A DNA stretch of 64,000 nucleotides. It comes from Oscillospiraceae bacterium (lineage in GTDB: Bacteria > Bacillota > Clostridia > Oscillospirales > Ruminococcaceae). The notes below the pieces were generated by a model. The model ran no database searches and was not told the origin of the DNA. It worked only from the letters and a program-made list of their open reading frames with translations. How positions within the stretch are numbered: position 1 is the stretch's first letter; each line of letters starts with the position of its first letter. Shown here piece by piece: positions 1-64,000 of this stretch. Location of the stretch: positions 8,665 through 72,664 of the forward strand of contig JBJFFR010000183.1 in the NCBI GenBank assembly GCA_051891935.1. The letters are read 5' to 3'. Position numbers and translations under genes: made by a program.

Positions 1-144
1 GACAAAGAAAAGGCTGCGGCATACTTTAAAGATGCAATGGCAAAATATGATGATTCGGCTGAGCCGTCTATAAAAAAATTTTACACCGAAACAAAGCAAT
101 TACTTGATGAAGCAGGAGTAGATTATTCGGAACAAAACACCTGA
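1..144 (+). CDS. 3' end of an unidentified CDS entering from the left edge
   Basis: Frame 1 is open from base 1 to TGA 142-144 (...KKFYTETKQLLDEAGVDYSEQNT*). No family recognised. A weak hairpin GAAACG/CGTTTC (152-173) and a T-run follow. Confidence 0.3.
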   Translation, partial: DKEKAAAYFKDAMAKYDDSAEPSIKKFYTETKQLLDEAGVDYSEQNT

Positions 145-269
145 TACTAAGGAAACGCTGATTAATACGTTTCTGCCGTTTTTCAAAATGTCCTCAAAGG
201 CGGAAACTCGTACATTTCTCAAAACGGACGTTCAGCTTTGCCGCAGCAATAATCAGCGGTTGCTTAATA

Positions 270-308
270 ATTACGCATTACGCATTACGCATTACGCATT
301 ACGCATTG
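270..308 (-). repeat. Heptad repeat arm: 5 x ATTACGC on + strand, (TAATGCG)n on - strand
   Basis: Five perfect tandem 7-mers at 270-304 plus a partial unit, directly after the ytaF stop (310-312, - strand). Same heptad family as 13551, 15326, 19366, 19547, 34986, 35167 and 39220. Confidence 0.85.
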
Positions 309-309
309 C

Positions 310-912
310 TCAAAGGTTTATTATTGCAAAAATTATAAGCAAAGCTCCGCATAAGCCTCGAAGATCGAGCTTTTTGTTGGACGAAGCCTTCTTCCCGAGC
401 TTATTCGCCGTTACAACGAAAACAAACCCTGTCACAAAGGACAAAAGTGCGATCGGCAGCATCGGAACTGCACCCAAGCCTGCTCCGAGCCCTGCGGCGA
501 GCGAATCGGCGGAAAGCGCAGCCGAGAGGACAAGCGCTTCCTTGCAGGAAATGTCCTTTGAACGGTCGGAATCGGCGGCTTCATCCGATAGGCACACTCT
601 GAACCGTGAGTTCTCGGGCAGCTTGCAGGAAAGCTTTTCAAACGCCTTGTGAAAGATGTTGAACAGTCCGAGAAGCGCAAGTATAACGCTCGATATCACC
701 GAACATACTCCGCTCGGGATAAAGCTTACCGCTGTGCCGCCCAGAGCTGCAGATATGGTCAGAAAAGCTGCGCCCGACGCACTTATTACGGCTGCCGATT
801 TCGGCGGAATGATTATCCCCGACGCGCCCAGTCCGAACGCTGCGCAGAAGCCGTCCGAGGTCACGGCAACGACAAGAAGCAGCAGACGAAAAATATCATT
901 AAATCCCGGCAT
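310..912 (-). CDS. ytaF: YtaF-like sporulation membrane protein (DUF204/MntP-type, two repeats)
   Basis: Polytopic membrane protein with two DUF204-like motifs (VAVTSDGF..., LSAALSADSL...). Start placed at MPGFNDIF (912); the ORF track extends to 969. Confidence 0.55.
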   Translation of the reverse strand: MPGFNDIFRLLLLVVAVTSDGFCAAFGLGASGIIIPPKSAAVISASGAAFLTISAALGGTAVSFIPSGVCSVISSVILALLGLFNIFHKAFEKLSCKLPENSRFRVCLSDEAADSDRSKDISCKEALVLSAALSADSLAAGLGAGLGAVPMLPIALLSFVTGFVFVVTANKLGKKASSNKKLDLRGLCGALLIIFAIINL

Positions 913-1093
913 GATCTGATAGCACACACTCCAAAGAAACGCTGATTGATCAGCAATTCGTAAATCCATTTACTCTATATTATGATTTAGTACATTATTT
1001 GTGATAGAATAGTTCATACTGTTACAGTATAATTTTAATAATAAGCAGGCGAGGCTTTTTCAGGGCTTGCCTGTGTTTTAAAGGGAGTAAAAA

Positions 1094-2062
1094 ATGGCAT
1101 TAAAAGACAGGGTGCTTGCCGTTCTGGAGGCAAACAAAGGCAAGACAGTTTCAGGTACAAAGATATCAAATACAGTAGGAGTTACAAGAGGTGCAGTATG
1201 GAAGGCTGTGAACGTTCTCCGAAGTGAGGGGTATTCAATTTCGGCTGTGACAAACCGTGGATATTGCCTTGAGGAATCGAATGATCTTCTCAACGAACAG
1301 GCAATGAGACCATATCTTAAAACGAAAGCTCTCGGAAGAAAGCTTGATATATATCGAGAGATAGATTCAACGAATTCATTCACAAAAGAAGCCGCTCATT
1401 ACGGTGCTGTACACGGTACGACCGTTATCGCAGAGATACAGACAGGCGGAAAGGGAAGACTTGGACGGAAGTTCCATTCGCCGCTCGGTATGGGCGTTTA
1501 TATGAGTGTTATTATCAGACCGAAGCTCTCCATAGACAGCTCTCTGCTTGTTACAAGCTGCGCGGCGGTTGCCGTTGCACAGGCTATCGAAAGGGTTGCG
1601 CCCGAAGTTGAGTGCAAGATCAAGTGGGTAAACGACATTTATATCAACGATAAAAAGGTATGCGGCATCCTTACCGAGGCTTCGGTCGATGTTGAGCAGG
1701 GCGGACTTGAATATGCGGTTATCGGAATAGGCGTAAACGTTCAGAATTCATCGTTCCCCGAAGAACTTGCAAATGTTGCAACGTCGATAAAAATGGAGAT
1801 AAACCATAACGTTTCGAGAAATCAGCTTGCCGCAGAGATGCTTAACTGTCTTGAAGAGCAGCTTGACAATATTGACAGCGGCGAGTTTATGAAGGAATAT
1901 GTCAGCCGTTCAAATGTAATCGGCAGAAGGATCGTCGTTACGCAGGGTGAGGATATGTTCACCGCAGATTGTTACGGAATAGATGAAAAGTGCAGGCTGC
2001 TTGTCCGCTGCGACGATGGCGAAGAAAAAGCCATAAGCTCCGGAACGATAAGATTTGCTTGA
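1094..2062 (+). CDS. birA: Bifunctional biotin-[acetyl-CoA-carboxylase] ligase / biotin operon repressor
   Basis: N-terminal winged HTH (ISNTVGVTRGAVWKAVNVLRSEGY) and ligase motif GGKGRLGRKFHSP (the GRGRxGRxW type). Length 322 aa. Confidence 0.9.
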   Translation: MALKDRVLAVLEANKGKTVSGTKISNTVGVTRGAVWKAVNVLRSEGYSISAVTNRGYCLEESNDLLNEQAMRPYLKTKALGRKLDIYREIDSTNSFTKEAAHYGAVHGTTVIAEIQTGGKGRLGRKFHSPLGMGVYMSVIIRPKLSIDSSLLVTSCAAVAVAQAIERVAPEVECKIKWVNDIYINDKKVCGILTEASVDVEQGGLEYAVIGIGVNVQNSSFPEELANVATSIKMEINHNVSRNQLAAEMLNCLEEQLDNIDSGEFMKEYVSRSNVIGRRIVVTQGEDMFTADCYGIDEKCRLLVRCDDGEEKAISSGTIRFA

Positions 2063-2084
2063 TTTGAAAACACAACAAACAATA

Positions 2085-2127
2085 TCGGCGTATATCATGT
2101 TTTGTCATGATATGCGTCGATTTTTTA
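2085..2127 (+). terminator. Rho-independent terminator after birA
   Basis: Stem tcggcgtatatcatg / catgatatgcgtcga (with G-U pairs) followed by TTTTTT. Confidence 0.5.
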
Positions 2128-2394
2128 TGTGTTCGAAAAAATTATCGGGGTTTGTTGTTTATTATTGAATATCTATCATTAGTAAAAATGCACTAAAAAA
2201 TTTTTCTCCGAAATTTATGTGTTATTCACAAAGCCAAAAATGCGGAAATTGAAAAAAACCATGAAAAAAGTGTTGTAGACTGCGTTTTATGGTGGTATAA
2301 TATTAATATAAGTGCCGTTATATGCGGATTTATACATAAATTAAGCGCCGATAAGTCGGCTTTATCGGATAAACTAATATTATGGAGGATAAAA

Positions 2395-3411
2395 ATGTTT
2401 ACTAAAGATATCGGTATTGACCTCGGAACTGCCAACACCCTCGTTTACATGAAGGGAAAGGGCATCATTATAAGAGAACCGTCCGTTGTTGCTGTTGACA
2501 CTCGCACGGACAGAGCTAAATATGTCGGTCAGGAGGCAAAGGACGTTATCGGACGTACTCCCGGATCGATCGTTGCTGTTCGTCCGCTCAAGGACGGCGT
2601 TATCGCTGACTTTGAAATGACAACTACAATGCTTCAGGAATTTATCAGCAAGGCTCTCAAAGGTTCTTTCTTCACAAAGGCAAGAGTTGTTATCTGTATC
2701 CCTTCCGGCATCACAGCCGTTGAACGCCGTGCTGTTAAGGAAGCTACCGAAAACTCGGGCGCAAAGCGTGTAAACATCATTGAAGAGCCTATGGCTGCTG
2801 CTATCGGCGCAGGTCTTCCCGTTTCCGAGCCGCAGGGTTCGATGATCGTTGACATCGGCGGCGGTACTTCCGAAGTTGCTGTTATCTCACTCGGCGGCAT
2901 CGTAACATCCCGTTCCGTAAGGATCGCAGGCGACGCATTCGACACAGCTATCATCAACTACATCAAGAAAAAATACAATCTCCTCATCGGTGAAAGAACT
3001 GCCGAGAATGTAAAGATCGCTATCGGTTCCGCATTCCCTATGGAGCAGGAAACCGATATGGAAATAAAGGGACGCAACCTTCTCAACGGTCTGCCCGAAA
3101 ACATCACCGTTACCTCGGCAGAGATAAGAGAAGCTCTTGCAGAACCTCTTTCTCACGTTATCGAAGCGATCAAGGTCACACTTGAAAAAACTCCTCCGGA
3201 GCTTGCTGCCGACATCATTGACCAGGGTATCACGCTTGCAGGCGGCGGTGCTCTTATCAGAGGACTTGACAAGCTTATCAACAAGGAAACGGGAATGCCC
3301 GTAAACATTGCGGATTCTCCGCTTGACTGCGTTGCTGACGGCACAGGCAAGGTACTCGAGGATCTTGACAAGCTTCACGAAGTTCTCAACGACGATTCAA
3401 AGTATTATTGA
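2395..3411 (+). CDS. mreB: Rod shape-determining actin homologue MreB
   Basis: [18 protein letters not shown]..., [11 protein letters not shown] and [12 protein letters not shown] actin-fold motifs. Length 338 aa. RBS tggagga upstream. Confidence 0.95.
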
Positions 3412-3442
3412 TAAAACGGATAGAAAAAAACACGAATAAAGG

Positions 3443-3468
3443 GGCGGATAGATCTATCCGCCTTTTTT
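3443..3468 (+). terminator. Terminator after mreB
   Basis: ggcggata-gatc-tatccgcc stem followed by TTTTTT. Confidence 0.7.
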
Positions 3469-3494
3469 CGGAATACTCTTATTTTATGGCATAA

Positions 3495-3698
3495 GGGAAC
3501 CTCTAAAAACCTCCTTCTCGGCAAATTTTCTATGACTTATATCATCTGCTGCGTTATCAAAGTAAACGCTGTATAGATTGAATAAATGAAGCGTTTACTT
3601 ACCTTGTAATACATCAAGTATTACTGCGGTTTGATGTCTTGCAGCTGATATAGGTCATATACGAAAATTTGCTCGAGTCCCGGTTTTTAGAGAACCCC
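3495..3698 (+). repeat. Structured palindromic repeat (about 210 bp, MITE-like), copy 1
   Basis: Ends GGGAACCTCTAAAAACC ... GGTTTTTAGAGAACCCC. Homologous copies lie at 36407-36618 (reverse) and 48841-49062. Long internal arms are complementary. It ends 17 nt before the mreC start. Confidence 0.85.
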
Positions 3699-3715
3699 AT
3701 AAGGGAGATGATAAT

Positions 3716-4555
3716 GTGAGGGATTTTTTCAAATCGACAAAATTTAAGATAATTGCGGCGGTCATTGCCGTTCTCATAGGCTTTATGATATACTCCCTTA
3801 CAACGGGCGGATATGCTATAATGGGAGTATCGATTTTTGATGCGATAACGGAGCCCTTTCAGAAGGCTTCGACGTCGATCTCACGCACTGTTTCGGACAC
3901 GATCGACACGCTTGCGAACGCAAAAAAATACCGTGATGAAAACGAGCAGCTTCGTGAGCGTCTTAATCAGCTTTACAATGAGATCATTGACTATGATAAA
4001 ATACAGACGGAAAATTCCGAGCTGAAACAGCTTTTACAGCTCAAAGAGGACAACGAGAGCTTTGTTTTCTCCTCGCCGTGTACGGTGATCGCAAGGACGG
4101 CGAACGACCCTTACGGCTCTTTTACGATCGACAAGGGCAGCAAGGACGGTATCTCGCCGAACGACCCCGTTATCACTTCACAGGGACTTATCGGCATTTG
4201 CTACGATGTTTCGGAGAGCACATCGAGGGTAAGGACTTTGCTTTCTCCGAAATCTGCGGTAGGAGTTACCGTTCTTCGCACAAAGGCAGCAGGTATTCTT
4301 GAAGGCGATTATGAATTCGTTCAGGATGGGCTCTGCAAAATGAGCTATATTGACAAATCGGCTGAAATAATGCTCGGCGATATCATTTTCACATCGGGAA
4401 GCGAGACCTTCCCAGCGGGGCAGCTTGTCGGAACGGTCGAAAAGATCGTTATGGAGGACAGCGGACTTTCCAAATATGCTCTTATCAAGCCTGCATCCGA
4501 TCCTTTTTCTGTCGGAACGGTATTCGTTGTGACGGAATTTGAAGGTAAAAAGTAA
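3716..4555 (+). CDS. mreC: Rod shape-determining protein MreC
   Basis: GTG start with RBS aagggag. N-terminal TM, a coiled-coil (ENEQLRERLNQLYNE...) and a C-terminal beta-domain (GLIGICYDV...RVRTLLSP). Located after mreB. Confidence 0.85.
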   Translation: MRDFFKSTKFKIIAAVIAVLIGFMIYSLTTGGYAIMGVSIFDAITEPFQKASTSISRTVSDTIDTLANAKKYRDENEQLRERLNQLYNEIIDYDKIQTENSELKQLLQLKEDNESFVFSSPCTVIARTANDPYGSFTIDKGSKDGISPNDPVITSQGLIGICYDVSESTSRVRTLLSPKSAVGVTVLRTKAAGILEGDYEFVQDGLCKMSYIDKSAEIMLGDIIFTSGSETFPAGQLVGTVEKIVMEDSGLSKYALIKPASDPFSVGTVFVVTEFEGKK

Positions 4556-4662
4556 GGGAAATCTACGGTACGGACAGCTTGTAGTCGGCGGCACGATACC
4601 GATCGGTACTGTTGGTAACGATAGATACTTCTTTGTGACACTCGGTTTAAGGAGGCTGCATT

Positions 4663-5229
4663 TTGAACATTGATATCAAAAGGCGGAAGGAAAAGATCCG
4701 TGCGATCCTTCGCTGGACAATATATTTTCTGCTGCTTTTTATCGAATATATCATTATGACAACGATGTCGTCCATCCACAGGATGCCGCTTTTTATTGTG
4801 GCGACGGCGATATGTATCGCTGTTTTCGAGGATCCGTTCAACTCTGCGATACTCGGCTGTCTTGCGGGACTGATGCTTGACGCTGCGGAGGGGACGATAG
4901 TCGGTCTGAACGGTGTTATACTTACTATGTGCTGTCTTATGACATCGCTGCTTTTTTATTTTATAATGAGGCGGCATATTGTCAACGTTCTTGCGCTGAC
5001 CGCTGCGACCGCATTTATACAGACGGGTCTTCGATATATTTTTTACTACTCTATATGGGGATATGATGACCGAGGTGTTATATATCTGCGTGAGATAGTG
5101 CCTGTTATGATCTTCACGGTCATAGCTTCGGCGGTGTTTTATCCGCTAATACGCTTCTTGTCGTCGCGGCTCGGAGTTATCAAGGAGACCTACGTTGAGG
5201 AAAAATCCGAAAATATTGTGAGAGAATAA
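4663..5229 (+). CDS. mreD: Rod shape-determining protein MreD
   Basis: TTG start 7 nt after RBS aaggagg. Polytopic 188-aa membrane protein positioned between mreC and PBP2. Confidence 0.7.
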   Translation: MNIDIKRRKEKIRAILRWTIYFLLLFIEYIIMTTMSSIHRMPLFIVATAICIAVFEDPFNSAILGCLAGLMLDAAEGTIVGLNGVILTMCCLMTSLLFYFIMRRHIVNVLALTAATAFIQTGLRYIFYYSIWGYDDRGVIYLREIVPVMIFTVIASAVFYPLIRFLSSRLGVIKETYVEEKSENIVRE

Positions 5230-5231
5230 AT

Positions 5232-7376
5232 ATGAATTTCGCTTCAATAGCAAAAAAGATCAGAACGATCATACTGATAGCCTTTGTGCTGCTTGCAATG
5301 TCGATGTGCGCTCTTGCACTGATGAAAATGCAGATCGTTGACGGTGAAAAATACCTTGAACAGGCGAAAAGCACACGAACCGTCACGCAGGACATAAGCG
5401 CACCCCGAGGAGAGATCGTTGACGCTTCGGGAAAAGCAGTTGTAAGCAACAAGGTCGGCTACAATGTAATACTTGAAAAGGCATTCCTGTCCTCCGATGT
5501 GCAGGAGATAAACAGAATAATCCTGCGCATTGCGGAGATACTTGACGAGGACGGAGTTGAGTGGAACGAATCTCTGCCGATAAGCCGCACTGCGCCGTAC
5601 AGCTTTCTTGAAATGCGTGATTCGGACATTGCAAAGCTTCGCAAAAATATATCTGTGCAGCCTTATGCGACTGCGGAGGAATGTATCGAAGCGATGCTTG
5701 CGCTTTACAAGGTCGATGATTCCTATACCGTTCGGCAGAAAAGGATCATTGTCGGTATCCGCTATGAAATGGCTATACGCAGCTTCTCGCTTGCAAACCG
5801 CTACACGCTCGCAGAGGATATTCCCATGGCAAGCGTTGTGAAGCTGAAGGAAGCGGCGTTTGAGCTTGAGGGAATGGACGTTGCCGAAGAGGCTATCCGG
5901 GTTTACGAGGAAAACAACTACGCTCCGCATCTTGTCGGAACGGTCGGTTCGATAAACGCAGAGGAATATGAAACGCTCAAAGAAAGCGGTTATATGCTCA
6001 ATGACGTCCTTGGCAAGAGCGGCGTTGAAAAGGCTATGGAAAGTCAGCTGCGAGGAACGATGGGCACTCGTGAGCTTGAGCTTTTAAACGGAATCGTTTC
6101 TTCCGACACGATAACAAAGGAAACAGTTCCCGGAAATACCGTAAAGCTTACGATAGATATGGATTATCAGCACCAAGTCCAGCAGATACTTGAAAACCAT
6201 ATTACATGGCTTCAGAATCAGACCTCAAAGGACAAAAAGGGTGAAAATGCAAATGCCGGAGCTATCGTTGTAACGGACGCAAAGACGGGAGCTCTTATAG
6301 CAGCTGCGACTTCTCCGACCTATAACATCAACGATTATCTCAACAACTATTCCGCTGTTGCAAACGGAGAGAATTCTCCGCTCATAAACCGTGCGACCTC
6401 GGGACTTTACCGCCCGGGTTCGACCTTCAAGACGGTCACGGCAACGGCAGGACTTAACGAGGGGGTAATATCCCCGAACACGTTCATCTCCTGCAACAAG
6501 GTCTACACCTACTGGGAAGACTATCAGCCTAAATGCACGGGTTATCACGGCAGGATAAATGTTGTTACTGCGATCGAGAAATCCTGCAACATCTTCTTCT
6601 ACGAAACGGGCAGGCAGCTTGGCATCGACCGTCTTGCAGGCTATGCAAAGCTTTACGGCTTCGGTCAGAACACGGGACTTGAAACGGGAGATATGGCAGG
6701 CTATTTCGCAACGCCCGAAAGCTTTCAGGAACGCCGCCTTGAATGGCAGGCAGGACTTGTTGTTCAGGCTGCTATCGGACAGTCGGAAACCTACGCAACT
6801 CCGCTGCAGCTTGCAATGCTTGCGAACACTATCGCAAATCACGGTACACGCTACAAGCCCTATGTTGTGGACAGTGTTTACACATATAATATGGAAAGGC
6901 TTGTTATCAAGACGCAGCCGACTGTTGCGGCAAACGTTCCCGATGAAACGGGCGTAACGTTTGACAATATTATAAAGGGTATGGAAAACGCCGCAAACTT
7001 TGTTCCGTATTCTTATCCTGCGGTCAAGGATTACTACACGAATTATCTTCTTTCCGAGCTTCCGCAGCAGGCGGCAATAAAAACCGGTACTCCCCAGATG
7101 ACCTCTGCGGAGGATACGGGTTCTGCGTTCATCGGCTTTTATCCCTCGGAAGATCCCGTTATTGCATTTTCGGGATTTGTTGAACACGGCGATTACTCAA
7201 AATTCATGATACGCCAGATCATTGAAGCTTATTTCAACAAGAATTACAAAGTGGCTTCCCCGAATGTTCTGACCGATGAAGAAAGAGCTGCGCTGCTTGC
7301 TGGCATCGGTGAAAATGTACCTGCAGAAACGGTTGTAACGACTTTCGATGACGGCACCGCACCCGCAGTTCAATAA
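5232..7376 (+). CDS. mrdA: Penicillin-binding protein 2 (class B transpeptidase)
   Basis: N-terminal TM, then SxxK (GSTFK), SxN (KSCN) and KTG (IKTGT) motifs. Length 714 aa. Part of the mre cluster. Confidence 0.85.
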   Translation: MNFASIAKKIRTIILIAFVLLAMSMCALALMKMQIVDGEKYLEQAKSTRTVTQDISAPRGEIVDASGKAVVSNKVGYNVILEKAFLSSDVQEINRIILRIAEILDEDGVEWNESLPISRTAPYSFLEMRDSDIAKLRKNISVQPYATAEECIEAMLALYKVDDSYTVRQKRIIVGIRYEMAIRSFSLANRYTLAEDIPMASVVKLKEAAFELEGMDVAEEAIRVYEENNYAPHLVGTVGSINAEEYETLKESGYMLNDVLGKSGVEKAMESQLRGTMGTRELELLNGIVSSDTITKETVPGNTVKLTIDMDYQHQVQQILENHITWLQNQTSKDKKGENANAGAIVVTDAKTGALIAAATSPTYNINDYLNNYSAVANGENSPLINRATSGLYRPGSTFKTVTATAGLNEGVISPNTFISCNKVYTYWEDYQPKCTGYHGRINVVTAIEKSCNIFFYETGRQLGIDRLAGYAKLYGFGQNTGLETGDMAGYFATPESFQERRLEWQAGLVVQAAIGQSETYATPLQLAMLANTIANHGTRYKPYVVDSVYTYNMERLVIKTQPTVAANVPDETGVTFDNIIKGMENAANFVPYSYPAVKDYYTNYLLSELPQQAAIKTGTPQMTSAEDTGSAFIGFYPSEDPVIAFSGFVEHGDYSKFMIRQIIEAYFNKNYKVASPNVLTDEERAALLAGIGENVPAETVVTTFDDGTAPAVQ

Positions 7377-7378
7377 AA

Positions 7379-7572
7379 TTAAGGAATCGCTGATTAAATC
7401 GCGCCTACGGCTTGGCACGCATCTTGCGCCCGAATATCGGGTTGCATATATTTCCGTCATATTGCACCAAAACTCCTTGACATACGACAGTATGCCTGCG
7501 TCGTTTTGATACAATCTGACGAAAAACCTGACTGCGCAATCTGCGCACCAGATTTAATCAGCGCTTCCTTAA
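7379..7572. repeat. 194-bp element with 22-bp terminal inverted repeats TTAAGGAA(T/G)CGCTGATTAAATC
   Basis: Left end ttaaggaatcgctgattaaatc (7379-7400); right end gatttaatcagcgcttccttaa (7551-7572). The core AAGGAAACGCTGAT recurs at 149, 938, 19510 (reverse), 36516, 48908, 54952 and 55006. Confidence 0.6.
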
Positions 7573-7574
7573 AA

Positions 7575-7610
7575 AATTGCACACTGATGTTAAATAGTGT
7601 GCAATTTTTA
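7575..7610 (+). terminator. Terminator after PBP2
   Basis: aattgcacact / agtgtgcaatt stem followed by a T-run. Confidence 0.6.
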
Positions 7611-7789
7611 TATGTGCAAAACAAACAAAAGAAGTGCAAAAATACAAGCTAACTTGACAAAAATGTGCAGATTAATAAAAAAACACTTGGAGTTTTGCTA
7701 AAAGTGTGATACAATATAAATAATTGATAGCCGTATGCGCAGAAGAATCGTGCGGCTTGTGTTTATGTCTGTTACAGGAAGGTGTTTTT

Positions 7790-8536
7790 ATGTCTAAAAT
7801 CATTGCTATAACATCCGGTAAAGGCGGTACCGGTAAATCCTCTATCTGTGCCGAGCTTGGCTTTGCTCTTGCTAAACAGGGTCACAGAACCCTTATCATA
7901 GAACTTGACTTCGGCCTTCGCTGCCTTGATATCATGCTTGGCGTAAAGGACGAGGTAAAATATGACCTCGGTTCGGTAATATCAGGCGAAGTCGATGTTT
8001 ATCAGGCCACCACTCCGGTCAAGATAGCTTCCAACCTCAGCCTTGTATGTGCGCCGGAGGATCCGTTCTCCAAGGTTGACGCTGCAACGATCAAGCGCAT
8101 CTGCGAGGAAATGAGAAAGTATTACGAATACATAATCGTTGATACCTCCGCAGGTACAAATGAAAGCGTTTTCGATGTTGTTGAGCAGTCCGATCTTATC
8201 CTCATCAACACAACTCCCGACCCGATCTGTGTTCGTGACGCTCGTGCAATGTCCGACGAGTTCTACAAGAGAGGCAACAAGAAGCAGCGCCTTATCATCA
8301 ACAAGATCGACCCCGATATATTCCAGTCGGATATCATTAAGGATCTTGACGATATCATTGATACTGTCGGCGTTCAGCTTATCGGCGTTATCCCGAACGA
8401 TGATGCTGTTGTTATTTCGACAGGAAAGGGCATTCCGCTCCCGTCGGGTTCAAACGCATTCAAGGCATTTGACGCTATTTCACGCCGTATAAAGGGCGAG
8501 GATGTTCCGCTCAGCTTCAAGATGCTGGTTCAGTAA
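7790..8536 (+). CDS. minD: MinD-like ParA-family septum-site ATPase
   Basis: Deviant Walker A SGKGGTGKSS. Start at ATG 7790 after RBS aggaaggtg; the ORF track begins at 7724. Lies after the mre cluster, as in other Firmicutes. Confidence 0.8.
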   Translation: MSKIIAITSGKGGTGKSSICAELGFALAKQGHRTLIIELDFGLRCLDIMLGVKDEVKYDLGSVISGEVDVYQATTPVKIASNLSLVCAPEDPFSKVDAATIKRICEEMRKYYEYIIVDTSAGTNESVFDVVEQSDLILINTTPDPICVRDARAMSDEFYKRGNKKQRLIINKIDPDIFQSDIIKDLDDIIDTVGVQLIGVIPNDDAVVISTGKGIPLPSGSNAFKAFDAISRRIKGEDVPLSFKMLVQ

Positions 8537-8627
8537 AGGGGATCTTTAAAGATAACGATCTGCAATATCCGTATTATAAAAATTATCACAGTCTTGGAAA
8601 TAATTTAAAGAAGGGGAGTTTCGTTCA

Positions 8628-9032
8628 ATGAATATCGCACTTATTGCACACGACTCTAAAAAAGAATTACTTGTACAATTCTGCATTGCTTACTGCGGAA
8701 TTCTTTCAAAACATAATATATGCGCAACAGGAACAACAGGCAAGATGGTTTCCCAGGCAACAGGACTCAACATAAAGAACTATCTGAGCGGTTCCCAGGG
8801 CGGCGATCAGCAGATATGCGCACGAATCTCCTGCAATGAGATCGACCTGCTTTTGTTTTTCAGAGATCCGCTTTCTCCGAAGCCGCATGAGCCTAACGAA
8901 ATGAACCTTTTAAGACTTTGTGATGTTCACAATATCCCCGTTGCGACCAATATTGCTACGGCAGAGGCACTTATCCACGCTCTTGAAAGAGGCGACCTTG
9001 ACTGGCGTCAGATCGTTAATCCAAACGCATAA
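8628..9032 (+). CDS. mgsA: Methylglyoxal synthase
   Basis: [18 protein letters not shown]...ATGTTG motifs. Length 134 aa. Confidence 0.9.
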
Positions 9033-9038
9033 AAAATT

Positions 9039-9069
9039 GCGGCAGAATGAGAATTTCTGCCGTTTTTTA
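9039..9069 (+). terminator. Terminator after mgsA
   Basis: cggcagaa / ttctgccg stem followed by TTTTTT. Confidence 0.7.
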
Positions 9070-9099
9070 TTTTGGATATGTTAATTCACAACTTTTTGC

Positions 9100-9128
9100 T
9101 TGACAATAAGGATTTTATGCGTTATACT
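9100..9128 (+). promoter_or_regulatory. Sigma-A-type promoter of the T-box/hisS transcript
   Basis: TTGACA (9100-9105), 17-bp spacer, TATACT (9123-9128). Confidence 0.55.
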
Positions 9129-9134
9129 TATCTT

Positions 9135-9377
9135 TGTAAAGGCTATGATAAAGAGAGTAGCGGACATTTTCTCTTCCAAAGAGAGGGCGGACGGTGAAAG
9201 CGCCCGAAGAGCTTGTGCGTGAAGGACACTTTTGAGCCGCTGTATGTAAAAGTCTGACTAAAATACAGCCGTTTCCTGCGTTAAAGGGAGCAAAAGTTCG
9301 GAGATTATCCGATAAAATAGGGTGGCACCACGATCTTACAAGTCGTCCCTTGTTCACAGACAGGGACGGCTTTTATT
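9135..9377 (+). promoter_or_regulatory. T-box riboswitch leader
   Basis: Stem I elements (AGAGAG, GGTGAAAG), conserved T-box sequence AAATAGGGTGGCACCACG (9315-9332) and terminator cgtccct/agggacg plus T-run (9343-9377), directly upstream of an aaRS gene. Confidence 0.85.
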
Positions 9378-9409
9378 ATTTCGCAGATGAATTGAAAAGG
9401 AGTTTTTAT

Positions 9410-10738
9410 ATGGAGCTTATCACAAAAAGACCAAAGGGAACGCAGGACGTTAAGCCGTCCGATGTCTACAAGTGGCACACGGTTGAGCAGATTGCCGCTG
9501 AAACGGCAGAATGCTACGGCTTTAAGGAGATACGTTTCCCGACTTTCGAGAACACAAAGCTTTTTAAGCGCAGCGTAGGCGATTCGACCGACGTTGTACA
9601 GAAGGAAATGTATGGAGTTACCGCAAAAAGCTCCGCTAACGGCAAGGACGATGATGACTTCACGCTCCGTCCCGAGGGCACGGCAGGAGCAGCAAGAGCT
9701 GTTCTTGAAAACGGTATGCTTTCGGACGCACTTCCGCAGAAGGTCTACTACAACATTTCCTGCTTCAGACATGAAAAGCCGCAGGCTGGCAGGCTCCGTG
9801 AATTCCACCAGTTCGGCGCAGAAATGTACGGAAGTGCTTCACCTGCAGCAGATGCGGAAATGATAGCGATGGTTGACGCTTTCCTCCGCCGCCTTGGAAT
9901 AAAGGGAGTTGCGCTCAACATCAATTCTATCGGCTGTCCGAAGTGCCGCAGCGAATATCACAAGGCACTAAAGAGCTATTTTGAAGGCAGAAAGGACGAG
10001 CTTTGCGGAACCTGTCGGGAAAGACTTGAAAAGAATCCGATGCGAATCCTCGACTGCAAGAGCCCTATCTGTCAGGACATTGCAAAGGATGCGCCGGTTA
10101 TCCTTGACTATCTCTGCGAGGACTGCAGCAGCCACTTTGAAAAGCTGAAAAAGAACCTTACGGCGATGAATATTGAATTCACCGTAAATCCGAAGATCGT
10201 AAGAGGTCTTGACTATTACACAAAGACGGTTTTTGAGTTCGTTACAACGAGCATAGGTGCGCAGGGAACAGTCTGCGGCGGCGGACGTTATGACGGACTT
10301 ATCGAGCAGCTCGGAGGAAACCCGACGCCTGCTCTCGGTTTTGCGATGGGCATCGAGCGTCTTATCATGACTATGGAAAATCAGGGCTGCGATTTTATCG
10401 AGCCGAAGAAATGCGCTCTCTACATTGCTGCAATGGATGAGGCTGCGCTTGAAAAGGCGATCGTTCTGACAAAGACTCTCCGTGATGACGGTATCTGGGC
10501 GGAATACGATCTTGCAGGACGAGGAGTTAAGGCACAGATGAAGTATGCCGACAAGCTTGGTGCAGATTTCACCATGGTACTCGGCAGCAACGAGCTTGAA
10601 AGCGGCAAAGCACAGCTCAAAAATATGGAAACTGGTGAAAAGGTCGATATTTCCCTCGGTGACAGCTTCCTTGATGATTTTTCCAACATCTCGGTTGCAA
10701 ATATGTTCAGCGGTGTGCTGGATGATATTAATCTTTGA
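9410..10738 (+). CDS. hisS: Histidine--tRNA ligase
   Basis: Start MELITKRPKGTQD at ATG 9410 (RBS aaaagga). Class II motifs (FRHEKPQAGRLREFHQ, GGGRYD) and a C-terminal anticodon-binding domain. Confidence 0.95.
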   Translation: MELITKRPKGTQDVKPSDVYKWHTVEQIAAETAECYGFKEIRFPTFENTKLFKRSVGDSTDVVQKEMYGVTAKSSANGKDDDDFTLRPEGTAGAARAVLENGMLSDALPQKVYYNISCFRHEKPQAGRLREFHQFGAEMYGSASPAADAEMIAMVDAFLRRLGIKGVALNINSIGCPKCRSEYHKALKSYFEGRKDELCGTCRERLEKNPMRILDCKSPICQDIAKDAPVILDYLCEDCSSHFEKLKKNLTAMNIEFTVNPKIVRGLDYYTKTVFEFVTTSIGAQGTVCGGGRYDGLIEQLGGNPTPALGFAMGIERLIMTMENQGCDFIEPKKCALYIAAMDEAALEKAIVLTKTLRDDGIWAEYDLAGRGVKAQMKYADKLGADFTMVLGSNELESGKAQLKNMETGEKVDISLGDSFLDDFSNISVANMFSGVLDDINL

Positions 10739-11247
10739 TCGTGGAATATCCGAGAAGAAAACCGAACAGGCTAAAAGGGTATGATTACAGCGGAAACGGA
10801 ACGTATTTTATTACAATATGCACCCGAGACCGTGAATGTATTTTATCGGATATAAATGTAGGGGACGGGTTTCCCGTCCCGATTCTCACGGATTACGGCA
10901 GAGTATCCGATAGATTTATTAATTTTATCACAGAAAAGTTTCATACTGTATTTGTTGATAAATATGTTATAATGCCAAATCATATCCATCTTCTATTGGT
11001 TGTACAAAATTCGGACATTACCGCAGGCGGGACGGGAAACCCGTCCCCTACAATTGGGAATGTCGTTGGCTGGTTGAAATATCAGATAACCAAACAAATC
11101 AATGATATCCGCGGCATAGCCGGACAAAAAATTTTTCAGCGTTCCTATCACGACCACATTATCAGAAACGAAAAAGATTTTCAGATGATATGGAAATATA
11201 TTGACGAAAACCCTTTGAAATGGGAGAGTGACTGCTTTTATGTGTGA
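10735..11247 (+). CDS. IS200-like Y1 (HUH) transposase domain protein, RayT-like (REP-associated tyrosine transposase type)
   Basis: YDYSGNGTYFITICT, HUH motif in MPNHIHLLLV and C-terminal FQRSYHDHIIRNEKDF...ENPLKW. About 170 aa and single-domain. The TTG/GTG start overlaps the hisS stop. Confidence 0.75.
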   Translation: MIVEYPRRKPNRLKGYDYSGNGTYFITICTRDRECILSDINVGDGFPVPILTDYGRVSDRFINFITEKFHTVFVDKYVIMPNHIHLLLVVQNSDITAGGTGNPSPTIGNVVGWLKYQITKQINDIRGIAGQKIFQRSYHDHIIRNEKDFQMIWKYIDENPLKWESDCFYV

Positions 11248-11734
11248 AGAGATCAATGAAGCCGAAAGGAAGCGAGAAAAGAGATTGCTGCGACAGAAAT
11301 GGTTTGCTGCGATTTTGCTTATACTGGTTTTCGCCGTTCCTGCGGTTGTTATATTTGCCGATTCCTATGCAAGCTGGCATTTCTTTACAAAAAATCGCAT
11401 CAAAGAGCTTGAACAGATATTTTCGGTGACTTTTCCCGAGGACACCGCGTTTGAGCGATACTCCCTTCAGGCAGGTTGTTGCCACACCCTTTATATCACG
11501 GGAATCGCTTCTCCGGAGGATTTCTGCCGTGACTGCATAAATGGCAACATCAAATCTATGACTGATTTCCTTGCACAAAGTGTAGATGAAATACCGATAA
11601 AATCATGGTATGACGGCAGCCGCAGAAAAGCTGATTTTATGTGCAGTTATGATATGCCGAACAGCTACTCTACGACCGATGTATATTTCTTAAAAAACGA
11701 AAACGGCAGTTATGACGTTATATTTATAAAATAA
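11240..11734 (+). CDS. Hypothetical single-pass membrane protein
   Basis: ATG 11240 overlaps the RayT-like stop (ATGTGTGA). Basic N-terminus, one TM (WFAAILLILVFAVPAVVIFA) and a Cys-containing ectodomain. No family recognised. Confidence 0.5.
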   Translation: MCEEINEAERKREKRLLRQKWFAAILLILVFAVPAVVIFADSYASWHFFTKNRIKELEQIFSVTFPEDTAFERYSLQAGCCHTLYITGIASPEDFCRDCINGNIKSMTDFLAQSVDEIPIKSWYDGSRRKADFMCSYDMPNSYSTTDVYFLKNENGSYDVIFIK

Positions 11735-11766
11735 TTATATAAAATATATTGAAAGGAAGTTTTAAT

Positions 11767-13548
11767 ATGGCAGACACAATGGCAGGTCTTCACCGCACAC
11801 ATTACTGCGGCGAGGTCCTTAAAGCAGGAGAAACGGTTACGGTCGGCGGCTACGTTGACACGGTAAGAAACAAGGGCGGTATCATTTTCATGGTCGTTCG
11901 TGACAGAACGGGTATTGTTCAGCTCACCTTCAACGAAACAACGGACAAGGAGATATTTGAAAAGGCTGCGTCCTGCCACTCCGAATATGTTGTTATGGCA
12001 AAGGGTGAAGTCCGTGAGCGTGAGAGCATAAATGACAAGATCGCAACAGGTCATTTTGAGATATTTGTTGACGACCTCCGCATCCTTGCAAAGGCACAGA
12101 CCCCTCCGTTTGAGATCGTTGACGACACAAACACAAACGAGGAGCTTCGTCTTAAATACCGTTACCTTGACCTTCGCCGCAAGAAGCTCCAGGACAACAT
12201 CATAAAGAGAAGCAAGATTGCAAAGGTCGCAAGAGATTACTTTGCGGAGAACGGCTTTATTGAGATCGAAACACCGATGATGATAAAGTCCACTCCCGAG
12301 GGCGCAAGAGATTATCTTGTTCCGTCAAGAGTTCACCCCGGCAAGTTCTATGCTCTTCCGCAGTCACCGCAGATATACAAGCAGCTGCTTATGATCGCAG
12401 GCTTTGACAGATACATTCAGCTTGCTCGCTGCTTCCGTGATGAGGATCTCCGTGCGGACAGACAGCCAGAATTCACACAGATCGACCTTGAAATGTCCTT
12501 TGTTGACACGGAAGACATTATGCAGATGGCTGAAGGCTTTGTAAAGCGTGAATTCTCCGAGGTTCTCGGCATAGACATCCCGACTCCGCTCCCAAGGCTT
12601 ACCTATACAGAAGCTATGAACCGCTACGGTTCGGACAAGCCTGACACACGTTTTGAAATGGAGATCGTTGACATCACCGATACTGTCAAGGACACCGATT
12701 TTGTTGTGTTCAAATCTGCGATCGAAGCAGGCGGTTCGGTTCGTGCTATCACGGCAAAGAACTCCGCTGCAGCGCTTACAAGAAAAGAGATCGACAAGCT
12801 TATCGAACACGCAAAGGGCATTGGAGCAAAGGGTCTTGCTTACATCCGCTGGAATGATGACGCTCCCAACTGCTCGTTCGGTAAATTCCTCAAGGAAGGC
12901 GAGCTTGACGCTATTCTCAAGGCGACAGGAGCAGAAAAGGGCGATGTAGTTCTTATTGCAGCAGACAAGAACAGCTTTGTTCTTCCGCTTCTCGGTGCGC
13001 TTCGTCTTAAAGTTGCAAAGCAGCTTGATATGATCCCCGAGGGCAAGTTCAACTTCCTCTGGATCACAGAATTCCCGTTCTTTGAATGGAACGAAGAAAC
13101 ACAGCACTGGGACGCTATGCACCACCCGTTCACAATGCCGATGGATGAATGCTTACAGTATCTTGACAGCGACCCGAGCAAGGTATTCGCAAAGGCTTAC
13201 GACCTTGTTCTCAACGGCACGGAGCTTTCGAGCGGTTCTATTCGTATCACCGACTATGAGCTTCAGCAGAAGATGTTTGAATCGCTCGGACTTACCGATG
13301 AAGAGATCGAAGCGAAGTTCGGCTTCCTTGTTGACGCATACAAGTACGGTGCAGCTCCTCACGGCGGCATGGGAATCGGTCTTGACAGACTTTCTATGAT
13401 AATGTGCGGCGCAGACAATCTCCGTGACGTACTTGCATTCCCAAAGGTACAGAACGCATCCGAGCTTATGTCCTCCTGCCCTGCAGCAGTAGATAAGGAG
13501 AGCCTTGATATTCTCGGTATCGCTGTTACGGAAAAGGAAGAGGATTGA
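11767..13548 (+). CDS. aspS: Aspartate--tRNA ligase
   Basis: Start MADTMAGLHRTHYCGE (RBS gaaaggaag). Motif 2 FRDEDLRADRQPEFTQID and motif 3 GGMGIGLDRL. About 593 aa. Confidence 0.95.
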   Translation: MADTMAGLHRTHYCGEVLKAGETVTVGGYVDTVRNKGGIIFMVVRDRTGIVQLTFNETTDKEIFEKAASCHSEYVVMAKGEVRERESINDKIATGHFEIFVDDLRILAKAQTPPFEIVDDTNTNEELRLKYRYLDLRRKKLQDNIIKRSKIAKVARDYFAENGFIEIETPMMIKSTPEGARDYLVPSRVHPGKFYALPQSPQIYKQLLMIAGFDRYIQLARCFRDEDLRADRQPEFTQIDLEMSFVDTEDIMQMAEGFVKREFSEVLGIDIPTPLPRLTYTEAMNRYGSDKPDTRFEMEIVDITDTVKDTDFVVFKSAIEAGGSVRAITAKNSAAALTRKEIDKLIEHAKGIGAKGLAYIRWNDDAPNCSFGKFLKEGELDAILKATGAEKGDVVLIAADKNSFVLPLLGALRLKVAKQLDMIPEGKFNFLWITEFPFFEWNEETQHWDAMHHPFTMPMDECLQYLDSDPSKVFAKAYDLVLNGTELSSGSIRITDYELQQKMFESLGLTDEEIEAKFGFLVDAYKYGAAPHGGMGIGLDRLSMIMCGADNLRDVLAFPKVQNASELMSSCPAAVDKESLDILGIAVTEKEED

Positions 13549-13550
13549 TC

Positions 13551-13595
13551 TAATGCGTAATGCACTGCGAAGCTGGGCATCGTAATTGCGTAATT
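13551..13595 (+). repeat. Left inverted-repeat arm of the 13551-15377 island (heptad family)
   Basis: taatgcgtaatgcactgcgaagctgggcatcgtaattgcgtaatt. Its reverse complement recurs at 15326-15377 with one extra heptad. Confidence 0.9.
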
Positions 13596-13632
13596 ATTTT
13601 CAGCCGAAAGCATTTTTTCAATATACAAAACA

Positions 13633-13670
13633 CGCCGTTCACGGTTTTATTGATCGTGAACGGCGATTTT
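13633..13670 (+). terminator. Terminator hairpin after aspS (left copy of a 43-bp direct repeat)
   Basis: cgccgttcacg / cgtgaacggcg, an 11-bp stem. The 43-nt block 13623-13665 is repeated exactly at 15258-15300. Confidence 0.7.
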
Positions 13671-13689
13671 AATAAATCGGATAAAACAA

Positions 13690-13718
13690 TTGACAAAAGC
13701 CTATGTAACTGATAAAAT
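13690..13718 (+). promoter_or_regulatory. Promoter of small-ORF transcript, copy 1
   Basis: TTGACA (13690-13695), 17-bp spacer, TAAAAT (13713-13718). Confidence 0.6.
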
Positions 13719-13782
13719 AATGGTATGGGCATACCTAAACGGTAGGCGGTCAATCTTTGCTCCCTGAAAGGGGGGCGTTGCT

Positions 13783-13869
13783 ATGGGCGTTCTTGAAGTT
13801 TTAACTCTCGGACTACTTATTTGCGCTGTAATACAGCTAATGCAAAATAGCAATAACAAAAAGAAATAA
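13783..13869 (+). CDS. 28-aa hydrophobic peptide, candidate type I toxin, copy 1
   Basis: MGVLEVLTLGLLICAVIQLMQNSNNKKK. SD run GGGGGG lies 7 nt upstream and can pair with GCTCCC (13759-13764). The ORF is below the ORF-track size cutoff and is identical in copy 2. Confidence 0.55.
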   Translation: MGVLEVLTLGLLICAVIQLMQNSNNKKK

Positions 13870-13948
13870 CCGCCCCAGCTTCGAAATGCGGCGGTTAATC
13901 TTTCGCTTAAAGTTTCGGGAGCGACCGTCTATCGGTATTGCTCTCTTT
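13858..13948 (-). ncRNA. Predicted antisense RNA (candidate antitoxin), copy 1; ends approximate
   Basis: Starts about 7 nt downstream of the - strand promoter at 13955-13983. Runs through hairpin AACCGCC/GGCGGTT (13868-13896) into a T-rich tract (ttatttctttttgtt on the - strand) that overlaps the last codons of the small ORF. Confidence 0.45.
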
Positions 13949-13954
13949 ATAGTT

Positions 13955-13983
13955 ATTATAATCGCTTTTAACTGATATGTCAA
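13955..13983 (-). promoter_or_regulatory. Convergent consensus promoter, copy 1
   Basis: On the - strand: TTGACA (13983-13978), 17-bp spacer, TATAAT (13960-13955). Confidence 0.65.
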
Positions 13984-14033
13984 GATAAAAATCCTCTTTT
14001 TCAACGGCGATTTTAATAAATCGGATAAAACAA

Positions 14034-14062
14034 TTGACAAAAGCCTATGTAACTGATAAAAT
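14034..14062 (+). promoter_or_regulatory. Promoter of small-ORF transcript, copy 2
   Basis: Same TTGACA-17-TAAAAT arrangement, 344 bp downstream of copy 1. Confidence 0.6.
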
Positions 14063-14126
14063 AATGGTATGGGCATACCTAAACGGTAGGCGGTCAATCT
14101 TTGCTCCCTGAAAGGGGGGCGTTGCT

Positions 14127-14213
14127 ATGGGCGTTCTTGAAGTTTTAACTCTCGGACTACTTATTTGCGCTGTAATACAGCTAATGCAAAATAGCAATAA
14201 CAAAAAGAAATAA
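14127..14213 (+). CDS. 28-aa hydrophobic peptide, candidate type I toxin, copy 2
   Basis: Nucleotide-identical to 13783-13869, with the same RBS and 5' UTR hairpin. Confidence 0.55.
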   Translation: MGVLEVLTLGLLICAVIQLMQNSNNKKK

Positions 14214-14289
14214 CCGCCCCAGCTTCCAACTCGGCGGTTATTCTTACACCTAAAATTTGGGAGCGACCGTCTATCGGTATGCCCTCTTT
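14202..14289 (-). ncRNA. Predicted antisense RNA (candidate antitoxin), copy 2; ends approximate
   Basis: Downstream of the - strand promoter at 14296-14324. Hairpin stem AACCGCC/GGCGGTT is conserved (14212-14239), while the loop and body have diverged from copy 1. Confidence 0.45.
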
Positions 14290-14295
14290 ATATTT

Positions 14296-14324
14296 ATTAT
14301 AATCGCTTTTAACCGATATGTCAA
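14296..14324 (-). promoter_or_regulatory. Convergent consensus promoter, copy 2
   Basis: On the - strand: TTGACA (14324-14319), 17-bp spacer, TATAAT (14301-14296). Confidence 0.65.
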
Positions 14325-14468
14325 GAGAAAAAATTTCTTTTTCATTCAATCAACCGTCAGTTGATTTTTTAGGAAGGAATTAAACTGACATTCGTTTGAC
14401 ATTTTGGGTTTTTATATGCTAAAATAAAGTCAACAAAAGCTTTTGATTTTTAAAAAAGGAATGAAAAT

Positions 14469-15251
14469 ATGAATATCAGCATAGGTGAAAATATCAAAAC
14501 TCTTCGCAAAAAAATGGATGTCGGTCAGGACGTGCTTGCGAACGCTGTCAGCGTTTCCGTTCAGGCAGTTTCAAAATGGGAAACGGGACAATCGCTGCCC
14601 GATGTTGGAATAATCCCCGATATCGCAGCGTTCTTCGGAGTGAGTATTGACAGTCTTTTCTTCGGAGAAGCCGCAGACTGTACAAAATCGGACAGGCTTT
14701 CTCTTCCCGATGATGACAAGCTCTATATTGTTCAGGTTCGTAACGGCGAAATTCTTGACAGAGAAAAATGGGACAGAAATTCACACATAAAGCTCGCCGT
14801 TGAGGATTTCAAGGGTACGCTCCACGCCGAGATATGGGGCAGTGCGGACATAAAGGGAGATGTTGGAGGAAATGTGAATGCCGGTGACGGTGTTGCCTGT
14901 CAGAATGTAGGCGGAGATGTAAATTCAGGCAGCAGTACAGCTTGTCAGAACGTCAGCGGAGATATAAATTGCGGCGACAGTGTAAACTGCGGAAATGTCG
15001 GCGGTGGAATAAATTGCGGCGACAGTATAAACTGTGGGAATGTTGGTGGAGAAATAAACGCAGGCGACAGTGTGAACTGCGGAAATGTCAGCGGTTCGGT
15101 AAGTGCAAACAACCGTATCCGCTGCGGAAATATTTTCGATTGTCAAAAGATATCCTGTGAAACGCTCTATGCCGAGGGCAGTATAGAATGTGGTTCGATC
15201 GAATGCGGCGGAGATATCCACACAGGGGAAAAAATAAATGGGGTGAACTGA
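14469..15251 (+). CDS. XRE-family HTH protein with C-terminal Gly/Asn/Cys-rich 15-residue repeats (possible beta-helix, bactofilin-like)
   Basis: N-terminal HTH_3-like (IKTLRKKMDVGQDVLANAVSVSVQAVSKWETGQSLPD). Residues 133-222 form six 15-aa repeats (GGDVNSGSSTACQNV / SGDINCGDSVNCGNV ...). Confidence 0.7.
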   Translation: MNISIGENIKTLRKKMDVGQDVLANAVSVSVQAVSKWETGQSLPDVGIIPDIAAFFGVSIDSLFFGEAADCTKSDRLSLPDDDKLYIVQVRNGEILDREKWDRNSHIKLAVEDFKGTLHAEIWGSADIKGDVGGNVNAGDGVACQNVGGDVNSGSSTACQNVSGDINCGDSVNCGNVGGGINCGDSINCGNVGGEINAGDSVNCGNVSGSVSANNRIRCGNIFDCQKISCETLYAEGSIECGSIECGGDIHTGEKINGVN

Positions 15252-15267
15252 GATTTTATACAAAACA

Positions 15268-15311
15268 CGCCGTTCACGGTTTTATTGATCGTGAACGGCG
15301 TGTTCGTTTTT
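15268..15311 (+). terminator. Terminator hairpin (right copy of the 43-bp direct repeat)
   Basis: Same cgccgttcacg / cgtgaacggcg stem, followed by tgttcgttttt. Confidence 0.7.
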
Positions 15312-15325
15312 ATTATTATCAAATC

Positions 15326-15377
15326 AATTACGCAATTACGATGCCCAGCTTCGCAGTGCATTACGAATTACGCATTA
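15326..15377 (-). repeat. Right inverted-repeat arm of the island (heptad family)
   Basis: aattacgcaattacgatgcccagcttcgcagtgcattacgaattacgcatta is the reverse complement of 13551-13595 plus one extra heptad. It contains the ppk1 stop codon. Confidence 0.9.
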
Positions 15378-17544
15378 TAAATTGTCTGTCCGCTTTTCTG
15401 TTCTTTTTGCTGCGTTTGCGCTTTACCTTAACTCGTTTTGCAGGTTTTGCTGCTGTTTGAACCGATACCTGCTGCGGCTCCTTGACTGCGGCGGCATTTT
15501 CCACGCTTTCTTCGATAAAGCTTGCCTGCGAATCAATAAGCTCTTCGCCCGTTTTCGGCTGCTTATATTTATACGAGCTGTCGGGGAGCATAACTCTTGC
15601 CTTGACGTTATCGGCAAGCATCGTATTGAAGATGTTGACGATCCTCTCACGGACGTGTTCATCGTAGATAGGTGCTGCGACTTCAACACGGCGGATAGTG
15701 TTTCTTGTCATAAAGTCGGCGGAGGATATATAGAGCTTCATATCCTTGCCCTTGCCGAACATATAGATACGGGCGTGTTCAAGGTAGCGGCCGACGATGC
15801 TCGTTACCTCGATATTATCGGTATAGCCCTCGACGCCTGCGACAAGGCAGCAGATACCTCTTATGACCATCTGAATTTTAACCCCGTTCATTGAAGCTTC
15901 TGCGAGCTTGTCGATAAGCACACGGTCGGTAACGGAGTTCAATTTCAGACCGATATAAGCTTCCTCGCCCTTTTTAGCCTTTGCGATCTCTCCGTCGATA
16001 AGCTCTATTATTTTGTTCTGGAGGCTCAAAGGTGCAACAAGAAGATGCTGCGTATCCTCAACAAGCGTTCCCATTGAGAGGGCGTTGAAAACTGCGCCTG
16101 CTTCGGCTGCGATATCCTTGTTTGCGGTCATAAGGCAGAGGTCGGTATAAAGTGCGGAGGTCTTTTCGTTGTAGTTGCCTGTACCGATCTGCGTGATGTA
16201 TTCCACGCCGTTTCCGTTCTTGCGTGTAATAAGGCAGAGCTTTGAATGTACCTTGAGGTTTTCGGGGCCGTAGATAACGTTGCAGCCTGCGTCTTCAAGC
16301 TGCTTCGACCAGCCAATGTTGTTTTCCTCGTCAAATCTTGCTCGGAGTTCAACGAGAACAAGCACGTTCTTTCCGTTTTCCGCAGCGTTCACAAGGGCTT
16401 CGACCACCTTTGAATCGGAAGCGACACGGTAGAGGGTTATCTTTATCGAAACGACATCGGGGTCAAATGCCGCTTCGTTCAGCATACGCAGGAAAGGACG
16501 GATGGATTCATACGGATAGTAGAGAAGAATGTCCTTTTTGAGCACCTGGTCAATAACGGGCAGCTCGTGGACGATCTCACGGGACCTCTGCGGAACGGCT
16601 CTGCGGAAGAAAAGCTCGGGGTCTGCGCTTTCAAGCTTGGCTCTTATCGGGAAGACGCAGGAAAGGTCGAGCGGTGATTTCTGGCGGAAGATCTTATCGG
16701 GTGTAAGCTCGAGATTGCTGCGCAGGAATGCGAGCGATTCCTCGTCAAGCTTTCGTGAAAGCTCCATTCTTACGGGAGAAAGCTTTTTTCGCTTCTGGAG
16801 AAGTGATGTCATGACTTCACGCAGGTCGACCTCGTGGTCGTAGAGCGCTTCTTCCATATTGATATCGGCATTTCTTGTAATTCTCATCAGAGATTTGCAT
16901 AATATCTTATAATTTTCAAAGACGATCGGCATATAATGAAGTATAAGCTCTTCGACAAGCATAAATCTCATCTTATTTGCGGTCGGGAGGAAGATGACAC
17001 GGGAGAATGAGCCGCTTGCCGCAATTATGCCGAGCTTCATCGACTGGGATTTTGATTCGAGATGCGCAACGGCATATATTTCCTTGTTTTTAAGGAACGG
17101 GAACGGGTGGCGCTTGTCGATTATCTGCGGAGAGATGAGCGGAAGTATCTCTTTTGTAAAATAAACACGCAGGAACTCCTCTTCCTCTTTGGAAAGAGCC
17201 TTGAAATCGACCTGCTCAACGCCGTAGCGGTCTTTAAGCTGCGACATTATATCACCGTATGCCTTGTCACGCATAAGCGCAAGCTCGGTGCAGCGCGCAA
17301 AGATAGCGGAAAGCTGCTCAGCGCAGGTCATATCCGTTTTGTTGTCACGTTCCTCATCGTCAACGAGGGTTCTGTCGTAAAGCGAGCCGACTCTTATCAT
17401 AAAGAATTCATCGAGGTTCGACTGGAAGATCGAAGCGAACAGCAGACGTTCGCCGAGAGGGACGCGTTCATCCATAGCTTCTTCAAGCACACGCTCATTG
17501 AATTTCAGCCAGGAAAGCTCTCTGTTGTCATAATAATTTTTCAT
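15361..17544 (-). CDS. ppk: Polyphosphate kinase 1
   Basis: MKNYYDNRELSWLKFNERVLEEA N-terminus and PLD-like C-terminal domains (HSKLCLI, EHARIYMF). Length 727 aa with a Lys/Arg-rich C-terminal tail. Confidence 0.95.
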   Translation of the reverse strand: MKNYYDNRELSWLKFNERVLEEAMDERVPLGERLLFASIFQSNLDEFFMIRVGSLYDRTLVDDEERDNKTDMTCAEQLSAIFARCTELALMRDKAYGDIMSQLKDRYGVEQVDFKALSKEEEEFLRVYFTKEILPLISPQIIDKRHPFPFLKNKEIYAVAHLESKSQSMKLGIIAASGSFSRVIFLPTANKMRFMLVEELILHYMPIVFENYKILCKSLMRITRNADINMEEALYDHEVDLREVMTSLLQKRKKLSPVRMELSRKLDEESLAFLRSNLELTPDKIFRQKSPLDLSCVFPIRAKLESADPELFFRRAVPQRSREIVHELPVIDQVLKKDILLYYPYESIRPFLRMLNEAAFDPDVVSIKITLYRVASDSKVVEALVNAAENGKNVLVLVELRARFDEENNIGWSKQLEDAGCNVIYGPENLKVHSKLCLITRKNGNGVEYITQIGTGNYNEKTSALYTDLCLMTANKDIAAEAGAVFNALSMGTLVEDTQHLLVAPLSLQNKIIELIDGEIAKAKKGEEAYIGLKLNSVTDRVLIDKLAEASMNGVKIQMVIRGICCLVAGVEGYTDNIEVTSIVGRYLEHARIYMFGKGKDMKLYISSADFMTRNTIRRVEVAAPIYDEHVRERIVNIFNTMLADNVKARVMLPDSSYKYKQPKTGEELIDSQASFIEESVENAAAVKEPQQVSVQTAAKPAKRVKVKRKRSKKNRKADRQFIMRNS

Positions 17545-17890
17545 GACGTTTTATCCTTTCAGATACAGGGCGTTTATCACGTTCACAAAACCCTGCATCA
17601 AATATTTCTTATACCTTAATTATATTATAGTACGGCGTTAAAGTCAAGAAAATTCTATTTTATACGATTAACAGCGGTGAAGAGCGAATGAGCGGCAGAC
17701 AGTAGCTTTAAAAAATCTGCCTTAAAATCGGAAATTTGACAAAATTTAATCTTAATCGACTATTGCATTTTTTATGTTTTTATGTTAATATAATCACAAC
17801 GGATAAAGAACCGATCCTATACGGTTCAAAAAAGCTTTTTCTTCCGTAAACACCAAATACATTTATTTAAGAGAAAGACAGGTGAGATCT

Positions 17891-18319
17891 ATGGTGATTT
17901 TCTGGATCATTGTCCTCGTTGCAGCGATACTTGCAGAAGCAGCTACGGCAGCGCTCGTTTCGATATGGTTTGCCGCAGGTGCAGTTGCAGCGCTGATCGC
18001 AGCCGCTCTCGGCGCATCGTGGATAATTCAGCTCGTGCTTTTCGTGGCATTCTCGGCGATACTGCTGATATTCACCCGTCCGCTTGTGAAGAAGCTTTTC
18101 CCGAAGAAATTCATTCCGACGAATTCCGACAGCTATGCAGGCAAGACTGCAGTCGTAGTTGAGGATATTGATTCGGAAAGAGGTCTTGGAAGAGTGAAAT
18201 TCAACGGCGTTGACTGGATCGCAGTTACCGAAGACGAAGAGCTTATCCCGAAAGACAGCGTTGTCCGCATCAAAGAAGTCAGAGGCGCAAAGCTGCTTGT
18301 CGAAAAAACCGACGCTTAA
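17891..18319 (+). CDS. NfeD-family membrane protein
   Basis: Hydrophobic N-terminal half plus a C-terminal OB-like domain (GKTAVVVEDI...GRVKFNGVDW...VRIKEVRGAKLLV). Upstream of an SPFH gene. ATG 17891 follows RBS aggtga. Confidence 0.8.
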   Translation: MVIFWIIVLVAAILAEAATAALVSIWFAAGAVAALIAAALGASWIIQLVLFVAFSAILLIFTRPLVKKLFPKKFIPTNSDSYAGKTAVVVEDIDSERGLGRVKFNGVDWIAVTEDEELIPKDSVVRIKEVRGAKLLVEKTDA

Positions 18320-18374
18320 TGCAGCTTGAACAAATCAACAAAAACAAAATCAAAAACAGAAAGAGGTAATAATT

Positions 18375-19361
18375 ATGCCGGGTTTAGCAACAGTTCTCAT
18401 TATTTTAGCTATCATCGTTATCCTTGTTCTCATAAGCGGTATCAAGTTCGTTCCGCAGGCACAGGTCTATATCGTTGAGCGTTTCGGCGCATTCAGCAAG
18501 ACGCTTGAAACAGGCCCTCACTACGTTGTTCCTATCATTGACAAGGTAGCAAAAAAGGTTTCCATCAAGGAGCAGGTCGCTGACTTCAAGCCGCAGCCGG
18601 TTATCACAAAGGATAACGTTACAATGCAGATCGATACGGTCGTATTCTTCCAGATCACAGACGCAAAGCTCTACACATACGGCGTTGAACGTCCTATGAG
18701 CGCTATCGAAAACCTCACGGCTACAACTCTCCGTAACATCATCGGTGAGATGGAGCTTGATGCAACGCTTTCTTCCCGTGACGTTATCAACACAAAGATC
18801 ACATCTCTGCTTGACGTTGCAACAGACCCCTGGGGCATCAAGGTAAACCGTGTTGAGCTCAAGAACATTCTTCCCCCGAGAGAGATCCAGGACGCAATGG
18901 AAAGACAGATGAAGGCAGAGCGTGAAAGACGTGAAAAGATACTCCAGGCCGAAGGTGAAAAGAAGTCACAGATCCTCGTTGCCGAAGGTGAAAAGGAATC
19001 CAAGATCCTCCGTGCAGAAGCTGACAAGCAGGCTGCTATCCTCAAGGCTGAAGCTGAAAAGCAGGCGCTTATCCTCCGTTCGGACGCTGTAAGACAGCAG
19101 AAGATACTTGAAGCACAGGGTGAAGCTGAATCTATCGAGCTCACGCAGAAGGCTCTCGCAGACAGCATCGTAAAGCTCAATGAAAGCAATCCGAGCGAAA
19201 GCGTTATCGCTATCAAGGGACTTGAAGCATTCGGCAAGGCTGCTGACGGCAAGGCTACAAAGATCATCATTCCTTCCGAGATACAGGGACTTGCAGGACT
19301 TGTTACCTCCGTTAAGGAGCTTGCAAGCAGCGCAGGAACAAACGATACGACACAGAAGTGA
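18375..19361 (+). CDS. SPFH/band 7 (stomatin-like) protein
   Basis: N-terminal TM, an SPFH core (VITKDNVTMQIDTVVFFQITD...) and a C-terminal coiled-coil rich in AEGEKxSxIL repeats. Confidence 0.9.
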   Translation: MPGLATVLIILAIIVILVLISGIKFVPQAQVYIVERFGAFSKTLETGPHYVVPIIDKVAKKVSIKEQVADFKPQPVITKDNVTMQIDTVVFFQITDAKLYTYGVERPMSAIENLTATTLRNIIGEMELDATLSSRDVINTKITSLLDVATDPWGIKVNRVELKNILPPREIQDAMERQMKAERERREKILQAEGEKKSQILVAEGEKESKILRAEADKQAAILKAEAEKQALILRSDAVRQQKILEAQGEAESIELTQKALADSIVKLNESNPSESVIAIKGLEAFGKAADGKATKIIIPSEIQGLAGLVTSVKELASSAGTNDTTQK

Positions 19362-19365
19362 AGTA

Positions 19366-19579
19366 TAATGCGTAATGCGTAATTCGTAATGCGTAATTAT
19401 TTGCTGCGCTGTTCATTTACGTTTTAATCTGTAGGGGACTGATGTCCTGAAAAATAAAAGTGCGGTCACGATTTGTAAGTACATTTCGTGACCGCACCTT
19501 TTTCTATGCACTTTAATCAGCGTATCTCTAACAGATAAGCGAAGCTAATTACGCATTAAGCATTACGAATTACGCATTA
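19366..19579 (+). mobile_element. 214-bp heptad-armed element (MITE-like), copy A
   Basis: Left arm TAATGCG TAATGCG TAATTCG TAATGCG TAATTA (19366-19399) and inverted right arm (19547-19579). Central hairpin gtgcggtcacga/tcgtgaccgcac (19460-19498) with flanking A- and T-runs. Homologous to 34986-35199 in reverse. Confidence 0.8.
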
Positions 19580-19590
19580 GATAAAGCGCG

Positions 19591-20184
19591 TTAGATAATC
19601 AGCGGTTGGAATTGTTTTCCGTCAAGTGCTGCAAGTATGGTATCGCCAAGCTCGTTGAAATCCGCTACGAGCGAACGTGGCTTTTTCTCGCTGTCGTCCT
19701 GACCGAGCGGCACAAAGTAGTAGCCTTTATAGTTCATCAATGCGCCGATGTTCTTTGCGCTGCCTGCAAGTCCGTCATTCGTTGCAGCGGCTATGACAAC
19801 GGGACGGGCATTGCGGATATGTGATTTTGCAGCCATTGTCACGGGTGTGTCCGTGATCGAATTCGCCAGCTTTGCTATGGTATTGCCCGTGCACGGACAA
19901 ATTGCAAGGACATCGAACATTTTCATAGGGCCTATCGGTTCGGCGTCCTCTATTGTAAGTATCAGCGGTTTTCCTGTGATCTCCGCAATCGTATTTCGGA
20001 AGCTTTCAGCCGTTCCGAAACGTGTATCGAGTGAAGCGGCATTGAACGACATTATCGCTGTAATGTCTGCGCCTGCCTCTTTCAGCCTTTTCAGCTGTTC
20101 TATCGAGCGTGAAAAGGTGCAGAAGCTTCCGCAGAGCGCATAGCCGATCTTCACACCGGCAAGACTTGTGTGTTTTTCAGACAA
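19591..20184 (-). CDS. dpaB: Dipicolinate synthase subunit B
   Basis: Flavoprotein-type N-terminus (KIGYALCGSFCTF). Length 197 aa. Overlaps dpaA. Confidence 0.85.
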   Translation of the reverse strand: MSEKHTSLAGVKIGYALCGSFCTFSRSIEQLKRLKEAGADITAIMSFNAASLDTRFGTAESFRNTIAEITGKPLILTIEDAEPIGPMKMFDVLAICPCTGNTIAKLANSITDTPVTMAAKSHIRNARPVVIAAATNDGLAGSAKNIGALMNYKGYYFVPLGQDDSEKKPRSLVADFNELGDTILAALDGKQFQPLII

Positions 20185-21058
20185 AATCTCCGCCCCTTTC
20201 CTCCAGTATGTTAAGTATCGTTTTTCCTATCGTTATCCCTGCGGTCGTCGGCGCAGCCTTGCCGGGGAGCGAAAGCAGCCAGAGAGTCCGCACACCTATT
20301 CTTGAAGCGCTTTCAAAGTCGATGCCGCCCGGCTTTGACGCAAGGTCTATCACAGGACAGTCCTTGTTTATCTTCAAAAGCAGCCTTTCGTCAAGAAGCG
20401 GCACGGGGACGGTGTTGAACACTATCGTTGCCCTTTCAAGCTCTTTATCGAGAGATGCGATATCGGCGGTTTTACAGCCGTATATCTCCGCCCAGGCACG
20501 GTCGGAATACTTCCTTGCGGCGGCTGTTATCTCGGCATTGAAGCCCTGCAGGAGCCTTATAAGAGCCTTTGCGATGCGCCCCATGCCGATGATAAGTATC
20601 TTCTGCCCCATTATCGTTCGGTCGGTTTCCTCCATAGCCGCCTGCAGAGCGCCTTCGGCTGTGGCTTCGGCATTCATGACAGCGAATTCCTCCCGTTCGG
20701 AATAATCTATAACGGTAAGGCCTCTTTTTTCAAGCCTTTCTCTCATCCCGTTCGGGAAACGTCCTCCGAAGACGATGCCGTTTTCGGCAACAGCGGCGGC
20801 GAGAGTTTCTATGGATAATTTGCTGTCCGAATAAGGGCAGTTCACGTTCTCGCCGTCCATGCTGACGGGAAGCGGAAGGACAAGCACGTCAGTCTTTTCG
20901 TTAAGGGAGATAAGGCTGCGGAAATTATGCACTCCGCTGCAGGTATTTATGCCGTTGTCAAAGCCTATCATATTTACAAAGCAGCCGTTTTCACGCAGAA
21001 ATCCCGCAAGCTTTACAAAGCGCATATCTCCGCCTGCTATAAGAAATCTTTTTTTCAT
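20177..21058 (-). CDS. dpaA: Dipicolinate synthase subunit A
   Basis: Start MKKRFLIAGGDMRF. Rossmann motif ILIIGMGRIAKAL. Adjacent to dpaB. Confidence 0.85.
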   Translation of the reverse strand: MKKRFLIAGGDMRFVKLAGFLRENGCFVNMIGFDNGINTCSGVHNFRSLISLNEKTDVLVLPLPVSMDGENVNCPYSDSKLSIETLAAAVAENGIVFGGRFPNGMRERLEKRGLTVIDYSEREEFAVMNAEATAEGALQAAMEETDRTIMGQKILIIGMGRIAKALIRLLQGFNAEITAAARKYSDRAWAEIYGCKTADIASLDKELERATIVFNTVPVPLLDERLLLKINKDCPVIDLASKPGGIDFESASRIGVRTLWLLSLPGKAAPTTAGITIGKTILNILEERGGDFV

Positions 21059-21188
21059 TTTAAGCGATCCTTTCTGTATTCCCAATAAATCAACTCTGCC
21101 TATGACCATAATATGAAATACCCCCGTCTGTTGTTACACAAACGGGGGTATTCTATATCCTGCGAAAAACGGGATAACAAGGGGGGAG

Positions 21189-23741
21189 TTATCTGCTTTC
21201 GCTGATATATGTGCTTGCACGGTTCTGGATGATGTCTGCAACTTCATCGACCGACTTCTGACCGCTGAAATATGCCTGAACTTCCTCGTCAATGATCTTG
21301 AGGAGATCGCTGTCATATTCGTAAACGGTATTTATCGACTTGATGAAGTCCATCATACGCTGATTGTCTTCATCGGTGTTCGGGGTGATAACGAACTGCT
21401 GTTCTCCGATCCAGACCTGTTCGTCATAGTATTCCTTTTCGCCCTTTTCGTTTTCCCAGTAAGGACGTTCCTTTGCCTTTTCGGCAAGCTTATCAAGGGC
21501 GGAGAGCTTTATCGGGAGTTCGCCCATATTTTCCTGTGCTTCATCGGTGAGAAGGGTTTTTATGAATTCCCATGCACCGTCGGGGTTCTTTGCCTTTGCC
21601 ATTATTGCAAGTGAAGTATTTATCTGGAACATTGAGCCGTTGCCGTTATCGGACGGAATTCCGATCATTGTTACGGGTTCGCCGAAGTAGCCTTCTTCAT
21701 CCTGCTTGAAGGTGCGGAAGCCGTAGATATATTCATCCTTGAGGATAGTTGAGCCGTCACGGTAAGCGGATTCACGCTTCATCCAATAGCTTTCATCCTG
21801 ATAGAGTGAATCGTAGTCGATCTCGGCAGGGAGTGTTTTTGCATATTCGAGTGCTTTCTTGAACGAATCGGTGTTGAAGGAGCATTCGCCTGTTTCGTAG
21901 TTTACATACTGACCGATGTTGTAGACGATCATTGAGGAAACGAAGTTTGTGCTTGTCATTTCGGTCTGCATTTCGCTGTTGGGATTAGCTTCCTTTACAG
22001 CAAGGAAATCGTCCATTGTCCAGCTTGTTTTGTCGCCGACGATGGATTTTTTTGCGGATTTTGTTACGATGCTGAACGAGGGAGCTATTCTGTAGAGCTT
22101 TCCGCCGACGCTGAACGCTTCAAGAACATTTTCAAGGTAATCGCCGCGGTTGAAGCTTTCGTCCTTTTCCATCATCGAACCGAGGTCTGCGATAAGTCCC
22201 TTTGAAACATAGCTGTTGAACGGGAGCGAGCTGTCACAGATAAGGATATCGGGTATCTTTCCGGCAACGAGGTCGTTGTTGATGCGCTTTATGCAGTCAT
22301 CGTAGTTTGACCAGTCATCGTCCATGTAGGAGGTAACTTCGATCTGGTATTTGTCGCTTGTCTTGTTAAATTGGCTGATCCTGCTCTTGATCTGGTAAGG
22401 AATGTAGGTGGTATAAACGGAGATAAGCTCCTTGTCGGGAATTTCCGAAGGGTCAAGCTTGGTGAGGACATAGATGACCATATCATCTTGGGAATAGGAA
22501 ATTCCGCCGCCCGAATAATCGTATGTATATGCTGAGTAGATGATCTTTCCGTCGGGGGAGAGGATAACGTTGCTGAGAGTAGTGGAATCGATGCCGGACT
22601 TTATCCAGTCGATAAGTGTCGTGCTCTCGTTGGTTTCGATGTCCAGACCGTAAAGTGCGGAATCGCCGTTATAAACGATATCATACTGACCGCCCGAATA
22701 GCTGCTGCCGTAAACGGAAGCGGAGATGGGGTATTCGGTATCACTGAACTTCTTTGCCGCAAAGTCAATGATCCTTGCTGTATTGTTCGATTCATAAACA
22801 TCGTCTTTGAAGGAATAGGAATTGATGAGAGCATAAACGCTTCCGTTCTTTCCGCGGACGATAGAATTTATAGACGAACCCGAATCCTGTGCTGTGTTTG
22901 CATCCAGAGCGACAGAGAACTGGAATTTGCCGTTTTTATCGGTAACAAGGATGTTGTTGTTTATAAGAACATAGCCGTTTCCGTCATTGTCCTCGGTATA
23001 GTTGCTGATATAGAAATAATCATCGGCGGAGTAATTTGCTTTAAGGTCGTCAAGCTCTGTTTTGCCTGCCGATGCAAGGCTCTTATCGAAGCGTTCAAGG
23101 TAGAAGGTTTCGCTCGATTCGCCTGTTTCGTTATTCCAGGAGCTTTTGCTTATAAGAAGCGAAAGCTTGTCGCCCGAAAAGAACATAGACTGAACGTTTG
23201 CGTATGTGTTTTCGCCGAGCTCGCTTGAATCAAAGAGAACCTTTTCGGCTGTCTTGTTTCCGTCAAAATCATAAACAGTAAGAATGGTCTGCGTTATGAA
23301 ATCATTGATAGGCTCCTCGGCAGGCATATCAACTGCAGTGTCGGTGGATTCGACTTCTGTGTCCTGATCGGCAGCAGCATCGCTGTCGGCTGATACTTCA
23401 TCTTCAACAGCGTCTGTATCAGTTGTTTCAACAGCGTCTACAGCAGTAGTTTCAACAGCCATGCCGTAGACTCTCGGTATGGCAACTGCTTCACCGCCGG
23501 AGTTTTCGCTGTTGCCCTCAACGGAGATGTTTTTGCTGCCGACAACATAGATACTGTCCGAATCGGCTGTCATTGCGCTGATATAATCAAGTCCCGAAAC
23601 GGGGATCTCCTTTGAGGAATAGAGGTTATCCTTTGAAGCTGTTTCGGGCTTGCTCGTTGTTTTTCCGCAGGCACAGAGCGAGAGCATCATTGCCGCTGCC
23701 AAGCCTGCGCAGAGTGCACGTTTAACTATTGTTTTTTTCAT
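21189..23741 (-). CDS. 850-aa lipoprotein: C-terminal ABC solute-binding (family 1-like) domain with a large N-terminal extension
   Basis: Signal peptide with a lipobox-like LCAC. Acidic low-complexity linker, then a repeat-rich N-terminal domain of about 350 aa. The C-terminal half resembles sugar-type SBPs. Last gene of the operon. Confidence 0.65.
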   Translation of the reverse strand: MKKTIVKRALCAGLAAAMMLSLCACGKTTSKPETASKDNLYSSKEIPVSGLDYISAMTADSDSIYVVGSKNISVEGNSENSGGEAVAIPRVYGMAVETTAVDAVETTDTDAVEDEVSADSDAAADQDTEVESTDTAVDMPAEEPINDFITQTILTVYDFDGNKTAEKVLFDSSELGENTYANVQSMFFSGDKLSLLISKSSWNNETGESSETFYLERFDKSLASAGKTELDDLKANYSADDYFYISNYTEDNDGNGYVLINNNILVTDKNGKFQFSVALDANTAQDSGSSINSIVRGKNGSVYALINSYSFKDDVYESNNTARIIDFAAKKFSDTEYPISASVYGSSYSGGQYDIVYNGDSALYGLDIETNESTTLIDWIKSGIDSTTLSNVILSPDGKIIYSAYTYDYSGGGISYSQDDMVIYVLTKLDPSEIPDKELISVYTTYIPYQIKSRISQFNKTSDKYQIEVTSYMDDDWSNYDDCIKRINNDLVAGKIPDILICDSSLPFNSYVSKGLIADLGSMMEKDESFNRGDYLENVLEAFSVGGKLYRIAPSFSIVTKSAKKSIVGDKTSWTMDDFLAVKEANPNSEMQTEMTSTNFVSSMIVYNIGQYVNYETGECSFNTDSFKKALEYAKTLPAEIDYDSLYQDESYWMKRESAYRDGSTILKDEYIYGFRTFKQDEEGYFGEPVTMIGIPSDNGNGSMFQINTSLAIMAKAKNPDGAWEFIKTLLTDEAQENMGELPIKLSALDKLAEKAKERPYWENEKGEKEYYDEQVWIGEQQFVITPNTDEDNQRMMDFIKSINTVYEYDSDLLKIIDEEVQAYFSGQKSVDEVADIIQNRASTYISESR

Positions 23742-23759
23742 AGATCCAAATTCCGCCTT

Positions 23760-24869
23760 TCATGTTTTTTGTCTTAAAGTTCTGTTTTTGAAGAATTGCG
23801 CTGCCGAAGAAGCTGCTTCACGGAGTTTCTCCGAAAGCTTATGTGTAATTGCCTTTCGCTTTGTAAAAAGCAGAACGGCAAAGTACAAAACTGTGATTAT
23901 CGGAGCACAGAGAAGGACTATCATTGCCGATATAAGATTTGAAGCCTTTCTCTCCGTTATCCTTGCGGCGTTTTCCCAGTAGGGGTAAACTATCGGTTTG
24001 TCGACAACAGCGCTTTTGCCGCCGTCAAACGCTGCCTTTGTCATATTAATTACGGAGAATCTACCTGTATTTACGATGAGCGTTCGGTTTTCCTCGGGGA
24101 CGTTAAGAATGTCCTTTATTACCGATTGCGCAAGACCCTTGACGGGACTTGGAAGCACTGCCTCATAGCAGGATATCTCGGGAGCGTTCTCCAAAATGAG
24201 CTTTATTCCCTCGTAGGAAATGAACATATAAGGTTTTCCGCTGACAAGATACTGCGAGGTCTTATCCTGTTCAAGCTTCACAACGCCCGAAACGGTGAAG
24301 ATCTTTCCGCCGATGCTCACAGCCATCCCTTCGACATTGCTCGAACCGAAAAGCTGCCAGGCGAGAGTGTCATCAATTACGACCCTGTCCTGCATAAGAT
24401 CATCGTCCGAATAATAGCAGCCCGAAAGCAGCTTAAAGGGGTGAAAACGGAAGAAATCTCCGCCTGTGACTATCGTATTCGCATCGACATTAGGCGCATA
24501 GCTGTCGCTCATTGTTGAAACGGTTATTTTCTGCTCGGCGCAGGAAAAGGCGTCAAAATACAGCCTTGCGCCCTCGTTTTCGGAGGTGAGAGAGTTTTCG
24601 GTCATCTTCTTGTCTATATCGACCCTCATACGGCGGATCTCGTTAAGGTCAAGACCCGAGCCGCCGCTGAAAAACACCGAGATCTGGTCATATTTTTCGC
24701 TGTCTTCACTTTTCCAGCTTTCCGCTGCGTTCTGTGACGGGAGCTTTTTCCCAAGTCCTGCGAAAGCGATGAAACATATTATGAATGCCGCGATACAGAC
24801 CGCATCAAGGGCGGCAAGAATTATATATAGGATCTTTTTTGTTGTGTTCGTTCCTGCTCCCTCCTTCAA
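23760..24869 (-). CDS. Two-TM membrane protein with MacB-like periplasmic core domain (no FtsX helices)
   Basis: N-terminal TM, then a MacB_PCD-like core (VTGGDFFRFHPFKLLSGCYY...VVIDDTLAWQLFGSSNVEGMAVSIGGKIFTVSGVV) and a single C-terminal TM. Confidence 0.5.
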   Translation of the reverse strand: MKEGAGTNTTKKILYIILAALDAVCIAAFIICFIAFAGLGKKLPSQNAAESWKSEDSEKYDQISVFFSGGSGLDLNEIRRMRVDIDKKMTENSLTSENEGARLYFDAFSCAEQKITVSTMSDSYAPNVDANTIVTGGDFFRFHPFKLLSGCYYSDDDLMQDRVVIDDTLAWQLFGSSNVEGMAVSIGGKIFTVSGVVKLEQDKTSQYLVSGKPYMFISYEGIKLILENAPEISCYEAVLPSPVKGLAQSVIKDILNVPEENRTLIVNTGRFSVINMTKAAFDGGKSAVVDKPIVYPYWENAARITERKASNLISAMIVLLCAPIITVLYFAVLLFTKRKAITHKLSEKLREAASSAAQFFKNRTLRQKT

Positions 24870-24889
24870 GAGATCATATCGTGCCGTTT

Positions 24890-26863
24890 TTATCCCTCAA
24901 CAAGGCGAACCTGATCGCCTGCATTGATAGGCTTTGTCGATGTGGAAATGATGAAGTCGCTCTGTGCAACGCCCGTTACGGCAGTGTTCACGCCGTCCGA
25001 GGCAATTACGGTGATATCGCAGCGCTTTGCAATATAGCGGTTTCCGAGAGGACTGCTCTTTGCGATAACGGTAAGAACGAACTTGCCGTTGGAGTCTTCT
25101 TTTATAGCGTTGTTCGGGATGATACATTCATACGGCTGACCCTTTCCGCCGAGGACGAGCTGGAGCGACTGACCGGGAGTAACATCGCCCGAAACGTCGA
25201 AAACGAGCTGCTTGTTCTGTGCGTTAGAGGGGTCTGCCTTTATCTGCGTGAGCTTTGCCTGCGCATCACCGCCCCAGAAATACTGTATTTCTGCCATATC
25301 GCCGATCTTGACCTTTTTAGCCTGATCAAGCGTTACGGAGAAGCTTGCGGTATATCCCTTTTCCACCATTTCGATAGAAGCTGCCGACGTACCCGATTCG
25401 AGCGTTTCGCCTGGAACGACCTTCATAGAGCTTATAATACCTGCGACGGGTGCTGTGATCTCACCGCCCTGTGCGTTGTTTTTAAGCTTTTGGATATTGC
25501 CTTCAAGACGCTTTATCTCACTCTGCATAGCTTCGATCTCAATGTTTGTTTTTCCGGCAGCGACAAGATCTTCGTTCTGCTTCTTTTCAAGATTGATCTT
25601 CATAGTTTCAAGAGAGCGTTCGTTTTCCGTTATTTTCTGTTTTGTTTCATTATCGGTTTCAATCTTTTTCTTGATCGTTTCAATTTCAGATTCAACCTTT
25701 TTCTTGTCGGCTTCGGCGGTTTCGATGTTTGATTTTATTTCGTCTATCTTGGAGACATTTGTTTCTAATTTTGCTTTTAATTTTTTCTTTTCGGAATTGA
25801 TTTTTTTGCTGACTTCCAGTTTTTTAAGATTGAGTGTGTTCTGTGCGTCGTTGTATTTATTCTCAAACTGCAGCTGATTTCTTGTAGAAACCTGGAGCTT
25901 GAGGTTTATGAGATTGTCGGTAGTTTGCTTGTTATACATTTCATAAAGCTCTGATCTTGCTCTGCCGAGGTCTATTTTTGTTAGGATAAGGCTTTCATTT
26001 ATGCTTGAAGCGTCGCCTTTGGTTTCATCAATAAGCGCCCAAAAATACTGATCTTCGAGGGAAGCGGCCTGTGCCTGGAGCTTCTGCACCTCGGCGTTTT
26101 TTTGTGCGATATCCTCGTTCGTTACCATATCGCCGAGTTCTTTTGTATATTGTTCGACCTCTTTTTCGTATTTTTCCTTTTTGCCTTTATAGTTAACAAC
26201 GGACGTATATATAGGGGAAAGCTCATTGCTGTAAACATTGTCGAGAGCATCATAATCATCCGAGCCGAGTGAGGAAAGCTGTTCGGTGATACTTGTAAGC
26301 TTGTTTTCATAATCCTTTTTCTCTTTTTCAAGTCCGCTGCATTCTTTTGTAAGCGAAAGGATCATTTCTTCAAGCTCCTTTTGCTTCTCTGCTTCTTTCG
26401 AGTAGTCATTATTGCCGCCAAGACTTGCTTTAAGACGTTCGATGTCTTCTTCAAGGTTCTTTATCTCAAGCTCTTCCAATGAATAATCTGCGCCTAAGTC
26501 AAGGAGCTTTGAACGATAGTCGTTCCGTGCTGTTTCAAGCTCTTTCTCGGCAGGTTCAAGGTCGGGGATCTCGCCGTTGAACCGCAGGAGCACCTGACCC
26601 TTTTCAACGGTATCGCCCTGCTTTACTTCAACGGAATCGATCGTCCTTGATGCGCCGTTGTATTTTACCTCATACTGCTGTGCGGCTTCAACGGTCACAG
26701 TACCTCTGATCTGCTCGGAAAGGCTTCCGCTCTGGACATATTTTGCCGAAACCTCGGGCAGAGAATAGTTCATTATCGTATTGGAGAAAAACGTCAGCAA
26801 AAGCATTATCGTAAGGAAAATTATTGCTGCCGTTTTGACCCATTCACGTTTTTTATTGTCCAT
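24890..26863 (-). CDS. HlyD-family periplasmic adaptor-like protein with very long coiled-coil
   Basis: N-terminal TM, lipoyl-like hairpin halves (VKQGDTVEKGQVLLRF ... ITAPVAGIISSMKVVPGETL), about 330 aa of heptad-rich coiled-coil and a C-terminal beta-barrel. Confidence 0.7.
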   Translation of the reverse strand: MDNKKREWVKTAAIIFLTIMLLLTFFSNTIMNYSLPEVSAKYVQSGSLSEQIRGTVTVEAAQQYEVKYNGASRTIDSVEVKQGDTVEKGQVLLRFNGEIPDLEPAEKELETARNDYRSKLLDLGADYSLEELEIKNLEEDIERLKASLGGNNDYSKEAEKQKELEEMILSLTKECSGLEKEKKDYENKLTSITEQLSSLGSDDYDALDNVYSNELSPIYTSVVNYKGKKEKYEKEVEQYTKELGDMVTNEDIAQKNAEVQKLQAQAASLEDQYFWALIDETKGDASSINESLILTKIDLGRARSELYEMYNKQTTDNLINLKLQVSTRNQLQFENKYNDAQNTLNLKKLEVSKKINSEKKKLKAKLETNVSKIDEIKSNIETAEADKKKVESEIETIKKKIETDNETKQKITENERSLETMKINLEKKQNEDLVAAGKTNIEIEAMQSEIKRLEGNIQKLKNNAQGGEITAPVAGIISSMKVVPGETLESGTSAASIEMVEKGYTASFSVTLDQAKKVKIGDMAEIQYFWGGDAQAKLTQIKADPSNAQNKQLVFDVSGDVTPGQSLQLVLGGKGQPYECIIPNNAIKEDSNGKFVLTVIAKSSPLGNRYIAKRCDITVIASDGVNTAVTGVAQSDFIISTSTKPINAGDQVRLVEG

Positions 26864-26877
26864 TATATAACCTCCTT

Positions 26878-27813
26878 TTAACCCTTTATGCCGCCCGAAT
26901 AAGCTATTCCTTCAACGAGATATTCTTCGCCGTAAAGGAACATAAGCAGCGTGGGTATCATATAGATCGTCGCAACAGCGAACGCAAGTCCTATCTCTCC
27001 CGAATTTATCCTTGAAAGGAAAACTGACAGCGGATAAAGATTTTCGTCCGAAAGGAGAATGAGCGGCTGTTCGACCATATTCCAGTAATCAATAAATACG
27101 AGGATAATTACCGAGAATATTACGCTCTTGCATAAGGGGAGCGCAATATAGCGGAAGATCTGCATCTCGCCTGCGCCGTCAAGCTTTGCGGCTTCAATGA
27201 TCGCTTCGGGGATACGCTTCATGACCTTTGTCAGCAGGAATACCGAGTAGGGTGTGAATACTGCCGGGAGGATTATAGCCCAGCGTGTGTTCAGTATGCC
27301 GAGCTTATCCGCAACAAGGTAGTTCGGTACGAGCGTAACCTGATACGGCATCATCATTACGATCACATACACGAAGAAAAGTATCTCCTTTAGTCTTCCT
27401 TTAAGTCGGGCAAAGCCGTAGGAAGCGAATGCAGCAATCGCAAGCTGGAAGATCACTATCGGGATAACAAGTATCACCGAGTTCCAGAATTTGAACAGAT
27501 AATCGGGGCTTTTGAAAAGCACCGTAAAATACTGCGAAAATGATACCATATCGGGGATGAATTTAAGATTGACCTTTTCGGAGATGAAGGTCTTTCCGCC
27601 CGATTCGGTCGTTGAGAAAACCGAGCCGTAGTTTGCGGATATCTCCGAAGAGGACATGAACGAGTTTGCTATCGTCAGCACTGTCGGCATAAGGAATATA
27701 AGTGCCGCAGCAGCAGCGAAAAGAGTCATCACCGCAAGAACTATTTTATTTTGGCAGCGGCTGAAGCTTTTCTTTTTGCGAAGAGGTTTTTGTACTGTAT
27801 TTTCAGCTGTCAT
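26878..27813 (-). CDS. Carbohydrate-type ABC transporter permease (MalG-like)
   Basis: Six predicted TMs and EAA loop EAAKLDGAGEMQIFRYIALPL. Confidence 0.85.
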   Translation of the reverse strand: MTAENTVQKPLRKKKSFSRCQNKIVLAVMTLFAAAAALIFLMPTVLTIANSFMSSSEISANYGSVFSTTESGGKTFISEKVNLKFIPDMVSFSQYFTVLFKSPDYLFKFWNSVILVIPIVIFQLAIAAFASYGFARLKGRLKEILFFVYVIVMMMPYQVTLVPNYLVADKLGILNTRWAIILPAVFTPYSVFLLTKVMKRIPEAIIEAAKLDGAGEMQIFRYIALPLCKSVIFSVIILVFIDYWNMVEQPLILLSDENLYPLSVFLSRINSGEIGLAFAVATIYMIPTLLMFLYGEEYLVEGIAYSGGIKG

Positions 27814-28790
27814 TCCGTATCCTCCCCGAACTTGTTTTCAGCATAGAACAGCAGCGCAAGGATAACTATCATAACTGCCGACATTATTATCGCAGCCGCC
27901 GAAAGCTTCTGATAATCGAGCGATCGGAACGTGTTGTTCATAAAATGCTGGAGCATATAGATCGAATCGTATGGATAATCGCCCGTGAGCAGATAAACCT
28001 CACGGAAGACCTTGAACGAGTTGATGAGCGAAAGTATCGCAACAAAAAGTATTGTCGGCGAAAGATGACGCAGCTTTATATGGAAGAACTTGTACCAGCT
28101 GCCTGCGCCTTCAAGCGTTGCGACTTCAAGCTGATCCCTTGAGATGCCGCCGAGCGCCGAAAGAAACAGTATCATATTATATCCGAGGTTTTTCCATAGA
28201 AAAAGCACTGTTACAACGATCATTGCCTTGTCGGATTTGAGCCAGTCGATCCTGTCTGCGCCGAATTTCGTGAGTATTTCGTTGAGCGTTCCGTTGTAGT
28301 GGAAAATAACCTGCCAGATGAGCACGACCGAAGCGACGGGAACCATCATCGGGCAGAGAAAGCTTGCCCTGAACTGGCTGACGAGCGGAATTTTCGCATC
28401 GAGGAGCATCGCAAGTCCAAGTCCGAGAACGACAGCGAGCGGAACGGATGTCAGCGAAAATTTAAGCGTGTTTATCGCCGCTTTTTTGAATGCGCTGTTT
28501 TTGAGCAGACTTATGTAGTTGTCAAGAAAAACAAATTCCTTATTTATAGGGTTATCGACCACCGAATAGAAAAGTATTACCATAAACGGCACTATGAAAA
28601 ATATCATAACGCCGATGAAGCTTGGTGCTATGCAGGCTATCGGGAAAGCTTTTGCTTTAAGCGGCGTTTTCGGTGGCTTTTCCTTTGCCTTTTTGGGGGG
28701 GCGGTCTTTTATTTTATCAGGCTTCTCGCCTATTTTTTTCATGGATCTTTTCATCTCCCGGTAAGATTCAAAAAATTGGCATTGGATCAA
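27810..28790 (-). CDS. Carbohydrate-type ABC transporter permease (MalF-like)
   Basis: EAA loop LEVATLEGAGSWYKFFHIKLRHL. The true start may be an internal Met (28754 or 28742). Overlaps the next permease by 4 nt. Confidence 0.8.
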   Translation of the reverse strand: MIQCQFFESYREMKRSMKKIGEKPDKIKDRPPKKAKEKPPKTPLKAKAFPIACIAPSFIGVMIFFIVPFMVILFYSVVDNPINKEFVFLDNYISLLKNSAFKKAAINTLKFSLTSVPLAVVLGLGLAMLLDAKIPLVSQFRASFLCPMMVPVASVVLIWQVIFHYNGTLNEILTKFGADRIDWLKSDKAMIVVTVLFLWKNLGYNMILFLSALGGISRDQLEVATLEGAGSWYKFFHIKLRHLSPTILFVAILSLINSFKVFREVYLLTGDYPYDSIYMLQHFMNNTFRSLDYQKLSAAAIIMSAVMIVILALLFYAENKFGEDTE

Positions 28791-28917
28791 ATATTATTCC
28801 TTATTTCGTTCCTACATTATAGCACACTTATTTATATTTTTCCACATTATACAAAAACTGTAATCTAATTTTAAACATTTCAACAAAAAGCGCTTTTTTG
28901 TTACCGTTTTGCAATAA

Positions 28918-29084
28918 TTAATACTAATAACCATTTGTTCTATGGATAAAGACGGTGGATAGAATACGACCAATCAAGGAAAACGACCGCAGGCAGGCTG
29001 CCGCCTGTCAAGGGAGTTTGACGCAGAGTGGGCGTATTATAGCCGCCGTATTTTATCCATAGGTTAAATGGTTATTAGTATAAA
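28918..29084. repeat. 167-bp imperfect palindrome in a divergent intergenic region
   Basis: Arms of about 51 nt, ttaatactaataaccatttgttctatggataaagacgg... versus ...ccgtattttatccataggttaaatggttattagtataaa, about 80 percent complementary. Confidence 0.7.
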
Positions 29085-29154
29085 TCCCTTGAAAAAATCT
29101 AAGGTTGTTTTAAGGTATGTTAATTATACTTTAATTCAAAGTAAACAGTAAAGG

Positions 29155-29841
29155 ATGATGAGAATGGAGCAGAAGTTCCGTCACGAATATAAACATTCAA
29201 TATCGCCCGTTGATGCGGCCGTGCTTCGTATGCGGCTTTCCAAGGTTATGCAGAAGGACAGCTTCTCGGTCGGCGGAAAATACGGGATAAGAAGCCTTTA
29301 TTTCGACAATCTTTTCGATAAGGCTCTGCTTGAAAAAATAAATGGCGTAAGCTGCCGTGAAAAGTTCCGAATACGGTATTACAACGGCGATACGTCCTTT
29401 ATCCGACTTGAAAAAAAGAGCAAGCTCGGAGGACTTACCTCAAAGCAGAGCGTACCGCTGACGCTTGAACAGGCTGATCTGCTTGCGCACGGAACTGCCG
29501 TTCGTGACAGCGGAAACGAGCTTATTGACGAACTTGCGTTCAAAATGGACACGCAGCTTTTAAAGCCGAAAACCATAGTCGATTATACCCGTGAGGCGTT
29601 CGTTTTTCCTCCGGGAAATGTCCGTGTAACGCTCGACTGTGACATCCGAACGGGAACGGAGCCGACCGAGCTGATTAATACGAACTGCGTGACCGTTCCG
29701 TCGTGTGAGGATATCATCCTTGAAGTAAAATGGGATGAATTTCTGCCCTCGGTAATTGCGGATATAATACAGCTCGGCAGCAGACAGACCTCGTCCTTCT
29801 CAAAATATGCAGCCTGCAGGCTTTCCTACGGTTTATATTAA
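29155..29841 (+). CDS. VTC-domain (polyphosphate polymerase-like, triphosphate tunnel fold) protein
   Basis: EQKFRHEYKH...IRSLYFDN...FRIRYY...LEVKWD pattern typical of bacterial VTC-domain proteins. Sits upstream of DUF4956 and CotH, the usual neighbours. Confidence 0.7.
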   Translation: MMRMEQKFRHEYKHSISPVDAAVLRMRLSKVMQKDSFSVGGKYGIRSLYFDNLFDKALLEKINGVSCREKFRIRYYNGDTSFIRLEKKSKLGGLTSKQSVPLTLEQADLLAHGTAVRDSGNELIDELAFKMDTQLLKPKTIVDYTREAFVFPPGNVRVTLDCDIRTGTEPTELINTNCVTVPSCEDIILEVKWDEFLPSVIADIIQLGSRQTSSFSKYAACRLSYGLY

Positions 29842-29869
29842 TACTAATCTTTTTAAAGGAGATAAAACT

Positions 29870-30541
29870 ATGACCTTCAACGATATTTTCAAATCAAGCT
29901 TTCTTGAAAACATAACAAGCGTGAGCCTTTTAGATATGGCGGTCTCGCTGATTCTTGCATTCGGACTCGGACTTTTCATTTTCTTCGTGTATAAGAAGAC
30001 CTATTCGGGAGTGATGTATTCATCGGGCTTCGGAGTAACGCTCATTGCGCTTACAATGATAACGAATCTTGTTATCCTTGCTGTTACCTCAAACGTTGTG
30101 CTTTCGCTCGGTATGGTCGGTGCACTTTCAATTGTACGTTTCCGCACGGCGATAAAAGAACCGCTCGATATTGCATTCCTCTTCTGGGCGATCGCTGCAG
30201 GCATCGTTCTTGCCGCAGGTATGATACCGCTTGCAGTCATCGGCAGCATTTTCATCGGCGTGATACTAATTATATTCGTCAACAAAAAGCAGCACATAAA
30301 CCCGTACATTGCCGTTATCAAATGCGACAGTCACGAAAGTGAAACGGCTGCTCTTGAATTCCTCAAAAAGCAGACGCAGCGCTGCACGGTGAAGAGCAAG
30401 ACCGCTGTCAACGGCTCGGTCGAGATAAATTACGAGATACGCTTAAAGGATGACAACACCGATTTCGTAAATATCCTTTCGGAGATGAACGGCGTTCAGA
30501 GTGCTGTTCTTGTAAGCTTTAACGGCGAATATATGGGTTAA
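29870..30541 (+). CDS. DUF4956-like membrane protein
   Basis: Start MTFNDIF after RBS aaaggag. Four TMs including LSIVRFRTAIKEPLDIAFLFWAIAAG, plus a soluble C-terminal domain. Confidence 0.65.
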   Translation: MTFNDIFKSSFLENITSVSLLDMAVSLILAFGLGLFIFFVYKKTYSGVMYSSGFGVTLIALTMITNLVILAVTSNVVLSLGMVGALSIVRFRTAIKEPLDIAFLFWAIAAGIVLAAGMIPLAVIGSIFIGVILIIFVNKKQHINPYIAVIKCDSHESETAALEFLKKQTQRCTVKSKTAVNGSVEINYEIRLKDDNTDFVNILSEMNGVQSAVLVSFNGEYMG

Positions 30542-30565
30542 GAATTATCCTTTGGGAGGAAAACA

Positions 30566-32557
30566 ATGTCAACAAGCAGATACTTCAACAGGATATGCGC
30601 TGTTGTTATGGTTTTATGTCTTGTCCTGACCGTGATGCTGTGTATTCCCGATAAGATCGGCATCCAAGCCGCTTCACGAACGCTTGGATATGAGGCAAAG
30701 CTGTTCGACATCTCTTATGTTCATTCCGTTGATATTGTAATGGACGATTGGGACAGCTTTATTGAAAGCTGCGAAAACGAGGAATATGCAAGCTGTTCCG
30801 CTGTCATCGACGGAGAAGCGTTCAAAAATATTGCTATTCGCGCAAAGGGAAACTCATCGTTAAGTCAGGTCGCACAATATGGCAATGACCGTTACAGCTT
30901 TAAGCTCGAATTCGACCATTACAATGACGGTGCAAGCTATTACGGACTTGACAAGCTTTGCCTTAACAACATCATTCAGGACAACACCTATATAAAAGAC
31001 TACCTTTGCTATACGATGATGAACTCTGCCGGAGTCGCCGCACCGCTTTGCAGCTTTGCATATATCACCGTAAACGGCGAGGACTGGGGACTTTACCTTG
31101 CGGTCGAAGCGATAGAGGACAGCTTTCTTGAACGCAATTACAGCGGAACAGGAAATCTCTACAAACCCGACAGCAGCTCCATGGGCGGCGGAAGAGGAAA
31201 CGGAAAGAATTTCAATCAGGACGATTTCGATTTCAGCAAAAACGAAAAATTTACTACGTCTTCAAACACGGAAAAAGGCGCATCGGATACCGAAAATGCT
31301 GACCGTCAGCCGCCGCAGAGAGGAAATTTAAACGGCTTCGGAGAAAATGGCGGAAAAGGCGGCTTCGGCGGAATGGGTTCGGACGATGTCAAGCTTGTTT
31401 ATACCGATGATGATTTTGACAGCTATGAGAACATCTTCGACAATGCAAAGACCGATATCACCAATGCCGACAAGACCCGTTTGATAAATTCGCTAAAGGT
31501 TTTAAGCTCGGACGATGCGGCTTCGGCAGTTGATGCTGATGCGGTGATAAAATACTTTGCCGTTCACAATTTCGTCTGCAACTTTGACAGCTACACAGGC
31601 TCAATGATACACAATTATTACCTTTACGAAAATGACGGTATTCTCTCAATGATACCGTGGGATTATAACCTTGCATTCGGCTCGTTTATGGGCGGCGGAG
31701 ATGGGACTTCAATGATAAACTTCCCGATAGATTCTCCCGTTTCGGGCGGCGATACCGATTCACGTCCGATGATCGCCTGGATATTCGCCGATGAAAAATA
31801 CACCGAGCTTTATCATGAAGCGCTTTCGGAATTCATTGCAGATTATTTTGAGAGCGGATATTTTGAAACGGAGATCGAACGGGTAAAAGCGCTTATCTCG
31901 CCTTATGTTGAAAAGGATCCGACAAAATTCTGTACCTATGACGAATTCACCGCAGGCATTTCGGCGCTTAAAGAATTCTGCGTTCTCCGTGCAAAAAGCG
32001 TGAGAGGGCAGCTTGACGGAACTGTTCCGTCCACATCCGAAGCGCAGTCTGCCGACAGCTCCGCACTTATTGACGGTTCTTCCGTGAACATGAGCGCAAT
32101 GGGTTCGATGTCAATGGGCGGCAGAAAAGAAAATATGCAGGGCGGTATGAACGGAAATATGCCGGGTTTTGATCTCGGAATTTCTTCCGAACAAAGCGGC
32201 TTTGGCGGCGAACCTCCCGAATTTCCGAATTTTGGCGGAGAAAGCCTCGAGCAGCCGAACAGCAATGCTCCTTCGAGCGAGCAGGCAGTATCGTCCGATG
32301 AAAGATCCACGGGCGGTGAGGATGCGCCAACTTCTCAAAGCGGTGATGAGGTATCGTCCGAACGGCCCGTGAACGGCAGCTTCGATAAAAACAGTATGTC
32401 CGAAGCTTCCCGTGACGAGAACAGCGGCATTGAACGTTCGCAGCAGTCCTCCGCCGACGGCTCTTCCGACGCAGAAAAGGTAGTTCTTCTTTGTATTTCG
32501 GCAGGCGCTCTGCTCGCTGCTCTGCTTCTTTTAAGAGTTTTCAAAGACAGGATATAA
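30566..32557 (+). CDS. cotH: CotH kinase-family protein with low-complexity tail and C-terminal TM anchor
   Basis: Signal/TM N-terminus. CotH core (IRAKGNSS...YSFKLEFD, NLYKPD, HNYYLYE...IPWDYNLAFG). Ser/Gly/Glu-rich tail ending in the hydrophobic segment VVLLCISAGALLAALLLL followed by the charged tail RVFKDRI. Confidence 0.8.
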   Translation: MSTSRYFNRICAVVMVLCLVLTVMLCIPDKIGIQAASRTLGYEAKLFDISYVHSVDIVMDDWDSFIESCENEEYASCSAVIDGEAFKNIAIRAKGNSSLSQVAQYGNDRYSFKLEFDHYNDGASYYGLDKLCLNNIIQDNTYIKDYLCYTMMNSAGVAAPLCSFAYITVNGEDWGLYLAVEAIEDSFLERNYSGTGNLYKPDSSSMGGGRGNGKNFNQDDFDFSKNEKFTTSSNTEKGASDTENADRQPPQRGNLNGFGENGGKGGFGGMGSDDVKLVYTDDDFDSYENIFDNAKTDITNADKTRLINSLKVLSSDDAASAVDADAVIKYFAVHNFVCNFDSYTGSMIHNYYLYENDGILSMIPWDYNLAFGSFMGGGDGTSMINFPIDSPVSGGDTDSRPMIAWIFADEKYTELYHEALSEFIADYFESGYFETEIERVKALISPYVEKDPTKFCTYDEFTAGISALKEFCVLRAKSVRGQLDGTVPSTSEAQSADSSALIDGSSVNMSAMGSMSMGGRKENMQGGMNGNMPGFDLGISSEQSGFGGEPPEFPNFGGESLEQPNSNAPSSEQAVSSDERSTGGEDAPTSQSGDEVSSERPVNGSFDKNSMSEASRDENSGIERSQQSSADGSSDAEKVVLLCISAGALLAALLLLRVFKDRI

Positions 32558-32630
32558 TACTAATATGAAAACGTTGTCATACCGCACAATATGTCGGCAT
32601 ATTATTATTTCATAACAGTTGAACCATACA

Positions 32631-32688
32631 AAAAAGCGTTCGTGATGAGGAATTAGCATTAAAACGGACGCTTTTTATTTTTTTGTCT
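32631..32688 (+). terminator. Terminator after cotH
   Basis: aaaaagcgttcg ... cggacgcttttt stem with a long T-run. Confidence 0.55.
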
Positions 32689-32856
32689 GCTGTCTTTACA
32701 CAAAAAAAGCTTGTCCGAATAGTGAAATTATTACAAATATCAGTTTTTTGATGCAAATATGAAAAAATTCATTGAATTTCTATTGCATTTATCTGCAATT
32801 GTGGTATAATATTTTTATGTAAATATAGAACAAAAGAATGTGGAGGTAAACTTCTT

Positions 32857-33804
32857 ATGAAAACAGTAATGGTCACCGGTGCATCGGGAATGATTGGCCT
32901 TGCTCTTACCGAAACCCTCCTCGATAAAGGTTTCAAGGTTATCGGCACAGACAGCAAGCCGAATGATTTTGTCAACTCGCCTAACTACAGCTTTGTTCAG
33001 GCGTCTATTGATGATAAAGACAATATAACAAATATTCTCAACGGCACCAGCATAGACGCTCTCGTTCATCTTGCCTGCTCCTGCGATAACGATCTTGGTC
33101 CGATAATCACTTCGGCTGAAGAAAAGCAGAGCGCAGTTGTTGACAAATACCTTTACAAGGCTGCTGTTGACGCAGGCGTCGGCGATATTATACTTTTAAG
33201 TACATATCAGGTGTATGCTCCGCAGAAAACTCGTGAGCCTATCCGTGAAACTTCCGATGAAAAGCCGACAACCGCTTACGGAAAGATGAAATACGAAAGC
33301 GAAAAGGCAGTGGCAAAGATCGTTACAAAGAGTGCGTCCTGCAAGTGCGTTATCGCCCGTGTTTCGCCTGTATATACAAAGGCCTTTACCGACAATCTCA
33401 AGGCAAAGATCTATGATCCGAAGGAAGGCTGCGCGTTCGTATACGGCTACGGCGATTACGGTTACTCCTTCTGCTGCGTATATAATCTCGTTGATTTCAT
33501 TGTCGGCGTTCTCAATATTGCTCCCGGAGTAAACTATATGGGCGTTTACAATGTATGCGATACAAAGCCTATCGCTGCAAAAGATATCCTCGATCTTCTC
33601 CGTGAACGTCACGCTATCGGCGCAGTTGTTCAGCGTAACCTCGGTTCGGAGGGTATAAAGGGTCTGTTCAATTTCGGCGGCGGCAGCGGAAAGAACGACT
33701 ACCGCTACAACGATATCAGCCTTGCCTGCAGCAATATTTCCTACGATAACACAAAGGCACAGCGTATCTCGGCATTCCGCTGGAAGCTTTCCAACACAAA
33801 GTAA
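32857..33804 (+). CDS. NAD-dependent epimerase/dehydratase (extended SDR) family protein
   Basis: MKTVMVTGASGMIGLAL Rossmann motif and YxxxK (YGKMKYESEK). Length 315 aa. Confidence 0.8.
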   Translation: MKTVMVTGASGMIGLALTETLLDKGFKVIGTDSKPNDFVNSPNYSFVQASIDDKDNITNILNGTSIDALVHLACSCDNDLGPIITSAEEKQSAVVDKYLYKAAVDAGVGDIILLSTYQVYAPQKTREPIRETSDEKPTTAYGKMKYESEKAVAKIVTKSASCKCVIARVSPVYTKAFTDNLKAKIYDPKEGCAFVYGYGDYGYSFCCVYNLVDFIVGVLNIAPGVNYMGVYNVCDTKPIAAKDILDLLRERHAIGAVVQRNLGSEGIKGLFNFGGGSGKNDYRYNDISLACSNISYDNTKAQRISAFRWKLSNTK

Positions 33805-33850
33805 AAAGATAAGGGGGCTGTTTCGGCAGTCCCTTTTTCTTTAATCCAAC

Positions 33851-33891
33851 AAAAAACAGCACCAAATTTTGCTTTTGGTGCTGAATTTTTT
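33851..33891. terminator. Bidirectional terminator
   Basis: cagcaccaaa / tttggtgctg stem flanked by an A-run and a T-run, between convergent genes. Confidence 0.65.
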
Positions 33892-34135
33892 ATCTTGGAC
33901 TATCATTTTTACCATGTCCGCAAGCAGGACAGACAACATTGTTTCCGCTGCATCTTAAGCCACAGTATTCGCAGTTCCATCTATCGTCATTTTCATCATA
34001 AAGCTTGATAATATGACCGCAGCGCGGACAGACCGAGCCGTTCATCTGACGGTCTTTGTACTTCTTGCCGCAGTAAACACAAGTTATTCCCATAAGGGAT
34101 TCTTGCACTTTTGTTCTTTTTCTGAAGAAAAGCAT
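33890..34135 (-). CDS. Double zinc-ribbon protein (four CxxC pairs)
   Basis: CVYC...CPRC and CEYC...CPAC. RBS ggtgagg overlaps the HEPN stop, and the gap to the HEPN gene is 10 nt. Confidence 0.6.
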   Translation of the reverse strand: MLFFRKRTKVQESLMGITCVYCGKKYKDRQMNGSVCPRCGHIIKLYDENDDRWNCEYCGLRCSGNNVVCPACGHGKNDSPR

Positions 34136-34145
34136 TTATGCTACC

Positions 34146-34589
34146 TCACCTTTTTGTCCGTTTGTGATAGCTGTTGTAATCAAATTTGATGCGTTCGCAT
34201 ACAACATCGACAAGCTCCTGCGTGTCGGTGAGTACGGTGTCGGCAAAATCACGGGTGATATTTGCAGGAATGTCGGCAGGATAGCGTGTTTCAATATAGA
34301 AACGGTTGAGCTGTGTGCTTTTTTCTATCCAGTCGGTGAATTCGCTGTCGAGCATAGCCGCCTGCTTGCAGAGCCATGTCAGGTTGTGACCGTCAAAAAG
34401 ACGATGCGACTTATAAAGCAGGAATGCTTTGAGCGATTTTTCCATAGCCTGCTGGCAGTGGAAAACCACCTGTTCGTATAACCTTTTGTCATCAATAAGA
34501 ACCTTTGCCGAGAGCAGATCCTGATAAGCGTGGTAAAGCCAATCGTAATAACGCTTGCTGTCGGTTTTATGACTGTTGTTTCTGCTCAT
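34146..34589 (-). CDS. HEPN-domain protein
   Basis: HEPN helices (HCQQAMEKSLKAFLLYK), an Rx4H-type motif RLFDGH and RYP near the C-terminus. Length 147 aa. Confidence 0.75.
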   Translation of the reverse strand: MSRNNSHKTDSKRYYDWLYHAYQDLLSAKVLIDDKRLYEQVVFHCQQAMEKSLKAFLLYKSHRLFDGHNLTWLCKQAAMLDSEFTDWIEKSTQLNRFYIETRYPADIPANITRDFADTVLTDTQELVDVVCERIKFDYNSYHKRTKR

Positions 34590-34893
34590 AAAGCTTTACT
34601 CCCTCATTATCTATACGCGAAGCGAATGTGCAGTCATCGTCAAGGCATTCGTTCCATTCAGTGATACAGTAAATGATAACATCGCAGGGCACGGGGCAGT
34701 CGGTCTTGATAAGAATCTCACTTTCAAGTGCGTTTTCGTTATAGGTGTCGGCAACGACAGCGCATATCTTGAATGAGGTAAGCTCCCCCGATGAATTTTG
34801 CTTGCTCGAAACGAGGAAGATCTGGAACGGATCGCAGATCTTTACGATATCGTCGGACATTTTTCTGATGATCGGATCATTGATATCTTTCAT
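34567..34893 (-). CDS. Minimal nucleotidyltransferase (MNT)-like partner with degenerate catalytic motifs
   Basis: Start MKDINDP. Its size, its position and a 23-nt overlap with the HEPN gene fit a HEPN/MNT pair. However, the GS...DxD region reads FLVSSKQNSSGELTSFKICAVV. Confidence 0.5.
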   Translation of the reverse strand: MKDINDPIIRKMSDDIVKICDPFQIFLVSSKQNSSGELTSFKICAVVADTYNENALESEILIKTDCPVPCDVIIYCITEWNECLDDDCTFASRIDNEGVKLYEQKQQS

Positions 34894-34985
34894 TTTAACA
34901 CCTTCTTTTATTATATTAATAATATTATACAACAATATTAACAATAAGTCAAGTTAATTCAAAATTAATTCTATGAAAAAGAAAC

Positions 34986-35199
34986 AAAATTAATTTAATG
35001 CTTAATTCGTAATGCGTAATGCGTAATTAGCTTCGCTTATCTGTCAGAGGTGCACTGTTTAAAGCTTATTGAAATAAAAACTAAAGGTGCTGTCACGAAA
35101 ATCAAAATCGTGACAGCACCTTTGTTTATCCCACAAATTATATCGTAAATGAACAGCGCAACAAATAATTACGCATTACGCATTACGAATTATGCATTA
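34986..35199 (-). mobile_element. 214-bp heptad-armed element, copy B (reverse orientation relative to copy A)
   Basis: Arms at 34986-35019 and 35167-35199. Central hairpin aaaggtgctgtcacga/tcgtgacagcaccttt (35083-35123). Subterminal blocks gcttcgcttatctgt and cgtaaatgaacagcgcaacaaat match copy A. Confidence 0.8.
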
Positions 35200-36375
35200 T
35201 TGCAGGCTTTCTATCGGCATAACGGGGTCAACATCGGCGTCGTAGTCTATGCCGTCTACATCAAAGCCGAAAAGCTCGGAAAAGTCGTGCTGATAGCCTG
35301 CGATATCTGCGCAGCTGTTGATATTTTCCGTGGAGATCTCATCCCAGAGCTTTGATACCTTTTCCTGGATATCGGGGAGCATTTCAAGATCGTCCATGCG
35401 GATCCTGTTCTCGTCATCGGTCGGAACGGGCTTGCCGCTGTAAAGCTTCTGTGCGAAGAGTCGCTGCATCTGCTCGATACAGCCTTCGTGGTTTCCCGAT
35501 TCCTTCATTACCTTAAAGAGGATAGAGATATAGAGCGGAACTATCGGGATAGCGGAGCTTGACTGTGTAACGAGAGCCTTGTTTACGGAAACATAAGCCT
35601 TCACGCTTGTAACGTTGTTGATCATTCCTGCTGTTGCGGCGAGGTGAGCCTTCGCCCTGCCGATAGAGCCGTCGTAATACATCGGATGTGTAAGCTCGGG
35701 TCCGATATAGGAGTAAGCGATCGTCATTGCGTCATCGGTAAGCACCTGTTCACGCTCCATCTGCTGTATCCAGTCGAACCAGTCTTCGCCGCCCATTACC
35801 TTAACGGTGTTGTCGATCTCTTCTTCTGTCGCAGGGTCAAGAGTGATATCGGAAACGGTCATATTTCGCATATCAATTGTCTTGTTGGTGTAGCTGCTCG
35901 AGGTCGTCTTGAGCACGGAGGAAACTGTTGTACCGTCTGCGAGCGTTCTTCTCGGAGCGGCAAGACTGTAGACAACGAGGTCGACTTTGCCGAGGTCTTT
36001 CTTGATAAGGGCGATAACTTCATCCTTGACAGCCTGTGAGAAAGCATCGCCGTTTATCGTCTTGGCATAAAGCCCCTCTTCGTGAGCAAAATGTTCAAAA
36101 GCGGCGGTGTTGTACCAGCCTGCGGAGCCTGTTTTGCTTTCTGTGCCGGGCTTGTCAAAGATAACGCCGATAGTTGCGGCATGGCAGGAAAATGCAGCGG
36201 AGATCCTTGAAGCAAGTCCGTAGCCCATTGACGAGCCGATAACGAGCACCTTCTTTGCGCCTTCGACGGCAGGCTGCGACTTTACATAGTCGATCTGTGC
36301 CTTTACTGCGGCTTTGCAGCCTTCGGGATGTGCGGTTGTGCATATAAATCCTCTTATTTTAGGTTTTACTATCAT
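35197..36375 (-). CDS. fabV: Trans-2-enoyl-CoA/ACP reductase (FabV/Ter family)
   Basis: MIVKPKIRGFICTTAHPEGC N-terminus. Length 392 aa. The stop TAA is the first TAA of the repeat arm. Confidence 0.9.
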   Translation of the reverse strand: MIVKPKIRGFICTTAHPEGCKAAVKAQIDYVKSQPAVEGAKKVLVIGSSMGYGLASRISAAFSCHAATIGVIFDKPGTESKTGSAGWYNTAAFEHFAHEEGLYAKTINGDAFSQAVKDEVIALIKKDLGKVDLVVYSLAAPRRTLADGTTVSSVLKTTSSSYTNKTIDMRNMTVSDITLDPATEEEIDNTVKVMGGEDWFDWIQQMEREQVLTDDAMTIAYSYIGPELTHPMYYDGSIGRAKAHLAATAGMINNVTSVKAYVSVNKALVTQSSSAIPIVPLYISILFKVMKESGNHEGCIEQMQRLFAQKLYSGKPVPTDDENRIRMDDLEMLPDIQEKVSKLWDEISTENINSCADIAGYQHDFSELFGFDVDGIDYDADVDPVMPIESLQ

Positions 36376-36406
36376 AAAAGTTCTCCTTTACGGTCAGATT
36401 ATAAAA

Positions 36407-36618
36407 GGGGTTCTCTAAAAACCGAGACTAAGCAATACTTCGTATTGCTCGCAAATTTTCGTCAGTGACTTTGCACAGCTTCAAGGCAACAAACCGCAGT
36501 AAATACTAAAGAAACGCTGATAGATCAGCTTATTCTTGATGTATTGCAAGGTTTGTTAACGCAGAAGATGGGCAAAGTCATAGAAAATTTGCCGAGAAGG
36601 AGGTTTTTAGAGGTTCCC
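36407..36618 (-). repeat. Structured palindromic repeat, copy 2
   Basis: The reverse complement aligns end to end with 3495-3698 and 48841-49062. It lies 31 nt upstream of the fabV start. Confidence 0.85.
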
Positions 36619-36846
36619 AAAATATAATTATATTGTAGCATTTTTTTACATCAAAATCAAGGCTGTTTTTGTATTTTCGTCGGATAAAGGCTTTATTTTT
36701 TGAAAAAATTGACCCGGTTCGAATTTTATTGTAATTTGTTGTGAATTTACACAAAAAACACTTGAAAATATGCTTTGAATATGGTATAATATTGTAAATT
36801 ATGTTTGAAGACGGCGAAAGCTGATATTTATAAAAGGAGACCGCTT

Positions 36847-38706
36847 ATGATTTTACAGGATTTTTATGACGGCAGAGCTTTTGATGCTTATACATATTTC
36901 GGCGCACACGTTGAAGAGGGGGGAGTAATGTTCCGCACCTATGCGCCCAACGCACGAGCTATCGAGGTGATCGGCGAGTTCAACGGGTGGTACGGTCAGT
37001 ATATGAACAAAGAGGGCACGGGCGGCGTATTTTCGCTGTTTGTTTCCAATGCGCATACAGGGCAGATGTACAAATACCGTATTCACGGCGCAGGCGGAGA
37101 AACGGTCGACAAGTGTGATCCCTTCGGCTTTGCGATGGAGCTTCGCCCGAACTCCGCTTCCTATATCACCGATCTGAAAAGCTTCAAATTCAGCGATGAA
37201 AACTGGCTTGCTTCGAGGGGCGATACCTACAACAAGCCGATAAACATCTACGAGATACATTTGGGTTCATGGAAGATGAAGCTGACCGATGCGGAGGGTA
37301 TCGGAGAGAACTTTGACAGCAGCATACCTGTAGAGAAGCGCTGGTACAACTACCGTGAGCTTGCGCCGATGCTTATCAAGTATCTTAAAGAGAATAATTA
37401 TACCCATGTTGAAGTGATGCCGCTTTCCGAGCATCCTGCCGATATATCGTGGGGATATCAGGTAACGGGCTTTTTTGCGCCGACTTCACGCTACGGCACT
37501 CCCGATGACCTTAAATATTTCATAAATGAATGTCATAATGCAGGTATCGGCGTTATAACCGATTTTGTGCCCGTTCACATGGCAACGGACTGGTATGCGC
37601 TTTCAAAGTATGACGGAACTGCGCTTTATGAATATCCGAACACGGGTGCAGGCGCAAGCGAATGGGGAACCTATAATTTCAACTACTTCCGAGGTGAGTC
37701 GAGAAGCTTTATGCAGTCTGCGGCAAACTACTGGCTTGAGGAGTTCCACTTTGACGGAATAAGAATGGACGCTATCAGCAACATTATCTACTGGCAGGGT
37801 GACGCAAACCGAGGCGTGAACAACGGCGCAGTACAGTTCATCCGCAGCATGAACAGCGGTCTGCATCATCTTCATCCGACAGCGCTGCTCATGGCGGAGG
37901 ATTCGACCAACTACCTTAAAGTTACGGCGCCCTGCGAATATGACGGGCTCGGTTTCGACTACAAGTGGGATATGGGTTGGATGAACGACACGCTCGATTT
38001 CTTCCGCACGCCGCCGTCCGAACGTCCGAAGCATTATCACAAGATAACCTTCTCGATGCAGTATTTCTACAACGAGCTTTATATCCTGCCCTTCTCGCAC
38101 GATGAAAATGTTCACGGCAAGGCTACGATCGTTCAGAAGATGTGGGGAAACTACGATAACAAGTTTCCGCAGGCAAGGGCGCTTTATGCTTATATGTACA
38201 CACATCCCGGAAAGAAGCTCAACTTTATGGGCGGAGAGTTCGGACAGTTCAGGGAATGGTCGGAGGAACGCCAGCAGGACTGGTTCATGAAGAGTTATCC
38301 GCTGCATGATTCGCTTGCACGGTTTATTTCCGATCTTTCAAGGCTTTATGCGGAAAATCCTGCGCTCCACAACGGCGAATACAACAGCGGCTGTTTCAAA
38401 TGGCTCGAAGCGGACGCCTGCGAGGACTGTGTATATGTTTACAAGCGCATGGCTGCGAACAGGGCGGTGCTTGTTGTGCTCAATCTTTCGGATAAGAAAT
38501 ATGAGAATTACACGATAGGCGTTGACGAAAAGGCTTGCTTCCGTGAGATACTTTACAGCGACAGCGACATTTACAGCGGAAGCACACCAACGGTCAAAAA
38601 GCCGTCCATAATCTCGGAGGAAAAGCCCTACAAGCAGCACAAATTCTCGTTCAAGGACGAATTTGCGCCGTTTTCGGCAAAGATCTACGAGATCGAAGAT
38701 AATTAA
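36847..38706 (+). CDS. glgB: 1,4-alpha-glucan branching enzyme
   Basis: Start MILQDFYDG after RBS aaaggag. GH13 motifs HFDGIRMDA, LLMAEDST and FSHDENVHGK. Confidence 0.9.
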   Translation: MILQDFYDGRAFDAYTYFGAHVEEGGVMFRTYAPNARAIEVIGEFNGWYGQYMNKEGTGGVFSLFVSNAHTGQMYKYRIHGAGGETVDKCDPFGFAMELRPNSASYITDLKSFKFSDENWLASRGDTYNKPINIYEIHLGSWKMKLTDAEGIGENFDSSIPVEKRWYNYRELAPMLIKYLKENNYTHVEVMPLSEHPADISWGYQVTGFFAPTSRYGTPDDLKYFINECHNAGIGVITDFVPVHMATDWYALSKYDGTALYEYPNTGAGASEWGTYNFNYFRGESRSFMQSAANYWLEEFHFDGIRMDAISNIIYWQGDANRGVNNGAVQFIRSMNSGLHHLHPTALLMAEDSTNYLKVTAPCEYDGLGFDYKWDMGWMNDTLDFFRTPPSERPKHYHKITFSMQYFYNELYILPFSHDENVHGKATIVQKMWGNYDNKFPQARALYAYMYTHPGKKLNFMGGEFGQFREWSEERQQDWFMKSYPLHDSLARFISDLSRLYAENPALHNGEYNSGCFKWLEADACEDCVYVYKRMAANRAVLVVLNLSDKKYENYTIGVDEKACFREILYSDSDIYSGSTPTVKKPSIISEEKPYKQHKFSFKDEFAPFSAKIYEIEDN

Positions 38707-38762
38707 ATTAAAATAGGGGTAAAGGTGAGATTACATTCAGTATTCCTTGCCGGTTTTATATA

Positions 38763-38865
38763 TGTGGAAAACATGGGGTACGATTTTACGCACTTTTACA
38801 CACTTTCCACCCAGTTTTCCACCGTATATAAACAGTTTTCACTATTTTCCACCGAGTTTTCCACA
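38763..38865. promoter_or_regulatory. Cluster of DnaA-box-like 9-mers
   Basis: TGTGGAAAA (38763), TTTTACACA (38794), TTTCCAC (38804), TTTTCCACC (38815, 38845) and TTTTCCACA (38857), compared with the consensus TTATCCACA / TTWTNCACA. Confidence 0.45.
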
Positions 38866-38959
38866 TAAAAGTGAGGAAAACTTTAATACTGCTTGTATAT
38901 TGACCTTAACAAACGTCAAAAATACCTTTGAAAATTCAACTTGAACGGAGCTTAAAGCT

Positions 38960-39229
38960 ATGATAAAAGGTGTAAACAGACGTATTGTTGAGATAAGCGG
39001 AATGAAGAACGATTATTTTGAAAAGGCTGTGCTTTATATCCGACCCGAAAAAAGCGCGGAACCGCTCGGCAGGCTGGAGCTTGAAGCGAGAAGCACGGTC
39101 GCAATGCTTTCGCCGAAAGAGGAAAAGCCTCCGAAGGCACATATCATAGCCGATCTTACGCTGCGTTTGCTGGCAGTGTCGCTGGGTTTGTTTTCGATAG
39201 CGTTGACGGTATATCTTTTTAATGCGTAA
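38960..39229 (+). CDS. Hypothetical small protein with C-terminal TM
   Basis: 89 aa, MIKGVNRRIVEISGMKNDYFEKAVLYIRPEK...LTLRLLAVSLGLFSIALTVYLF. The stop codon lies inside the heptad arm at 39220. Confidence 0.5.
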   Translation: MIKGVNRRIVEISGMKNDYFEKAVLYIRPEKSAEPLGRLELEARSTVAMLSPKEEKPPKAHIIADLTLRLLAVSLGLFSIALTVYLFNA

Positions 39230-39313
39230 TTCGTAATGCGTAATTATTTGTTGCGCTGTTAATTTATGATATTTTTTTCCCGAAAAGACTAATTGTTTTT
39301 TCGGGATTTTTTG
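39220..39313 (+). repeat. Half heptad element (left arm and subterminal block) plus terminator
   Basis: TAATGCG TAATTCG TAATGCG TAATTA, then atttgttgcgctgtt (as in copies A and B), then hairpin cccgaaaa/ttttcggg and a T-run. No right arm. Confidence 0.75.
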
Positions 39314-39423
39314 TTGCAATTTATGATGAAATATGCTATAATATTAAAGATAATATTATAATCGGGCAAACTATGCAATTTTACATTTATTTTTATATAT
39401 TTTACCGATATCAAGGAGAAATT

Positions 39424-40338
39424 ATGGCTTATAATAACAATAAAGGAGCGGCGCCAAATAAGCGCGGCTCGGATAACAGAGGTTTTCGGAACGACCGCAG
39501 CTCACGTTCAGGGGGCAGAAACGGCGGCTATCGTGAAAGACGTTCTTCGGAGGACGAGCAGTTCAGAGGCGAGCGTGAAGAAAGCGTCGGACGTGATGAT
39601 GACAACGGCGGTCTTATAATAGGAAGAAATCCCGTTATCGAGGCTCTGAAGTCGGGCAGGCAGATCGATACCGTTTATGTTGACAGCGACAGCGGCGGAA
39701 GCATCGGTCTTATCTGCAAAATGGCAAAGGAGAGAGATATCGTTGTCAAGCAGGTAAGTCCGCAGAAGCTTGATTCAATGTCGGATGGGAAATCTCACCA
39801 GGGCGTTATCGCTTCGGGAGCTTGTGCCGAATATTCGAGCGTTGAGGAGATACTTGAAAGGGCAAAGAGCAAGGGCACCGATCCGTTCATCATAATCTGT
39901 GATGAGATCGAGGATCCGCACAATCTCGGTGCGATAATCCGTACAGCCGAGGCTGCGGGAGCAGACGGCATCATTATCCCGAAGAGAAGGAGCGCTTCGC
40001 TCAATCAGACGGTCTACAAGACCTCGGCAGGTGCGGCAAGCTATGTTCCCGTTGCAAGGGTGTCAAATCTTGCTGCGGCGATGGATGAGCTTAAAGAAAA
40101 CGGAGTATGGATATACGGCACGGACGCTTCGGGCGAGGATTACACAAAGGTAGATACGAGCGGTCCATGCGCTATCGTTATAGGCTCGGAGGGCTTCGGA
40201 ATGGGAAGGCTCACGAGGGAAAAATGTGATTTTCTGTTAAAGCTTCCGATGTTCGGGCAGGTCAATTCGCTCAACGCTTCGGTCGCTGCAGGAATTTTTA
40301 TGTATGAAACGGTCCGCAGAAGAGGACTTAAAAAATAA
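39424..40338 (+). CDS. rlmB: 23S rRNA (guanosine-2'-O)-methyltransferase RlmB-like (SpoU/TrmH family) with Arg/Gly-rich N-terminal extension
   Basis: SpoU motifs (EDPHNLGAIIRTA, VIGSEGFGM, LNASVAAGI) preceded by about 60 aa rich in R/G/S/N. Confidence 0.85.
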   Translation: MAYNNNKGAAPNKRGSDNRGFRNDRSSRSGGRNGGYRERRSSEDEQFRGEREESVGRDDDNGGLIIGRNPVIEALKSGRQIDTVYVDSDSGGSIGLICKMAKERDIVVKQVSPQKLDSMSDGKSHQGVIASGACAEYSSVEEILERAKSKGTDPFIIICDEIEDPHNLGAIIRTAEAAGADGIIIPKRRSASLNQTVYKTSAGAASYVPVARVSNLAAAMDELKENGVWIYGTDASGEDYTKVDTSGPCAIVIGSEGFGMGRLTREKCDFLLKLPMFGQVNSLNASVAAGIFMYETVRRRGLKK

Positions 40339-40359
40339 CCGGTTTGGGGGTGAAGAATT

Positions 40360-43101
40360 TTGTCAGACAAGCTTTACTCGGTTGATGATATCATAAACGA
40401 ATACTCGGGCAAAAGCAGCACAAGCGGCGGAAAAAAGGAAAGCGTTGACGAGCTGCTTGAAAATCTTGGAAAAAGTGAACCAACCGAAAAGGTAACGATG
40501 CACAACACCGATATTTTCGGCAAGATCAGCGAAGAAATAGCCAATGATACCAAAGCATCCGAAAAAACGGAGAAAAAGGAAAAGCCGGACGGAGCTTTTG
40601 AGGAAAAATACGGAAGACTTTCCGAAAAAATGAGCGAGGTCGCAAAGCGTGAGAGCGAAACTCCCGAAAAGATCGTTAAGGGACAGGGCAGAGAACGCTC
40701 CTTCTCGGAGAAGATCGAAAGCGGTTTTGAGGAGGATAAAAAGGACGAGAGATCCGATTCGCTTGCGCAGCGTTTTCGGAACAAAAAGAAGCAGGAGGAA
40801 GAGGAAGCGGTTGAAGAAGCGCCTAAGCCTGTGCCAACCGTTCAAAGACCCGTGCGGCCCGACCCTTATGATAAATATGCCGCTATCGCAGAGGACAATG
40901 GCGAAGCGGAGAAAGCAGCGGACGGAACTTCTTCCGAAACGATCAAAAAGGGAAAGAGCCTTGATGAGATACTTGACGAATACTCAAAAGATCGTCCTTC
41001 ACAGAGAGCGAAAAAAGAATTCACGCAGCACCGCAGCATAACCGAATTCTTCACGAGAAGGATACCGACTGATGATGCAGGCGGTGAGCTTTCCGATGAG
41101 ATGCGCCGTCTTCGCAAGGAAAGAATGTCGAGGACGCAGAGTGTTTCTCCGGTTGAAAGAAAGTCAATATCGGATATCGACCTAAAGCTTGATGACAAGA
41201 TACTCCCCGACACATCACAGTTTAAGATAGATCCCGAAGCTGCAAAGCTTGATGAGCTTAAAGAGCGTCGTAACAAGAAGATAAAGGATTTCGTACTTGT
41301 CGGCGATGAAGAGGATGAGCCCGACGAGGATAACGATGAAAAGGCTATCGAGGATTATGAGGAATACGATGATGCGGCGGCTATTGTCAGCGACATCGAC
41401 CGCATAAGGGGAACGCTGATGCTGCGGCTTGTTGTCGTAGCGGTCTGTCTTGCGGTGAGCGCATATATCTCGCTTGCAAACGATCTCGGCGGACTTCCGA
41501 TGTTTGATCTGCTCAACAAGAGGACGCAGACGAACACATATCTATTTGTTAATGCGATAATCGGCATACTTGCGCTGTTTTCGGCTTATCCCGTTGTAAG
41601 CTGCGGCTTGTCAAAGCTTTTTGCGATGAAAGCGGACTGCGACAGTTTAAGTGCCGTTGCGATGGTAACGGGAATTGCGAACTGCGTTATAATGTTTGCA
41701 AACAGCAATCTCATAAAGGGCAGCATCGTTCATATCTATCTTACGACTGCGATACTTTCGCTGCTTTTCAACACGTTGGGAAAGCTGCTGATAGTGACAA
41801 GGACGAGGCGAAGTTTCGGCTTTGTTTCGGGTACAAGCGACAAATACGCTGTGCTTAAGGTCGAGGATGAAGAAACGGCGCAGAACTTCACAAGGGGAAC
41901 GCTGCGTGACTTCCCGAGCCTTGTTTCGATGAAGAAAACGGAGATGCTCCGTGACTTTTTGAAGATTTCGTATGCCCCCGACAGCACGGACAGCTTCTGC
42001 CGTGTATTTACGCCGATCGTTCTTGCGGCAGGCATTATTGTCGGAGTGCTTGCAGGCTTTGTTGCGAAGGGCGAATACGGCTCGGCAGGCGCTTATGTCG
42101 GTTTCTCGGTATTCACGGGCTGCGTTGCGATATGCTCGGCAGTTTCGCTGATGCTTGTGGTAAATCTTCCTATGGAGCGTTCTTCAAAGAAAAATGCGGA
42201 GCTCCAGGGTGCACTGCTCGGATATGATGCGGTAGAGGAGCTTGCGGACACGAACAGCGTTCTCATTGATGCGGCACAGCTTTTTCCGCAGGGAAGCGTT
42301 ACACTTTCTGCGATAAAGGTTTTTTCCGACACGAGAATTGACGAAGCGATCGTTGAGGCGGCAAGCCTTACAAATCAGTCGGGAAGCATACTCAGGAATA
42401 TGTTCTATGATATAATTGCAGGAAAAACGGAGCTTCTTAACCCGGTTGAAAGCTATATTTTCGAGGATTCAATGGGACTTTGCGGCTGGATAAACAACAA
42501 GCGTGTGCTTCTCGGCAGCCGTGAGCTTATGATAAATCACAGTATTGAGGAAGTTCCCTCTGCGGCGAAGGAGCAGGAATACACAAAGGGCGGAAAATCG
42601 GCTGTGTATCTTTCCATTTCGGGTGAGCTTTCGGCGATGTTCGTTGTTGAGATAAGCCCGTCGCTCGAGGTCAAGAGAGCACTGACGGAGCTTTCAAAGC
42701 AGGGCGTTTACACGGTGATAAAGACGGTCGATTCGCTTATTTCGATAAATATGATCTCGGAGCTTTACGGTGTTTCGTCCGAATATTTCAAGCTGCTCCC
42801 GTTCAGACTTTATGAGAAGTACGAAGAAACGGTTTCATACGAACCGAAGATAAGGGCGTCGGCGGCTTGCTCGGGAAAATTCGCTGCACTTTCGTCTATG
42901 ATATGCACTTGCAAGAATCTCCGCGGAACTATCACGACGGGCATTGCGCTCGAGGCGGTTTCAATACTTCTCGGAATAATGATATGCTTTGCAATGGTGC
43001 TGCTGAAATGCTTTGGGGAGCTTTCGGCGACTATGACCTGTGCATATAATCTTTGCTTTGCGGCGGTATTTGTTATTTTCCAGACATTTCGAAAAGTTTG
43101 A
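40360..43101 (+). CDS. P1B-type ATPase homologue with degenerate catalytic motifs and about 345-aa disordered N-terminal region
   Basis: TTG start after RBS gggggtg. The TM and P/N-domain layout resembles heavy-metal P-type ATPases, but DKTGT reads DAAQL, TGDN reads TVDS, GDGIND reads AACSGK and CPC reads ICS. Confidence 0.6.
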   Translation: MSDKLYSVDDIINEYSGKSSTSGGKKESVDELLENLGKSEPTEKVTMHNTDIFGKISEEIANDTKASEKTEKKEKPDGAFEEKYGRLSEKMSEVAKRESETPEKIVKGQGRERSFSEKIESGFEEDKKDERSDSLAQRFRNKKKQEEEEAVEEAPKPVPTVQRPVRPDPYDKYAAIAEDNGEAEKAADGTSSETIKKGKSLDEILDEYSKDRPSQRAKKEFTQHRSITEFFTRRIPTDDAGGELSDEMRRLRKERMSRTQSVSPVERKSISDIDLKLDDKILPDTSQFKIDPEAAKLDELKERRNKKIKDFVLVGDEEDEPDEDNDEKAIEDYEEYDDAAAIVSDIDRIRGTLMLRLVVVAVCLAVSAYISLANDLGGLPMFDLLNKRTQTNTYLFVNAIIGILALFSAYPVVSCGLSKLFAMKADCDSLSAVAMVTGIANCVIMFANSNLIKGSIVHIYLTTAILSLLFNTLGKLLIVTRTRRSFGFVSGTSDKYAVLKVEDEETAQNFTRGTLRDFPSLVSMKKTEMLRDFLKISYAPDSTDSFCRVFTPIVLAAGIIVGVLAGFVAKGEYGSAGAYVGFSVFTGCVAICSAVSLMLVVNLPMERSSKKNAELQGALLGYDAVEELADTNSVLIDAAQLFPQGSVTLSAIKVFSDTRIDEAIVEAASLTNQSGSILRNMFYDIIAGKTELLNPVESYIFEDSMGLCGWINNKRVLLGSRELMINHSIEEVPSAAKEQEYTKGGKSAVYLSISGELSAMFVVEISPSLEVKRALTELSKQGVYTVIKTVDSLISINMISELYGVSSEYFKLLPFRLYEKYEETVSYEPKIRASAACSGKFAALSSMICTCKNLRGTITTGIALEAVSILLGIMICFAMVLLKCFGELSATMTCAYNLCFAAVFVIFQTFRKV

Positions 43102-43190
43102 ACAAAATCATAAAAAAGTATTTACATTTTTGCCGTAATACGGTATAATATATATGGTTTCAATTTATATAACAAAAAGGGTGGTCGCAA

Positions 43191-45158
43191 ATGGTCAAGA
43201 AAAAAATTGGTTTTGATAAAAAGATACTGTTTTACACCTGTGCGCTGATGGTAGTTCTGCAGATGATAGTTACAACTATCGGTTATACGTTTTCCTGTAA
43301 TATTATCACGGACGAAGTCAATGCAAAGGTCATCGCTCAGATGAAGGTGTATTCAAATGAGTTTGACAGATGGATAAACAGCAAAGAGGACGGACTCACT
43401 TCCGTCGGACGTTCCGTTGCTGATTTTAATCTTGAAAAAGCAGAAGCGACAAAGATACTTAACGCGCGTAAAAGTGCCGACAGCTCTATAATGGAGAATT
43501 ATATTGCCTATCCAAACGATAGTGTTATTTTTGCTTCGGGTATCGACTGTCCCGAAGGACTTATCGCTACCGAGCGTGAATGGTATATAAGAGCTGTTGA
43601 AGCAAACGGAAAGATGATCTGTACCGATCCCTACATAGACGCAAATACGGGCTGTCTTGTTATTACGGTCGCAAAGGCAATTGAAGCAAACGGTTCGCTG
43701 TACTGCGTTGTCGGTGCCGATGTTACAATTGATGAACTGGTTGCAAAATGCGGTGAGATCCAAATATATGAAAAAGCATATCCGTTCCTAATTTCCAATA
43801 GCCTTGATTTTATTGTTCACGAGAATCAGGACTTCCTTCCCTATGTAGCTGATGGACAGGCTGTTTTCACAAATGTTGCCGATGTTCCGCAGTACGCAGG
43901 TCAGGATATCCAACCCGATACAATTTTCCAGACAAAGGATTACAATAATAAAAAGGTAGTTATATGTACTTCTCCTCTTTCAAACGGCTGGATGCTCGGA
44001 TACAGCATTAATTATAGAGAGTATGCACAAGCTTCTACCTTCCTTGGAACAGTAAATGCGATCATTCTTCTTCCGAGCGTTCTTATCGTACTTATTCTGG
44101 GATACATTCTTCTCAAGAGATGTCTTAAGCCTGTCAAGAGCATTTACAAGGCTATCGTCAGCATGGAAAACGGCGATCTCAGCTACGCTCCTGACTATTT
44201 CGGAAACGATGTTCTCGGACAGCTTTGCGAGGGACTTGCAAAAACCAATACCGCACTAAAGGGCTATGTTGATGATATCGCAACGAATCTCAATAAAATG
44301 GCGAACGGAAGCTTTGACATTAAGTTTGAAGCTGAATATGTCGGTGACTTCACATCAATAAAGGGTTCAATAATTGAGATCGCAGAGTCTATGCACGGCG
44401 TTATCAACGGCGTAAGCACAGCGTCGGCAGAGGTAACTATCGGCGCAGACAGCGTTTCCGAAACCGCAACGAGCCTTGCAATGGGCGCAAGCGAGCAGTC
44501 CCGAACCGTTGACGAGCTTAACGAGATCATAGAACGCTTTATGACGCTCGTTTCGGAAAGCGGCGATAACGCTGACAAGGCAAGAGATTATGCCGATCAG
44601 ACAGGCGAGTGTATCGAAAACAGCAATGTCAGCATGAAAGAGCTGCTTGATTCCATGGAACAGATCACCGAGATGTCAACACAGATCGAAAAGATCGTTA
44701 AAACCATTGATGATATCGCATTCCAGACGAATATCCTTGCTCTCAACGCTGCTGTTGAGGCTGCAAGAGCAGGTGCCGCAGGCAAGGGCTTCGCAGTTGT
44801 TGCAGACGAGGTAAGAAACCTTGCTTCCAAGTCTGCGGAGGCTGCAAAGGGAACAACTGCACTTATCCATAATTCTACCGAAGCCGTTGCAAGAGGTTCG
44901 GCTATCGCAAACGCAACCGCCGAATCGCTTGAAGCTGTTACAGTTAAGTCGAGAGATGTAAATGCTCTTGTTGAAAGAATTTCAAAGGCCTGCGATGAGC
45001 AGAGATCGGAGATAGGCGTTATTACCGACAAGCTTACAGCTATTTCGGATATCGCAAGAAAGAATGCCGCTACCGCCGAAGAATCCGCCGCATCGAGCGA
45101 GGAGCTCAGCGGTCAGGCAAGAACTCTTGACGATCTTATGGCAGGATTCAGAAATTGA
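43191..45158 (+). CDS. Methyl-accepting chemotaxis protein (Cache-type sensor, HAMP, MA domain)
   Basis: Two TMs flank an ectodomain of about 250 aa. Signalling hairpin [37 protein letters not shown]. Confidence 0.9.
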
Positions 45159-45170
45159 TCAATAATTAAT

Positions 45171-45210
45171 AACCGCCGTTCAATGCACAAACTCATTGAA
45201 CGGCGGTTTT
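45171..45210 (+). terminator. Terminator after the MCP gene
   Basis: ccgccgttcaatg / cattgaacggcgg stem followed by TTTT. Confidence 0.75.
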
Positions 45211-45221
45211 ATAGTATAAGG

Positions 45222-45265
45222 AAAACCGCCGCAATTCAAAGTGAACTGCGGCGGTTTTGGTTTTG
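45222..45265. terminator. Second, bidirectional terminator hairpin
   Basis: aaaaccgccgca / tgcggcggtttt stem. Confidence 0.65.
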
Positions 45266-45461
45266 TCGGTTGTGATTATGTTAAGACTTGATGTTGATAT
45301 GTAGTGTCGTTCATGATGTTGTAGCTTGTGTCATTCGTGTTGTTGTTCATGCTGTCCTTCTTGATGTCGAACCCGTTGTCGTATAAAATGTCATTCCCGA
45401 TGTTTTTCGTGCTGTCTTACATGATGTCGGTATGTTGTTTAATTAAACACTTGGTTGGGGA

Positions 45462-45932
45462 TTATTCTTCGGTCTTTTCGGTTTCGATAACTTCGCCTTC
45501 AAGTACCTCGGGAGCTTCTTCAGCAGTTTCGGGAGCTTCCTCTGCAGCTGCTTCCTCTTCCTGCGGCGGCTCGGGCTTAACAAGCTTTGCTCCGCAGTGA
45601 CCGCAGAATGAATTCTCAATTGGACATTCAGCGCCGCATTCTGCGCACTTAACTGCGCCCTTGAGGGAAAGAAGCTGTGCCTTCATCTCGTCGATAGCGT
45701 TGAGAGCCTCGGTAGTTTCATTGACGGTTTCTGCGATATCAGCGTCGGGAGCGTCCTTATACTTGTTATAGTAGAATTCTCCGATAGCTGAATAGTTGGA
45801 GCGGACAACGCCTTCTTTGGAAAGGATCTTGCTGTTAAGTCTTGCGCTTTCGCCTACAAGCTTTGTCTTTTCACTTACTACTTTACCTGTTTCGCTGATA
45901 GTTTTGCTGATTTTTTCAATTACATCGTTCAT
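45462..45932 (-). CDS. Zinc-ribbon protein with coiled-coil N-terminus and acidic tail
   Basis: CAECGAEC...CGHCG zinc ribbon. Glu/Ala/Pro-rich C-terminus. Confidence 0.6.
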   Translation of the reverse strand: MNDVIEKISKTISETGKVVSEKTKLVGESARLNSKILSKEGVVRSNYSAIGEFYYNKYKDAPDADIAETVNETTEALNAIDEMKAQLLSLKGAVKCAECGAECPIENSFCGHCGAKLVKPEPPQEEEAAAEEAPETAEEAPEVLEGEVIETEKTEE

Positions 45933-46061
45933 TATGTTTTCCTCCTGTCGAAAGTTTAGTGAATTTGTGTAAGAAATTCCGAACGACCCTTGAAATCGCC
46001 CCTCATTCCTTACATTTAATATTTATCTTGCTTGACATTTAATATTATACATCATATAATA

Positions 46062-47378
46062 TTAAATGTCAATAGTTTTTATAATATTTTTTATAATTTT
46101 TTTATTTTCATTGGAAAGTGTCGATTCTATGCGGAAAAGTGAACGAAATTCTTCGCCGAGATCGTCAAGTTCACACTCTGTTGAGGTAAAAAGTGTGCCA
46201 AGGCGTTCACCCTTATGAACATGATCGCCGACCTTCTTATCAAATATTATGCCTGCGGTCGGGTCGATAGAAGACTCCTTCGATTTTCTGCCTGCGCCGA
46301 GCTTGAGGGAGATCATTCCTGTTTCTTCGCAGGAGATCGAATTGACAAAGCCTTCCTTGTCCGAGAATATCTCAAGGCTCTGCGAAGCTTTTCCGAAGAG
46401 TGAGTAATCTTCGATCACATTCGGGTCGCCGCCCTGTGCGCAAATCATTCTGCGGAGTGCTTCAAGCGCTTTTCCCGAAGCAAGGGCGTCTTCCGCCATA
46501 GCAAAGCATTCTTCAAATGTGCCCTTGCCTGCAAGACGAAGCATTTCGGCAGCGAGCGTGAGTGAAACTTCTTTAAGGTCGTTCGGAGCATTTCCTTTAA
46601 GCGCTTCGATAGCTTCGATGACTTCGAGCGAATTTCCGACAGCCATTCCGAGCGGCTGATCCATATCCGTGAGGACGGCGGAGCATTTTCTTTTGGCGAG
46701 CGTTCCCACGTTTACCATTGCACGGGCAAGCTTTTCTGCGTCTTCTTCGGTCTTCATAAATGCGCCGTCACCGACCTTTACGTCGAGGACAATTCCATCT
46801 GCACCCGTTGCAAGCTTTTTGCTCATTATGGACGAGCATATAAGAGGAATGCTGTCAACGGTCGCTGTTGCGTTCCGAAGTGCGTACAGCTTTTTATCCG
46901 CAGGGACGAGCGAGCCGGTCTGACCTGCAACTGCGAAGCCTGCTTTTTTTACGCAGGAGATAAACTCATCGTAGGAGAGTGAGGTGTTGAAGCCCGGGAT
47001 AGATTCGAGCTTGTCTATCGTTCCGCCCGTATGTCCGAGGCCTCTGCCCGACATTTTGGGAACATAAATTCCGCAGCTTGCCGCTATCGGTGCGGTTATG
47101 AGGGTAGTTTTATCGCCGACTCCGCCTGTGCTGTGCTTATCGGCGCAGAATTTGTCAAGATTTGGTTTGATCATATCGCCCGAACGAGCCATTTCCATCG
47201 TGAGTTCGGTGGTTTCTTTGTCCGATAAAGAAGAAAAGCATACCGCCATAAGCAGTGCCGAAGCCTGATAATCGGGGATGCTGCCGGAAACATATCCGGC
47301 AACAAACCATTTTATCTCTTCGGCAGAAAGCTCTGCGCCATGCTTTTTCTTTTCTATCAATTCATACATCGTTATCAT
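46062..47378 (-). CDS. pdp: Pyrimidine-nucleoside (thymidine) phosphorylase
   Basis: HSTGGVGDKTTL and SGRGLGHTGGTIDKLESIPGF motifs. Length 438 aa. Confidence 0.9.
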   Translation of the reverse strand: MITMYELIEKKKHGAELSAEEIKWFVAGYVSGSIPDYQASALLMAVCFSSLSDKETTELTMEMARSGDMIKPNLDKFCADKHSTGGVGDKTTLITAPIAASCGIYVPKMSGRGLGHTGGTIDKLESIPGFNTSLSYDEFISCVKKAGFAVAGQTGSLVPADKKLYALRNATATVDSIPLICSSIMSKKLATGADGIVLDVKVGDGAFMKTEEDAEKLARAMVNVGTLAKRKCSAVLTDMDQPLGMAVGNSLEVIEAIEALKGNAPNDLKEVSLTLAAEMLRLAGKGTFEECFAMAEDALASGKALEALRRMICAQGGDPNVIEDYSLFGKASQSLEIFSDKEGFVNSISCEETGMISLKLGAGRKSKESSIDPTAGIIFDKKVGDHVHKGERLGTLFTSTECELDDLGEEFRSLFRIESTLSNENKKIIKNIIKTIDI

Positions 47379-48817
47379 AATACATCAATTCCCGTATAGT
47401 AATATTTCAAGATCTGGTCGTATGTATAGCCTGTCTTTGCAAGGTAATTTGCGCCGTTCTGGCTCATTCCGACGCCGTGCCCCCAGCCATAGGTCGTGAA
47501 GATGAAATATCCGTCCGAATAGGAAATGTCAAAGCTTGCGCTTTTAAGACTGTATGAAAGAACGTTTTCACGGAGTTTGCGTCCCGTGATGGTCATCTGT
47601 CCGTCGACATCAACGGTCGAAACGTAGTTGCCGTCAATATGTCCGGTGACGGTCAGCCAGTTTTCAGGGTTCTCGGAAAGGGTGATGCCGAGGTAGCGTT
47701 CAAGAGCGGAACGTATCTCGCTTTCGGAGAACTTTGTCTTTTTGCCATAGTTCGGGTCGCCCTCTGCGTCAAAAGGACAAGCAACGCTGACAAGGTAGGG
47801 GATGCTTCCGCCCCATACGTTCACGGAAGAAGCCGTATAGCCCGAGGAAGAAGCCATATAAACGGTCTGTGCGACCTTTCCGTTATAGTAGCAGCATTTT
47901 CCCCATACGGAGGAAACAAGGTCAACGATACGCTGCGGAGGATTGCTTTTTACAAGTACGGAAGGTGTAAGTCCGTTGACGTTGTGATACTTGACATAAG
48001 AATAAGCTGCGACAGCCTGTGCCTTTATAGCTTCATCGCTGAACGAAGAGGATATCTCGTTGTTGACTATCCTGCAGACAAGGTCGAATGCATCATCCGT
48101 ATGTACAGTGCCGCCGTATTTTGCGGTGAAGATCTCGCTGCCTGTTGAGGAAACAGGCGGAGCTTCCGTGACTACTTCGGTGGTGATAAAGGTCGGAGTC
48201 GTTTCGATCGGAGCGTCAATGGTCACGATAACATCGGCAACGGAAACTGACGGGATATCTGCAAGGCTCTCGGACGGAGCTGTCACGATTTCGTCATCAT
48301 CTTCCTCGGGAAGATCATCGTCAATGATAAGTGTATCGTCCTCGTCCTCATCCGGATAATCATCCTGCTGATCTTCCATAAGATCGTCTTCGGGGTTGTC
48401 CTCCGTGTCGATCTGGGAGAGGTTTTTCTCCTGCTTGTTATCATCGGCGAAAACCTCGTTGTGGGAAGCGGTGTTTTTGTTTTCGTTTGTTTCCTTATCA
48501 AGCTCTTCGGCATGGCCGGAGGGAAGGCTTACAGGGATCTCGCTGTCATCGTCATCGGTAAGATCCGGAGGAACTGTTGTAACTGCTTCACGCTTTGTAA
48601 CGATATCGGAATAATCCATTCCCGCATATTCCGATACTGCCGCGGAGGTAGCTTCTCCAATGTCTTCTCCCGTATCGGCGTCTGTTTCGGTCGAATAGTA
48701 GAAGTCCATTGAGATCGGTTCTTCATCGACATCTTCCACAAGGCAGAATGCAAAGGTATAAAACCCTGCGACCAGCAGCAGAGAAGCGATGCCGCTCAAA
48801 ACTGTACTTTTTTTCAT
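47375..48817 (-). CDS. SpoIID/LytB-domain protein with long acidic N-terminal linker
   Basis: Signal/TM, an Asp/Glu-rich region of about 200 aa, then a SpoIID core (AIKAQAVAAYSY..., GWGHGVGMSQNGANYLA). A 4-nt overlap with pdp. Confidence 0.8.
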   Translation of the reverse strand: MKKSTVLSGIASLLLVAGFYTFAFCLVEDVDEEPISMDFYYSTETDADTGEDIGEATSAAVSEYAGMDYSDIVTKREAVTTVPPDLTDDDDSEIPVSLPSGHAEELDKETNENKNTASHNEVFADDNKQEKNLSQIDTEDNPEDDLMEDQQDDYPDEDEDDTLIIDDDLPEEDDDEIVTAPSESLADIPSVSVADVIVTIDAPIETTPTFITTEVVTEAPPVSSTGSEIFTAKYGGTVHTDDAFDLVCRIVNNEISSSFSDEAIKAQAVAAYSYVKYHNVNGLTPSVLVKSNPPQRIVDLVSSVWGKCCYYNGKVAQTVYMASSSGYTASSVNVWGGSIPYLVSVACPFDAEGDPNYGKKTKFSESEIRSALERYLGITLSENPENWLTVTGHIDGNYVSTVDVDGQMTITGRKLRENVLSYSLKSASFDISYSDGYFIFTTYGWGHGVGMSQNGANYLAKTGYTYDQILKYYYTGIDVL

Positions 48818-48840
48818 AATGATTTCCTTTCAGTTCTTAC

Positions 48841-49062
48841 GGGAACCTCTAAAAACCTCCTTCACGGCAAATCCCCTATGAATTTTGTCATCTGCTGCGA
48901 TATCAAAGTAAACGCTGATTAGATTGAATAAATGAAGCGTTTACTTACCTTGAAATACATCAAGTATTCACTGCGGTTTGATGCCTTGCAGCTGACAAAA
49001 TTCATAACGAGGCTTTGCGAGCAATACGAAGTATTGCTTTGTCTCGGTTTTTAGAGAACCCC
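48841..49062 (+). repeat. Structured palindromic repeat, copy 3
   Basis: GGGAACCTCTAAAAACC...GGTTTTTAGAGAACCCC. Fills the gap between the sortase stop (49063) and the spoIID-like start (48817). Confidence 0.85.
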
Positions 49063-50109
49063 TTATTCTATATATGAACCGCCGTTGAATTTATAGTAAA
49101 TAGCAGGCCACTTGGGGTTCTGATTCACATAAAATCCTGTTGTATCTATATTTTCGGTGGTTTCACCGGGGCGCAGACGTCTTGCAATAACTACATGACG
49201 CGCTTCGTCCCATTCGTATGCGCAGGTAGAAAGGGTAAGATATTTATCGTTTTCATCAAAATCAATTCCTGTGATGAACTGGCTGCGTGTGGTTATTTCC
49301 TTCTTGTAATTCTCAAAGGTATAAGCGCCGCTGTCACGGAAATTGATAAAATTGATGTAATCGAACACGTTTCCGTCATCATGCTCGGGGAGAGTATTGA
49401 CAACAAAGGAAGAAATTATAACATAGGTATAGTTCTCATAGTAATTGTCGAAGTAGATGAACGGGTTTTGTAACCAGTATTTGAGATCCCATTTATAATA
49501 GTCAAGGTTTCCGAACATTGAGCCGTCACGGTTGTTATGACCATAGAGGATGATGTTACTGCTCTGCTTGTCGGAATAATCGTTTATGACGTTGGAAGGA
49601 TCTGCAAAGACGGTTCCGACCGAGCGCACCTGATCGTAGAAATTGTGATTTAGGTAATAGCTTTTGTCACGCTGAACGATCGGCTCGCCGAGGACATCGG
49701 GAATAGAGATATATCCTACATAATCGGGATTGATCGCAAGCATTTCTTCTGCGGCTTCAGAGCGGACGAGCGGAGGACGTTCCTCTTCGGGGATATCATC
49801 GGAATTCTCGGGAGGAAGCGTAACAGTTTCGTTTCCAATGCCTTGGGAGTTCCCGGCGGCGTTGTTGTAGATGACATTGAGCTTATCGTTGTTCTGCTTT
49901 GCTTCAAACTGGTGGTAGAAATAAATTATAAGCACAATTATGCAGACAACAAGAACCAGAAGTGCAAAAAGAGAGAATACTTTGCTTGCTATTTCCTGAA
50001 CCGAGTCGCCTCTGTGGGGAATAAATGCTTCAGAAAAGCTTTTTTTCTTCTTCTTTTTTTCTTGTTCATTAGAGTGTCGGGAATGATAAACTTCATCGGC
50101 AAGTGCCAT
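49063..50109 (-). CDS. Class B sortase paralog 4
   Basis: N-terminal TM. SrtB-like core with His (ILYGHNNRDGSMFGNL), Cys (LTLSTCAYE) and Arg (VVIARRL). Confidence 0.8.
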   Translation of the reverse strand: MALADEVYHSRHSNEQEKKKKKKSFSEAFIPHRGDSVQEIASKVFSLFALLVLVVCIIVLIIYFYHQFEAKQNNDKLNVIYNNAAGNSQGIGNETVTLPPENSDDIPEEERPPLVRSEAAEEMLAINPDYVGYISIPDVLGEPIVQRDKSYYLNHNFYDQVRSVGTVFADPSNVINDYSDKQSSNIILYGHNNRDGSMFGNLDYYKWDLKYWLQNPFIYFDNYYENYTYVIISSFVVNTLPEHDDGNVFDYINFINFRDSGAYTFENYKKEITTRSQFITGIDFDENDKYLTLSTCAYEWDEARHVVIARRLRPGETTENIDTTGFYVNQNPKWPAIYYKFNGGSYIE

Positions 50110-52697
50110 TATGTATAAACTCCTTTAACTGATCCTGCAGTAACGGTCGTGGTTTCCTCTTCTTCCGTTTCGGGGACGTTTGTGACAGTCGTTTCCTCCG
50201 TATCGGAGGTTTCTGCAGTAGTTTCTTTAGTTGTTGTTTTTTTCTTTTTCGTTGTTGTGGTTTCTTCCTCGGAAGTATCTTTAGTCGTTGTTTTTTTCTT
50301 TTTGGTCGTTGTGGTTTCTTCCTCGGAAGTTTCTTTAGTTGTTGTTTTTTTCTTTTTTGTCGTTGTAGTTTCTTCTTCGGAAGTTTCTTCTACAGTAGTT
50401 TCTGTTGTATTCTTCGATTTTTTCTTTGTTGTTTCCTCGGTGGTTTCCTCTGTAGTTTCGGCGGTCGTTTTCTTCTTTTTGGAAGTGGTTTCTTCGTTAT
50501 CGCCGTCTTCATCGGAAGCATCGGGAGGAACGGTCGTTTCGTCAGAATTATCGGAACTTTCCGAATCAGCATTTTCCTCATCGGAAGTATCGGTCTGTTT
50601 TTTCTTCTTCTTTTTCTTCTTGGTGGTGGTTTCGTCGTCCTCGTCGGAGTTCTCCTCATCGGGGACTGTTGTTTCTTCTTCCGTTGTTGTTATTCCGGAC
50701 ATTATAGCTGTCCAGTCAACTCCTCTTGCATAAGGGTTGAACGATGCAGAGGTGAAGTCATAGTCGGAAACGCTCTCTCCGTCGCGAAGCTTTCGTGCAA
50801 AAACTACGAAGCGTGAGTTGGAGAACTCGTTCGAGCAGGTCGAGAGGAGAAGAAGCTTATCGCCGTATTCGGCTTTGACGGGGGAAATTATCTGATTGCG
50901 CGACTGGATTTCGCCCATATACCAATCAAAGGTGGCTTCGTCATTAAGCACTTCGATATAATCTTGATAATGGAAAACTACGCCGTTGGAATCCTGCTTT
51001 TCAAGTGCGTTCGTTACGAAATAGGCATAGATAAGGTATGTGCCCGTTTCATACTCGGTTCGGAGCGTAATGGTCGGGTTTGCAGCATAAAAGTCAAGAT
51101 CCTGCTTATAGTTTCTGAGGTTGCCGAACATGGTGCCGTCTTCCTGGTTATGACCGTAGAGGACAATATTCGGGGAAACATGATCCTCACTGATGGTACA
51201 GCGGTAATCCATAAAGATCGCACCGCCCTTGTTCTGCTCGTCATAGTATGTATGAGTAAGATAGTAGGTATTTGTCGTGTCCTCGGGATCATGGACAACG
51301 GGCTGGTAGATATCGCAGCCCTCAAGCTCGATAAATCCGACTACCTTATCGCTTATACCTTTATAATAGGACATGATGTCGATGTTATGCTGCTGCTCCT
51401 CCTCTTCGGTCGGTGCAATAGTTATAACGTTTCCATCGCTGTCGATAGTTGTCTTTGCTGTTGTGGTAACAACTTCCTTTATTGCTTCAAGATCCTTTAC
51501 GGCTCTTTTCGACTGGATAAGCGTACTTGCAAGCATAACGCCTGCGCCGATAAAGATCACGACCGCAATGATGAACACAATCTTTCGTATCATCTCAAAA
51601 ACGGAGTCGCCTTTCCACGGGAAAATCTCTTTAAGGATGTTTTTCTTTTCCTTTTTTTCGGCGTCCTCTTTGGCTTCGTTCTCGGTCAGAACGATAGGTG
51701 CGGGTTCAAACGGAGGAATGTCGTTTGTATTTTCTTCTGTCGTTTCTTCGGAAGCATTGTTTTCCTCATCGGAAGGGATCTCGCTGATTTCGTCTTTCTC
51801 CTCGGACGCTTCGGGTTCATCGTCATCGAAGATCTCTTCAACGTCATCGGAGCTTTCGGTGTTTTCGCCGTATTCTTCGGGATCGCTCTCGTCCTCTTCG
51901 ATCTCTTCACTTTCAATATCGGAGATCGCATCGTTAACGGCTTCTTCAATGTCTGCGGAGCCATCGGGCAGGATGTCGTTCCAGTCGGGGATATCGGCGG
52001 AAAGAACTTCGACCGTGTCTTCCTGCTTATCTTCGGTTTCGGCGATATCGTCAAGTCCGTTTGTGAACACACTTGAAAAAGTGCTTTCAGCGGTTTCCTG
52101 TTCGCTTGTGCCGCTGAAGCTTTCCGCAGGGATAACTCCGTCAAGCACTGCTGACGGCTTCACGATCTCGGGTTCAGAGGGTTCGTTTATTTCCTCTTCG
52201 GATATATCATCAATAATATTACTGTCTGTAATATTATTTTCGGGGTTTTCATTGGTATCGGGGGATGCTTCGTCCTGTTTGATCTCATCGGTTTCGGTTG
52301 AAGCACCCTCGGGAGCTGTTTCCGTATATTCTTCTGCTGTCGATACGGTTTCAGGCTCGTCTGACTTGTCCTGTGTTTCGGCATTGTCGGAGGCTTCGGT
52401 TTTTTCGGTAACGGATGTTTCCTCATCGGCGGTGCTGCTTTCGTCCGCTTCGGTCTGCTGTTCGGCAGGTTCCAAAGCTTCGGCAGGTTCCGTGGGTTCG
52501 GAAATTTCCTCGGGGGGAGCAGGCTTTGCATGGCGAGGTACATACTCCCCGTCTGCGGAAAGCTCCTCGGAGAATTCCGCGTCAAATTCTTCTGTTATAT
52601 CATCCTGTGCGTCCTGCACTTCGGGCGGTTCGGCTTTTTTCTTGTCGAATTCCGCAATTATATCATCGACTGTGAAGCCGAATTTGTTATCTGGCAT
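50109..52697 (-). CDS. Class B sortase paralog 3 with about 360-aa acidic N-terminal and about 190-aa Thr/Glu/Lys-repeat C-terminal extensions
   Basis: Central TM plus a sortase core (IVLYGHNQEDGTMFGNL, LLLSTCSNEFSNSRFVVFARKL). Stop/start overlap (TAATG) with paralog 4. Confidence 0.75.
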   Translation of the reverse strand: MPDNKFGFTVDDIIAEFDKKKAEPPEVQDAQDDITEEFDAEFSEELSADGEYVPRHAKPAPPEEISEPTEPAEALEPAEQQTEADESSTADEETSVTEKTEASDNAETQDKSDEPETVSTAEEYTETAPEGASTETDEIKQDEASPDTNENPENNITDSNIIDDISEEEINEPSEPEIVKPSAVLDGVIPAESFSGTSEQETAESTFSSVFTNGLDDIAETEDKQEDTVEVLSADIPDWNDILPDGSADIEEAVNDAISDIESEEIEEDESDPEEYGENTESSDDVEEIFDDDEPEASEEKDEISEIPSDEENNASEETTEENTNDIPPFEPAPIVLTENEAKEDAEKKEKKNILKEIFPWKGDSVFEMIRKIVFIIAVVIFIGAGVMLASTLIQSKRAVKDLEAIKEVVTTTAKTTIDSDGNVITIAPTEEEEQQHNIDIMSYYKGISDKVVGFIELEGCDIYQPVVHDPEDTTNTYYLTHTYYDEQNKGGAIFMDYRCTISEDHVSPNIVLYGHNQEDGTMFGNLRNYKQDLDFYAANPTITLRTEYETGTYLIYAYFVTNALEKQDSNGVVFHYQDYIEVLNDEATFDWYMGEIQSRNQIISPVKAEYGDKLLLLSTCSNEFSNSRFVVFARKLRDGESVSDYDFTSASFNPYARGVDWTAIMSGITTTEEETTVPDEENSDEDDETTTKKKKKKKKQTDTSDEENADSESSDNSDETTVPPDASDEDGDNEETTSKKKKTTAETTEETTEETTKKKSKNTTETTVEETSEEETTTTKKKKTTTKETSEEETTTTKKKKTTTKDTSEEETTTTKKKKTTTKETTAETSDTEETTVTNVPETEEEETTTVTAGSVKGVYT
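50226..50387 (-). repeat. 3 x 54-bp in-frame tandem repeat (ETSEEETTTTKKKKTTTK)
   Basis: Three consecutive 18-codon units in the C-terminal tail of the 862-aa sortase. Further poly-Lys and poly-Thr runs are nearby. Confidence 0.8.
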
Positions 52698-52718
52698 GGG
52701 GAACTGTCCTTTTCGGGT

Positions 52719-53702
52719 TTATTGATTATAGATAAAATCATAATCGGGTTCTTTTGCTTCGTAGTTGATCGATGCGAGTGAAGTATCGACCTCGGGGGAT
52801 TCACCGTCACGAACACGTCTGCCGATCACAACGAATCGGGACGGTTCAAACTCATTCGAGCAGGTGGAAAGTGTGAGGAACTTATCGTTCTTATCGAAGT
52901 CAACGCCTGTGTTTATTGCGGTATGCTTGAGAACATTCTCCTTAAACATATCAAAGGTGCGCTTTTTGCCGAATTTGACATAGTTATGATAGTCAAAGAT
53001 TATGCCGTCACGGGAATGTCTTGGTTCGACTTCGATAACAAAAGCGGCTATTATCTTATATGTGTATTCCTCATAGAGGTTGGAGAACTCAAAGGTCGGG
53101 TGCTCAAGATAGAAGTCAAATCCCTTTATGCTGCCCGATGCAGGCTTTACCTTGTAGTAACTGAGTGTGCCGAACATTGTGCCGTCCTTCTGATTGTGGC
53201 CATAGAGGATGATGTTCGGAGTTTGTTTGTCGTTATAATCGTTGACGATGCAGCGGAAGTCGGCGAATACCGTACCCGGCTGCGATTTATTTCCGTCAAA
53301 GTCACGGTCAAGGTAATAGTCGTTGTTATCTGTCTGGACAACGACATTGTCGATGTATGTACCGCCGACCTTTATCCAGCCTGCGGTGTCGGGGTTGCGT
53401 TCAACGAACTGCGCCATACTGTCGAGCATTACAAGCGGAGGCGGAGCGGTCGTTACGGTCGTTTCCTCGGTGGTAACGGGCGTTGTTGCCGTGGTTTCCT
53501 GGGTTATAACGTTCGTATGTGCGTTCGCAAGCTCTTCGTTGAGCTTTTTATTGCGCTGTCCGGAAATGATGCTTGCAATGAGGATCACGATGACAACTAT
53601 GATGACTGCCAATGCGGCGAGAGTAACGATCTTGGACGCCTTCACCTTTGGCGAATCATCCTTCTGCGGTATGAATTTATCGAAAAAGCTGTTATTTGAC
53701 AT
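52719..53702 (-). CDS. Class B sortase paralog 2
   Basis: Start MSNNSFFDKFIP (ATG 53702). IILYGHNQKDGTMFGTL, LTLSTCSNEFEPSRFVVIGRRV. Confidence 0.8.
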   Translation of the reverse strand: MSNNSFFDKFIPQKDDSPKVKASKIVTLAALAVIIVVIVILIASIISGQRNKKLNEELANAHTNVITQETTATTPVTTEETTVTTAPPPLVMLDSMAQFVERNPDTAGWIKVGGTYIDNVVVQTDNNDYYLDRDFDGNKSQPGTVFADFRCIVNDYNDKQTPNIILYGHNQKDGTMFGTLSYYKVKPASGSIKGFDFYLEHPTFEFSNLYEEYTYKIIAAFVIEVEPRHSRDGIIFDYHNYVKFGKKRTFDMFKENVLKHTAINTGVDFDKNDKFLTLSTCSNEFEPSRFVVIGRRVRDGESPEVDTSLASINYEAKEPDYDFIYNQ

Positions 53703-53745
53703 TTGAGTTTTTCCTTTTGTGTAAAATTTTGTTCTGTGCGGAGCT

Positions 53746-54708
53746 CTATTTGTTATAGATAACGTTCCAGTCGGGTTCCTTTGCGCTCTTGTTGGTATAA
53801 GCCTGTGAAGTATCGACGGTCGGATCCTCGCCCTTGCGCGTTTTTCTTGCAATAACTACAAATCGGGACGGTTCAAACTCATTCGAGCAGGTCGAGAGTG
53901 TGAGGAACGAGTCGCCGTATTCAACGTCAACGCCCGTTACTATCTGTGAACGAAGCTCGACATTTTCGATGAAGCTGTTATAGCGTTCCTTTTTGTCGAA
54001 GTTGATGTAGTTGTGGTAATCGAAGATAACTCCGTCGGCAGTTTGCCAGGTTTCAACGGGAGTTACAAAGCAGGCGATGATCTTATAAACATCGGTGCTG
54101 TAATTCGAGCTGAAGGTTATTGTCGGGTGCGATTTATAGAAATCGAGGTCGTGCTTATACTTGGCGAGGTCGCCGAACATGGTCTTGTCCTTCTGGTTAT
54201 GACCGTAGAGGATAAGGTTGTCCGAGCGTTCACGGGCATTGAGCGTTGCGCGGTAGTCGAGGAAGATCGTTCCTGCCTTGTTCTTACTGCCGTCAAAGGC
54301 ACGTTTGAGGTAGTAGGAATTTCCGTCGCTGCCCTTTCGCTGAACGACGGGGAGGGCGATGTTCGTATCGTCTATCTGCACCCAGCCGACTGTATCCTCG
54401 TTTATTTCAAGGAGCTGTTTTGCACTCGGCAGAAGCTCTCCGCCGTTGTCGCCGGGGGTGATGTGCGAGATGATAAGATCTTTGAGCGAGCCGTTGAGGC
54501 GCATTGTGCTCAATGACTGGCGAAGCTCGTTGCCGAGTATCACGATGCAGCCGATAAGGATGACAAGGCAAAGCTGGGTAAAGATCTTGCTTACGACTTC
54601 TTTTGCACTGTCACCCTTCTGGATGAGCAGCCAGTGACCTCTGCGTTCCTTGCGTTTCCTTTTCTGCGCTTTCTTATAGGCTTTTTGAGCCTCACGGGAT
54701 AATGCCAT
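53746..54708 (-). CDS. Class B sortase paralog 1
   Basis: LILYGHNQKDKTMFGDL, LTLSTCSNEFEPSRFVVIARK. VGWVQIDDTNIALPVV resembles the SrtB N-terminal strand. Confidence 0.8.
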   Translation of the reverse strand: MALSREAQKAYKKAQKRKRKERRGHWLLIQKGDSAKEVVSKIFTQLCLVILIGCIVILGNELRQSLSTMRLNGSLKDLIISHITPGDNGGELLPSAKQLLEINEDTVGWVQIDDTNIALPVVQRKGSDGNSYYLKRAFDGSKNKAGTIFLDYRATLNARERSDNLILYGHNQKDKTMFGDLAKYKHDLDFYKSHPTITFSSNYSTDVYKIIACFVTPVETWQTADGVIFDYHNYINFDKKERYNSFIENVELRSQIVTGVDVEYGDSFLTLSTCSNEFEPSRFVVIARKTRKGEDPTVDTSQAYTNKSAKEPDWNVIYNK

Positions 54709-54901
54709 TTATTTATCAGTTCCTAATCTGTGTATATTTATTAGTAGTATAATTATACAGCAAAACAGTCGGAAAGTCAAGAAAATGCGCACGTTTTGTA
54801 GCATTTGCCAAATAAACCTGCTTATAAATTACATATAGGAAAGAGATTGGGGCATACAAAGGCATTTTTTAGAATATTAGGGCAAAATTATACTCTCTGT
54901 A

Positions 54902-54930
54902 TTGACAAAACGGCACATATATTGTATAAT
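54902..54930 (+). promoter_or_regulatory. Promoter upstream of nrdR
   Basis: TTGACA (54902-54907), 17-bp spacer, TG-extended TATAAT (54925-54930). Confidence 0.6.
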
Positions 54931-55061
54931 GATTACATAGTATTCCAATACAAAGGAAACGCTGATATTGCTGCGGCAATAATCAGCTTTTTCCTAATTT
55001 TATGCAAAGGAAATGCTGATCATTACGTTTCGATCATCTTTTCCCGAATGGAGGATCAGAT

Positions 55062-55517
55062 ATGCGCTGTCCGTTCTGCGGTTTTGAAGATACAAAGGTT
55101 ATTGACTCCCGTCCTGCCGACGGTCAGAAGCGCCGCCGCAGAGAATGCACGAGCTGCGGAAGAAGGTTCACGACCTATGAATCGGTCGAAGTTCCCGTTC
55201 TTCTTGTTACGAAAAAGGACAACACGGCGGAGCTTTTTAACCGGAACAAGCTCATTGCCGGAATTTCAACGGCGGTGAAGAAGCGTCCTGTTTCCGCAGG
55301 CGACATAAACCGCATCGTCGAGGAGATCGAAAGCTACTATGCGAACAAGATGGTGACGCAGGTATCGAGTACGGAGCTTGGCGACAGAGTTCTTGCGGCG
55401 CTTCGTGAGATAGACGAGGTGGCTTACGTTCGTTTTGCGTCCGTTTACAAGGATTTTGACGATGTTGACAGCTTTATTGACATAATCTCCGAGCTGCGTG
55501 ATGGGGAGAAAAAATAA
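55062..55517 (+). CDS. nrdR: Transcriptional repressor NrdR
   Basis: MRCPFCG...CTSCGRRFTTYE zinc ribbon plus an ATP-cone. Length 151 aa. Confidence 0.95.
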   Translation: MRCPFCGFEDTKVIDSRPADGQKRRRRECTSCGRRFTTYESVEVPVLLVTKKDNTAELFNRNKLIAGISTAVKKRPVSAGDINRIVEEIESYYANKMVTQVSSTELGDRVLAALREIDEVAYVRFASVYKDFDDVDSFIDIISELRDGEKK

Positions 55518-55535
55518 AAATCAAAGTTTGAATAA

Positions 55536-55572
55536 AAAACACAGTCTGTTTGATTGCAGGCTGTGTTTTTGT
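55536..55572. terminator. Bidirectional terminator between nrdR and the XRE gene
   Basis: aaaaacacagtctg / caggctgtgttttt stem. Confidence 0.6.
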
Positions 55573-55574
55573 TT

Positions 55575-55892
55575 TTATTCGTATTTTTTTATCGTGTCAA
55601 TGATATCGTTGAGTATAAGCTTGCTTTTGCCGTCAAGACGGCTTATTTTTTCGGTAAGTTTTTCGTTGGAAATGTTTTCGTCGGTGCCGATGAGAAGATA
55701 GTTCGGGGTGGTTTTGAGCGCTTGACAAAGATCCATAAGGACTTCAAGGCTCGGTGCGGAGCGTCCTGTTTCAAGGTTTGAGATATACTTGTAATTTACA
55801 TCTATTATTTCGCAGACCTGATACTGTTTGAGACCAAGCTCCTTTCGGCGTTTTGCCATTCTTCGTCCGACTTCACGATAGTCAATATTCAT
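55575..55892 (-). CDS. XRE-family HTH transcriptional regulator
   Basis: LGLKQYQVCEIIDVNYKYISNLETGRSAPSLEVLMDLCQAL. Length 105 aa. Confidence 0.85.
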   Translation of the reverse strand: MNIDYREVGRRMAKRRKELGLKQYQVCEIIDVNYKYISNLETGRSAPSLEVLMDLCQALKTTPNYLLIGTDENISNEKLTEKISRLDGKSKLILNDIIDTIKKYE

Positions 55893-56075
55893 CGTTGCTT
55901 ACTCCTTTCAAGATATATGCGCAGCTGTTAATTCTATATTATCAGCAGAAAAGATCATAAAAAACAACTTAATAAATAGAATTTCTACTTGACAAATAGA
56001 AAAAACTGTCTTATAATAAGAAAAAATGTAAAAAACTGTTTGATAGGCAGTTTTTTATCGGCAAGGTGGGATGAT

Positions 56076-56258
56076 ATGTCGGATATCGGAACAGGCGAAG
56101 CTTCAAAACGATGGGGCTACAGTCAGGAAACTGTGCGGAAGTGGTGTGCCATGGGTTTGATAAAGGGAGCAACACAGGATAAAAAGGGTTCAGCTTTGCA
56201 TATACCGCAAAATGCGGAGTGTCCAAAGAAAATCAAAGCAAACAGCAATATGCTGTAA
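56076..56258 (+). CDS. Small helix-turn-helix protein (excisionase/MerR-like HTH_17 type)
   Basis: Start MSDIGTGEASKRWGYSQETVRKWCAMGLIKGA after RBS aaggtggg. 60 aa. Confidence 0.55.
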   Translation: MSDIGTGEASKRWGYSQETVRKWCAMGLIKGATQDKKGSALHIPQNAECPKKIKANSNML

Positions 56259-56276
56259 AAATTCGGAGGCATGAAT

Positions 56277-56879
56277 ATGGAAATGAAAAAAATTTTATCA
56301 ACGGCAATAGCGGCGGTCATGTGTTTATCGTTTGCAGCTTGTTCTTCAAACACCGCGGCGAATGATGAGACAAAGAATTCAGCTTCGGCAAAATCAGCGC
56401 AGAAATCAAGCTCGGTATCTGTTTCGGCGTTTGAAAATCAGCTGAATAAAACAGGCGAATGGGAATTCGATATCGAAGAGACTAAAAAAGGGTTTGAAAT
56501 TGTCGGAAAAGAAACGCATGATGATGCGGCTGAATTCAAGGGAAAGGCAGACGATAACAAAAAGGTTTACTCAGCTGTTCTCACTTACAAAAATGTTGTG
56601 GCTGACAAGCTTGGTGATTCGGATAAGCTTGAGGATATGCTTGTTTCATTCAGCAGTGACCCATCGACAGTTCCACAAAATGAGATATGGAGCATACAGT
56701 GCTTTCTGGATTATGTGGGGATCTGTACGCTGTGTTCGGGAGATCCCGACGTTACCCTTGGCAGTATGATGGAATATATGACAAGTGGGACTAAATTTGA
56801 AGCAAACGGCTGGAAAGTAAGTGTAAAGTTAAACCGCAGTGCAGGCACTTGCACGGTCGATGCGGAATATAAGGGTTAA
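56277..56879 (+). CDS. Hypothetical lipoprotein
   Basis: MEMKKILSTAIAAVMCLSFAAC signal peptide with lipobox. ATG 56277 lies 7 nt after GGAGG. Confidence 0.6.
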   Translation: MEMKKILSTAIAAVMCLSFAACSSNTAANDETKNSASAKSAQKSSSVSVSAFENQLNKTGEWEFDIEETKKGFEIVGKETHDDAAEFKGKADDNKKVYSAVLTYKNVVADKLGDSDKLEDMLVSFSSDPSTVPQNEIWSIQCFLDYVGICTLCSGDPDVTLGSMMEYMTSGTKFEANGWKVSVKLNRSAGTCTVDAEYKG

Positions 56880-56903
56880 AACTGATCTGAGGAGAGTGTG
56901 GAT

Positions 56904-57281
56904 ATGTATTGCAAAAAATGCGGAAAAGAAAACGAGGATAACGTTCTTATATGCAAAGAGTGCGGTTGCTCGCTTGTGAATGTGCCGACAGAGAAGCCAA
57001 AAAAGATACAATCGGTATGGTCGCTGATCGGAATGGGTATCGGTGCGGCTGTAGTGATATGCGGAATTATTATGATAATTTCCCCCGATGTTTCTGGTGT
57101 ATGGATAAAAAGTTACAGCTTCGGTGCGGATTTTTACACCGAAATTTACAATGCGACGAGCAAGGTCGCAGACAGCAATATCAATGCCGCAAAGGCAATA
57201 GTGAGAGGGCTTGGCTGTGCTACGGCGTCGATAGGCGCTTTTATGGCAGTCTATTTTGGCAGAGCGGCTTTTGAAAAGTGA
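56904..57281 (+). CDS. Zinc-ribbon membrane protein
   Basis: MYCKKCGKEN...ICKECGC followed by two hydrophobic segments. Confidence 0.65.
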   Translation: MYCKKCGKENEDNVLICKECGCSLVNVPTEKPKKIQSVWSLIGMGIGAAVVICGIIMIISPDVSGVWIKSYSFGADFYTEIYNATSKVADSNINAAKAIVRGLGCATASIGAFMAVYFGRAAFEK

Positions 57282-57334
57282 GGCAGTACATTGTAAAAAA
57301 TTGTTGAATATAAAAACAAAGAGGAGAGATTTGT

Positions 57335-57817
57335 ATGTTCAGATCAAAAATGAAGAAGCTGTTCAAAAGTGTTGTGTGTGCTGTTGCGGTTGTGTTTTGC
57401 ATAGCTGCTTTGAGCGGCTGCGGTGCAAGCAAGGTTTCCGTTTCGGATGCAGTGAGTTGGGCGGAAACGGTGAACCGTACTGTTTCGTCCGAGCTGTCCC
57501 GTGCGGCGTTCGGGGGTGACGGGTTCGGAACGGTGAGTGGTACTGCGAGCCTGTCGTTCGGCAATGTTACCAACGGGAACTATTCGATAAAGTGGAGCGG
57601 CGTAAGCAGTCACCCGGATCTGGATCTGGAATATGTTCTGCTTTCCGACTTTGATGGTTATGCTTATGTTGAATTCGATCCTGTAACATATACTGTTGAG
57701 TATGCATTGTGGTCTCCCGAGCAGATCCCTGAGAAATACAAACATAAGCTAAGTCTTGCTGAGGAGGAGCAGAGTGAAAAAGACGGTACGGTCGTTGGCT
57801 GTTATCCTCAGAAGTAA
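57335..57817 (+). CDS. Hypothetical lipoprotein
   Basis: Signal peptide and lipobox (IAALSGC). RBS gaggagag. Confidence 0.6.
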   Translation: MFRSKMKKLFKSVVCAVAVVFCIAALSGCGASKVSVSDAVSWAETVNRTVSSELSRAAFGGDGFGTVSGTASLSFGNVTNGNYSIKWSGVSSHPDLDLEYVLLSDFDGYAYVEFDPVTYTVEYALWSPEQIPEKYKHKLSLAEEEQSEKDGTVVGCYPQK

Positions 57818-57847
57818 TCATTGTATATAACTATTGGGGAGAAATAG

Positions 57848-58150
57848 ATGTATTGTTCAAAATGCGGAAATGAGATCGACAGTGAGGCTTTGATATGTCC
57901 GAGATGCGGCTGTGCAACGGCTAATATGCCTTTTCGGACAAATGAAGCGGCTGCGGCAGATGAAGAGGATGCTTCGCTTTGGAAAAATGCAATCATTTTT
58001 GCGTTTGTTGTACCGATAGCAGGATTGATAATGGGCATTATAGGCTGCATTCAATACAAGAACCTGAATTACAAAAATAATTCTGTAATGGCAATAGTCA
58101 TTTCGATAATAGTAACTGCTATATGTGCAGCGATAATTGTTTTTATATAA
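57848..58150 (+). CDS. Zinc-ribbon membrane protein (paralog a)
   Basis: MYCSKCGNEIDSEALICPRCGC plus two TMs. Paralogous to 58166-58483. Confidence 0.7.
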   Translation: MYCSKCGNEIDSEALICPRCGCATANMPFRTNEAAAADEEDASLWKNAIIFAFVVPIAGLIMGIIGCIQYKNLNYKNNSVMAIVISIIVTAICAAIIVFI

Positions 58151-58165
58151 AATGGAGGAATAAAA

Positions 58166-58483
58166 ATGTTTTGTTCAAAATGCGGAAATGAAATTGATAA
58201 TGATGCTTTGATCTGTCCGAAATGCGGCTGTGCTACAATGAATATGGCTGCACAGAAAAACACGGTTTCGGCTGATACATCGGGAGAAACAAGTACACTT
58301 GCTACCTGTGCGATCGTTTTTGCGATACTGCTTCCGATCGTCGGTATAATACTCGGTATCATAGGTGCGGTAAAATACAAGACCGAAGCGTACAAAAATA
58401 AATGCATTACGGCTATTGTTTTGTCTGTTGTAGTATGGGTTGCATGCATAGTATTTGCGGCTGTAATTTCATCTATGCTTTGA
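58166..58483 (+). CDS. Zinc-ribbon membrane protein (paralog b)
   Basis: MFCSKCGNEIDNDALICPKCGC plus two TMs. Confidence 0.7.
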   Translation: MFCSKCGNEIDNDALICPKCGCATMNMAAQKNTVSADTSGETSTLATCAIVFAILLPIVGIILGIIGAVKYKTEAYKNKCITAIVLSVVVWVACIVFAAVISSML

Positions 58484-58535
58484 TTAAAGTGATTATCTAA
58501 AAGAAAACTGCTGAAAATCGGCACTATACATTTAG

Positions 58536-58575
58536 CCCGACAGGTCAATCAACGGCTTGTCGGGTATTTTTGTTT
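58536..58575 (+). terminator. Terminator after the zinc-ribbon cluster
   Basis: cccgaca / tgtcggg stem followed by tattttt. Confidence 0.55.
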
Positions 58576-58739
58576 TGAAACAATAGACACAGAACAGGCT
58601 TTCTTCGTTATTCGGGAACACTATTATGCAAAAATAAAGCTTTTATTCACGTTTTATACATTATATTCTGCATAAAATAGAAAAATATACACAAAATACT
58701 GCATAAAATAAAAAAATCAAGAAAAATATGCAAAAACGC

Positions 58740-58767
58740 TTGACAAAAACAGGATAAGGTGTATAAT
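58740..58767 (+). promoter_or_regulatory. Promoter of argG
   Basis: TTGACA (58740-58745), 16-bp spacer, TG-extended TATAAT (58762-58767). Confidence 0.55.
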
Positions 58768-58831
58768 TAGAATATCACGAAGAAATTCGTAAAAAATATT
58801 GTATTTTAATACATTTATGGAGGAAAATAAA

Positions 58832-60061
58832 ATGGCAAAAGAAATCAAAAAGGTTGTTCTGGCTTATTCGGGCGGACTTGATACTTCTATCATTATTCCG
58901 TGGTTAAAGGAAAACTACAATAACTGCGAAGTTATCGCTGTTTCGGCTGATGTAGGTCAGGGAACAGAGCTTGACGGACTTGAAGAAAAGGCTATCAAGA
59001 CAGGCGCTTCCAAGCTCTACATAGAAGACCTTACGGAAGAATTCATCACCGATTACGTTTATCCGACCGTTCAGGCAGGCGCTGTCTACGAGAACAAGTA
59101 TATGCTCGGTACTTCCTTTGCCCGTCCTATCATTGCAAAGAGAATTGCAGAGATCGCTGTCAAGGAAGGCGCTGACGCTATCTGCCACGGCTGCACAGGC
59201 AAGGGCAACGATCAGGTTCGTTTTGAGCTTGCTATAAAGGCTTTCGCTCCCGATATGGAGATCATTGCTCCATGGAGAGTATGGGATATCAAGAGCCGTG
59301 ACGAAGAGATCGACTACGCAGAGGCACACAACATTCCTCTTAAGATAAACAGAGAAACAAACTACTCCAAGGATAAGAATATATGGCATCTTTCCCACGA
59401 AGGTCTTGACCTTGAAGATCCTGCAAACGAGCCGCAGTATGAGAAGCCCGGCTTCCTTGAAATGGGCGTTTCTCCTATCCAGGCTCCCGACAAGCCGACT
59501 TATGTTACTATCCACTTTGAAAAGGGCGTTCCTACAGCTGTTGACGGCAAGACAATGAACGGCACAGAGCTTGTAACCGCTCTTAACAAGCTCGGTGGCG
59601 AGAACGGCATCGGTCTTGTTGATCTTGTTGAAAACCGTCTTGTCGGCATGAAGTCCAGAGGCGTTTATGAAACACCGGGCGGAGCTATTCTTTATCACGC
59701 TCACGAAGTCCTTGAAACTATCACACTTGACAAGGCTACACAGCGTATGAAGCAGAAGCTTGCTATCGACTTTGCAGACCTCGTTTACAACGGTCAGTGG
59801 TTCACACCTGTTCGTGAAGCTCTCTCTGCTTTCGTTACAAAGACACAGGAAACTGTTACAGGCGATGTTAAGCTCAAGCTCTACAAGGGCAATATCATCA
59901 ATGCAGGCGTTACTTCTCCTTACACTCTTTATGATGAGGAAGTTGCAACATTTGATGAAGATCACGTTTACAATCAGGCTGATGCAACAGGCTTTATCAA
60001 TCTCTTTGGTCTTCCTATCAAGGTCAAGGCTGTACTTGACGCAAAGAGAAATAACAAGTAA
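58832..60061 (+). CDS. argG: Argininosuccinate synthase
   Basis: Start [19 protein letters not shown] (RBS tggagga). Length about 409 aa. Confidence 0.95.
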
Positions 60062-60075
60062 GGCGGATATCCGAT

Positions 60076-61398
60076 ATGGGATTTAGGGGTAAAATTTCGG
60101 CGGTTCTTGCAGCTGCGGCGATAGCTTTTTCCACGGCTGCTCCTGCTTATGCAGGGTTCGTTTTCAACGGTGAAGAATGGATCTGGCAGTGGGACGTAAT
60201 TGAAGAAGCGGAAGAGATTGAAGATACGCCTGTTCAGGATGATGTTGTCGAGGATATTCCTGTCGAAGTAGAGGAAGAGGATGAGGAAGAGGATCTTGAC
60301 TGGGAATGGTCAAATAATCTGTTCCCGAGGACAGACTATAAGAAGCTCACCTATCTTGAATCCTTTGATGACGGCATCAAGGTCGGAATAAAGAGCTCCG
60401 ATGTTTCCCGATGCAAGTTTTATCTTTATGACAAGAAAAAAGGCAAGTATGTCTTTAATGATGAATGCGATCCGCAGTTTTTTGAAAACCTGCTTTTCAA
60501 CGGAAGTCTTGTTATTGACGGTCTGAAAGCCGGAACGACTTACAAGATAAAGCTTGTTTCCTACGGCAAAAACGGCAAGAAGATCCGCACGGAATACCTT
60601 ACGGCAAAGACGCTTTCCAAAGCGCCGCAGGTCGTTATCAAGAACAACGGCAAGAAAGCGACTGTTACCTGGAAAGCATTGCAGCCGAATGCTAAAGGTT
60701 ATGAGATCTATAAAAAGAAGGCTGAAAAAGATACCGGTGGTACTATTATTCATCTGACACAGCCTGTCTACAATTTAAAGAGTCTTGAAAAAGACGGATT
60801 TAAGCTTTCAACGCGAAAAACCGGCAAAACCTCGGGTAAGATCACTTTAAAATCCGGCAGCGGATGGGAGTATTCTATCCGCACATTTAAAATAGTAAAA
60901 GGAAAGCGTGTTTACAGTGGCTTTTCCGAACCGCTCAGCACAGAAAGCCTTGAAGCTTACCTCAACAGCAAGAAAGCTGTTTCTCACGAGTATTCAAGCG
61001 GTGAGGAGCTAAAGCTTGTTAAAAAATATGTTGCGCAGGTAACTACAAAGAACATGACCAATGCCGAAAAGATGAAGGCTATCTTTGATCTTTGCCATTC
61101 GCACGGCACATATCAGAATGATATTTACAAGATCGATGCGAAGCGTCCTGTATGGCAGCTTATGGTCAAGGGTGAAGGACAATGCGCTACTTGGGCATAT
61201 TCGCTCCATTCGATGCTGGAATATGCAGGCATTGACTGCCGAGTTGTAAGAGGACTGCGTTCATCGGGTCAGCAGCATTTCTGGTGTCAGGTAAAGATCA
61301 ACGGCAGCTGGTATGATCTGGATGCGCATCTCGGAACATATCTGTCGAAGTATGACGGTGATTATAGAGGATATGTTATCCAGGATTATTCAGGCTAA
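60076..61398 (+). CDS. Secreted protein with acidic linker, Ig/Fn3-like middle and C-terminal transglutaminase-like cysteine protease core
   Basis: Signal peptide. EEAEEIED...EEEDEEED linker. Cys-His-Asp pattern GQCATWAYSL ... HFWCQVKINGSWYDLD. Confidence 0.7.
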   Translation: MGFRGKISAVLAAAAIAFSTAAPAYAGFVFNGEEWIWQWDVIEEAEEIEDTPVQDDVVEDIPVEVEEEDEEEDLDWEWSNNLFPRTDYKKLTYLESFDDGIKVGIKSSDVSRCKFYLYDKKKGKYVFNDECDPQFFENLLFNGSLVIDGLKAGTTYKIKLVSYGKNGKKIRTEYLTAKTLSKAPQVVIKNNGKKATVTWKALQPNAKGYEIYKKKAEKDTGGTIIHLTQPVYNLKSLEKDGFKLSTRKTGKTSGKITLKSGSGWEYSIRTFKIVKGKRVYSGFSEPLSTESLEAYLNSKKAVSHEYSSGEELKLVKKYVAQVTTKNMTNAEKMKAIFDLCHSHGTYQNDIYKIDAKRPVWQLMVKGEGQCATWAYSLHSMLEYAGIDCRVVRGLRSSGQQHFWCQVKINGSWYDLDAHLGTYLSKYDGDYRGYVIQDYSG

Positions 61399-61403
61399 AA
61401 ATA

Positions 61404-61437
61404 AGGGCGGACAGCTATCCGCCCTTGTGTTGTTTCT
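61404..61437 (+). terminator. Terminator after the transglutaminase-like gene
   Basis: agggcgga / tccgccct stem followed by a T-rich tract. Confidence 0.6.
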
Positions 61438-61586
61438 GTAAAAGCGTATATTTTCCTAAAAAATGCGAAAAATAACGTTAAATTCGGTCAGGGACAACGC
61501 CGCATAACACCTGAAAAAACGGCAGGTTTTGTGCGGCATTGCCTCGGAATTGTTTTACATTACATATAGAATAAGGAGAAGATTTG

Positions 61587-62123
61587 ATGAAGATAAGAAA
61601 AATAATGGCTGCAGTCATTTTGATAGCCGTTTTTGCGTTTTCGGCTTGCTCGTCGGGCAAGACAGGACAGAGCGAAGAAGATGCCGAGCTTCACAGCAAG
61701 CTTGTTGGAATGTGGTTCTATCCCGAATCTGCCCAATACGATGAGGATGGAAATCTTATTGCATTTTCGGCATATCAGTTCACAGATCAGGCGTTAAGAT
61801 GCCACGATGTCACGGAAACGCAGATAATGACCTATTTAATGGACGCTTACAAAATTGAAAACGGAAGATATGTTGTTACTGCTTCGGACGGAACAGAGCA
61901 GTTTGCGATCATTAGTATAAAAGAAGTTGACGGAAAGGATCATCTTTTCTGGGATATTGAAACGAAGACAATGGAGTTTATCAGAATGACGGATGAAGAG
62001 ATAGAGGAATACTCTATACCGAATAATCCCGAGCTTGCGGATGAGGAAAAAGAATTGCTCGGCATTGACGTCGGAGAAACAGTGTCGGAAGAGATAATGA
62101 CGATACCTTCCGCTTTGGAATGA
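61587..62123 (+). CDS. Hypothetical lipoprotein
   Basis: MKIRKIMAAVILIAVFAFSAC lipobox. RBS aaggag. Confidence 0.6.
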   Translation: MKIRKIMAAVILIAVFAFSACSSGKTGQSEEDAELHSKLVGMWFYPESAQYDEDGNLIAFSAYQFTDQALRCHDVTETQIMTYLMDAYKIENGRYVVTASDGTEQFAIISIKEVDGKDHLFWDIETKTMEFIRMTDEEIEEYSIPNNPELADEEKELLGIDVGETVSEEIMTIPSALE

Positions 62124-62144
62124 TCTCATAAGGAGGATTTGAAA

Positions 62145-63521
62145 ATGAATAGTAAGATGTGGGCAGGACGTTCCTCCAAAGAGGTCGATTCAAGAGTTAA
62201 TGATTTTAACTCGTCAATAAAATTTGATTCGAGAATGTACAGACAGGACATAAAGGGTTCGATGGCTCACGCCGAAATGCTCGGCGACTGCGGCATCATT
62301 GAAAAGTCGGAGAGCGAAAGGATCATCTCGGGACTTGAAGAGATACTTGCTGATATTGACAGCGGAAAGCTGCTTTTTGACCCGAATGCAGAAGATATAC
62401 ACATGTTCGTTGAATCCGAGCTTACAAAGCGCCTTGGCGACACGGGCAAGCGCCTTCACACGGCTCGAAGCAGAAACGATCAGGTTGCGCTCGACATAAG
62501 AATGTACCTTAAAGATGAAGTGAACGAGATAATCCCGATGATCCGTGAGCTTATAGGTGTTCTCTGCGACATTGCGGAGAAGAATCTTGATACTATTATG
62601 CCCGGCTACACTCATCTTCAGCGTGCGCAGCCGATAACCTTTGCGCACCACATGATGGCTTATGCGCAGATGCTCATTCGTGACATCGGCAGATTTGAGG
62701 ATACATACAAGCGTATGGACAGAATGCCGCTCGGAAGCGGTGCGCTTGCAACGACAACTTATCCGATAAACCGAAGACAGGTTTGTGAGCTGCTCGGATT
62801 TGAGGATATCACGATGAACTCTTTGGACGGCGTTTCGGACAGAGATTTCTGCGTTGAGATGTGTTCGGCGATATCCATACTGATGATGCATCTTTCACGT
62901 TTTTCCGAGGAGATAATCCTCTGGAGCTCGTGGGAGTTCAAGTTCATTGAGCTTGACGATGCGTATGCTACGGGTTCGTCCATCATGCCGCAGAAGAAGA
63001 ACCCCGATGTTACGGAGCTTATCAGAGGCAAGACGGGCAGAGTTTACGGCGATCTCAACACGCTGCTTGTAATGCTCAAGGGCACTCCGCTTGCATATAA
63101 CAAGGATATGCAGGAGGACAAGGAAGCTATTTTCGATGCGATAGACACGGTAAAGCTTTGCCTTACAACGTTTATCCCGATGCTTTCGACAATGGAGCTT
63201 TACAAGGAGAATATGAGAAACGCTGCGGCGAGAGGCTTCATCAACGCTACCGACTGTGCGGATTATCTTGTAAAGAAGGGTCTTCCGTTCAGAGATGCTT
63301 ACAAGATCACGGGAACGCTCGTTGCTTACTGCATAAAGAATCAGACGGTGCTTGAAGAGCTTACGATCGAGGAGTTCCGTGAGCTTTCGCCCGTATTCGA
63401 TGATGATGTTTACGAGGCTATAAGGCTTGAAACCTGTGTAAACATGAGAAAGGCTGACGGAGGTCCTGCTCCCGAGGCTGTTAAGAAGCAGATAGAATTT
63501 GCAAGAAAATATACAAAATGA
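62145..63521 (+). CDS. argH: Argininosuccinate lyase
   Basis: ATG 62145 lies 8 nt after AGGAGG. Fumarate-lyase signature [12 protein letters not shown]. Confidence 0.95.
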
Positions 63522-63612
63522 TATACTGTTCTCTGTTGCAAAATAGATGATTTGGCAATAGAGCCCGTTATAAAAGGTTGGTGCTTTTGCGGCATCGGAG
63601 AGGGAGAGGTTT

Positions 63613-64000
63613 ATGGCGTATAAGGTTTTTATTGACGGTCAGGAGGGTACGACCGGTCTTCGCATAGTTGAACGATTAAAGGACAGAAGCGATATCGAGC
63701 TTATCACAATAGATGAAGATCTGCGCAAGGTCACATCGGAGAGAAAGCGCCTTATTAATGAGTCGGACTATACTTTTTTATGTTTGCCCGACGCTGCGGC
63801 GATCGAGTCGGCGGAGCTTTGCGACAATCCGCACACGAAGATACTTGACGCATCGACTGCGCACAGAACCGCTCCCGGCTGGGATTACGGACTTCCCGAG
63901 CTTTCCGCCGAGCATCGTGCAAAGATAGCGGCTTCAAAGAGAGTTGCTGTTCCCGGCTGCTATGCAAGCGGATTCAATGCACTTTGCTACCCGATGGTCA
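63613..64000 (+). CDS. argC: N-acetyl-gamma-glutamyl-phosphate reductase, 5' part (runs off the window)
   Basis: MAYKVFIDGQEGTTGLRIVERL...VAVPGCYASG (catalytic Cys region). Open to the window end, so absent from the ORF track. RBS gggagagg. Confidence 0.85.
   Translation, partial: MAYKVFIDGQEGTTGLRIVERLKDRSDIELITIDEDLRKVTSERKRLINESDYTFLCLPDAAAIESAELCDNPHTKILDASTAHRTAPGWDYGLPELSAEHRAKIAASKRVAVPGCYASGFNALCYPMV

Follow-up and report, generated by a model that had tools for sequence, protein, structure and literature searches.

The window, by which we mean the whole stretch of 64,000 nucleotides of Oscillospiraceae DNA analyzed here, contains three copies of a palindromic element of slightly more than 200 bp, each of which lies directly upstream of a start codon. 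Does this element serve the genes that it precedes, or is it mobile DNA that has come to rest beside them? An earlier note on this DNA had listed several roles side by side, namely, an RNA processing or stability element, an attenuator, or a MITE with a strong preference for certain insertion sites. Our results indicate that the element is very probably a non-autonomous MITE of the IS5 family, IS5 group, which in the genomes sampled is confined to one genus of gut Ruminococcus-like Oscillospiraceae. The MITE, together with its insertion-site preference, is the part of that proposal that stands, on the evidence of terminal inverted repeats, target duplications, an empty site, IS5-type ends, and a crowding of copies at gene ends. 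A leader, attenuator, or processing element is very unlikely as a property of the family, given copies between convergent genes, mixed orientations, and absent orthologues.

The three copies and their immediate borders are as follows.

3495..3698, + strand: putative MITE copy 1, 204 bp (164-bp core and module A), with the terminator-like hairpin of mreB on one side and the RBS of mreC on the other
3491..3494, unstranded: target-site duplication ATAA of copy 1, left
3699..3702, unstranded: target-site duplication ATAA of copy 1, right
36407..36618, - strand: putative MITE copy 2, 212 bp (core and modules B and C), 31 nt upstream of fabV
36619-36622 and 36403-36406: flanks of copy 2, TTTT/TTTT on the element strand
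48841..49062, + strand: putative MITE copy 3, 222 bp (core and modules A and C), occupying the whole gap from the stop codon of the sortase gene to the start of the SpoIID-like gene

These coordinates agree with those that had been proposed, as do the common ends: GGGAACCTCTAAAAACC opens and GGTTTTTAGAGAACCCC closes all three copies. The neighboring genes had also been named correctly (mreC, fabV, and a spoIID-like gene), and the distances to their start codons are 17 nt for MreC (PF04085), 31 nt for the FabV-type enoyl reductase (PF12241), and 23 nt for the SpoIID-like protein (PF08486). At copy 1, the order along the locus is MreB, a terminator-like hairpin, the element, and MreC.

The ends are terminal inverted repeats of 17 to 20 nt, with GGGAACCTCTAAAAACC and GGTTTTTAGAGAACCCC complementary at 14 of 17 positions and near-invariant in more than 170 copies. 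Each copy forms a single long hairpin (z about -10 to -12), as had been claimed. Copy 1 folds as RNA at -83.4 kcal/mol (z -11.7), its reverse strand at -80.8 (z -9.8), and its DNA at -48.3 (z -11.6). The segments of the main stem had been described as different in sequence between copies and self-complementary within each; this is the case at 13 of 13 positions in copy 3, at 12 of 13 plus one G.T in copy 1, and at 11 of 13 in copy 2. A smaller feature concerns the tips (e.g., 3495-3503 and 3690-3698), where GAACC occurs on the same strand at both ends (GGGAACCTC ... GAGAACCCC), so that a short direct repeat is embedded within the inverted repeat. The tip mismatch is non-random and is kept in every copy and species seen.

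The census was carried out in the host draft genome (2.87 Mb, 187 contigs, 43.7% G+C), which holds 33 complete copies and about 25 ends cut by contig breaks. Five other species of the genus contributed 60 further copies, which with the 33 complete ones make up a set of 93. A perfect 4-bp target duplication borders 75 of the 93 copies across the six species, and in no copy does the match extend to 5 or 6 bp. Within the host genome alone, nearly all complete copies are bordered by a perfect 4-bp direct repeat; in the window, copy 3 has the flanks TTAC/TTAT, a match at 3 of 4 positions. The commonest duplications among the 93 copies are ATAA (19), TAAA (13), TTAT (11), and TTAA (5), and the position-wise consensus, T/T/A/A, corresponds to a palindromic A/T-rich target. 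An independent set of copies from public contigs has a perfect duplication in 50 of 80 cases, with the same spectrum. About 25 contigs start or end inside the element (e.g., C10, C27, C37, C47, C56, C63, C86, C91, C110, C141, and C173).

For the mreC copy, to which the empty-site comparison is confined, the state before insertion can be read in relatives. Relative G018 lacks the element between mreB and mreC: its flanks there, 96 to 98% identical to those of the host, abut with a single ATAA, and the site reads GGCATAAGGGAG, within ...TTATGGCATAAGGGAGATG..., where the host genome has ATAA-element-ATAA. The same site is empty by sequence in G002, G007, and G013, and match coordinates indicate an empty site in G008, G014, and G015. 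Between species, only 1 orthologous insertion was found among the 93 copies compared. Copies run to dozens per genome, at sites that are nearly all species-specific. Taken together, the terminal inverted repeats, the duplication of fixed length, and the precise empty site identify the element as a MITE. At 164 to 250 bp, it is too short for a transposase gene.

DNA searches detected the element in 13 of the 18 other species of the genus and in none of 22 genomes that belong to the same family or order but to other genera. In public records, its hosts are labeled Ruminococcus sp. or Oscillospiraceae MAGs and come from human and ruminant guts. Plasmid and phage collections gave no real match to the element, and in the literature we found no description of this element family. 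GGGAACCTCT is the end sequence of 161- to 164-bp hairpin elements of Ruminococcus-like bacteria. There are also internally deleted derivatives of 73 bp, at L019 (G018:C41:13089-13161) and L020 (G007:C28:10434-10506), which retain both ends and about 20 nt of each arm and are still bordered by 4-bp repeats (the AAAC/CAAA region and ATAA).

The origin of the ends was traced by an exact-match scan with the terminal 20-mer GGGAACCTCTAAAAACCTCC. Most matches are copies in the genus; others lie in Acidovorax, Extensimonas, Accumulibacter, and other MAGs. In three of these loci (L117, L183, and L184, from Acidovorax and other MAGs), an inverted pair of GGGAACCTCTAAAAACCTCC bounds elements of 1286 to 1299 bp. 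Their ORF of 385 to 424 aa matches NF033581, "IS5 family transposase" (E 1e-78), as well as the Pfam families DUF772 (PF05598) and DDE_Tnp_1 (PF01609), and plasmid-borne relatives are annotated as IS5 family transposases. The full-length elements carry 4-bp duplications, CTTT and GATA, in L183 and L184; the insertion sequence of L117, one of three Acidovorax-type copies, is without a clean duplication. The MITE and the full-length elements overlap in the outer 20 nt only, and their interiors are unrelated. Since its 20-nt ends are common to IS5-type elements with 4-bp duplications, the element is best classified as an IS5-group MITE. A DDE transposase acting in trans would bind both ends and then excise or copy the element, which would be joined into a 4-bp staggered cut at A/T-rich tetranucleotides.

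Ends of the GGGAACCTCTAAAAACC type also bound unrelated small elements, at L137 1338-1466 (129 bp, in a Bacteroidaceae MAG) and at L166 3949-4039 (91 bp, in a Planctomycetaceae MAG). This type of end has therefore spawned MITEs independently in several phyla.

No parent was seen within the genus itself. In the host genome, a search with a relaxed end motif and for solitary ends gave decayed or nested copies only and no transposase, and the solitary ends in five relatives were all mutated, deleted (73-bp), or ordinary copies. None of 30 DDE_Tnp_1 (PF01609) loci across the genus has the end motif of the element. The 19 genomes of the genus contain no insertion sequence with the ends of the element and no close homologue of the end-matching transposase, an absence that is weakly supported, since most of these genomes are fragmented MAGs and assemblies of that kind frequently miss insertion sequences. 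The sole IS5_4-type transposase of the genus, found by protein search in 5 of the 19 genomes, is 28% identical to the end-matching one; its element has the ends GGAAACGCTGAATAAA, which share 9 of 17 positions with those of the MITE, and a TTAA duplication. Among 108 public loci screened for pairs of terminal inverted repeats 0.6 to 3 kb apart, only insertion sequences of the proteobacterial type qualified. One candidate for a full-length insertion sequence, L203, was rejected, as it consists of two separate small elements around a transporter gene. The mobilizing enzyme may be unassembled in the MAGs or carried on something not binned, or a resident transposase may be cross-acting.

The size classes of the element can be understood from a modular build. 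The core is 164 bp, and three optional side hairpins, module A (40 bp), module B (29 bp), and module C (18 bp), would produce the classes by occurring in all combinations. All eight module combinations are found in the host genome, with lengths of 164, 182, 193, 204, 211/212, 222, 232, and 250 bp, and one backbone subfamily is found with differing module sets. The modules of the three copies in the window, and a copy of a second family that is related to them, are the following.

3561..3600, + strand: module A of copy 1, an optional 40-bp side hairpin whose arms resemble the second-family end motif AAACGCTGAT
48907..48946, + strand: module A of copy 3
36508..36536, - strand: module B of copy 2, a 29-bp apical hairpin with two inverted end cores, AAGCTGAT..ATCAGCGTTTC
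36431..36450, - strand: module C of copy 2, a 20-nt motif, GAGCAATACGAAGTATTGCT, that adds about 18 bp of net extra length
49019..49038, + strand: module C of copy 3
7379..7572, unstranded: copy of a second IS5-type MITE, 194 bp, with ends GGAATCGCTGATTAAAT and a TTAA duplication

The earlier note had placed a AAACGCTGAT motif in the central loop of the element. This placement is wrong: the motif sits in module A in copies 1 and 3 and in module B in copy 2, and these are add-ons and not part of the core. Modules A and B are inverted copies of the end core AAACGCTGAT of the second IS5-type family. This 11-nt end core, with one mismatch allowed, occurs 267 times in the host genome. The autonomous 1.2-kb parent of the second family is present in G003, G015, and G017; at L021 (G003:C32), it spans about 1315-2534, with ends GGAAACGCTGAATAAA and a TTAA duplication, and it encodes a 354-aa transposase of the IS5 group. 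Elsewhere in the host genome, outside the window, one copy of our element (C176:21902-22200) has two full-length members of the second family inserted in tandem in its interior, which is direct evidence of nesting between the two MITE families. Modules A and B look like remnants of nested insertions of the second family.

Other modules vary between species. Module C covaries, with GCAATAC/GTATTGC in the host genome versus ATAATAC/GTATTAT in G007 and G013. The latter two genomes carry a fourth, apical module, TCGGAATRTATTCCG, together with the covarying version of module C, GAATAATACGAAGTATTATT; copies of 197 bp with this apical module are found at L093, L095, L100, L101, L105, and L107.

The most unusual property of the element is the covariation in its hairpin, which was assessed mainly in 45 distinct 164-bp cores from six species (RNAalifold consensus, 52 pairs). 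Covariation within copies, which had been proposed from the three copies in the window, is real and significant: 98.0% of the cells are paired, and 20 of the 52 pairs have changed on both sides (183 cells). Shuffled alignments have a mean of 89.1% of cells paired, with 0 of 500 reaching the observed value, and slid controls have 28 to 46%. In 87 distinct cores, 26 of 48 pairs have double changes seen in at least 2 sequences, and in a divergent copy (L079), most of three helices are replaced with pairing kept. Other parts are constant in every subfamily, namely, the outer 28 nt, the tip asymmetry of AAC opposite AAC, the TCCTT/GTCCC internal loop, the bulges, a T.G pair (61-104), and the apical GTAATAC/GTATTAC hairpin. 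The whole element would accordingly be pictured as a long imperfect hairpin in which the helices covary between subfamilies and the termini, internal loops, and bulges stay fixed.

The distribution of mutations suggests when this compensation arises. Shared variants occur in 0 of 36 terminal columns, versus 38 to 41% of stem and loop columns. Private mutations amount to 0.38 per stem column versus 0.30 per loop column, so that stems are not depleted of them. The members of an orthologous trio (G000_C157, L108, and L104) differ by single uncompensated changes. Variable cells include 8 G.T and 33 A.C, with one invariant T.G, and double changes are often A-T/T-A or C-G/G-C flips. The absence of terminal variants, the private mutations in stems, the uncompensated changes in the trio, the lack of a strand signature, and the equal folding of both strands together indicate that compensation marks propagating lineages. 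Judged from these alignments, the covariation separates propagating subfamilies, and old copies decay in place without compensation. These patterns argue against a host function that is preserved locus by locus. The self-complementarity would be either selected or mechanically maintained in the transposing lineages, and any choice between these two is one that we infer. The fold may be needed for, or may aid, transposition or the tolerance of new insertions.

A neutral cause of the covariation is unlikely but deserves consideration. Template switching or arm-to-arm conversion could copy changes across a quasi-palindrome, and quasi-palindrome correction is an established mutation mechanism in bacteria. 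This process competes only with the proposed explanation of the covariation and leaves the identification as a MITE untouched. The double changes include many transversion flips, A-T to T-A at 25-144, 31-137, and 64-102 and C-G to G-C at 43-122, and these, with the near lack of wobble intermediates, fit copying better than stepwise compensation at the RNA level. That both strands fold equally well is also in its favor. However, unconstrained copying should erase the AAC/AAC tips, the TCCTT/GTCCC loop, the bulges, and the T61.G104 pair, all of which persist in each subfamily and species. Private mutations in stems are common, and the uncompensated single changes in old orthologous copies imply that correction in place is inefficient.

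A different reading, which we consider quite unlikely, is that the long hairpin is itself the working part, either as a single strand or cruciform whose folding an IS5-type transposase requires in order to mobilize a short element or as a self-contained RNA fold. A functional folded RNA or single-stranded DNA would likewise combine conserved internal loops with covarying helices, and plain MITE biology does not require this combination. If the hairpin were a self-contained RNA fold, insertions inside operons would be harmless or useful, and the element would serve as an insulator, processing site, or 3' stabilizer. The crowding of copies at stop codons and upstream of ribosome-binding sites would then reflect function and not mere survival.

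This raises the question of how the MITE copies are placed relative to genes. Gene calls came from a crude ORF-based prediction (2,675 genes, 85% coding), so that distances to start codons carry some error. None of the 33 complete copies falls within a gene call, and two touch the end of an ORF; only 21.5% of the weighted preferred target sites are intergenic. As a null model, we distributed insertions over the favored tetranucleotides, weighted by their use in the other species. Among copies with a stop-side neighbor, 58% lie within 10 nt of the stop, versus 11% expected (reached in 0 of 2000 simulations), and among those with a start-side neighbor, 48% lie 17 to 45 nt before the start, versus 20% expected (P=0.001). 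Both enrichments show that a positional bias exists and that it is directed toward gene ends generally. The preference for start codons suspected from the three window copies holds genome-wide, yet the bias is strongest just after stops. The earlier note had held that copies with neither positional bias nor compensatory changes would be simple recent ones and that a match to a known family would also count against its proposal; both the bias and the compensatory changes are present, so the copies are not of that simple kind, and Rfam has no matching family. At the gathering threshold, the Rfam covariance models gave no match to the element, nor did they at E<=1 for four loci that hold copies.

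The simplest reading of the crowding is a choice of A/T-rich targets combined with the loss of insertions that harm genes, ribosome-binding sites, or promoters. The copies that survive are intergenic and crowded against gene ends. Many of them lie on or directly behind a TAA stop within the duplicated target, so that the gene keeps its stop; in seven cases in the position table, TAA lies inside the duplicated tetranucleotide. Others lie 17 to 45 nt upstream of a start codon, at a distance that barely spares the ribosome-binding site. A promoter consensus scan of the element found weak 9/12 hybrids only, and the sole terminator-like hairpin lies outside the element; we give these results no weight as evidence.

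The start-side copies speak for the view that the element is a cis-acting RNA of the host, that is, a 5' leader, a processing or stability element, or an attenuator that is selected for the sake of the downstream gene and was spread by duplication. The three window copies lie 17 to 31 nt before start codons, almost half of the start-side copies fall in the enriched interval, and the fold is strong and covarying. Several copies lie in operon spacers of 23 to 46 nt, must be transcribed with their operons, and could affect their own mRNAs, a co-transcription that we argue from position. Co-transcribed MITEs that alter mRNA stability have precedents in ERIC and Correia elements (PMC3184786). Nevertheless, this view is very improbable. 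Of the 31 copies with two neighbors, 20 lie between co-directional, 6 between convergent, and 5 between divergent genes; near the 6 convergent cases there is no start codon, and enrichment peaks immediately downstream of stops. Relative to co-directional genes, 13 copies have the same and 7 the opposite orientation, and by our own tally the ratio is 3:3 in the six spacers of 23 to 46 nt that we took as operon-internal. Both strands fold equally well, and the rarity of G.U among variable cells (8, versus 33 A.C) and the many flips leave no wobble signature of a single transcribed strand. No other species examined at that site has the mreC copy, not even the relative with 96 to 98% identity, and the single orthologous insertion among 93, stems not depleted of private mutations, and the lack of an Rfam match also stand against a conserved host RNA.

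A REP/REPIN- or IS200/IS605-type palindrome mobilized in single-stranded form by a tyrosine HUH transposase (RAYT or TnpA) would share the long hairpin, conserved loops, covarying stems, intergenic location, and high copy number, but it is hardly credible here, as REP/REPIN and IS200/IS605 elements have no target duplication and no terminal inverted repeats of such a kind, whereas in our element 4-bp duplications are the rule and the termini match a DDE-type IS5 element. Integron attC, REP/RAYT, and IS200/605 origins were rejected on the duplications and on the dispersed layout in two orientations. A Tn3-type origin, which the GGGG tip had suggested, was rejected because the duplication is 4 bp and not 5.

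The closest known systems to the proposed MITE are the IS5 group (E. coli IS5 type; NF033581, "transpos_IS5_4") and the MITEs derived from it. Like IS5-group elements, it has an identical terminal 20 nt, a 4-bp duplication, termini that start with GG, and a palindromic A/T-rich target. Unlike the full-length elements, which were found in Proteobacteria and other MAGs and not in the genus, it is without a transposase gene. The E. coli IS5 target is YTAR (CTAG/CTAA), from which the TTAA/ATAA-like target of the MITE differs. BOX elements of Streptococcus pneumoniae are likewise modular, with optional sub-hairpin units in varied combinations, but they are not known to have clear terminal inverted repeats or target duplications, and in the MITE the modules have been added to a canonical core. 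Whole-element hairpins with terminal inverted repeats are also formed by the Correia/nemis elements of Neisseria and the ERIC elements of enterobacteria, which often lie near genes and have length variants due to internal indels; they are co-transcribed, as the operon-internal copies of the MITE would be. Correia and ERIC elements duplicate TA, and effects of RNase III/RNase E have been shown experimentally for them; the duplication of the MITE is 4 bp. Within Firmicutes, the functionally most similar repeat is bcr1 of the Bacillus cereus group, a MITE-like element of about 155 bp with 5-bp direct repeats and non-conserved locations, in which compensatory base-pair changes keep a long stem and which has been shown to be transcribed (PMC3184786). 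The two are alike, by description only, in their intergenic location, similar size, direct repeats, and compensatory changes, and they differ in the length of the repeats, 5 bp versus 4 bp in the MITE.

The family thus appears as a real, recently mobile IS5-type MITE, newly described as a family and of a known kind, and nothing in it departs from known MITE biology. That propagating lineages maintain the hairpin is supported by better evidence than usual. With well over a hundred distinct copies in many subfamilies, it offers a natural data set on why MITEs keep whole-element hairpins. It is a main cause of assembly fragmentation in the host draft and breaks assemblies of these gut MAGs, and it can be mistaken for a riboswitch-like leader. 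Its insertions mark very recent genome change between near-identical gut strains, and those in the mreBCD operon, upstream of fabV, and in cell-wall gene regions are testable cases of mobile DNA in essential transcription units.

Two further structures in the window lie outside the element. Between mreB and copy 1, at 3443-3462, there is a G+C-rich hairpin, GGCGGATAGATCTATCCGCC, with an 8-bp stem followed by T6 on the + strand. Its form suggests a terminator or attenuator within the mreBC unit; the terminator scan scored it on the minus strand only. At 9136-9353 (+ strand) lies a T-box leader (Rfam RF00230, 117.7 bits), which is the sole match in the window at the gathering threshold.

Follow-up and report, generated by a model that had tools for sequence, protein, structure and literature searches.

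The 1827-bp island between aspS and ppk1 (13551-15377), with two direct hairpin copies and three genes, is probably the loaded state of an intergenic slot armed by short tandem heptads. Comparison with related genomes suggests that such arms delimit long-standing slots in which the contents are exchanged, rather than a vehicle that carries genes. Positions refer to the window, that is, the whole 64,000-nucleotide stretch of DNA that was analysed. The source genome (G000) is an 85%-complete metagenome-assembled genome, searched over its 2.87 Mb.

The organization of the island is given in Table 1. The two inverted arms (13551-13600 and 15321-15370) are 50 nt long each, 94% complementary, and built from TAATGCG-type heptads placed on the ends of aspS and ppk1. 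The right arm continues to 15377 with one heptad (TAATTCG) more than the left one. A 33-nt core of the arms occurs exactly twice in the window, versus 0 occurrences expected. The TGA stop codon of aspS is its own and lies 2 nt 5′ of the left arm. Inside each arm is one copy of a 44-nt direct repeat, 100% identical between the two sites, and these are the only two copies in the 2.87 Mb. The inverted arms and nested direct repeats proposed in the preliminary description, which gave a repeat of 43 nt, are thus found again. The same holds for its statement that removal of the cargo plus one repeat leaves an arm-hairpin-arm element: a computed join of 13551-13665 with 15301-15377 yields 192 bp with a layout like that of the 92-342-bp elements of the genome. 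The interior consists of a 344-bp tandem duplication, in which the initial 227 nt are 100% identical and each unit has a 28-codon ORF, followed by the XRE gene. The GC content of the island (0.47-0.49) matches that of its neighbours. No target-site duplication is visible at its flanks. No further copy was found at other loci; G000 and G018 alone have the island, both at this locus.

Table 1. Features of the aspS-ppk1 island and its flanking genes (window coordinates)
Feature	Position	Strand	Description and basis
aspS (aspartyl-tRNA synthetase)	11749-13548	+	Pfam tRNA-synt_2, GAD and anticodon OB domains
Left heptad arm	13551-13600	+	TAATGCG TAATGCA, 20-nt insert (CTGCGAAGCTGGGCATCG...), then TAATTGCG TAATTA; inverted repeat
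Direct-repeat copy 1 with hairpin	13622-13665	+	Stem 13633-13665, cut off after GGCG
Predicted type I TA unit 1	13657-14000	+	Toxin promoter 13690-13718; 28-aa ORF 13783-13869; shared bidirectional terminator ~13870-13897; antisense promoter 13983-13955 (minus strand); promoter matches, ORF, codon changes, folds
Predicted type I TA unit 2, tandem copy	14001-14344	+	Toxin promoter 14034-14062; ORF 14127-14213; antisense promoter 14324-14296
XRE upstream region	14345-14468	+	Small hairpin TCAACCGTCAGTTGA and T run; promoter 14396-14425
XRE-family gene	14469-15251	+	Cro/C1-type HTH, then Cys/Gly-rich C-terminal beta-solenoid; HTH_3 37.5 bits
Direct-repeat copy 2 (15257-15300) with hairpin	15257-15304		Full 15-18 bp stem; repeat match, fold
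Right heptad arm	15321-15377	-	Encodes the last four ppk1 codons and the stop
ppk1 (polyphosphate kinase 1)	15361-17544	-	Pfam PP_kinase domains

The island arms belong to a family of about 111 arrays of TAATKCG heptads in the source genome. An array was assigned to a gene end when an ORF of at least 100 codons ended from 15 nt before the array start to the array end. By this measure, 66 of the 111 arrays (59%) abut or supply the stop codon of a gene, as compared to 5.5% of random sites, and in 35 of the 66 the stop is a TAA within the array. Read inward, TAATKCG arrays give TAA in all three frames. Around 2.5% of gene ends bear an array. Arrays often form inverted pairs around a TCACG...CGTGA hairpin, and about half of all arrays are solo. 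As expected from the relationship already suggested with the elements at 19366 and 34986, the island has inverted terminal TAATKCG arrays ending inward in TAATTA, hairpins of the family class, and arms located at the stop codons of the flanking genes, as is typical of the family. Family elements are however non-coding, 90-350 bp long and equipped with one hairpin; the island differs on all three counts. Its arms are of an insert-bearing subtype that is rare (about 6 of 111 arrays) and was also found at C146, C139, C88 and C70 and in congeners. The family is limited to one Oscillospiraceae genus, arrays being present in the source genome and in 10 of 18 congeners and in none of 42 other genera. 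Searching the literature for the TAATKCG heptad itself returned nothing. The 34986 element has its interior in the opposite orientation in G018, showing that arms do recombine.

Three orthologous loci show arms that stay in place at given gene ends from species to species, with an interior that changes. One is the array after aspS, shared by L001-L005, L082 and L084. Depending on the relative, it is followed by a terminator with a REP, by foldback modules, by XRE alone or with pnuC, or by the epimerase gene. Between the histidine-kinase and PG-binding-protein genes, the armed interval of G014 and G007 contains a REP, a terminator and one or two TA units; in G008, BLAST put two TA units inside the arms, in G013 it put one beside the right arm, and G000 has only a hairpin and a foldback there. 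At the slot between the htpG-like and transporter genes, G010 shows an arm-REP-TA-hairpin-arm arrangement and G000 a 1-kb nested foldback. Type I TA units therefore recur as slot contents. No gene of the PF05635 family (four-helix-bundle / 23S rRNA IVS protein) was detected in the source genome. It had been suggested that the element serves as a landing pad or carrier for accessory genes. The fixed arms and varying contents at the three loci agree with a landing pad. The carrier part could not be upheld: no second copy and no plasmid or phage relative was found, and comparison of about 20 related aspS-ppk1 loci revealed neither an empty nor an element-only site.

G018 (95-98% nucleotide identity) shares the arm-hairpin...XRE-hairpin-arm plan but has a different junction directly after the left hairpin. 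The architecture is therefore old and the 3′ side of the hairpin prone to deletion. The G018 version of the direct repeat extends further, and its right arm, which has no 20-nt insert, is of another subtype than its left arm. Downstream of ppk1, on the same strand, relatives have an NAD-dependent epimerase/dehydratase gene. This gene is missing in G000, where a search for an orthologue gave only paralogues of about 28% identity. A scan of metagenomes with aspS gave a closest match of 96%.

The history of the XRE gene bears most directly on how the island arose. Orthologues (61-82% at the amino acid level) are single-copy and adjoin aspS in G010, G007, G008, G014 and several metagenome contigs; these loci have no 44-nt repeat, mostly no right arm, and no TA units. 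In six genomes, XRE is both single-copy and beside aspS. Capture of the TA units and XRE at the hairpin in one step, as the preliminary description had it, is not supported in view of these orthologues: a cargo gene is present at the locus without the 44-nt repeat, which that description itself would count as a refutation, and the TA units would have come later, in the G000/G018 lineage. The array at the aspS end is old, and far older than the right array, and an XRE-family gene has been resident in the slot across a subclade of the genus. Homology to the XRE loci of relatives begins at 14348. At the other end, homology with L002 stops at about 15233, roughly 18 nt before the stop codon, and the final five or so codons are unlike those of all relatives. 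The HTH domain is similar to phage and RstR-type repressors. In the AlphaFold model, block-mean pLDDT is at least 80 from about residue 141 and at least 90 for about residues 161-250. Matches in a fold search were restricted to the HTH, with no solved relative for the C-terminal part. An exact look-up of the protein for strain-level variants returned one 1.1-kb Logan contig only.

L082 too has XRE between inverted arrays, as does G015 at a different locus (sodA/ilvC) and probably G002. Because of these placements, XRE could have been travelling in armed units for a long time, instead of being a plain chromosomal resident. In G015, the arms around XRE are of another heptad dialect, CGGAATK, showing that the arms did not travel with the gene. 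Outside the genus, XRE homologues (in 13 of 200 family genomes) have no period-7 arrays nearby; the XRE-array link is therefore confined to the genus.

The cargo itself, two TA-like units plus an XRE gene, is as first described, according to ORFs, promoters and the HTH_3 match. Each TA unit has two convergent near-consensus promoters, with matches of 11/12 and 12/12 in unit 1. Between the 28-aa ORF and the C118 copy, 11 codon changes are synonymous and none is non-synonymous, and the peptide is under purifying selection. Type I toxin-antitoxin modules with a 3′-overlapping antisense RNA include TxpA/RatA and BsrG/SR4 of B. subtilis. As in these systems, the island units encode a hydrophobic, basic-tailed peptide of some 30 aa, and they have convergent promoters, a shared bidirectional terminator and, according to the folds, an SD sequence sequestered in a 5′ stem. 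Unlike them, the island family has no significant sequence or Rfam match and is genus-specific, and its toxicity is a prediction. Rfam matches on the island were all sub-threshold (BsrG, 20.5 bits for a threshold of 55; STnc240, 32.8 bits). The family is multicopy, present in 13 of 18 congeners, often in tandem, and array-free genomes are included among its hosts. In sequence, the units have the make-up of a type I module; peptide toxicity and its neutralization by RNA are predicted. In each unit, the gene of the 28-aa membrane peptide would be restrained by the convergent antisense RNA overlapping its 3′ end.

Both island hairpins read GCCGTTCACGG...CGTGAACGGC and thus have the TCACG...CGTGA apex of the heptad-arm family. 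Hairpins of this class, with a variable lower stem, number 18 in the genome, 10 of them at most 160 nt from an array; the class is enriched beside arrays. The left copy has a stem of 11-14 bp that stops after ...GGCG (DNA-fold z-score -4.8), and the right copy a complete 15-18 bp stem followed by a T run (z-score -7.1). Judging from these features, the left hairpin is probably the aspS terminator and an insulator, which would stop aspS transcripts ahead of the toxin promoter. The right hairpin is likely a bidirectional terminator that would end transcripts of XRE (plus strand) and of ppk1 (minus strand). The island hairpin was not found elsewhere in the source genome. As a general signature of insertion, hairpin duplication is not supported: no second case was found near any array of the source genome, and loaded slots of other species have one hairpin each.

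We propose the following course of events for the G000/G018 lineage. A TA unit of the genus-wide multicopy family would have been inserted downstream of the aspS-side hairpin, ahead of the XRE promoter region, and would later have been duplicated in tandem. A second hairpin copy, with spacer and right arm, would have taken the place of the XRE tail with its terminator and of the epimerase gene, as a consequence of which ppk1 now ends inside the right arm. Most likely, the 44 nt were duplicated as a side effect of a local illegitimate or replicative rearrangement at a hairpin, and do not represent a transposition footprint. Against this slot reading, none of the related loci compared shows an intermediate state recording the order of events.

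The slot reading must also be weighed against the neat rejoining of the arm-spacer-hairpin and hairpin-spacer-arm halves, which restores a canonical 192-bp element. This is what would be seen if such an element had taken up the TA and XRE block in a single insertion, duplicating 44 nt, and if the armed unit could carry cargo elsewhere. The halves then rejoin exactly around a hairpin of the family class, the rare insert subtype in both source-genome arms argues for one unit, and the inverted arrays around XRE in L082, and those at another locus in G015, are as expected. The right arm of G018 nevertheless has no insert, and the G015 arms are of the CGGAATK dialect. Sister species have XRE at the aspS array with neither repeat nor TA units, and the truncated XRE 3′ end at the junction together with the lost epimerase looks like replacement and not insertion. 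The hairpin duplication is the sole one in the genome, and neither a second copy nor an empty or element-only site was found. Moreover, a 44-48-nt duplication matches, to our knowledge, no known transposition footprint. We consider the single insertion unlikely.

A tentative extension of the slot reading, to which we also assign a low probability, is that the heptad arms serve a genus-specific system of cassette exchange as its sites of docking or recombination, arm recombination then swapping or flipping slot interiors. Such swapping could occur because the two arms of each slot are inverted copies of one short motif. The swapped interiors could be terminators, type I TA units, the XRE gene and pnuC. 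They could form an integron-like intergenic pool, with no integrase recognized so far, and the TCACG...CGTGA hairpin could be a core recognized by a protein.

It is still less probable that there is no unit at all, and that two independent solo arrays sit on convergent gene ends with hairpins that are ordinary local terminators. Arrays are oriented by the gene that they abut, 59% being at gene ends, and convergent genes then yield an inverted pair automatically; in the same direction point the solo state of about half of the arrays, the differing subtypes of the G018 arms and the far greater age of the left array. However, both hairpins are the central hairpin of the family and are identical over 44 nt, and the island spacers have the lengths found in short elements. 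With about 2.5% of gene ends bearing an array, two at one junction by chance are unlikely.

We give little credence to the view that the 44-48-nt repeats are attL/attR-like cores of a decayed CIME-like element, or result from Campbell-type integration of a circle, with XRE as a remnant repressor and the TA units as stabilizers. Direct repeats flank the cargo exactly, the HTH resembles phage and RstR-type repressors, and the repeat is longer in G018. Nevertheless, there is no integrase ORF or remnant, the GC content is that of the neighbours, no plasmid matches, and the only phage match is a weak 104-nt hit to the TA region. XRE is orthologous at the locus in species without the repeat, and no single-repeat site was found.

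Least probable, in our view very much so, is a non-autonomous IS200/IS605-style unit running from hairpin to hairpin and moved as single-stranded DNA by an upstream RAYT-like Y1 enzyme: IS200/IS605 ends do have identical hairpins in direct, not inverted, orientation, as in the island, and a single-copy RAYT-like gene lies 2.3 kb upstream (10735-11247; NCBIfam REP_Tyr_transpos, E 2.6e-18, below cut-off), but the hairpin is exclusive to the island, with no further copies and no target motif, and the likely RAYT substrates are the GTAG-hairpin REPs (at least 14 copies), which have a different hairpin.

Other candidates were rejected. A composite of two full elements flanking cargo, with the inner arms deleted later, was discarded because no heptad remnant lies beside the XRE stop or after the left hairpin. 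Had the second hairpin come from gene conversion between the inverted arms, the copy would be inverted, whereas loop and 5′ flank are direct. A plasmid or phage origin was dismissed on the matches given above, and a MITE or other non-autonomous transposon with cargo because no target-site duplication, empty site or further copies of the unit were found.

Heptamer arrays have been described in other bacteria. The GGGAATC repeats of Xanthomonas campestris and X. citri are 89-93% intergenic, at a mean of 28 nt from the upstream ORF end; each genome has 70-75 pairs in convergent (inverted) orientation, 83% retain their gene context from one species to another, and the repeat sites were reported to be more conserved than controls (Rehm et al. 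2015, PMC4692102). The source-genome arrays are likewise tandem 7-nt repeats, intergenic, near upstream ORF ends, in convergent pairs and conserved in position. Unlike the GGGAATC repeats, TAATKCG is A/T-rich, has no G tract and cannot form G-quadruplexes; its arrays have TAA in three frames and enclose a conserved hairpin class, and the armed interiors vary and hold genes. The TAACTGA repeats of marine Beggiatoaceae, Cyanobacteria and Bacteroidetes give stops in three frames one way and may overlap ORF ends; most form direct arrays immediately before start codons, for which a role in translational regulation was proposed, with one inverted pair reported and no enclosed cargo (MacGregor 2015, PMC4679880). 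TAATKCG heptads also provide three-frame stops in one orientation and overlap ORF ends, but their arrays are at the stop ends of genes, often as inverted pairs, here enclosing genes. As in bacterial MITEs and BIMEs, the heptad-armed elements are at 3′ gene ends with terminators or hairpins, and the genome has a RAYT-like gene and GTAG-hairpin REPs. Correia/nemis elements of Neisseria, ERIC, RUP, BOX and E. coli BIME/REP are short non-coding multicopy intergenic elements with inverted ends. In contrast to MITEs, the heptad arms are tandem heptads of variable number and not unique terminal inverted repeats, target-site duplications are not visible, many interiors are mutually unrelated, and the island holds three genes.

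Overall, if the slot reading is true, arms as stable gene-end fixtures would define a small accessory-gene compartment in gut Oscillospiraceae, located between housekeeping genes and outside classical islands, phages and plasmids. The long-noted, unexplained heptamer arrays of bacteria would gain a testable role as insulated slots in which translation stops in every frame and transcription from either side. This would also account for the sites where multicopy type I toxin-antitoxin modules settle. A caution for annotation is that genes such as ppk1 can have C-termini derived from an element.

The genome under study is a MAG (85% complete) from an uncultured Oscillospiraceae/'Ruminococcus' lineage and was compared with other MAGs. 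It contains about 111 arrays of at least two TAATKCG heptads; about 22 short inverted pairs, spanning 92-342 bp, are among them, as are some longer pairs enclosing genes. For 66 of these arrays, an ORF of 100 codons or more runs into the array and terminates within it or no more than 15 nt short of it, as compared to 5.5% of random sites; 35 of these 66 ORFs stop at a TAA supplied by the array. Of 18 congeners, 10 have arrays; none of the 42 other genera searched has any. In some species and loci, a second heptad dialect, CGGAATK, stands in place of CGTAATK or alongside it, as at 7800-7835 of L003 and 3088-3105 and 4640-4676 of L175, two compared loci, and on contig C71 (8125-8150) of the genome under study. 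This suggests a concerted change with a hypothetical binding factor.

Among the short elements, subfamilies can be recognised by their common interiors, and many interiors are mutually unrelated. The central hairpins of these elements form a class, with a TCACG...CGTGA apex above a lower stem that varies with compensating changes. Perfect-stemmed members of this class occur 18 times genome-wide; 10, including both island copies, have an array within 160 nt. Therefore, the arms and hairpin of the island between aspS and ppk1 are true members of the heptad-array family, in agreement with the preliminary description, which had assigned the island to the same family as the short elements.

The two arms are inverted and 94% complementary over 50 nt; the right one is longer by a heptad, as already described. 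Their 33-nt core occurs exactly twice in the whole window (none expected), and the last four codons and stop of ppk1 lie within the right arm. The direct repeats inside the arms had been given as 43 nt; the copies are indeed identical and each contains a strong hairpin, though the length is 44 nt. Only these two copies exist in the genome (2.87 Mb). The left hairpin has a stem of 11-14 bp ending after ...GGCG, and the right one a complete stem of 15-18 bp with T runs on both strands (DNA-fold z-scores of -4.8 and -7.1, respectively). Both arms are of a subtype with a 20-nt insert containing GCGAAGC (13565-13584 and 15337-15356), a motif known as a very stable DNA mini-hairpin. This subtype is also found at C146:22910, C139:196, C88:41318 and C70:36508 and is conserved in several congeners; GCTTCGC/GCGAAGC also adjoins many plain arms.

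Features of the island region and content downstream of aspS in relatives (G, congener genome; L, compared locus; C, contig)
Feature	Position or locus	Description
Left heptad arm	13551-13600	50 nt
Right heptad arm	15321-15370, continuing to 15377	50 nt plus one extra heptad
Direct repeat, two copies	13622-13665 and 15257-15300	44 nt, identical; each just inside an arm
XRE gene	14469-15251	HTH and Cys/Gly-rich C-terminal half
RAYT-like Y1 transposase gene	10735-11247	single-copy, inside hisS-aspS operon
REP hairpin examples	C71:7575, C88:2624, C116:40349	
After aspS array	G010/L002	foldback modules, XRE, its own terminator, then epimerase, ppk1
After aspS array	G007; L083, L084, L116	XRE, epimerase, ppk1
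After aspS array	G008	XRE, pnuC, epimerase, ppk1
After aspS array	G014/L005; L085	REP, terminator, XRE
After aspS array	G015/L004; G013/L006	REP, terminator, epimerase, ppk1; without XRE
After aspS array	L082	XRE, second array, then methionine-transporter operon

Between the repeats lie a 344-bp tandem duplication (first 227 nt identical) and a 260-codon gene, corresponding to the two TA-like units and XRE/repeat gene previously proposed as cargo. The layout of each 344-bp unit is that of a type I toxin-antitoxin (TA) module: a predicted toxin promoter (11/12 match, extended -10), a 28-codon ORF (MGVLEVLTLGLLICAVIQLMQNSNNKKK), a GC-rich bidirectional terminator and, directed back from the far side, a predicted promoter with a perfect 12/12 match. 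Both the predicted antisense RNA (about 90 nt) and the predicted toxin mRNA fold better than shuffled sequences (z of -2.5 and -2.2), the toxin Shine-Dalgarno GGGGGG being paired in a 5' stem of the predicted fold. Two further units on contig C118 are about 82% identical in nucleotides. As compared to one of them, the toxin ORF carries 11 synonymous and no non-synonymous codon changes, so the peptide is genuine. Units of this family were seen in 13 of 18 congeners (1-7 matches each, often in tandem) and in none of 22 other genera searched; Rfam gave only a BsrG match below threshold. The third gene encodes an XRE/Cro-type HTH (Pfam HTH_3, 37.5 bits) fused to a Cys/Gly-rich repeat region, predicted by AlphaFold with high confidence to be a Cys-rich beta-solenoid. 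Structure comparison matched no solved protein beyond the HTH. Homologues are scattered across 12 genera of the family.

Congener G018 (locus L001) is 95-98% identical in DNA to the island region, with the same arm-hairpin...XRE-hairpin-arm plan. Segment 13666-14168 is missing from G018, where the left hairpin is full-length (...GGCGTGTTTTT) and runs directly into the middle of a toxin ORF. The right arm of G018 has no 20-nt insert. Since the two genomes differ in the junction directly past the left hairpin, this spot is deletion-prone. More distant congeners (aspS 94-98% identical in amino acids) retain a heptad array directly past the aspS stop, with variable content downstream; neither the 44-nt repeat nor TA units were found in their aspS slots, and the repeat is absent from these genomes altogether. 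XRE is single-copy in eight congeners and adjoins aspS in six genomes, the one under study included. Homology of the island to congener aspS loci begins at 14348, exactly past TA unit 2, and stops about 18 nt short of the XRE stop. Epimerase and ppk1 form an operon in relatives; no epimerase orthologue was found in the 85%-complete MAG, and the right arm begins approximately where its start codon would be. These comparisons show the left array and XRE to be of long standing at the aspS site, and the TA units, second hairpin, right arm and epimerase loss to be specific to the lineage of G018 and the genome under study.

Arms that stay while interiors change were also observed at other slots, and these cases together support a general form of the 'landing pad' proposal. 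At a histidine-kinase/peptidoglycan-binding-protein junction, four congeners have inverted arrays at the ends of both genes. In G014 and G007 the enclosed interior consists of a REP, TA units (one or two), a terminator and another REP; by BLAST, G008 has two TA units between the arms and G013 one beside the right arm. In the genome under study (C116:34078-34361), the arms of this slot surround a single TCACG-type hairpin together with a small foldback, and TA units are lacking. An htpG-like/transporter junction reads arm-REP-TA-hairpin-arm in G010, and matching arms surround a 1-kb nested palindrome in the genome under study. This palindromic element, with several concentric inverted repeats, GCGCAATTCACG hairpins and heptad arrays at its bounds, was seen at C163:9449-10450, L003 7800-8692 and L002 3490-4000; halves of it adjoin XRE in G010 and G015. 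The G015 XRE, 75% identical to those of G014 and G008, occupies a different armed slot (sodA-ilvC), and the array-adjacent module there is collinear with the module on the aspS side in G010. Finally, the short element at 34986-35199 has its interior inverted at the orthologous site L202 (G018:C1:3880-4380), with hairpin and flanks unchanged and an additional nested foldback, so inverted arms do recombine. A pnuC-like transporter gene is present both in the G008 aspS slot (L173 1280-2200) and in another array-bounded interval of the genome under study (C49:11413-12988); thus the same few accessory genes recur between arrays. Genes of the four-helix-bundle family PF05635 are absent from the genome under study. 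At C71:7504-9450, three small genes (two for membrane proteins), each followed by an array and module CCGCACATACNTCACGAAAA in direct orientation, look like a tandem duplication of gene-plus-array units.

How the island was assembled can be considered on this basis. The 44-nt duplication probably arose during interior rebuilding, through illegitimate or replicative recombination at a hairpin. The two hairpin copies would ensure that transcription of aspS and ppk1 ends properly and would protect the toxin promoter and XRE against read-through. We keep as an alternative a short element literally split at its hairpin by its cargo; capture of TA units and XRE in one step is unlikely, because XRE is present at the locus without the repeats, an outcome that the preliminary description had itself named as refuting. 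The same observation makes a 'carrier' role unlikely, and neither a second island copy nor a plasmid or phage relative was found. Among the compared aspS-ppk1 loci, no empty or element-only site was seen. The 44-48-nt duplication matches no transposition footprint, loaded slots in other species have a single hairpin each, and the genome under study has no further case of a hairpin duplicated in direct orientation near an array. Two independent solo arrays are also retained as an explanation. So is an att-like origin of the 44-nt repeats, from a decayed integrated element. The last alternative kept is an IS200/IS605-style hairpin-ended unit served by the nearby RAYT-like gene. No repeats flank this gene, and G018 and G010 carry in matching position a paralogue just 44% identical. 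REP hairpins (GTAGGGGCGGATTCYATATCCGCCC) occur at least 14 times genome-wide, often 50-100 nt inside heptad arrays. Other short multicopy elements (28918-29083, 3492-3702, 7375-7571 and 144-227) match the G018 genome up to 35 times or more, and three of the four are precisely missing at orthologous G018 sites, with 1 nt or a 9-nt overlap left between the flanks. They are MITE-like families that are active and separate from the heptad arms.

Intergenic heptamer arrays as such are already published. Xanthomonas GGGAATC arrays lie close to the upstream ORF, often in convergent pairs, at positions conserved between species (PMC4692102), and Beggiatoaceae TAACTGA arrays provide stops in all frames (PMC4679880). 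The present case, with all functions assigned from sequence, adds to these a dialect from a Firmicute, a hairpin class that is conserved, and direct evidence for exchangeable gene-bearing interiors.

Follow-up and report, generated by a model that had tools for sequence, protein, structure and literature searches.

The 64,000-nt stretch of DNA analyzed here (the window) carries, between aspS and ppk, two tandem copies of a unit of about 344 bp, and the question raised by this locus is what these units encode. The evidence assembled below, which comes from the DNA itself and from related loci, suggests that each unit is probably a type I toxin–antitoxin-like module of the bsrG/SR4 design, consisting of a gene for a 28-residue hydrophobic peptide and a convergent gene for an antisense RNA (Table 1). 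It represents an expected kind of element rather than a new mechanism.

Table 1. Coordinates of the repeat units and of the observed and predicted elements within them
Feature	Coordinates	Strand	Details
Repeat unit 1	13659–14002	+	344 bp; complete module of peptide gene and antisense gene
Repeat unit 2	14003–14343/14346	+	About 341–344 bp; from alignment with unit 1
Sense promoter, unit 1	13690–13718	+	TTGACA-17-TAAAAT, 11/12, TG extension
Sense promoter, unit 2	14034–14062	+	TTGACA-17-TAAAAT, 11/12, TG extension
5′ UTR, unit 1	13725–13782	+	Minimum-free-energy fold
5′ UTR, unit 2	14069–14126	+	Same sequence as unit 1 UTR
ORF 1	13783–13869	+	28-aa peptide MGVLEVLTLGLLICAVIQLMQNSNNKKK, putative membrane toxin
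ORF 2	14127–14213	+	28-aa peptide MGVLEVLTLGLLICAVIQLMQNSNNKKK, same as ORF 1
Shared hairpin, unit 1	13868–13896		AACCGCC..GGCGGUU; begins within the stop codon; from fold
Shared hairpin, unit 2	14212–14239		Loop UUCCAACU, compared with UUCGAAAUG in unit 1
Antisense promoter, unit 1	13955–13983	−	TTGACA-17-TATAAT, 12/12
Antisense promoter, unit 2	14296–14324	−	TTGACA-17-TATAAT, 12/12
Predicted antisense RNA 1	13846–13948	−	About 100 nt; ends predicted from promoter and terminator
Predicted antisense RNA 2	14190–14289	−	Core like RNA 1; from alignment and fold

The earlier note had described a 344-bp unit occurring twice in tandem, and a repeat search, BLAST and global alignment all confirm this. 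BLAST of unit 1 against unit 2 yields 95% identity over 344 nt (E 6e-154), and the repeat search returns a block of 227 nt with 100% identity. In the global alignment, the first 224 nt are identical and the remainder is ~86% identical, with ~17 differences, three of them 1-nt gaps, all located in the last ~120 nt. This agrees with the claim that some 220 bp covering promoter, UTR and ORF are the same in both copies, whereas the antisense part has accumulated substitutions. The tandem repeat is absent from the TRF output for the region, probably because its period is long and there are only two copies, and the window contains no copies of the unit beyond these two. The identity of the 5′ 224 nt most likely reflects gene conversion or a recent partial (re-)duplication. 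Such an event is a simpler reading of the uneven divergence than diverging antitoxin specificity, which finds no support beyond the sequence differences themselves, since the functional cores of both antisense copies are identical. Tandem arrays occur in 5 of 179 family loci, including a triple array in L184, the closest relative. Tandem duplication recurs in the present family as in other families of type I, for which Fozo et al. 2010 (PMC2887945) describe it as typical. The segment that extends from the units through a gene for an HTH_3 regulator (14469–15251) is flanked on each side by a copy of a 44-nt hairpin.

The sense promoters predicted in the earlier note are found in both units, and transcription of the unit 1 sense RNA would start near 13725, as judged from the promoter. 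The region contains 9 promoter-like sites, compared with 4.6 ± 2.3 expected. Among related loci, a sense promoter matching the consensus in at least 10 of 12 positions lies 63–85 nt 5′ of the ATG in 93 out of 165. The 5′ UTR contains two motifs with partners elsewhere in the RNA. First, the proposed pairing of GCTCCC with the Shine–Dalgarno (SD) G-run forms in the minimum-free-energy fold, in which the anti-SD GCUCCC (13759–13764) pairs with the SD run GGGGGGC (13770–13776). Second, GGCGGUC (13745–13751 in unit 1) provides the 5′ arm of a long-range helix. Both pairings are conserved or covary across the family. Among 125 loci, 88% have the SD base-paired with a segment upstream of it, versus 27% of controls, and SD/anti-SD variants covary (GGAGG/CCUCC, GGGGG/CCCCC, GAGGG/CCCUC); likewise, the helix between the UTR and the post-stop sequence covaries between clades, GGCGG/CCGCC in one and GGAUG/CAUCC in the other. 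Both units encode the same 28-codon ORF, which had been noted for its TM-length stretch and Lys tail. In the peptide MGVLEVLTLGLLICAVIQLMQNSNNKKK, the hydrophobic part extends from G2 to M20 and is followed by the polar tail QNSNNKKK. This part comprises about 19 residues, with Glu as residue 5, which is little to span a bilayer.

A GC-rich hairpin follows the ORF, as claimed, and its 5′ arm in unit 1 also matches the UTR motif GGCGG. On the minus strand the hairpin, which is formed in RNAfold, is followed by UUAUUUCUUUUU, whereas on the sense strand the U-tract after it is poor. The hairpin would terminate the antisense RNA and, less efficiently, the sense RNA; where the toxin mRNA ends, and hence how far the two RNAs overlap, is accordingly given as a prediction. 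A simple terminator scan of the region missed this hairpin, probably on account of a loop longer than the 8 nt that the scan allows. In related sequences, 5 of 6 pairs of the terminator stem show compensatory changes among 76 sequences. The perfect promoter on the opposite strand (12/12 in both units) has counterparts in the family: at a distance of 82–103 nt from the stop codon, a promoter with a score of at least 10/12 is present in 154 of 165 loci, as opposed to 16 of 153 control windows. Thus, when its conservation was checked in relatives, the convergent promoter proved to be retained. An antisense transcript running through the hairpin into the 3′ end of the ORF is indeed predicted, although its length would be ~100 nt rather than the 90 nt proposed. 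Read 5′ to 3′, antisense RNA 1 would begin with the lead AAAGAGAGC, a small hairpin (complement of 13924–13936) and GCUCCC (complement of 13917–13922), the last corresponding to the CUCCC tract that the earlier note had pointed out. Next would come a spacer and the terminator hairpin, and the RNA would close with a U-tract that is the complement of the Lys codons. The RNA is free of AUG. The core of antisense RNA 2 is composed of the same elements (hairpin from 14266–14278, GCUCCC from 14259–14264), and it is the 5′ lead, the spacer and the terminator loop that differ between the two RNAs. The core sequence is GGGAGCGACCGTCTATCGGTA. RNAalifold applied to 76 antisense RNAs recovers the terminator stem alone; the 5′ hairpin lies in a region misaligned by MAFFT and is compensated when inspected by eye (AAUCGGA/UCCGAUU, AACUGGA/UCCAGUU, AAACGGA/UCCGUUU).

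Related loci were collected by scans with degenerate DNA patterns, and an alignment of doubled peptides was used for protein searches. The family comprises 185 copies encoding 102 distinct peptides of 24–32 aa with the pattern M-x-x-[LMI]-E-[VI]-L-T-L...KKK. Its hosts are Lachnospiraceae, Ruminococcus and Oscillospiraceae genomes, and it is also present on gut viral contigs. Much of this evidence comes from MAGs and metagenomic contigs, and members are found in the cultured strains Roseburia faecis JCM 17581, Blautia hominis KB1, Butyribacter intestini TF01-11 and [Clostridium] polysaccharolyticum DSM 1801. The copies occupy differing intergenic contexts, as is usual for type I modules. In silico, conservation or covariation across this set extends to both promoters, the shared hairpin, the SD hairpin and the long-range helix.

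Taken together, these elements suggest how the module could work. A sigma-70-type promoter would produce a sense mRNA of about 150–190 nt encoding the 28-residue peptide, and translation of this mRNA would be locked twice in cis, by the GCUCCC hairpin that sequesters the G-rich SD run and by the helix between GGCGGUC in the UTR and ACCGCC just past the stop codon. The convergent promoter would yield an antisense RNA of ~100 nt that reads across the shared hairpin, with the AAAAAGAAA Lys codons serving as template for its terminal U-tract. Consequently, at least about 50–65 nt of this RNA would match the 3′ end of the toxin mRNA with perfect complementarity. If the module behaves like SR4, this 3′ pairing would lead to cleavage of the duplex; it may also release the UTR segment of the long-range helix and thereby reinforce SD sequestration. 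In silico, the antisense gene has its own promoter, a terminator and an overlap with the mRNA, the peptide is small (<60 aa) and hydrophobic with a charged C-terminus and a selected ORF, and the architecture comprises a 3′-overlapping convergent antisense RNA, an SD hairpin and a helix between the 5′ UTR and the 3′ region. Synthesis of both RNAs, toxicity of the peptide and its neutralization by the antisense RNA are inferred.

The antisense RNA might also act in a second way. Direct masking of the SD and AUG in trans is conceivable, because its 5′ half carries the GCUCCC motif and the small hairpin of the UTR, but its match to the 5′ region of the mRNA is imperfect, unlike the 3′ overlap, and this step is a weaker part of the proposal. 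In the window, the segment 13745–13761 resembles 13889–13905 and 13770–13800 resembles 13917–13945, and the suggested pairing in trans between the antisense CUCCC tract and the SD exceeds background (z −2.3 and −4.1). The suggestion does not extend to the family, where the mean z is −0.55 and neither the duplex energies (cognate −23.7, non-cognate −22.6 and shuffled −22.4 kcal/mol) nor the longest Watson–Crick matches (cognate 5.08 nt versus non-cognate 5.02 nt) set cognate pairs apart. With all three measures null, trans SD masking was dropped as a family feature. We also considered a dual-mode antitoxin, in which the antisense 5′ half would be an inverted paralogue of the toxin 5′ UTR, with the same small hairpin and anti-SD, masking the SD and AUG in trans and competing with or replacing the cis anti-SD, while the 3′ half would pair by overlap. 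The terminator loops of the tandem copies (UUCGAAAUG versus UUCCAACU), likely sites of kissing-loop contacts, would then diverge so as to insulate each antitoxin for its own copy. We regard this elaboration as doubtful. If it were true, gut Clostridia and their phages would possess the shortest Hol_Tox-like toxins (24–32 aa) together with an evolvable RNA specificity.

The best surviving alternative to a toxin–antitoxin-like module is that the peptide is a small membrane protein under cis-antisense control without being a toxin, for example, a stress peptide or a protein that modulates some membrane complex. The TA label would then be wrong and the RNA anatomy right. Many small bacterial membrane proteins are harmless. 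Moreover, no toxin model scores the peptide, which is very short, above threshold, and its toxicity is putative. The window peptide has no match in Pfam, NCBIfam or PHROGs even at E≤10, tblastn against plasmids gave no matches, and a literature search on the peptide motif found nothing relevant. More generally, no model in Pfam, NCBIfam, PHROGs or Rfam captures the family at threshold, including any Rfam family at gathering score over the module in 17 related loci, and public protein sets label its members ‘hypothetical protein’ at most. On the other hand, the two recurring weak database signals, and the only ones, are Rfam BsrG and Pfam Hol_Tox, which amount to a remote similarity to known toxins. 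Sub-threshold matches to Hol_Tox (PF16935) occur in 9 of 32 family peptides (best E 7.6e-4), the listed relatives scoring 8–15 bits against a gathering score of 23.3 bits; as a control, BsrG, whose sequence was verified against annotated bsrG, scores 34.5 bits. Alignment of the family with Hol_Tox by hhalign gives a probability of 76.7% (P 2.1e-5) over 22 aligned columns. The Rfam BsrG model (RF01412) scores 20.5 bits at 13745–13875 and 14089–14219, far below the gathering score of 55, and its alignment spans the long-range helix, the SD hairpin, the AUG, the Glu5 codon and KKK-stop. Weak matches to NCBIfam ComI and to Rfam STnc240 and rdlD were judged to be composition or terminator look-alikes. 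Further features that in combination mark type I toxins also argue against a non-toxin, namely, the tight double translational lock, the constitutive-looking consensus promoter of the antisense gene, the tandem amplification, the scattered, ‘selfish’ distribution and the phage carriage. Likewise, one relative (L002) has lost the toxin promoter, the UTR and the 5′ half of the ORF while keeping the antisense gene. The deletion in L002 may be an assembly artefact. Overall, we consider a non-toxic membrane peptide unlikely.

Slightly less probable again is a function that mainly serves phages or prophages, such as a holin-like lysis helper, superinfection exclusion or abortive-infection defence, with the window copies being domesticated or left-over morons. 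Sixty-odd matches come from IMG/VR viral contigs and one from a GenBank phage, and in L021 the module directly follows the major tail protein gene in a morphogenesis operon. The copies in phage genomes are morons. Moreover, bsrG itself resides on prophage SPbeta. The window copy, by contrast, has no phage genes nearby, and a phage function concerns the biological role and is compatible with a type I mechanism.

A non-coding repeat or RNA-only element with a fortuitous ORF is effectively refuted, and we reject it. It could draw on the length of the ORF, which is below that called by standard gene finders, on the absence of the exact peptide from a collection of 15 billion proteins and on the comparison with L184, in which the UTR core and the antisense core are near-identical and more conserved than the ORF. 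Yet the ORF of 24–32 codons is intact in 185 out of 185 copies, which fall into 125 DNA clusters at <88% identity; frameshifted ORFs within conserved DNA, which the earlier note had named as evidence for such an element, were not encountered. The differences from L184 comprise 12 synonymous and 3 conservative non-synonymous codons as well as one in-frame codon deletion, and another locus, L004, differs from the window by 2 synonymous changes and nothing else. Entropy by codon position is 0.60/0.25/0.93, a strong third-position periodicity, and pN/pS is 0.25. Conservation at codons 1, 5–9 and the last three plus the stop is partly built in, since the scan patterns held these positions constant, and the periodicity argument rests on codons 2–4 and 10–25. 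The invariance of AAAAAGAAATA, from which the U-tract is also templated, is by construction in all copies, as the scans required it. By these measures, the 28-codon ORF is a real gene under protein-level selection. Finally, a leader peptide or attenuator controlling the HTH_3 gene is likewise rejected: a short ORF and a hairpin do lie 5′ of this same-strand gene, within a stretch bracketed by the 44-nt hairpins, but the gene has a promoter-like site of its own at 14396–14425, related modules adjoin unrelated genes (a kinase-like ORF in L184, the tail gene in L021) and the convergent promoter, which an attenuator does not need, is conserved.

Type I toxin–antitoxin modules are nearly invisible to annotation. 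Apart from systems of C. difficile, a 2019 review of Clostridia cites only a few matches, TxpA-like or Fst-like, in C. bolteae and C. asparagiforme (PMC6563280). The present set forms a coherent family of at least 100 distinct 24–32-aa peptides with a conserved antisense gene in Lachnospiraceae, Ruminococcus, Oscillospiraceae and phages. If validated, it would extend the BsrG/TxpA superfamily to dominant gut Firmicutes, offer compact kill switches under RNA control for use in organisms that are difficult to engineer and add a recurrent phage moron to the candidates for prophage stability or exclusion functions.

Among known systems, sprA1/SprA1AS of S. aureus is a model for the possible trans anti-SD action, as SprA1AS overlaps the 3′ end of sprA1 and acts via a non-overlapping 5′ domain on the toxin RBS (PMC6563280). 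It has no sequence relationship to the present module, in which trans action is a prediction based on the z-scores in the window. The par system (fst/RNA II) of E. faecalis pAD1 is similar in having convergent transcripts with a common bidirectional terminator. In par, DNA repeats provide a second complementarity, between the 5′ part of the antitoxin and the translation-initiation region of the toxin, and the window has such repeats, namely, the two pairs of similar segments given above. Unlike in par, trans pairing is unsupported across the family; the window peptide does not match Pfam Fst_toxin at E≤10 and lacks the conserved Pro-containing Fst motif. The likeness to txpA/ratA and bsrG/SR4 that the earlier note had drawn is apt. 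The module shares with txpA/ratA of the B. subtilis skin element a 3′-overlapping convergent antisense RNA, prophage-like locations and toxins of the Hol_Tox type, whereas TxpA, with 59 aa, is longer than the 28-aa peptide. TxpA-like sequences, most of them unannotated, have been reported in Clostridiales, including C. bolteae (Fozo et al. 2010, PMC2887945). The closest counterpart is bsrG/SR4 of B. subtilis SPbeta, with a peptide of the form M-x-x-x-E-x-L-x-L, a hydrophobic stretch and a KKK end, a convergent antisense RNA that overlaps the toxin mRNA 3′ end with a common terminator region, an SD in a short hairpin, a helix between the 5′ UTR and the post-stop sequence, and phage carriage in both. 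There are also differences. The peptide has 28 aa versus 38 aa in BsrG, the Pfam and Rfam scores are below threshold and the hosts are Oscillospiraceae and Lachnospiraceae instead of Bacilli. SR4 is about 180 nt long with an overlap of 123 nt, whereas the antisense RNA here is predicted to have about 100 nt and its 5′ half repeats the anti-SD module of the toxin UTR. Homology to BsrG/Hol_Tox is only probable. SR4 both destabilizes bsrG mRNA and strengthens SD sequestration (PMC3834814), and such a dual action would fit the anatomy of the module described here.

Repeat search, BLAST and global alignment agree exactly with the earlier note, which had described a 344-bp unit present twice in tandem together with its parts. 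Between the two units the repeat search finds a 227-nt block of 100% identity and BLAST an identity of 95% across the entire unit (E 6e-154); in the global alignment the first 224 bases are identical and the last ~120 nt contain ~17 differences, including three single-base gaps. No further copy of the unit is found within the 64-kb window. Both reported promoters, sense TTGACA-17-TAAAAT and a perfect TTGACA-17-TATAAT on the opposite strand, are present in each unit, and the two minus-strand sites are the sole 12/12 promoter matches in the region. The hairpin at the end of the ORF is not flagged by a simple terminator scan, because its loop is probably longer than the scan permits. On the minus strand it leads into UUAUUUCUUUUU, for which the Lys codons serve as template, and therefore an antisense RNA of ~100 nt is predicted.

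Features of the tandem units and their surroundings (window positions)
Feature	Position	Strand	Remarks
Repeat unit 1	13659-14002		344 bp
Repeat unit 2	14003-14343/14346		head to tail with unit 1
Sense promoter	13690-13718; 14034-14062	+	TTGACA-17-TAAAAT with TG extension
Antisense promoter	13983-13955; 14324-14296	-	TTGACA-17-TATAAT, 12/12
28-codon ORF	13783-13869; 14127-14213	+	encodes MGVLEVLTLGLLICAVIQLMQNSNNKKK
Anti-SD and SD run	13759-13764; 13770-13776		GCUCCC paired with GGGGGGC (RNAfold)
Hairpin	13868-13896		AACCGCC...GGCGGUU, starts within stop codon
Predicted antisense RNA 1	~13948 to ~13846	-	~100 nt, without AUG
170-aa ORF between hisS and aspS	10735-11247	+	4-nt overlap with end of upstream gene
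aspS	11749-13548	+	neighbour gene
HTH_3 (XRE-type) regulator	14469-15251	+	with 15-aa repeats, downstream of units
ppk	15361-17544	-	neighbour gene
Terminator-like palindrome	13622-13665; 15257-15300		44 nt, two identical direct copies
Outer arms	13551-13600; 15321-15370		50 nt, 94% complementary

The exact 28-aa peptide was not found in the protein collection. A tblastn search of phage genomes recovered a 28-aa homologue, MNTIEVLTLLLVIFAALSYIDNHNNKKK, from a human-faecal phage, and its locus has the same order of promoter, anti-SD/SD hairpin, ORF, hairpin and convergent promoter. The family was gathered by degenerate DNA patterns derived from residues common to its members, and IMG/VR yielded 64 matching stretches, while bacterial contigs sampled as one genome per species yielded at least 120. 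In all there are at least 185 instances, encoding at least 102 different peptides that are 24-32 aa long and share the consensus M-x-x-[LMI]-E-[VI]-L-T-L-(hydrophobic)-(polar)-KKK. Among the matches listed, the hosts are chiefly Lachnospiraceae, but also Ruminococcus and Oscillospiraceae; cultured carriers among the Lachnospiraceae include Roseburia faecis JCM 17581, Blautia hominis KB1, Butyribacter intestini TF01-11 and [Clostridium] polysaccharolyticum DSM 1801.

An RNA-only element, which frameshifted ORFs in conserved DNA would have implied according to the earlier note, is rejected because of coding evidence both across the family and within the window's own subfamily. Among the matches listed, the ORF is retained in all 125 clusters at <88% DNA identity, and its mean pN/pS is 0.25. 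Mean column entropy at codon positions 1, 2 and 3 is 0.60, 0.25 and 0.93, respectively; codons 1 and 5-9, the final three and the stop were preset by the scan patterns, but the periodicity is equally clear in the unconstrained codons 10-25. Within the subfamily, where the test is cleaner, the ORF of L184, a related locus from an Oscillospiraceae MAG (MGVLEVLTLGLLVCAIIELMQNSNKKK), has only 74% DNA identity to that of the window: 15 codons differ, 12 of them synonymously and the other three by I/V, V/I and Q/E, and one further codon is deleted in frame, with the UTR core and the antisense core nearly unchanged. The ORF of L004, a related ENA contig, differs by two synonymous changes.

The convergent promoter, whose conservation had been posed as a question, is a regular part of these loci. 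Of the 165 loci among the matches listed, 154 have a minus-strand promoter of at least 10/12 within 230 nt downstream (best site per locus), a score attained by only 16 of 153 windows drawn at random from these loci; except in three outliers, this promoter is 82-103 nt away from the stop codon. In an alignment of 76 diverse predicted antisense RNAs, the 5' end is purine-rich and conserved, a small hairpin precedes a C-rich anti-SD-like motif (GCCCUC, CCUCC, CUCCC or CCCCC) and then an A/U-rich spacer, and the terminator stem displays compensatory changes in five of six pairs. The sequence AAAAAGAAATA, which is Lys-Lys-Lys-stop and simultaneously the template of the antisense U-tract, is invariant by construction since the scans required it, and was already common to three subfamilies found without that requirement.

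In the predicted toxin mRNA, RNAfold forms the proposed pairing between GCTCCC of the UTR and the SD G-run. In the minimum-free-energy fold, 88% of 125 loci have four or all five SD nucleotides paired upstream, compared with 27% when the upstream part is shuffled. Moreover, the SD and its partner covary between subfamilies (GGAGG/CCUCC, GGGGG/CCCCC, GAGGG/CCCUC and, in the window, GGGGGGC/GCUCCC). A second element is a helix joining a UTR motif to the first bases past the stop codon, namely, GGCGG with CCGCC in Oscillospiraceae-type loci and GGAUG with CAUCC in Lachnospiraceae-type loci; the mean paired run is 6.2, versus 4.7 in shuffled UTRs. The Rfam BsrG model contains the same helix, and the window aligns to it through the helix (GGCGGUC), SD hairpin, AUG, Glu-5 codon and KKK-stop to ACCGCC, though its 20.5 bits fall far short of the gathering threshold of 55.

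The geometry is certain: the antisense RNA, provided that both transcripts exist, would match the toxin mRNA at its 3' end with perfect complementarity, covering the final ~20 nt of the ORF, the hairpin and any sense RNA sequence past the hairpin. In bsrG/SR4 of the B. subtilis prophage SPbeta, first contact is between the terminator loops, the 3' overlap leads to RNase III-dependent decay, and the SD-sequestering helix grows from 4 to 8 bp once SR4 has bound (PMC3834814). Because the cis features are shared (SD hairpin, UTR/post-stop helix, alignment to Rfam BsrG), the best inference is that the window module would act by the same mechanism. Masking of the SD in trans by the antisense CUCCC, also proposed previously, finds some support locally. 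The antisense 5' half resembles the toxin UTR (CAUACCUAAACGGUAGGCGGUC..GCUCCCUGAAAG in the UTR, CAAUACCGAUAGACGGUC-GCUCCCGAAAC in the antisense), and the duplex predicted with the translation-initiation region beats dinucleotide-shuffled partners in the two units (z -2.3 and -4.1) and in L184 (z -2.8). Across the family, however, z averages -0.55, and cognate pairs show no advantage over non-cognate ones. Since the signal vanishes family-wide, trans masking is possible in the window's subfamily and unproven in general.

Two or more tandem copies occur in 5 of 179 family loci among the matches listed. L184 (PUUB39_bin.016, ~269-1056, minus strand), of the window's own subfamily, has three at 324-bp spacing, adjoining a P-loop kinase-like ORF and a T-box-controlled threonine dehydratase gene, surroundings unrelated to those of the window. 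Tandem copies are likewise known for the ibs, ldr, zor and fst loci (PMC2887945). The 224-nt perfect identity of units 1 and 2 takes in the promoter spacer and synonymous sites, beyond selection alone, and therefore gene conversion or recent partial re-duplication is the more likely explanation. Diverging antitoxin specificity, the other option offered for this pattern, would draw on the differences between the antisense genes in the 5' lead (GAGAGC versus GAGGGC), spacer and terminator loop (UUCGAAAUG versus UUCCAACU), but their small hairpin and GCUCCC are identical. If the loops touch first, as in SR4, one may speculate that the loop difference confers some copy preference. Short-read assemblies of close relatives (L001 and L003, both Logan contigs, and L004) break inside or at the edge of the unit, so copy number in such assemblies is untrustworthy; the 3' part of L004 looks like a unit 1/unit 2 hybrid.

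At the same site in a closely related Oscillospiraceae MAG (L002, GCA_051881815.1, 4786-4960), the locus lacks the toxin promoter, the UTR and codons 1-14; the 3' half of the ORF and the hairpin survive, as does the entire antisense gene, promoter included. This remnant represents either antitoxin-only decay or assembly collapse of the repeat; barring assembly error, it is the decay path expected for a toxin with a protective RNA. The family is also carried by one abundant phage type (L021, IMG/VR UViG 3300045988_022170, 10769-11235, and 27 similar contigs). In this siphovirus-like phage the MSVMEVLTLLLLITNIIGLVLNVCNKKK module, with both promoters at 12/12, is placed like a moron within the morphogenesis operon, between the major tail protein gene, which it immediately follows, and the next morphogenesis gene.

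The HTH_3 protein encoded downstream, for which an NCBI record from an Oscillospiraceae MAG exists, has about five degenerate 15-aa repeats after the HTH domain (G-G-D/E-I/V-N-x-G; 45-nt period, 14865-15226) with a weak bactofilin-like signal; no linkage of this gene to the module was found in other genomes. The 1.6-kb stretch from the units through the HTH gene is bracketed by the 44-nt palindromes, unit 1 beginning within the 3' arm of the left one, and these are flanked outside by the 50-nt arms, which immediately follow the stop codons of aspS and ppk, the two convergent genes. L002 also has the palindrome pair, with a shorter right outer arm. The layout suggests that a bidirectional terminator was either duplicated or interrupted by an insertion. 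The 170-aa ORF scores 21.7 bits, just below the Pfam threshold of 23 for IS200-like Y1 transposases, and could encode a REP-associated (RAYT-like) transposase, a reading of interest because of the repeated palindromes 2.4 kb downstream.

The window peptide has no match in Pfam, NCBIfam or PHROGs, and in 17 related loci every Rfam family scores below its gathering threshold at the module. The best 120 of 864 database proteins matching the family, mostly N- or C-terminally mis-extended calls, bear no informative name, and all except one (P0064) lack a Pfam domain. The peptides are unmentioned in the literature searched; for Clostridia, a review gives only the C. difficile systems and a few TxpA-like/Fst-like matches in C. 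bolteae and C. asparagiforme from a 2010 survey (PMC6563280; PMC2887945). The family is large and unannotated, in dominant gut Firmicutes and their phages, although its design is what a specialist would expect. Sub-threshold Hol_Tox matches occur in 9 of 32 relatives (best E 7.6e-4). Profile comparison with an alignment of bona fide Hol_Tox proteins, every one assigned to PF16935 and among them annotated BsrG and 'putative holin-like toxin' entries of 26-38 aa, gives 76.7% probability (P 2e-5), and short Hol_Tox members such as MTVYESLSLMIMFGTLIAILCSFHKK closely resemble MNTMEVLTLLLVIFAALSYIDNHKKK. Judged by sequence, the module is a genuine, conserved peptide-plus-antisense pair of the type I toxin-antitoxin kind, filed outside the BsrG family because it falls short of the formal thresholds of both Pfam and Rfam. 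The family is probably a distant, shortened branch of the bsrG/Hol_Tox superfamily. The likeness to bsrG/SR4 first noted from the layout extends to the cis SD hairpin, the UTR/post-stop helix and the convergent antisense gene and, as far as sequence can show, the module works like bsrG/SR4.

Follow-up and report, generated by a model that had tools for sequence, protein, structure and literature searches.

The window analysed here, a continuous stretch of 64 kb of DNA from a gut Oscillospiraceae bacterium, contains a family of short intergenic cassettes whose ends are made of tandem copies of a stop-bearing heptanucleotide. We consider it somewhat probable that the first of these, element A, is a non-coding, duplicative and palindromic cassette of the MITE/REPIN-like kind, with simple-repeat terminal inverted repeats of the consensus KAATKCG and a resemblance to the omega interposon, of which it would be a natural form. 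The best-supported reading of its genomic position is that such a cassette is tolerated at the very 3' ends of genes, and most of all where two genes converge. This view is built on the anatomy of the element, the use of its stop codons by neighbouring genes, the covariation in its hairpin, its restriction to one lineage, the arm alleles shared between loci, and the instability and inversion seen at the arms. Four other explanations, namely a host-selected insulator, a protein-binding array, local slippage and a cassette excised from RNA in the manner of an intervening sequence (IVS), carry lower weight. The sample covered about 64 kb of the source genome, together with 8 kb of L122, the nearest relative found.

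With at most one mismatch allowed, the 14-mer TAATGCGTAATGCG, i.e. two consecutive heptads, has 17 matches in the window, as opposed to the 0.02 expected from shuffled sequences. There are eight (TAATGCG)n arrays in all, reported by Tandem Repeats Finder with a period of 7, 3.6-5.4 copies and 84-100% matches across the arrays. The units are placed head to tail, beyond what chance would give, and their number varies between the window and L122, as in long simple-sequence repeats. On one strand (TAATGCG)n carries TAA in all three frames, and its complement (CGCATTA)n is free of stops, as can be read directly from the sequence. The original prediction had pointed out this stop-free complement, as well as arms presenting three-frame TAA stops inward, and the arrays are indeed present at the sites concerned. 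Outside the arrays single heptads are not enriched (TAATGCG once against 3.3 expected, CGCATTA never against 2.2 expected), which shows that the signal resides in the arrays and not in a dispersed word. A dispersed motif of the DUS/Chi-like or uptake type was ruled out for the same reason.

The cassette family is represented in the window by two full elements, A (19366-19579) and B (34996-35199), which are reverse-complement copies of roughly 210 bp (204-214 bp) residing at unrelated loci in opposite orientation. Both have the same layout, in which two arms enclose asymmetric subterminal segments and a central hairpin accompanied by an A-run and a T-run, and neither contains an ORF. The left arm of A (19366-19397, plus strand) is made of 4.6 units (TAATGCG, TAATGCG, TAATTCG, TAATGCG and a final TAAT), and the TGAAGTA preceding it is in heptad register. 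It is followed by the end-1 subterminal segment (TATTTGCTGCGCTGTTCATTTACG..., 19398-19459, plus strand) with a small hairpin (GGGAC..GTCC) and the A-run AAAAATAAAA. This segment is 89% complementary to positions 35130-35200 and is common to positions 39245-39277. Beyond the central hairpin lies the end-2 subterminal segment (...CTCTAACAGATAAGCGAAGCTA, 19498-19547, plus strand), which includes GCGAAGC and is 85% complementary to positions 34990-35074. The right arm (19548-19579, minus strand) also has 4.6 units, reading TAATGCG, TAATTCG, TAATGCT, TAATGCG and TAAT on the minus strand, and about 150 nt are enclosed between the two arms.

In element B, the arm beside end-2 is located at 34996-35027 (plus strand), the central hairpin predicted by folding at 35083-35123 (AAAGGTGCTGTCACGA..TCGTGACAGCACCTTT) and the arm beside end-1 at 35168-35199 (minus strand). 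The subterminal identity between A and B amounts to 89% beside one arm (TATTTGYTGCGCTGTTCATTTACG) and to 85% beside the other (TAGCTTCGCTTATCTGTYAGAG). The element is thus asymmetric inside symmetric arms. The arms constitute terminal inverted repeats, being complementary over 34 nt at 91% in A and at 97% in B. A third, partial copy (39220-39277, plus strand) is a half element, in which an arm of 3.6 units (39220-39244) is joined to the end-1 segment and a separate terminator then comes at about 39279-39313.

The remaining arms have other surroundings. A solo arm of 5.4 TAATGCG units (270-308, minus strand) adjoins on its inner side a different palindromic element (about 155-262). The arm of aspS (13551-13597, plus strand) is broken by the 19-nt insert ACTGCGAAGCTGGGCATCG (13564-13582) and followed by a terminator hairpin at 13633-13665, and the arm of ppk1 (15321-15377, minus strand) contains the same insert (15339-15357) and has a hairpin at 15264-15304. 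Sharing an identical insert and each lying beside a copy of another terminator hairpin, these two arms form a subtype. The one viral match to the insert proved to be a chance match inside a LuxR-type gene. Arms thus occur with several different interiors or alone, and the arm can be regarded as a module in its own right.

Pfam searches identified an MntP-like gene (ytaF), aspS, ppk1, an SPFH gene, a gene for a DpaB flavoprotein and a HEPN gene as neighbours of the arrays; what exactly the SPFH gene encodes is not on record. Of the eight arms in the window, seven turn their stop-bearing strand to the 3' end of a gene and are located at its stop codon or no more than 11 nt from it. Arms 0-12 nt past the 3' ends of ytaF, aspS, ppk1, the SPFH gene, dpaB, fabV and the ORF at 38960 had been anticipated, and the measured distances agree, with 1 nt for the MntP-like gene, 2 nt for aspS, 4 nt for the SPFH gene (left arm of A) and 11 nt for dpaB (right arm of A). 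The spacer between the dpaB stop and the right arm, TAACGCG CTTTATC, corresponds to two decayed heptads. In three further cases the array itself provides the stop. The stop codon of fabV is the TAA of the first heptad (35199-35197) in the end-1 arm of B, that of ppk1 is supplied by the third heptad (TAA), so that the array encodes the C-terminal residues IMRNS, and the 89-aa ORF at 38960-39229 ends at the TAA of the second heptad. The C-terminus of this ORF is ..YLFNA* in the window as compared with ..YLIGI* or ..YLIGV* in relatives, which indicates that the arm has replaced its last three native codons. The fabV TAA is found at the same codon in relatives with no heptads, and the arm therefore begins exactly at the native stop. 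The sole exception to the gene-end rule, already recognised as such in the original prediction, is the left arm of B, which faces the promoter and 5' region of a gene starting at or below 34944, upstream of the HEPN gene. The suggestion that the inward stops serve genes is borne out by their use in fabV, ppk1 and the 89-aa ORF, and in dpaB of L122.

The central hairpin of A (GTGCGGTCACGA-loop-TCGTGACCGCAC, 19460-19497) has a stem of 12 bp. On the plus strand AAAAATAAAA stands before it and CTTTTTC after it, and on the minus strand it is followed by TTTTATTTTT. The sequence is accordingly that of a putative bidirectional intrinsic terminator, in which a GC-rich hairpin is followed by a U-run on either strand. 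At the fifth stem position A has G:C, L122 has A:T and B has T:A, a compensatory change over three copies. At the level of the whole element, the RNA is predicted to fold into one long hairpin, with -88.6 kcal/mol (z = -9.5) for A and -91.1 kcal/mol (z = -12.2) for B. A simple terminator scan missed the hairpin of A because its loop exceeds 8 nt. Judging from the compensatory pairs among the copies and the runs on both sides, the assignment of the hairpin with its A-run and T-run as a bidirectional terminator seems fitting, and transcription would be expected to end there in vivo. A universal module of array plus hairpin was not supported, as the predicted folds of the 80 nt that follow viral arrays are no better than those of random segments.

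The nearest relative was found by scanning genome contigs with the end-1 junction, which gave one real match and two chance matches; in metagenome and viral collections the junction pattern returned chance matches only. The real match, L122, is an Oscillospiraceae MAG that is 96.9% identical to the window over 8 kb and carries element A at the same site. Its left arm of A has 2.6 units compared with 4.6 in the window. On the dpaB side 14 nt (two heptads) are absent and the TAA of the first heptad is the dpaB stop, and the ppk1 arm is without the 19-nt insert. All three shared arms thus differ. Five of the nine indel events over the 8 kb fall in elements, and the mismatch is 5.7% in A versus 2.4% overall. 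Arm alleles are nevertheless shared between loci, since the ppk1 arm of L122 is identical to the right arm of A (33/33) and the left arm of A recurs after spoIID in L134 (3491-3522) as an unchanged 32-mer with its variant units in the same order, in another species and at another locus. Identical arm alleles at different loci and in different species cannot be explained by local slippage and imply that arms spread as units.

These alleles bear on the proposal that the arrays are local simple-sequence repeats only, which arise and grow in place by polymerase slippage and have nothing to do with a mobile unit. Heptamers are the commonest class of long simple-sequence repeats in bacteria. Their over-representation is reported in two papers, both of which cite Mrazek 2007 (PMC4692102, PMC4679880), and slippage would readily produce the variation in unit number and the indels of 7 or 14 nt between near-identical genomes. 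We still find the proposal very unlikely. The same heptad is found at eight unrelated sites in 64 kb and none elsewhere, the arm alleles at different loci and in different species are identical down to the order of variant units, and inverted pairs of arms have non-repeat subterminal sequence in common. Given the shared alleles and the inverted pairs, slippage alone cannot seed the arrays.

More distant relatives extend the picture of instability. L129, L147 and L148, in which FabV is 95-97% identical, have arms at both gene ends but not the same interiors. A comparison of L129 with L148 shows a 125-nt segment of the interior in inverted orientation between the arms, with collinear flanks. In L130-L133 (FabV identity of 89% and 79%) the same fabV TAA is without heptads and is followed by an ordinary terminator. 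The fabV arm is therefore polymorphic in presence, being found at FabV identities of at least 95% and absent at 89% and 79%; the gene order also changes at fabV-arm sites between relatives. No arrays were detected in L130, L132 and L138-L144, which comprise about 130 kb in total. The graded FabV series and the array-free relatives together indicate that the family is recent, confined to one lineage and structurally unstable.

A sister group of arms without stops is informative with respect to the position at gene ends. In L134-L137 the SPFH gene and a convergent fumarase gene are each met flush at the TAA by (GAATTCG)n arms, which have no stop in any frame and which flank a 960-bp palindromic repeat; the large palindromic repeat flanked by arms in L134 is absent from the window. 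GAATTCG and TAATGCG units are mixed in the arms of L147 and L148, and by their sequence the two types belong to one family, KAATKCG. The SpoIID frame of L134 runs 11 codons into the stop-free array and is ended by the TAG of a mutated unit. In the window SpoIID ends with ..SKYY*, and a plain terminator follows. As the stop-free GAATTCG arms are equally flush at stop codons, stops are not what places or maintains the arms. The heptad stops are useful and are used by genes, yet they do not explain arm placement. Candidates for what also drives the placement, besides tolerance through stops, are target choice of TAA, loss of spacers by deletion, or a function.

The same observations weaken the explanation by host selection, according to which the three-frame stops and the bidirectional terminator form an insulator that blocks read-through translation and antisense transcription between convergent genes. 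Such an insulator would account for the flush siting of seven of the eight arms, for the compensatory changes that keep the hairpin intact and for the retention of element A at the same site in L122, and the unrelated AAAATAG heptad of a cyanobacterial cassette likewise has its stops directed inward. It would not account for the stop-free sister arms at the same positions, for the faster evolution of element A relative to its surroundings, or for the half elements and solo arms that lack the terminator part. Moreover, relatives without the element manage with plain terminators at the same positions, and a host requirement for an insulator is thus unsupported. We therefore regard this explanation as unlikely. 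The original prediction had left a choice between a portable insulator and a MITE selected for gene 3' ends; the dispersed, non-coding, inverted-repeat (MITE-like) character of the element has stood up, and the host need for an insulator has not.

Under the preferred reading of a tolerated cassette, the element would bring its own stop and terminator, much as an omega interposon does. Whichever flank a ribosome came from, it would read (TAATGCG)n and reach a TAA within 21 nt whatever its frame. The cassette could therefore insert at a stop codon, erode into it or cost a gene its final few codons without harm, the array becoming the stop of the gene, and the central hairpin would end the transcription of both convergent genes. 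The cassette would then persist at gene 3' ends because insertion is neutral there, and its persistence is probably mostly neutral or selfish rather than host-selected. The arms would be hypermutable and recombinogenic, being subject to slippage by 7 nt, to small inserts and to flipping or exchange of the DNA between them, and for this reason arms would be found with different interiors, with cargo or alone. We infer that the family has spread by transposition. Recombination between arrays, or template switching, is a less favoured alternative that would fit the inversion of the interior from one strain to another and the presence of an identical insert in two arms (13551 and 15377).

In favour of a MITE-like nature, A, B, the partial copy at 39220 and the orthologue in L122 are small, non-coding and dispersed and have a conserved interior, with 64 kb sampled. 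A target-site duplication is not definable, as the arm ends are TA-rich (TA...TA) owing to the heptad itself. Among the relatives compared, no pair of filled and empty sites with preserved flanks or synteny was recovered, and there was no clean empty SPFH-dpaB site, L138-L141 having the same gene order and other palindromic inserts there. Searches of the window, of related loci totalling about 260 kb and of the viral loci revealed no transposase, RAYT, recombinase or further mobility gene.

Arrays of this type are not limited to the Oscillospiraceae. A scan of viral contigs with TAATKCGTAATKCGTAAT yielded at least 120 loci, and the array counts given here refer to those loci together with the window. 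Among the matches listed, an open frame of at least 60 codons ends at the array on the same strand in 124 of 206 arrays, as opposed to 28 of 206 positions chosen at random. A heptad TAA serves as the stop in 76 of these 206 listed arrays, at offsets of -3, -10 and -17 in 32, 25 and 17 cases, respectively. Stops just upstream of the listed arrays are often in heptad register as well (+4 and +11). The strand bias among the matches listed is pronounced for TAATGCN arrays (same strand 42/59, opposite strand 7/59) and weaker for TAATTCG arrays (62/121 and 48/121), and the inverted arm pairs in this set enclose from 9 nt to several hundred nt. In the opposite orientation, arrays are translated inside genes as peptide repeats of the NYELRIT type. 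No recurrent cargo or transposase was seen between distant viral arm pairs, which enclose ordinary phage genes, apart from the four-helix-bundle cassettes described below.

The conservation of an AATKCG core across Oscillospiraceae, cyanobacterial plasmids and many viral contigs could be taken to mean that the arms are protein-binding arrays, recognised either as DNA by ribbon-helix-helix proteins of the omega/ParB type or as RNA in a HutP-like manner, with triplets 7 nt apart, in which case siting at gene ends would reflect regulation in the 3' UTR or of the nucleoid. The unit sequence is also kept despite slippage. This seems to us quite unlikely. The NYELRIT-type repeats translated within genes suggest passive spread instead. 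In addition, the arrays have no candidate binding protein linked to them, single heptads show no enrichment, and both the number and the sequence of the units vary freely between close strains.

When element A was compared with plasmids by blastn, the records recovered were cyanobacterial only, the match being via the arm; the same search against phage records gave no match. In cyanobacterial plasmids inverted (TAATTCG)4 arms bracket a gene for a TIGR02436 four-helix-bundle protein of 118-132 aa in different genomic contexts, and three viral contigs have the same heptad-armed four-helix-bundle design. A fourth homologue of the four-helix-bundle protein, the cyanobacterial case mentioned above, is bracketed by inverted (AAAATAG)n arms with stops facing inward. 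In the Oscillospiraceae, no four-helix-bundle gene was detected with an HMM built from six cassette proteins among 1507 ORFs in about 260 kb, and an NCBIfam search of the small ORFs of the window gave no match.

These cassettes raise the alternative that the elements act at the RNA level as intervening sequences. The arms would pair into a duplex of roughly 30 bp, a predicted RNase III cut would excise the cassette, and the forms without an ORF would derive from four-helix-bundle (IVS/Avd-like) cassettes. The arms do pair into a long perfect stem in the predicted fold, and the TIGR02436 genes of cyanobacterial plasmids and viral contigs are bounded exactly by inverted heptad arms, in different contexts. 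A working internal terminator would, however, stop transcription before the second arm was reached, and no four-helix-bundle gene was found in the approximately 260 kb of Oscillospiraceae DNA. The tie between the window elements and the cyanobacterial cassettes, which the arms suggest, consists of arm similarity only, and we find this alternative quite improbable. A broader scheme, which we put forward as doubtful, is that heptad-armed cassettes of several phyla form a single class of mobile 'gene punctuation'. Stop-bearing 7-nt arrays would make up their arms, with the unit KAATKCG in the Oscillospiraceae, in cyanobacteria and in many phage-like contigs and the unit AAAATAG in another case from cyanobacteria, the coding forms would carry an Avd/23S-IVS-like protein, and insertion would be silenced by the inward three-frame stops together with an RNase III-cleavable duplex excising the cassette from read-through RNA. 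The arms would drive inversion and exchange, and the Oscillospiraceae elements would be ORF-less miniatures.

If the reading of a tolerated cassette holds, element A is a natural equivalent of the omega interposon that is able to land on a gene end, or erode into it, without harm. A repeat element can supply the ends of coding regions, as is illustrated by ppk1 and the small ORF, which take from it their last 3-5 residues and their stop, and by fabV and dpaB, which take their stops from it. Heptanucleotide repeats, which are over-represented in bacteria without an explanation, would gain a structural role as the inverted ends of cassettes. The arms are hotspots of indels, inversion and change of gene content at convergent junctions, which matters for the annotation of gene ends, and also for the assembly of gut MAGs, since contigs tend to break at them. 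A wider class is suggested by the four-helix-bundle cassettes of cyanobacteria, whose arms are of the same design.

With regard to known systems, the original prediction did not recognise the heptad as a described REP/BIME family and proposed a search of Rfam. The search matched no family: at the gathering score the sole match in the whole window was a T-box (9136-9353), and at the E-value threshold element A gave sub-threshold noise of the miRNA type only. In the literature searched, no description was found of the double heptad, of TAATTCG doublets or of MITEs with three-frame stops. The same literature contained no description of heptad arrays as paired ends of a stop-supplying terminator cassette, or of heptad-armed four-helix-bundle cassettes.

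Among simple-sequence repeats, the heptanucleotides TAACTGA, GGGAATC/GGGGAYT and the cyanobacterial STRR are like those of the window in being tandem, 7 nt long, intergenic, sporadic among lineages and variable in number between close strains. Work by Elhai from 2008 is said to describe small repeats inside cyanobacterial heptamer arrays. TAACTGA repeats are known from Beggiatoaceae, cyanobacteria and Bacteroidetes, and stops in all frames of the forward orientation were noted for them earlier, where they limit overlap with coding ends (PMC4679880). Unlike the arrays of the window, most of them lie a short way before start codons, and nearly all are direct repeats (PMC4679880). GGGAATC/GGGGAYT repeats occur in Xanthomonas and Nostoc, and in Xanthomonas GGGAATC arrays are sometimes arranged as inverted pairs between convergent genes (PMC4692102). 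None of the TAACTGA, GGGAATC and STRR heptamers has been described as forming the paired inverted arms of a cassette with conserved subterminal segments and a terminator at its centre, or as supplying the stops of housekeeping genes.

As regards function, the closest analogues are the Correia/nemis elements and the REP/BIME and REPIN sequences. REP/BIME/REPIN sequences resemble the window elements in being extragenic and palindromic, in forming inverted pairs in 3' UTRs near stops and in spreading within a lineage (REPIN: PMC3116915). The REP unit is, however, an imperfect palindrome of 20-40 nt with a conserved head and an associated RAYT, whereas the arms of the window are direct tandem heptads that are not self-complementary, and no RAYT-like ORF was found. 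The elements were consequently rejected as members of the REP/BIME/REPIN group, in agreement with the prediction.

Correia/nemis elements of Neisseria, ERIC, RUP and BOX are short, non-coding and dispersed sequences with terminal inverted repeats, which are often located at gene ends and co-transcribed. MITEs of the Correia/nemis type form long hairpins, which in nemis are substrates of RNase III, and can carry terminator or promoter activity. The window cassette is similar to them in its short, non-coding and dispersed nature, its inverted-repeat ends, its siting at gene ends and its fold into a long hairpin. It differs in that its ends are 7-nt arrays of variable number, in showing no sequence similarity and no demonstrable TA duplication, and in having no known parent IS.

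The IVSs of 23S rRNA (S23p, TIGR02436, PF05635; related to the DGR protein Avd) also have inverted repeats that pair into a stem, as do the elements of the window, which differ in being ORF-less. The stems of 23S IVSs are cut by RNase III. The 23S-IVS protein family is the one that, in cyanobacterial plasmids, is bracketed by inverted TAATTCG arms like those of the window. The omega interposon, finally, is an engineered cassette whose inverted ends carry transcription terminators and stops in all three frames. It shares the logic of symmetric ends that stop translation and transcription from either side, and being artificial it is a functional analogy only. The Oscillospiraceae cassette is thus unusual, yet it is a variant of known bacterial intergenic repeats.

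The inverted heptad arms located 3' of aspS and ppk1 enclose a block of 1.8 kb (window 13551-15377), within which two copies of one 44-nt terminator hairpin, placed in direct orientation (13622-13665 and 15253-15296), bracket 1.63 kb. An XRE-type HTH gene (14469-15251) that itself contains 45-nt repeats lies in this stretch, as do a 227-nt sequence present in two exact copies (13659-13885 and 14003-14229) and, on both strands, several promoter-like sites close to the consensus. The block looks like a cargo-carrying heptad-armed unit, or such a unit with an insertion.

Heptad arms bracket genes also in cyanobacterial plasmids and viral contigs. There, a TIGR02436 gene of the four-helix-bundle type (23S-IVS/Avd-like) is bracketed exactly by inverted heptad arms, and the genomic contexts of these genes differ among the plasmids and contigs. 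The arms consist of TAATTCG units in the cyanobacterial plasmid loci L145 (1500-2022) and L146 (1503-1926) as well as in the cassettes of L149, L150 and L110, and of AAAATAG units in the homologue L093 (4080-4600). The gene upstream of the L145 cassette has its end in the arm. As a separate observation, heptad arrays in the stop-free orientation are translated as heptapeptide repeats (..ITNYELRITNYEL.., ..NDELRITNERQAE..) within predicted proteins (L145 ORF 536-1495; L057).

The sequence between or next to the arms varies among related Oscillospiraceae loci. Between the close strains L129 (7878-8002) and L148 (2382-2506), a 125-nt segment of the interior between the heptad arms 3' of fabV is inverted, whereas the genes on either side remain collinear. 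In the related loci L134-L137, stop-free GAATTCG heptad arms flank a palindromic repeat of approximately 800-960 bp. In the family of this repeat, the inverted ends are long (GCGAAGCC..CAGCTGGTCGAGCTGAGCACAGCT..) and the motif GGCGCAATTCAC recurs. Its members are found in L134 (10996-11954 and 3523-4290) and in the more distant FabV relative L130, where one is located after fabV (11183-11412); the family is absent from the window. Another palindromic element, with the ends CGCTGATTAA...TTAATCAGCG, lies at approximately 155-262 of the window and adjoins the 270-308 arm. In L140, the spacer between SPFH and dpaB is filled in part by a related copy (approximately 11160-11280), and in L138 this spacer carries two inverted copies of a terminator hairpin, one on each side of an insert of approximately 270 nt.

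The window contains other repeats as well. A second dispersed intergenic family (approximately 70-160 nt, 79-91% identity, both orientations; 3463-3672, 36405-36618 and 48809-49064) occupies sites upstream of or between genes, e.g., the fabV-glgB interval, and is unrelated to the heptad elements. Two more inverted-repeat pairs were found. In one, arms of 28 nt with 96% complementarity are separated by 146 nt (10854-10881 and 11028-11055), and the pair contains GGGACGGGTTTCCCGTCCC; in the other, arms of 34 nt with 88% complementarity are separated by 101 nt (28917-28950 and 29052-29085). The ORF starting at 9350 has a T-box leader upstream of it (9136-9353; Rfam RF00230, 117.7 bits). A tandem array with 3-5 copies of a 54-nt unit (92% matches) resides, together with 12-nt sub-repeats, at 50157-50485 within the long minus-strand ORF 50109-52697 and probably represents a protein region of repetitive, low-complexity sequence.

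The arms themselves may be interrupted. The 19-nt insert ACTGCGAAGCTGGGCATCG is identical in both arms of the aspS-ppk1 block (13564-13582 and 15339-15357) and is lacking from the orthologous ppk1 arm of the nearest relative, L122. The right arm in L129 carries another 19-nt insert, TGTATGCAATGCTCTGCAT, which differs from that of the window. The GCGAAGC motif is found also in the subterminal end-2 segment of the inverted-arm elements A (19366-19579) and B (34996-35199), and in the interiors of unrelated viral elements (L028). Very small mobile repeats reportedly reside inside cyanobacterial heptamer arrays. The 19-nt arm inserts are reminiscent of these repeats, which are said to have been described by Elhai in 2008.
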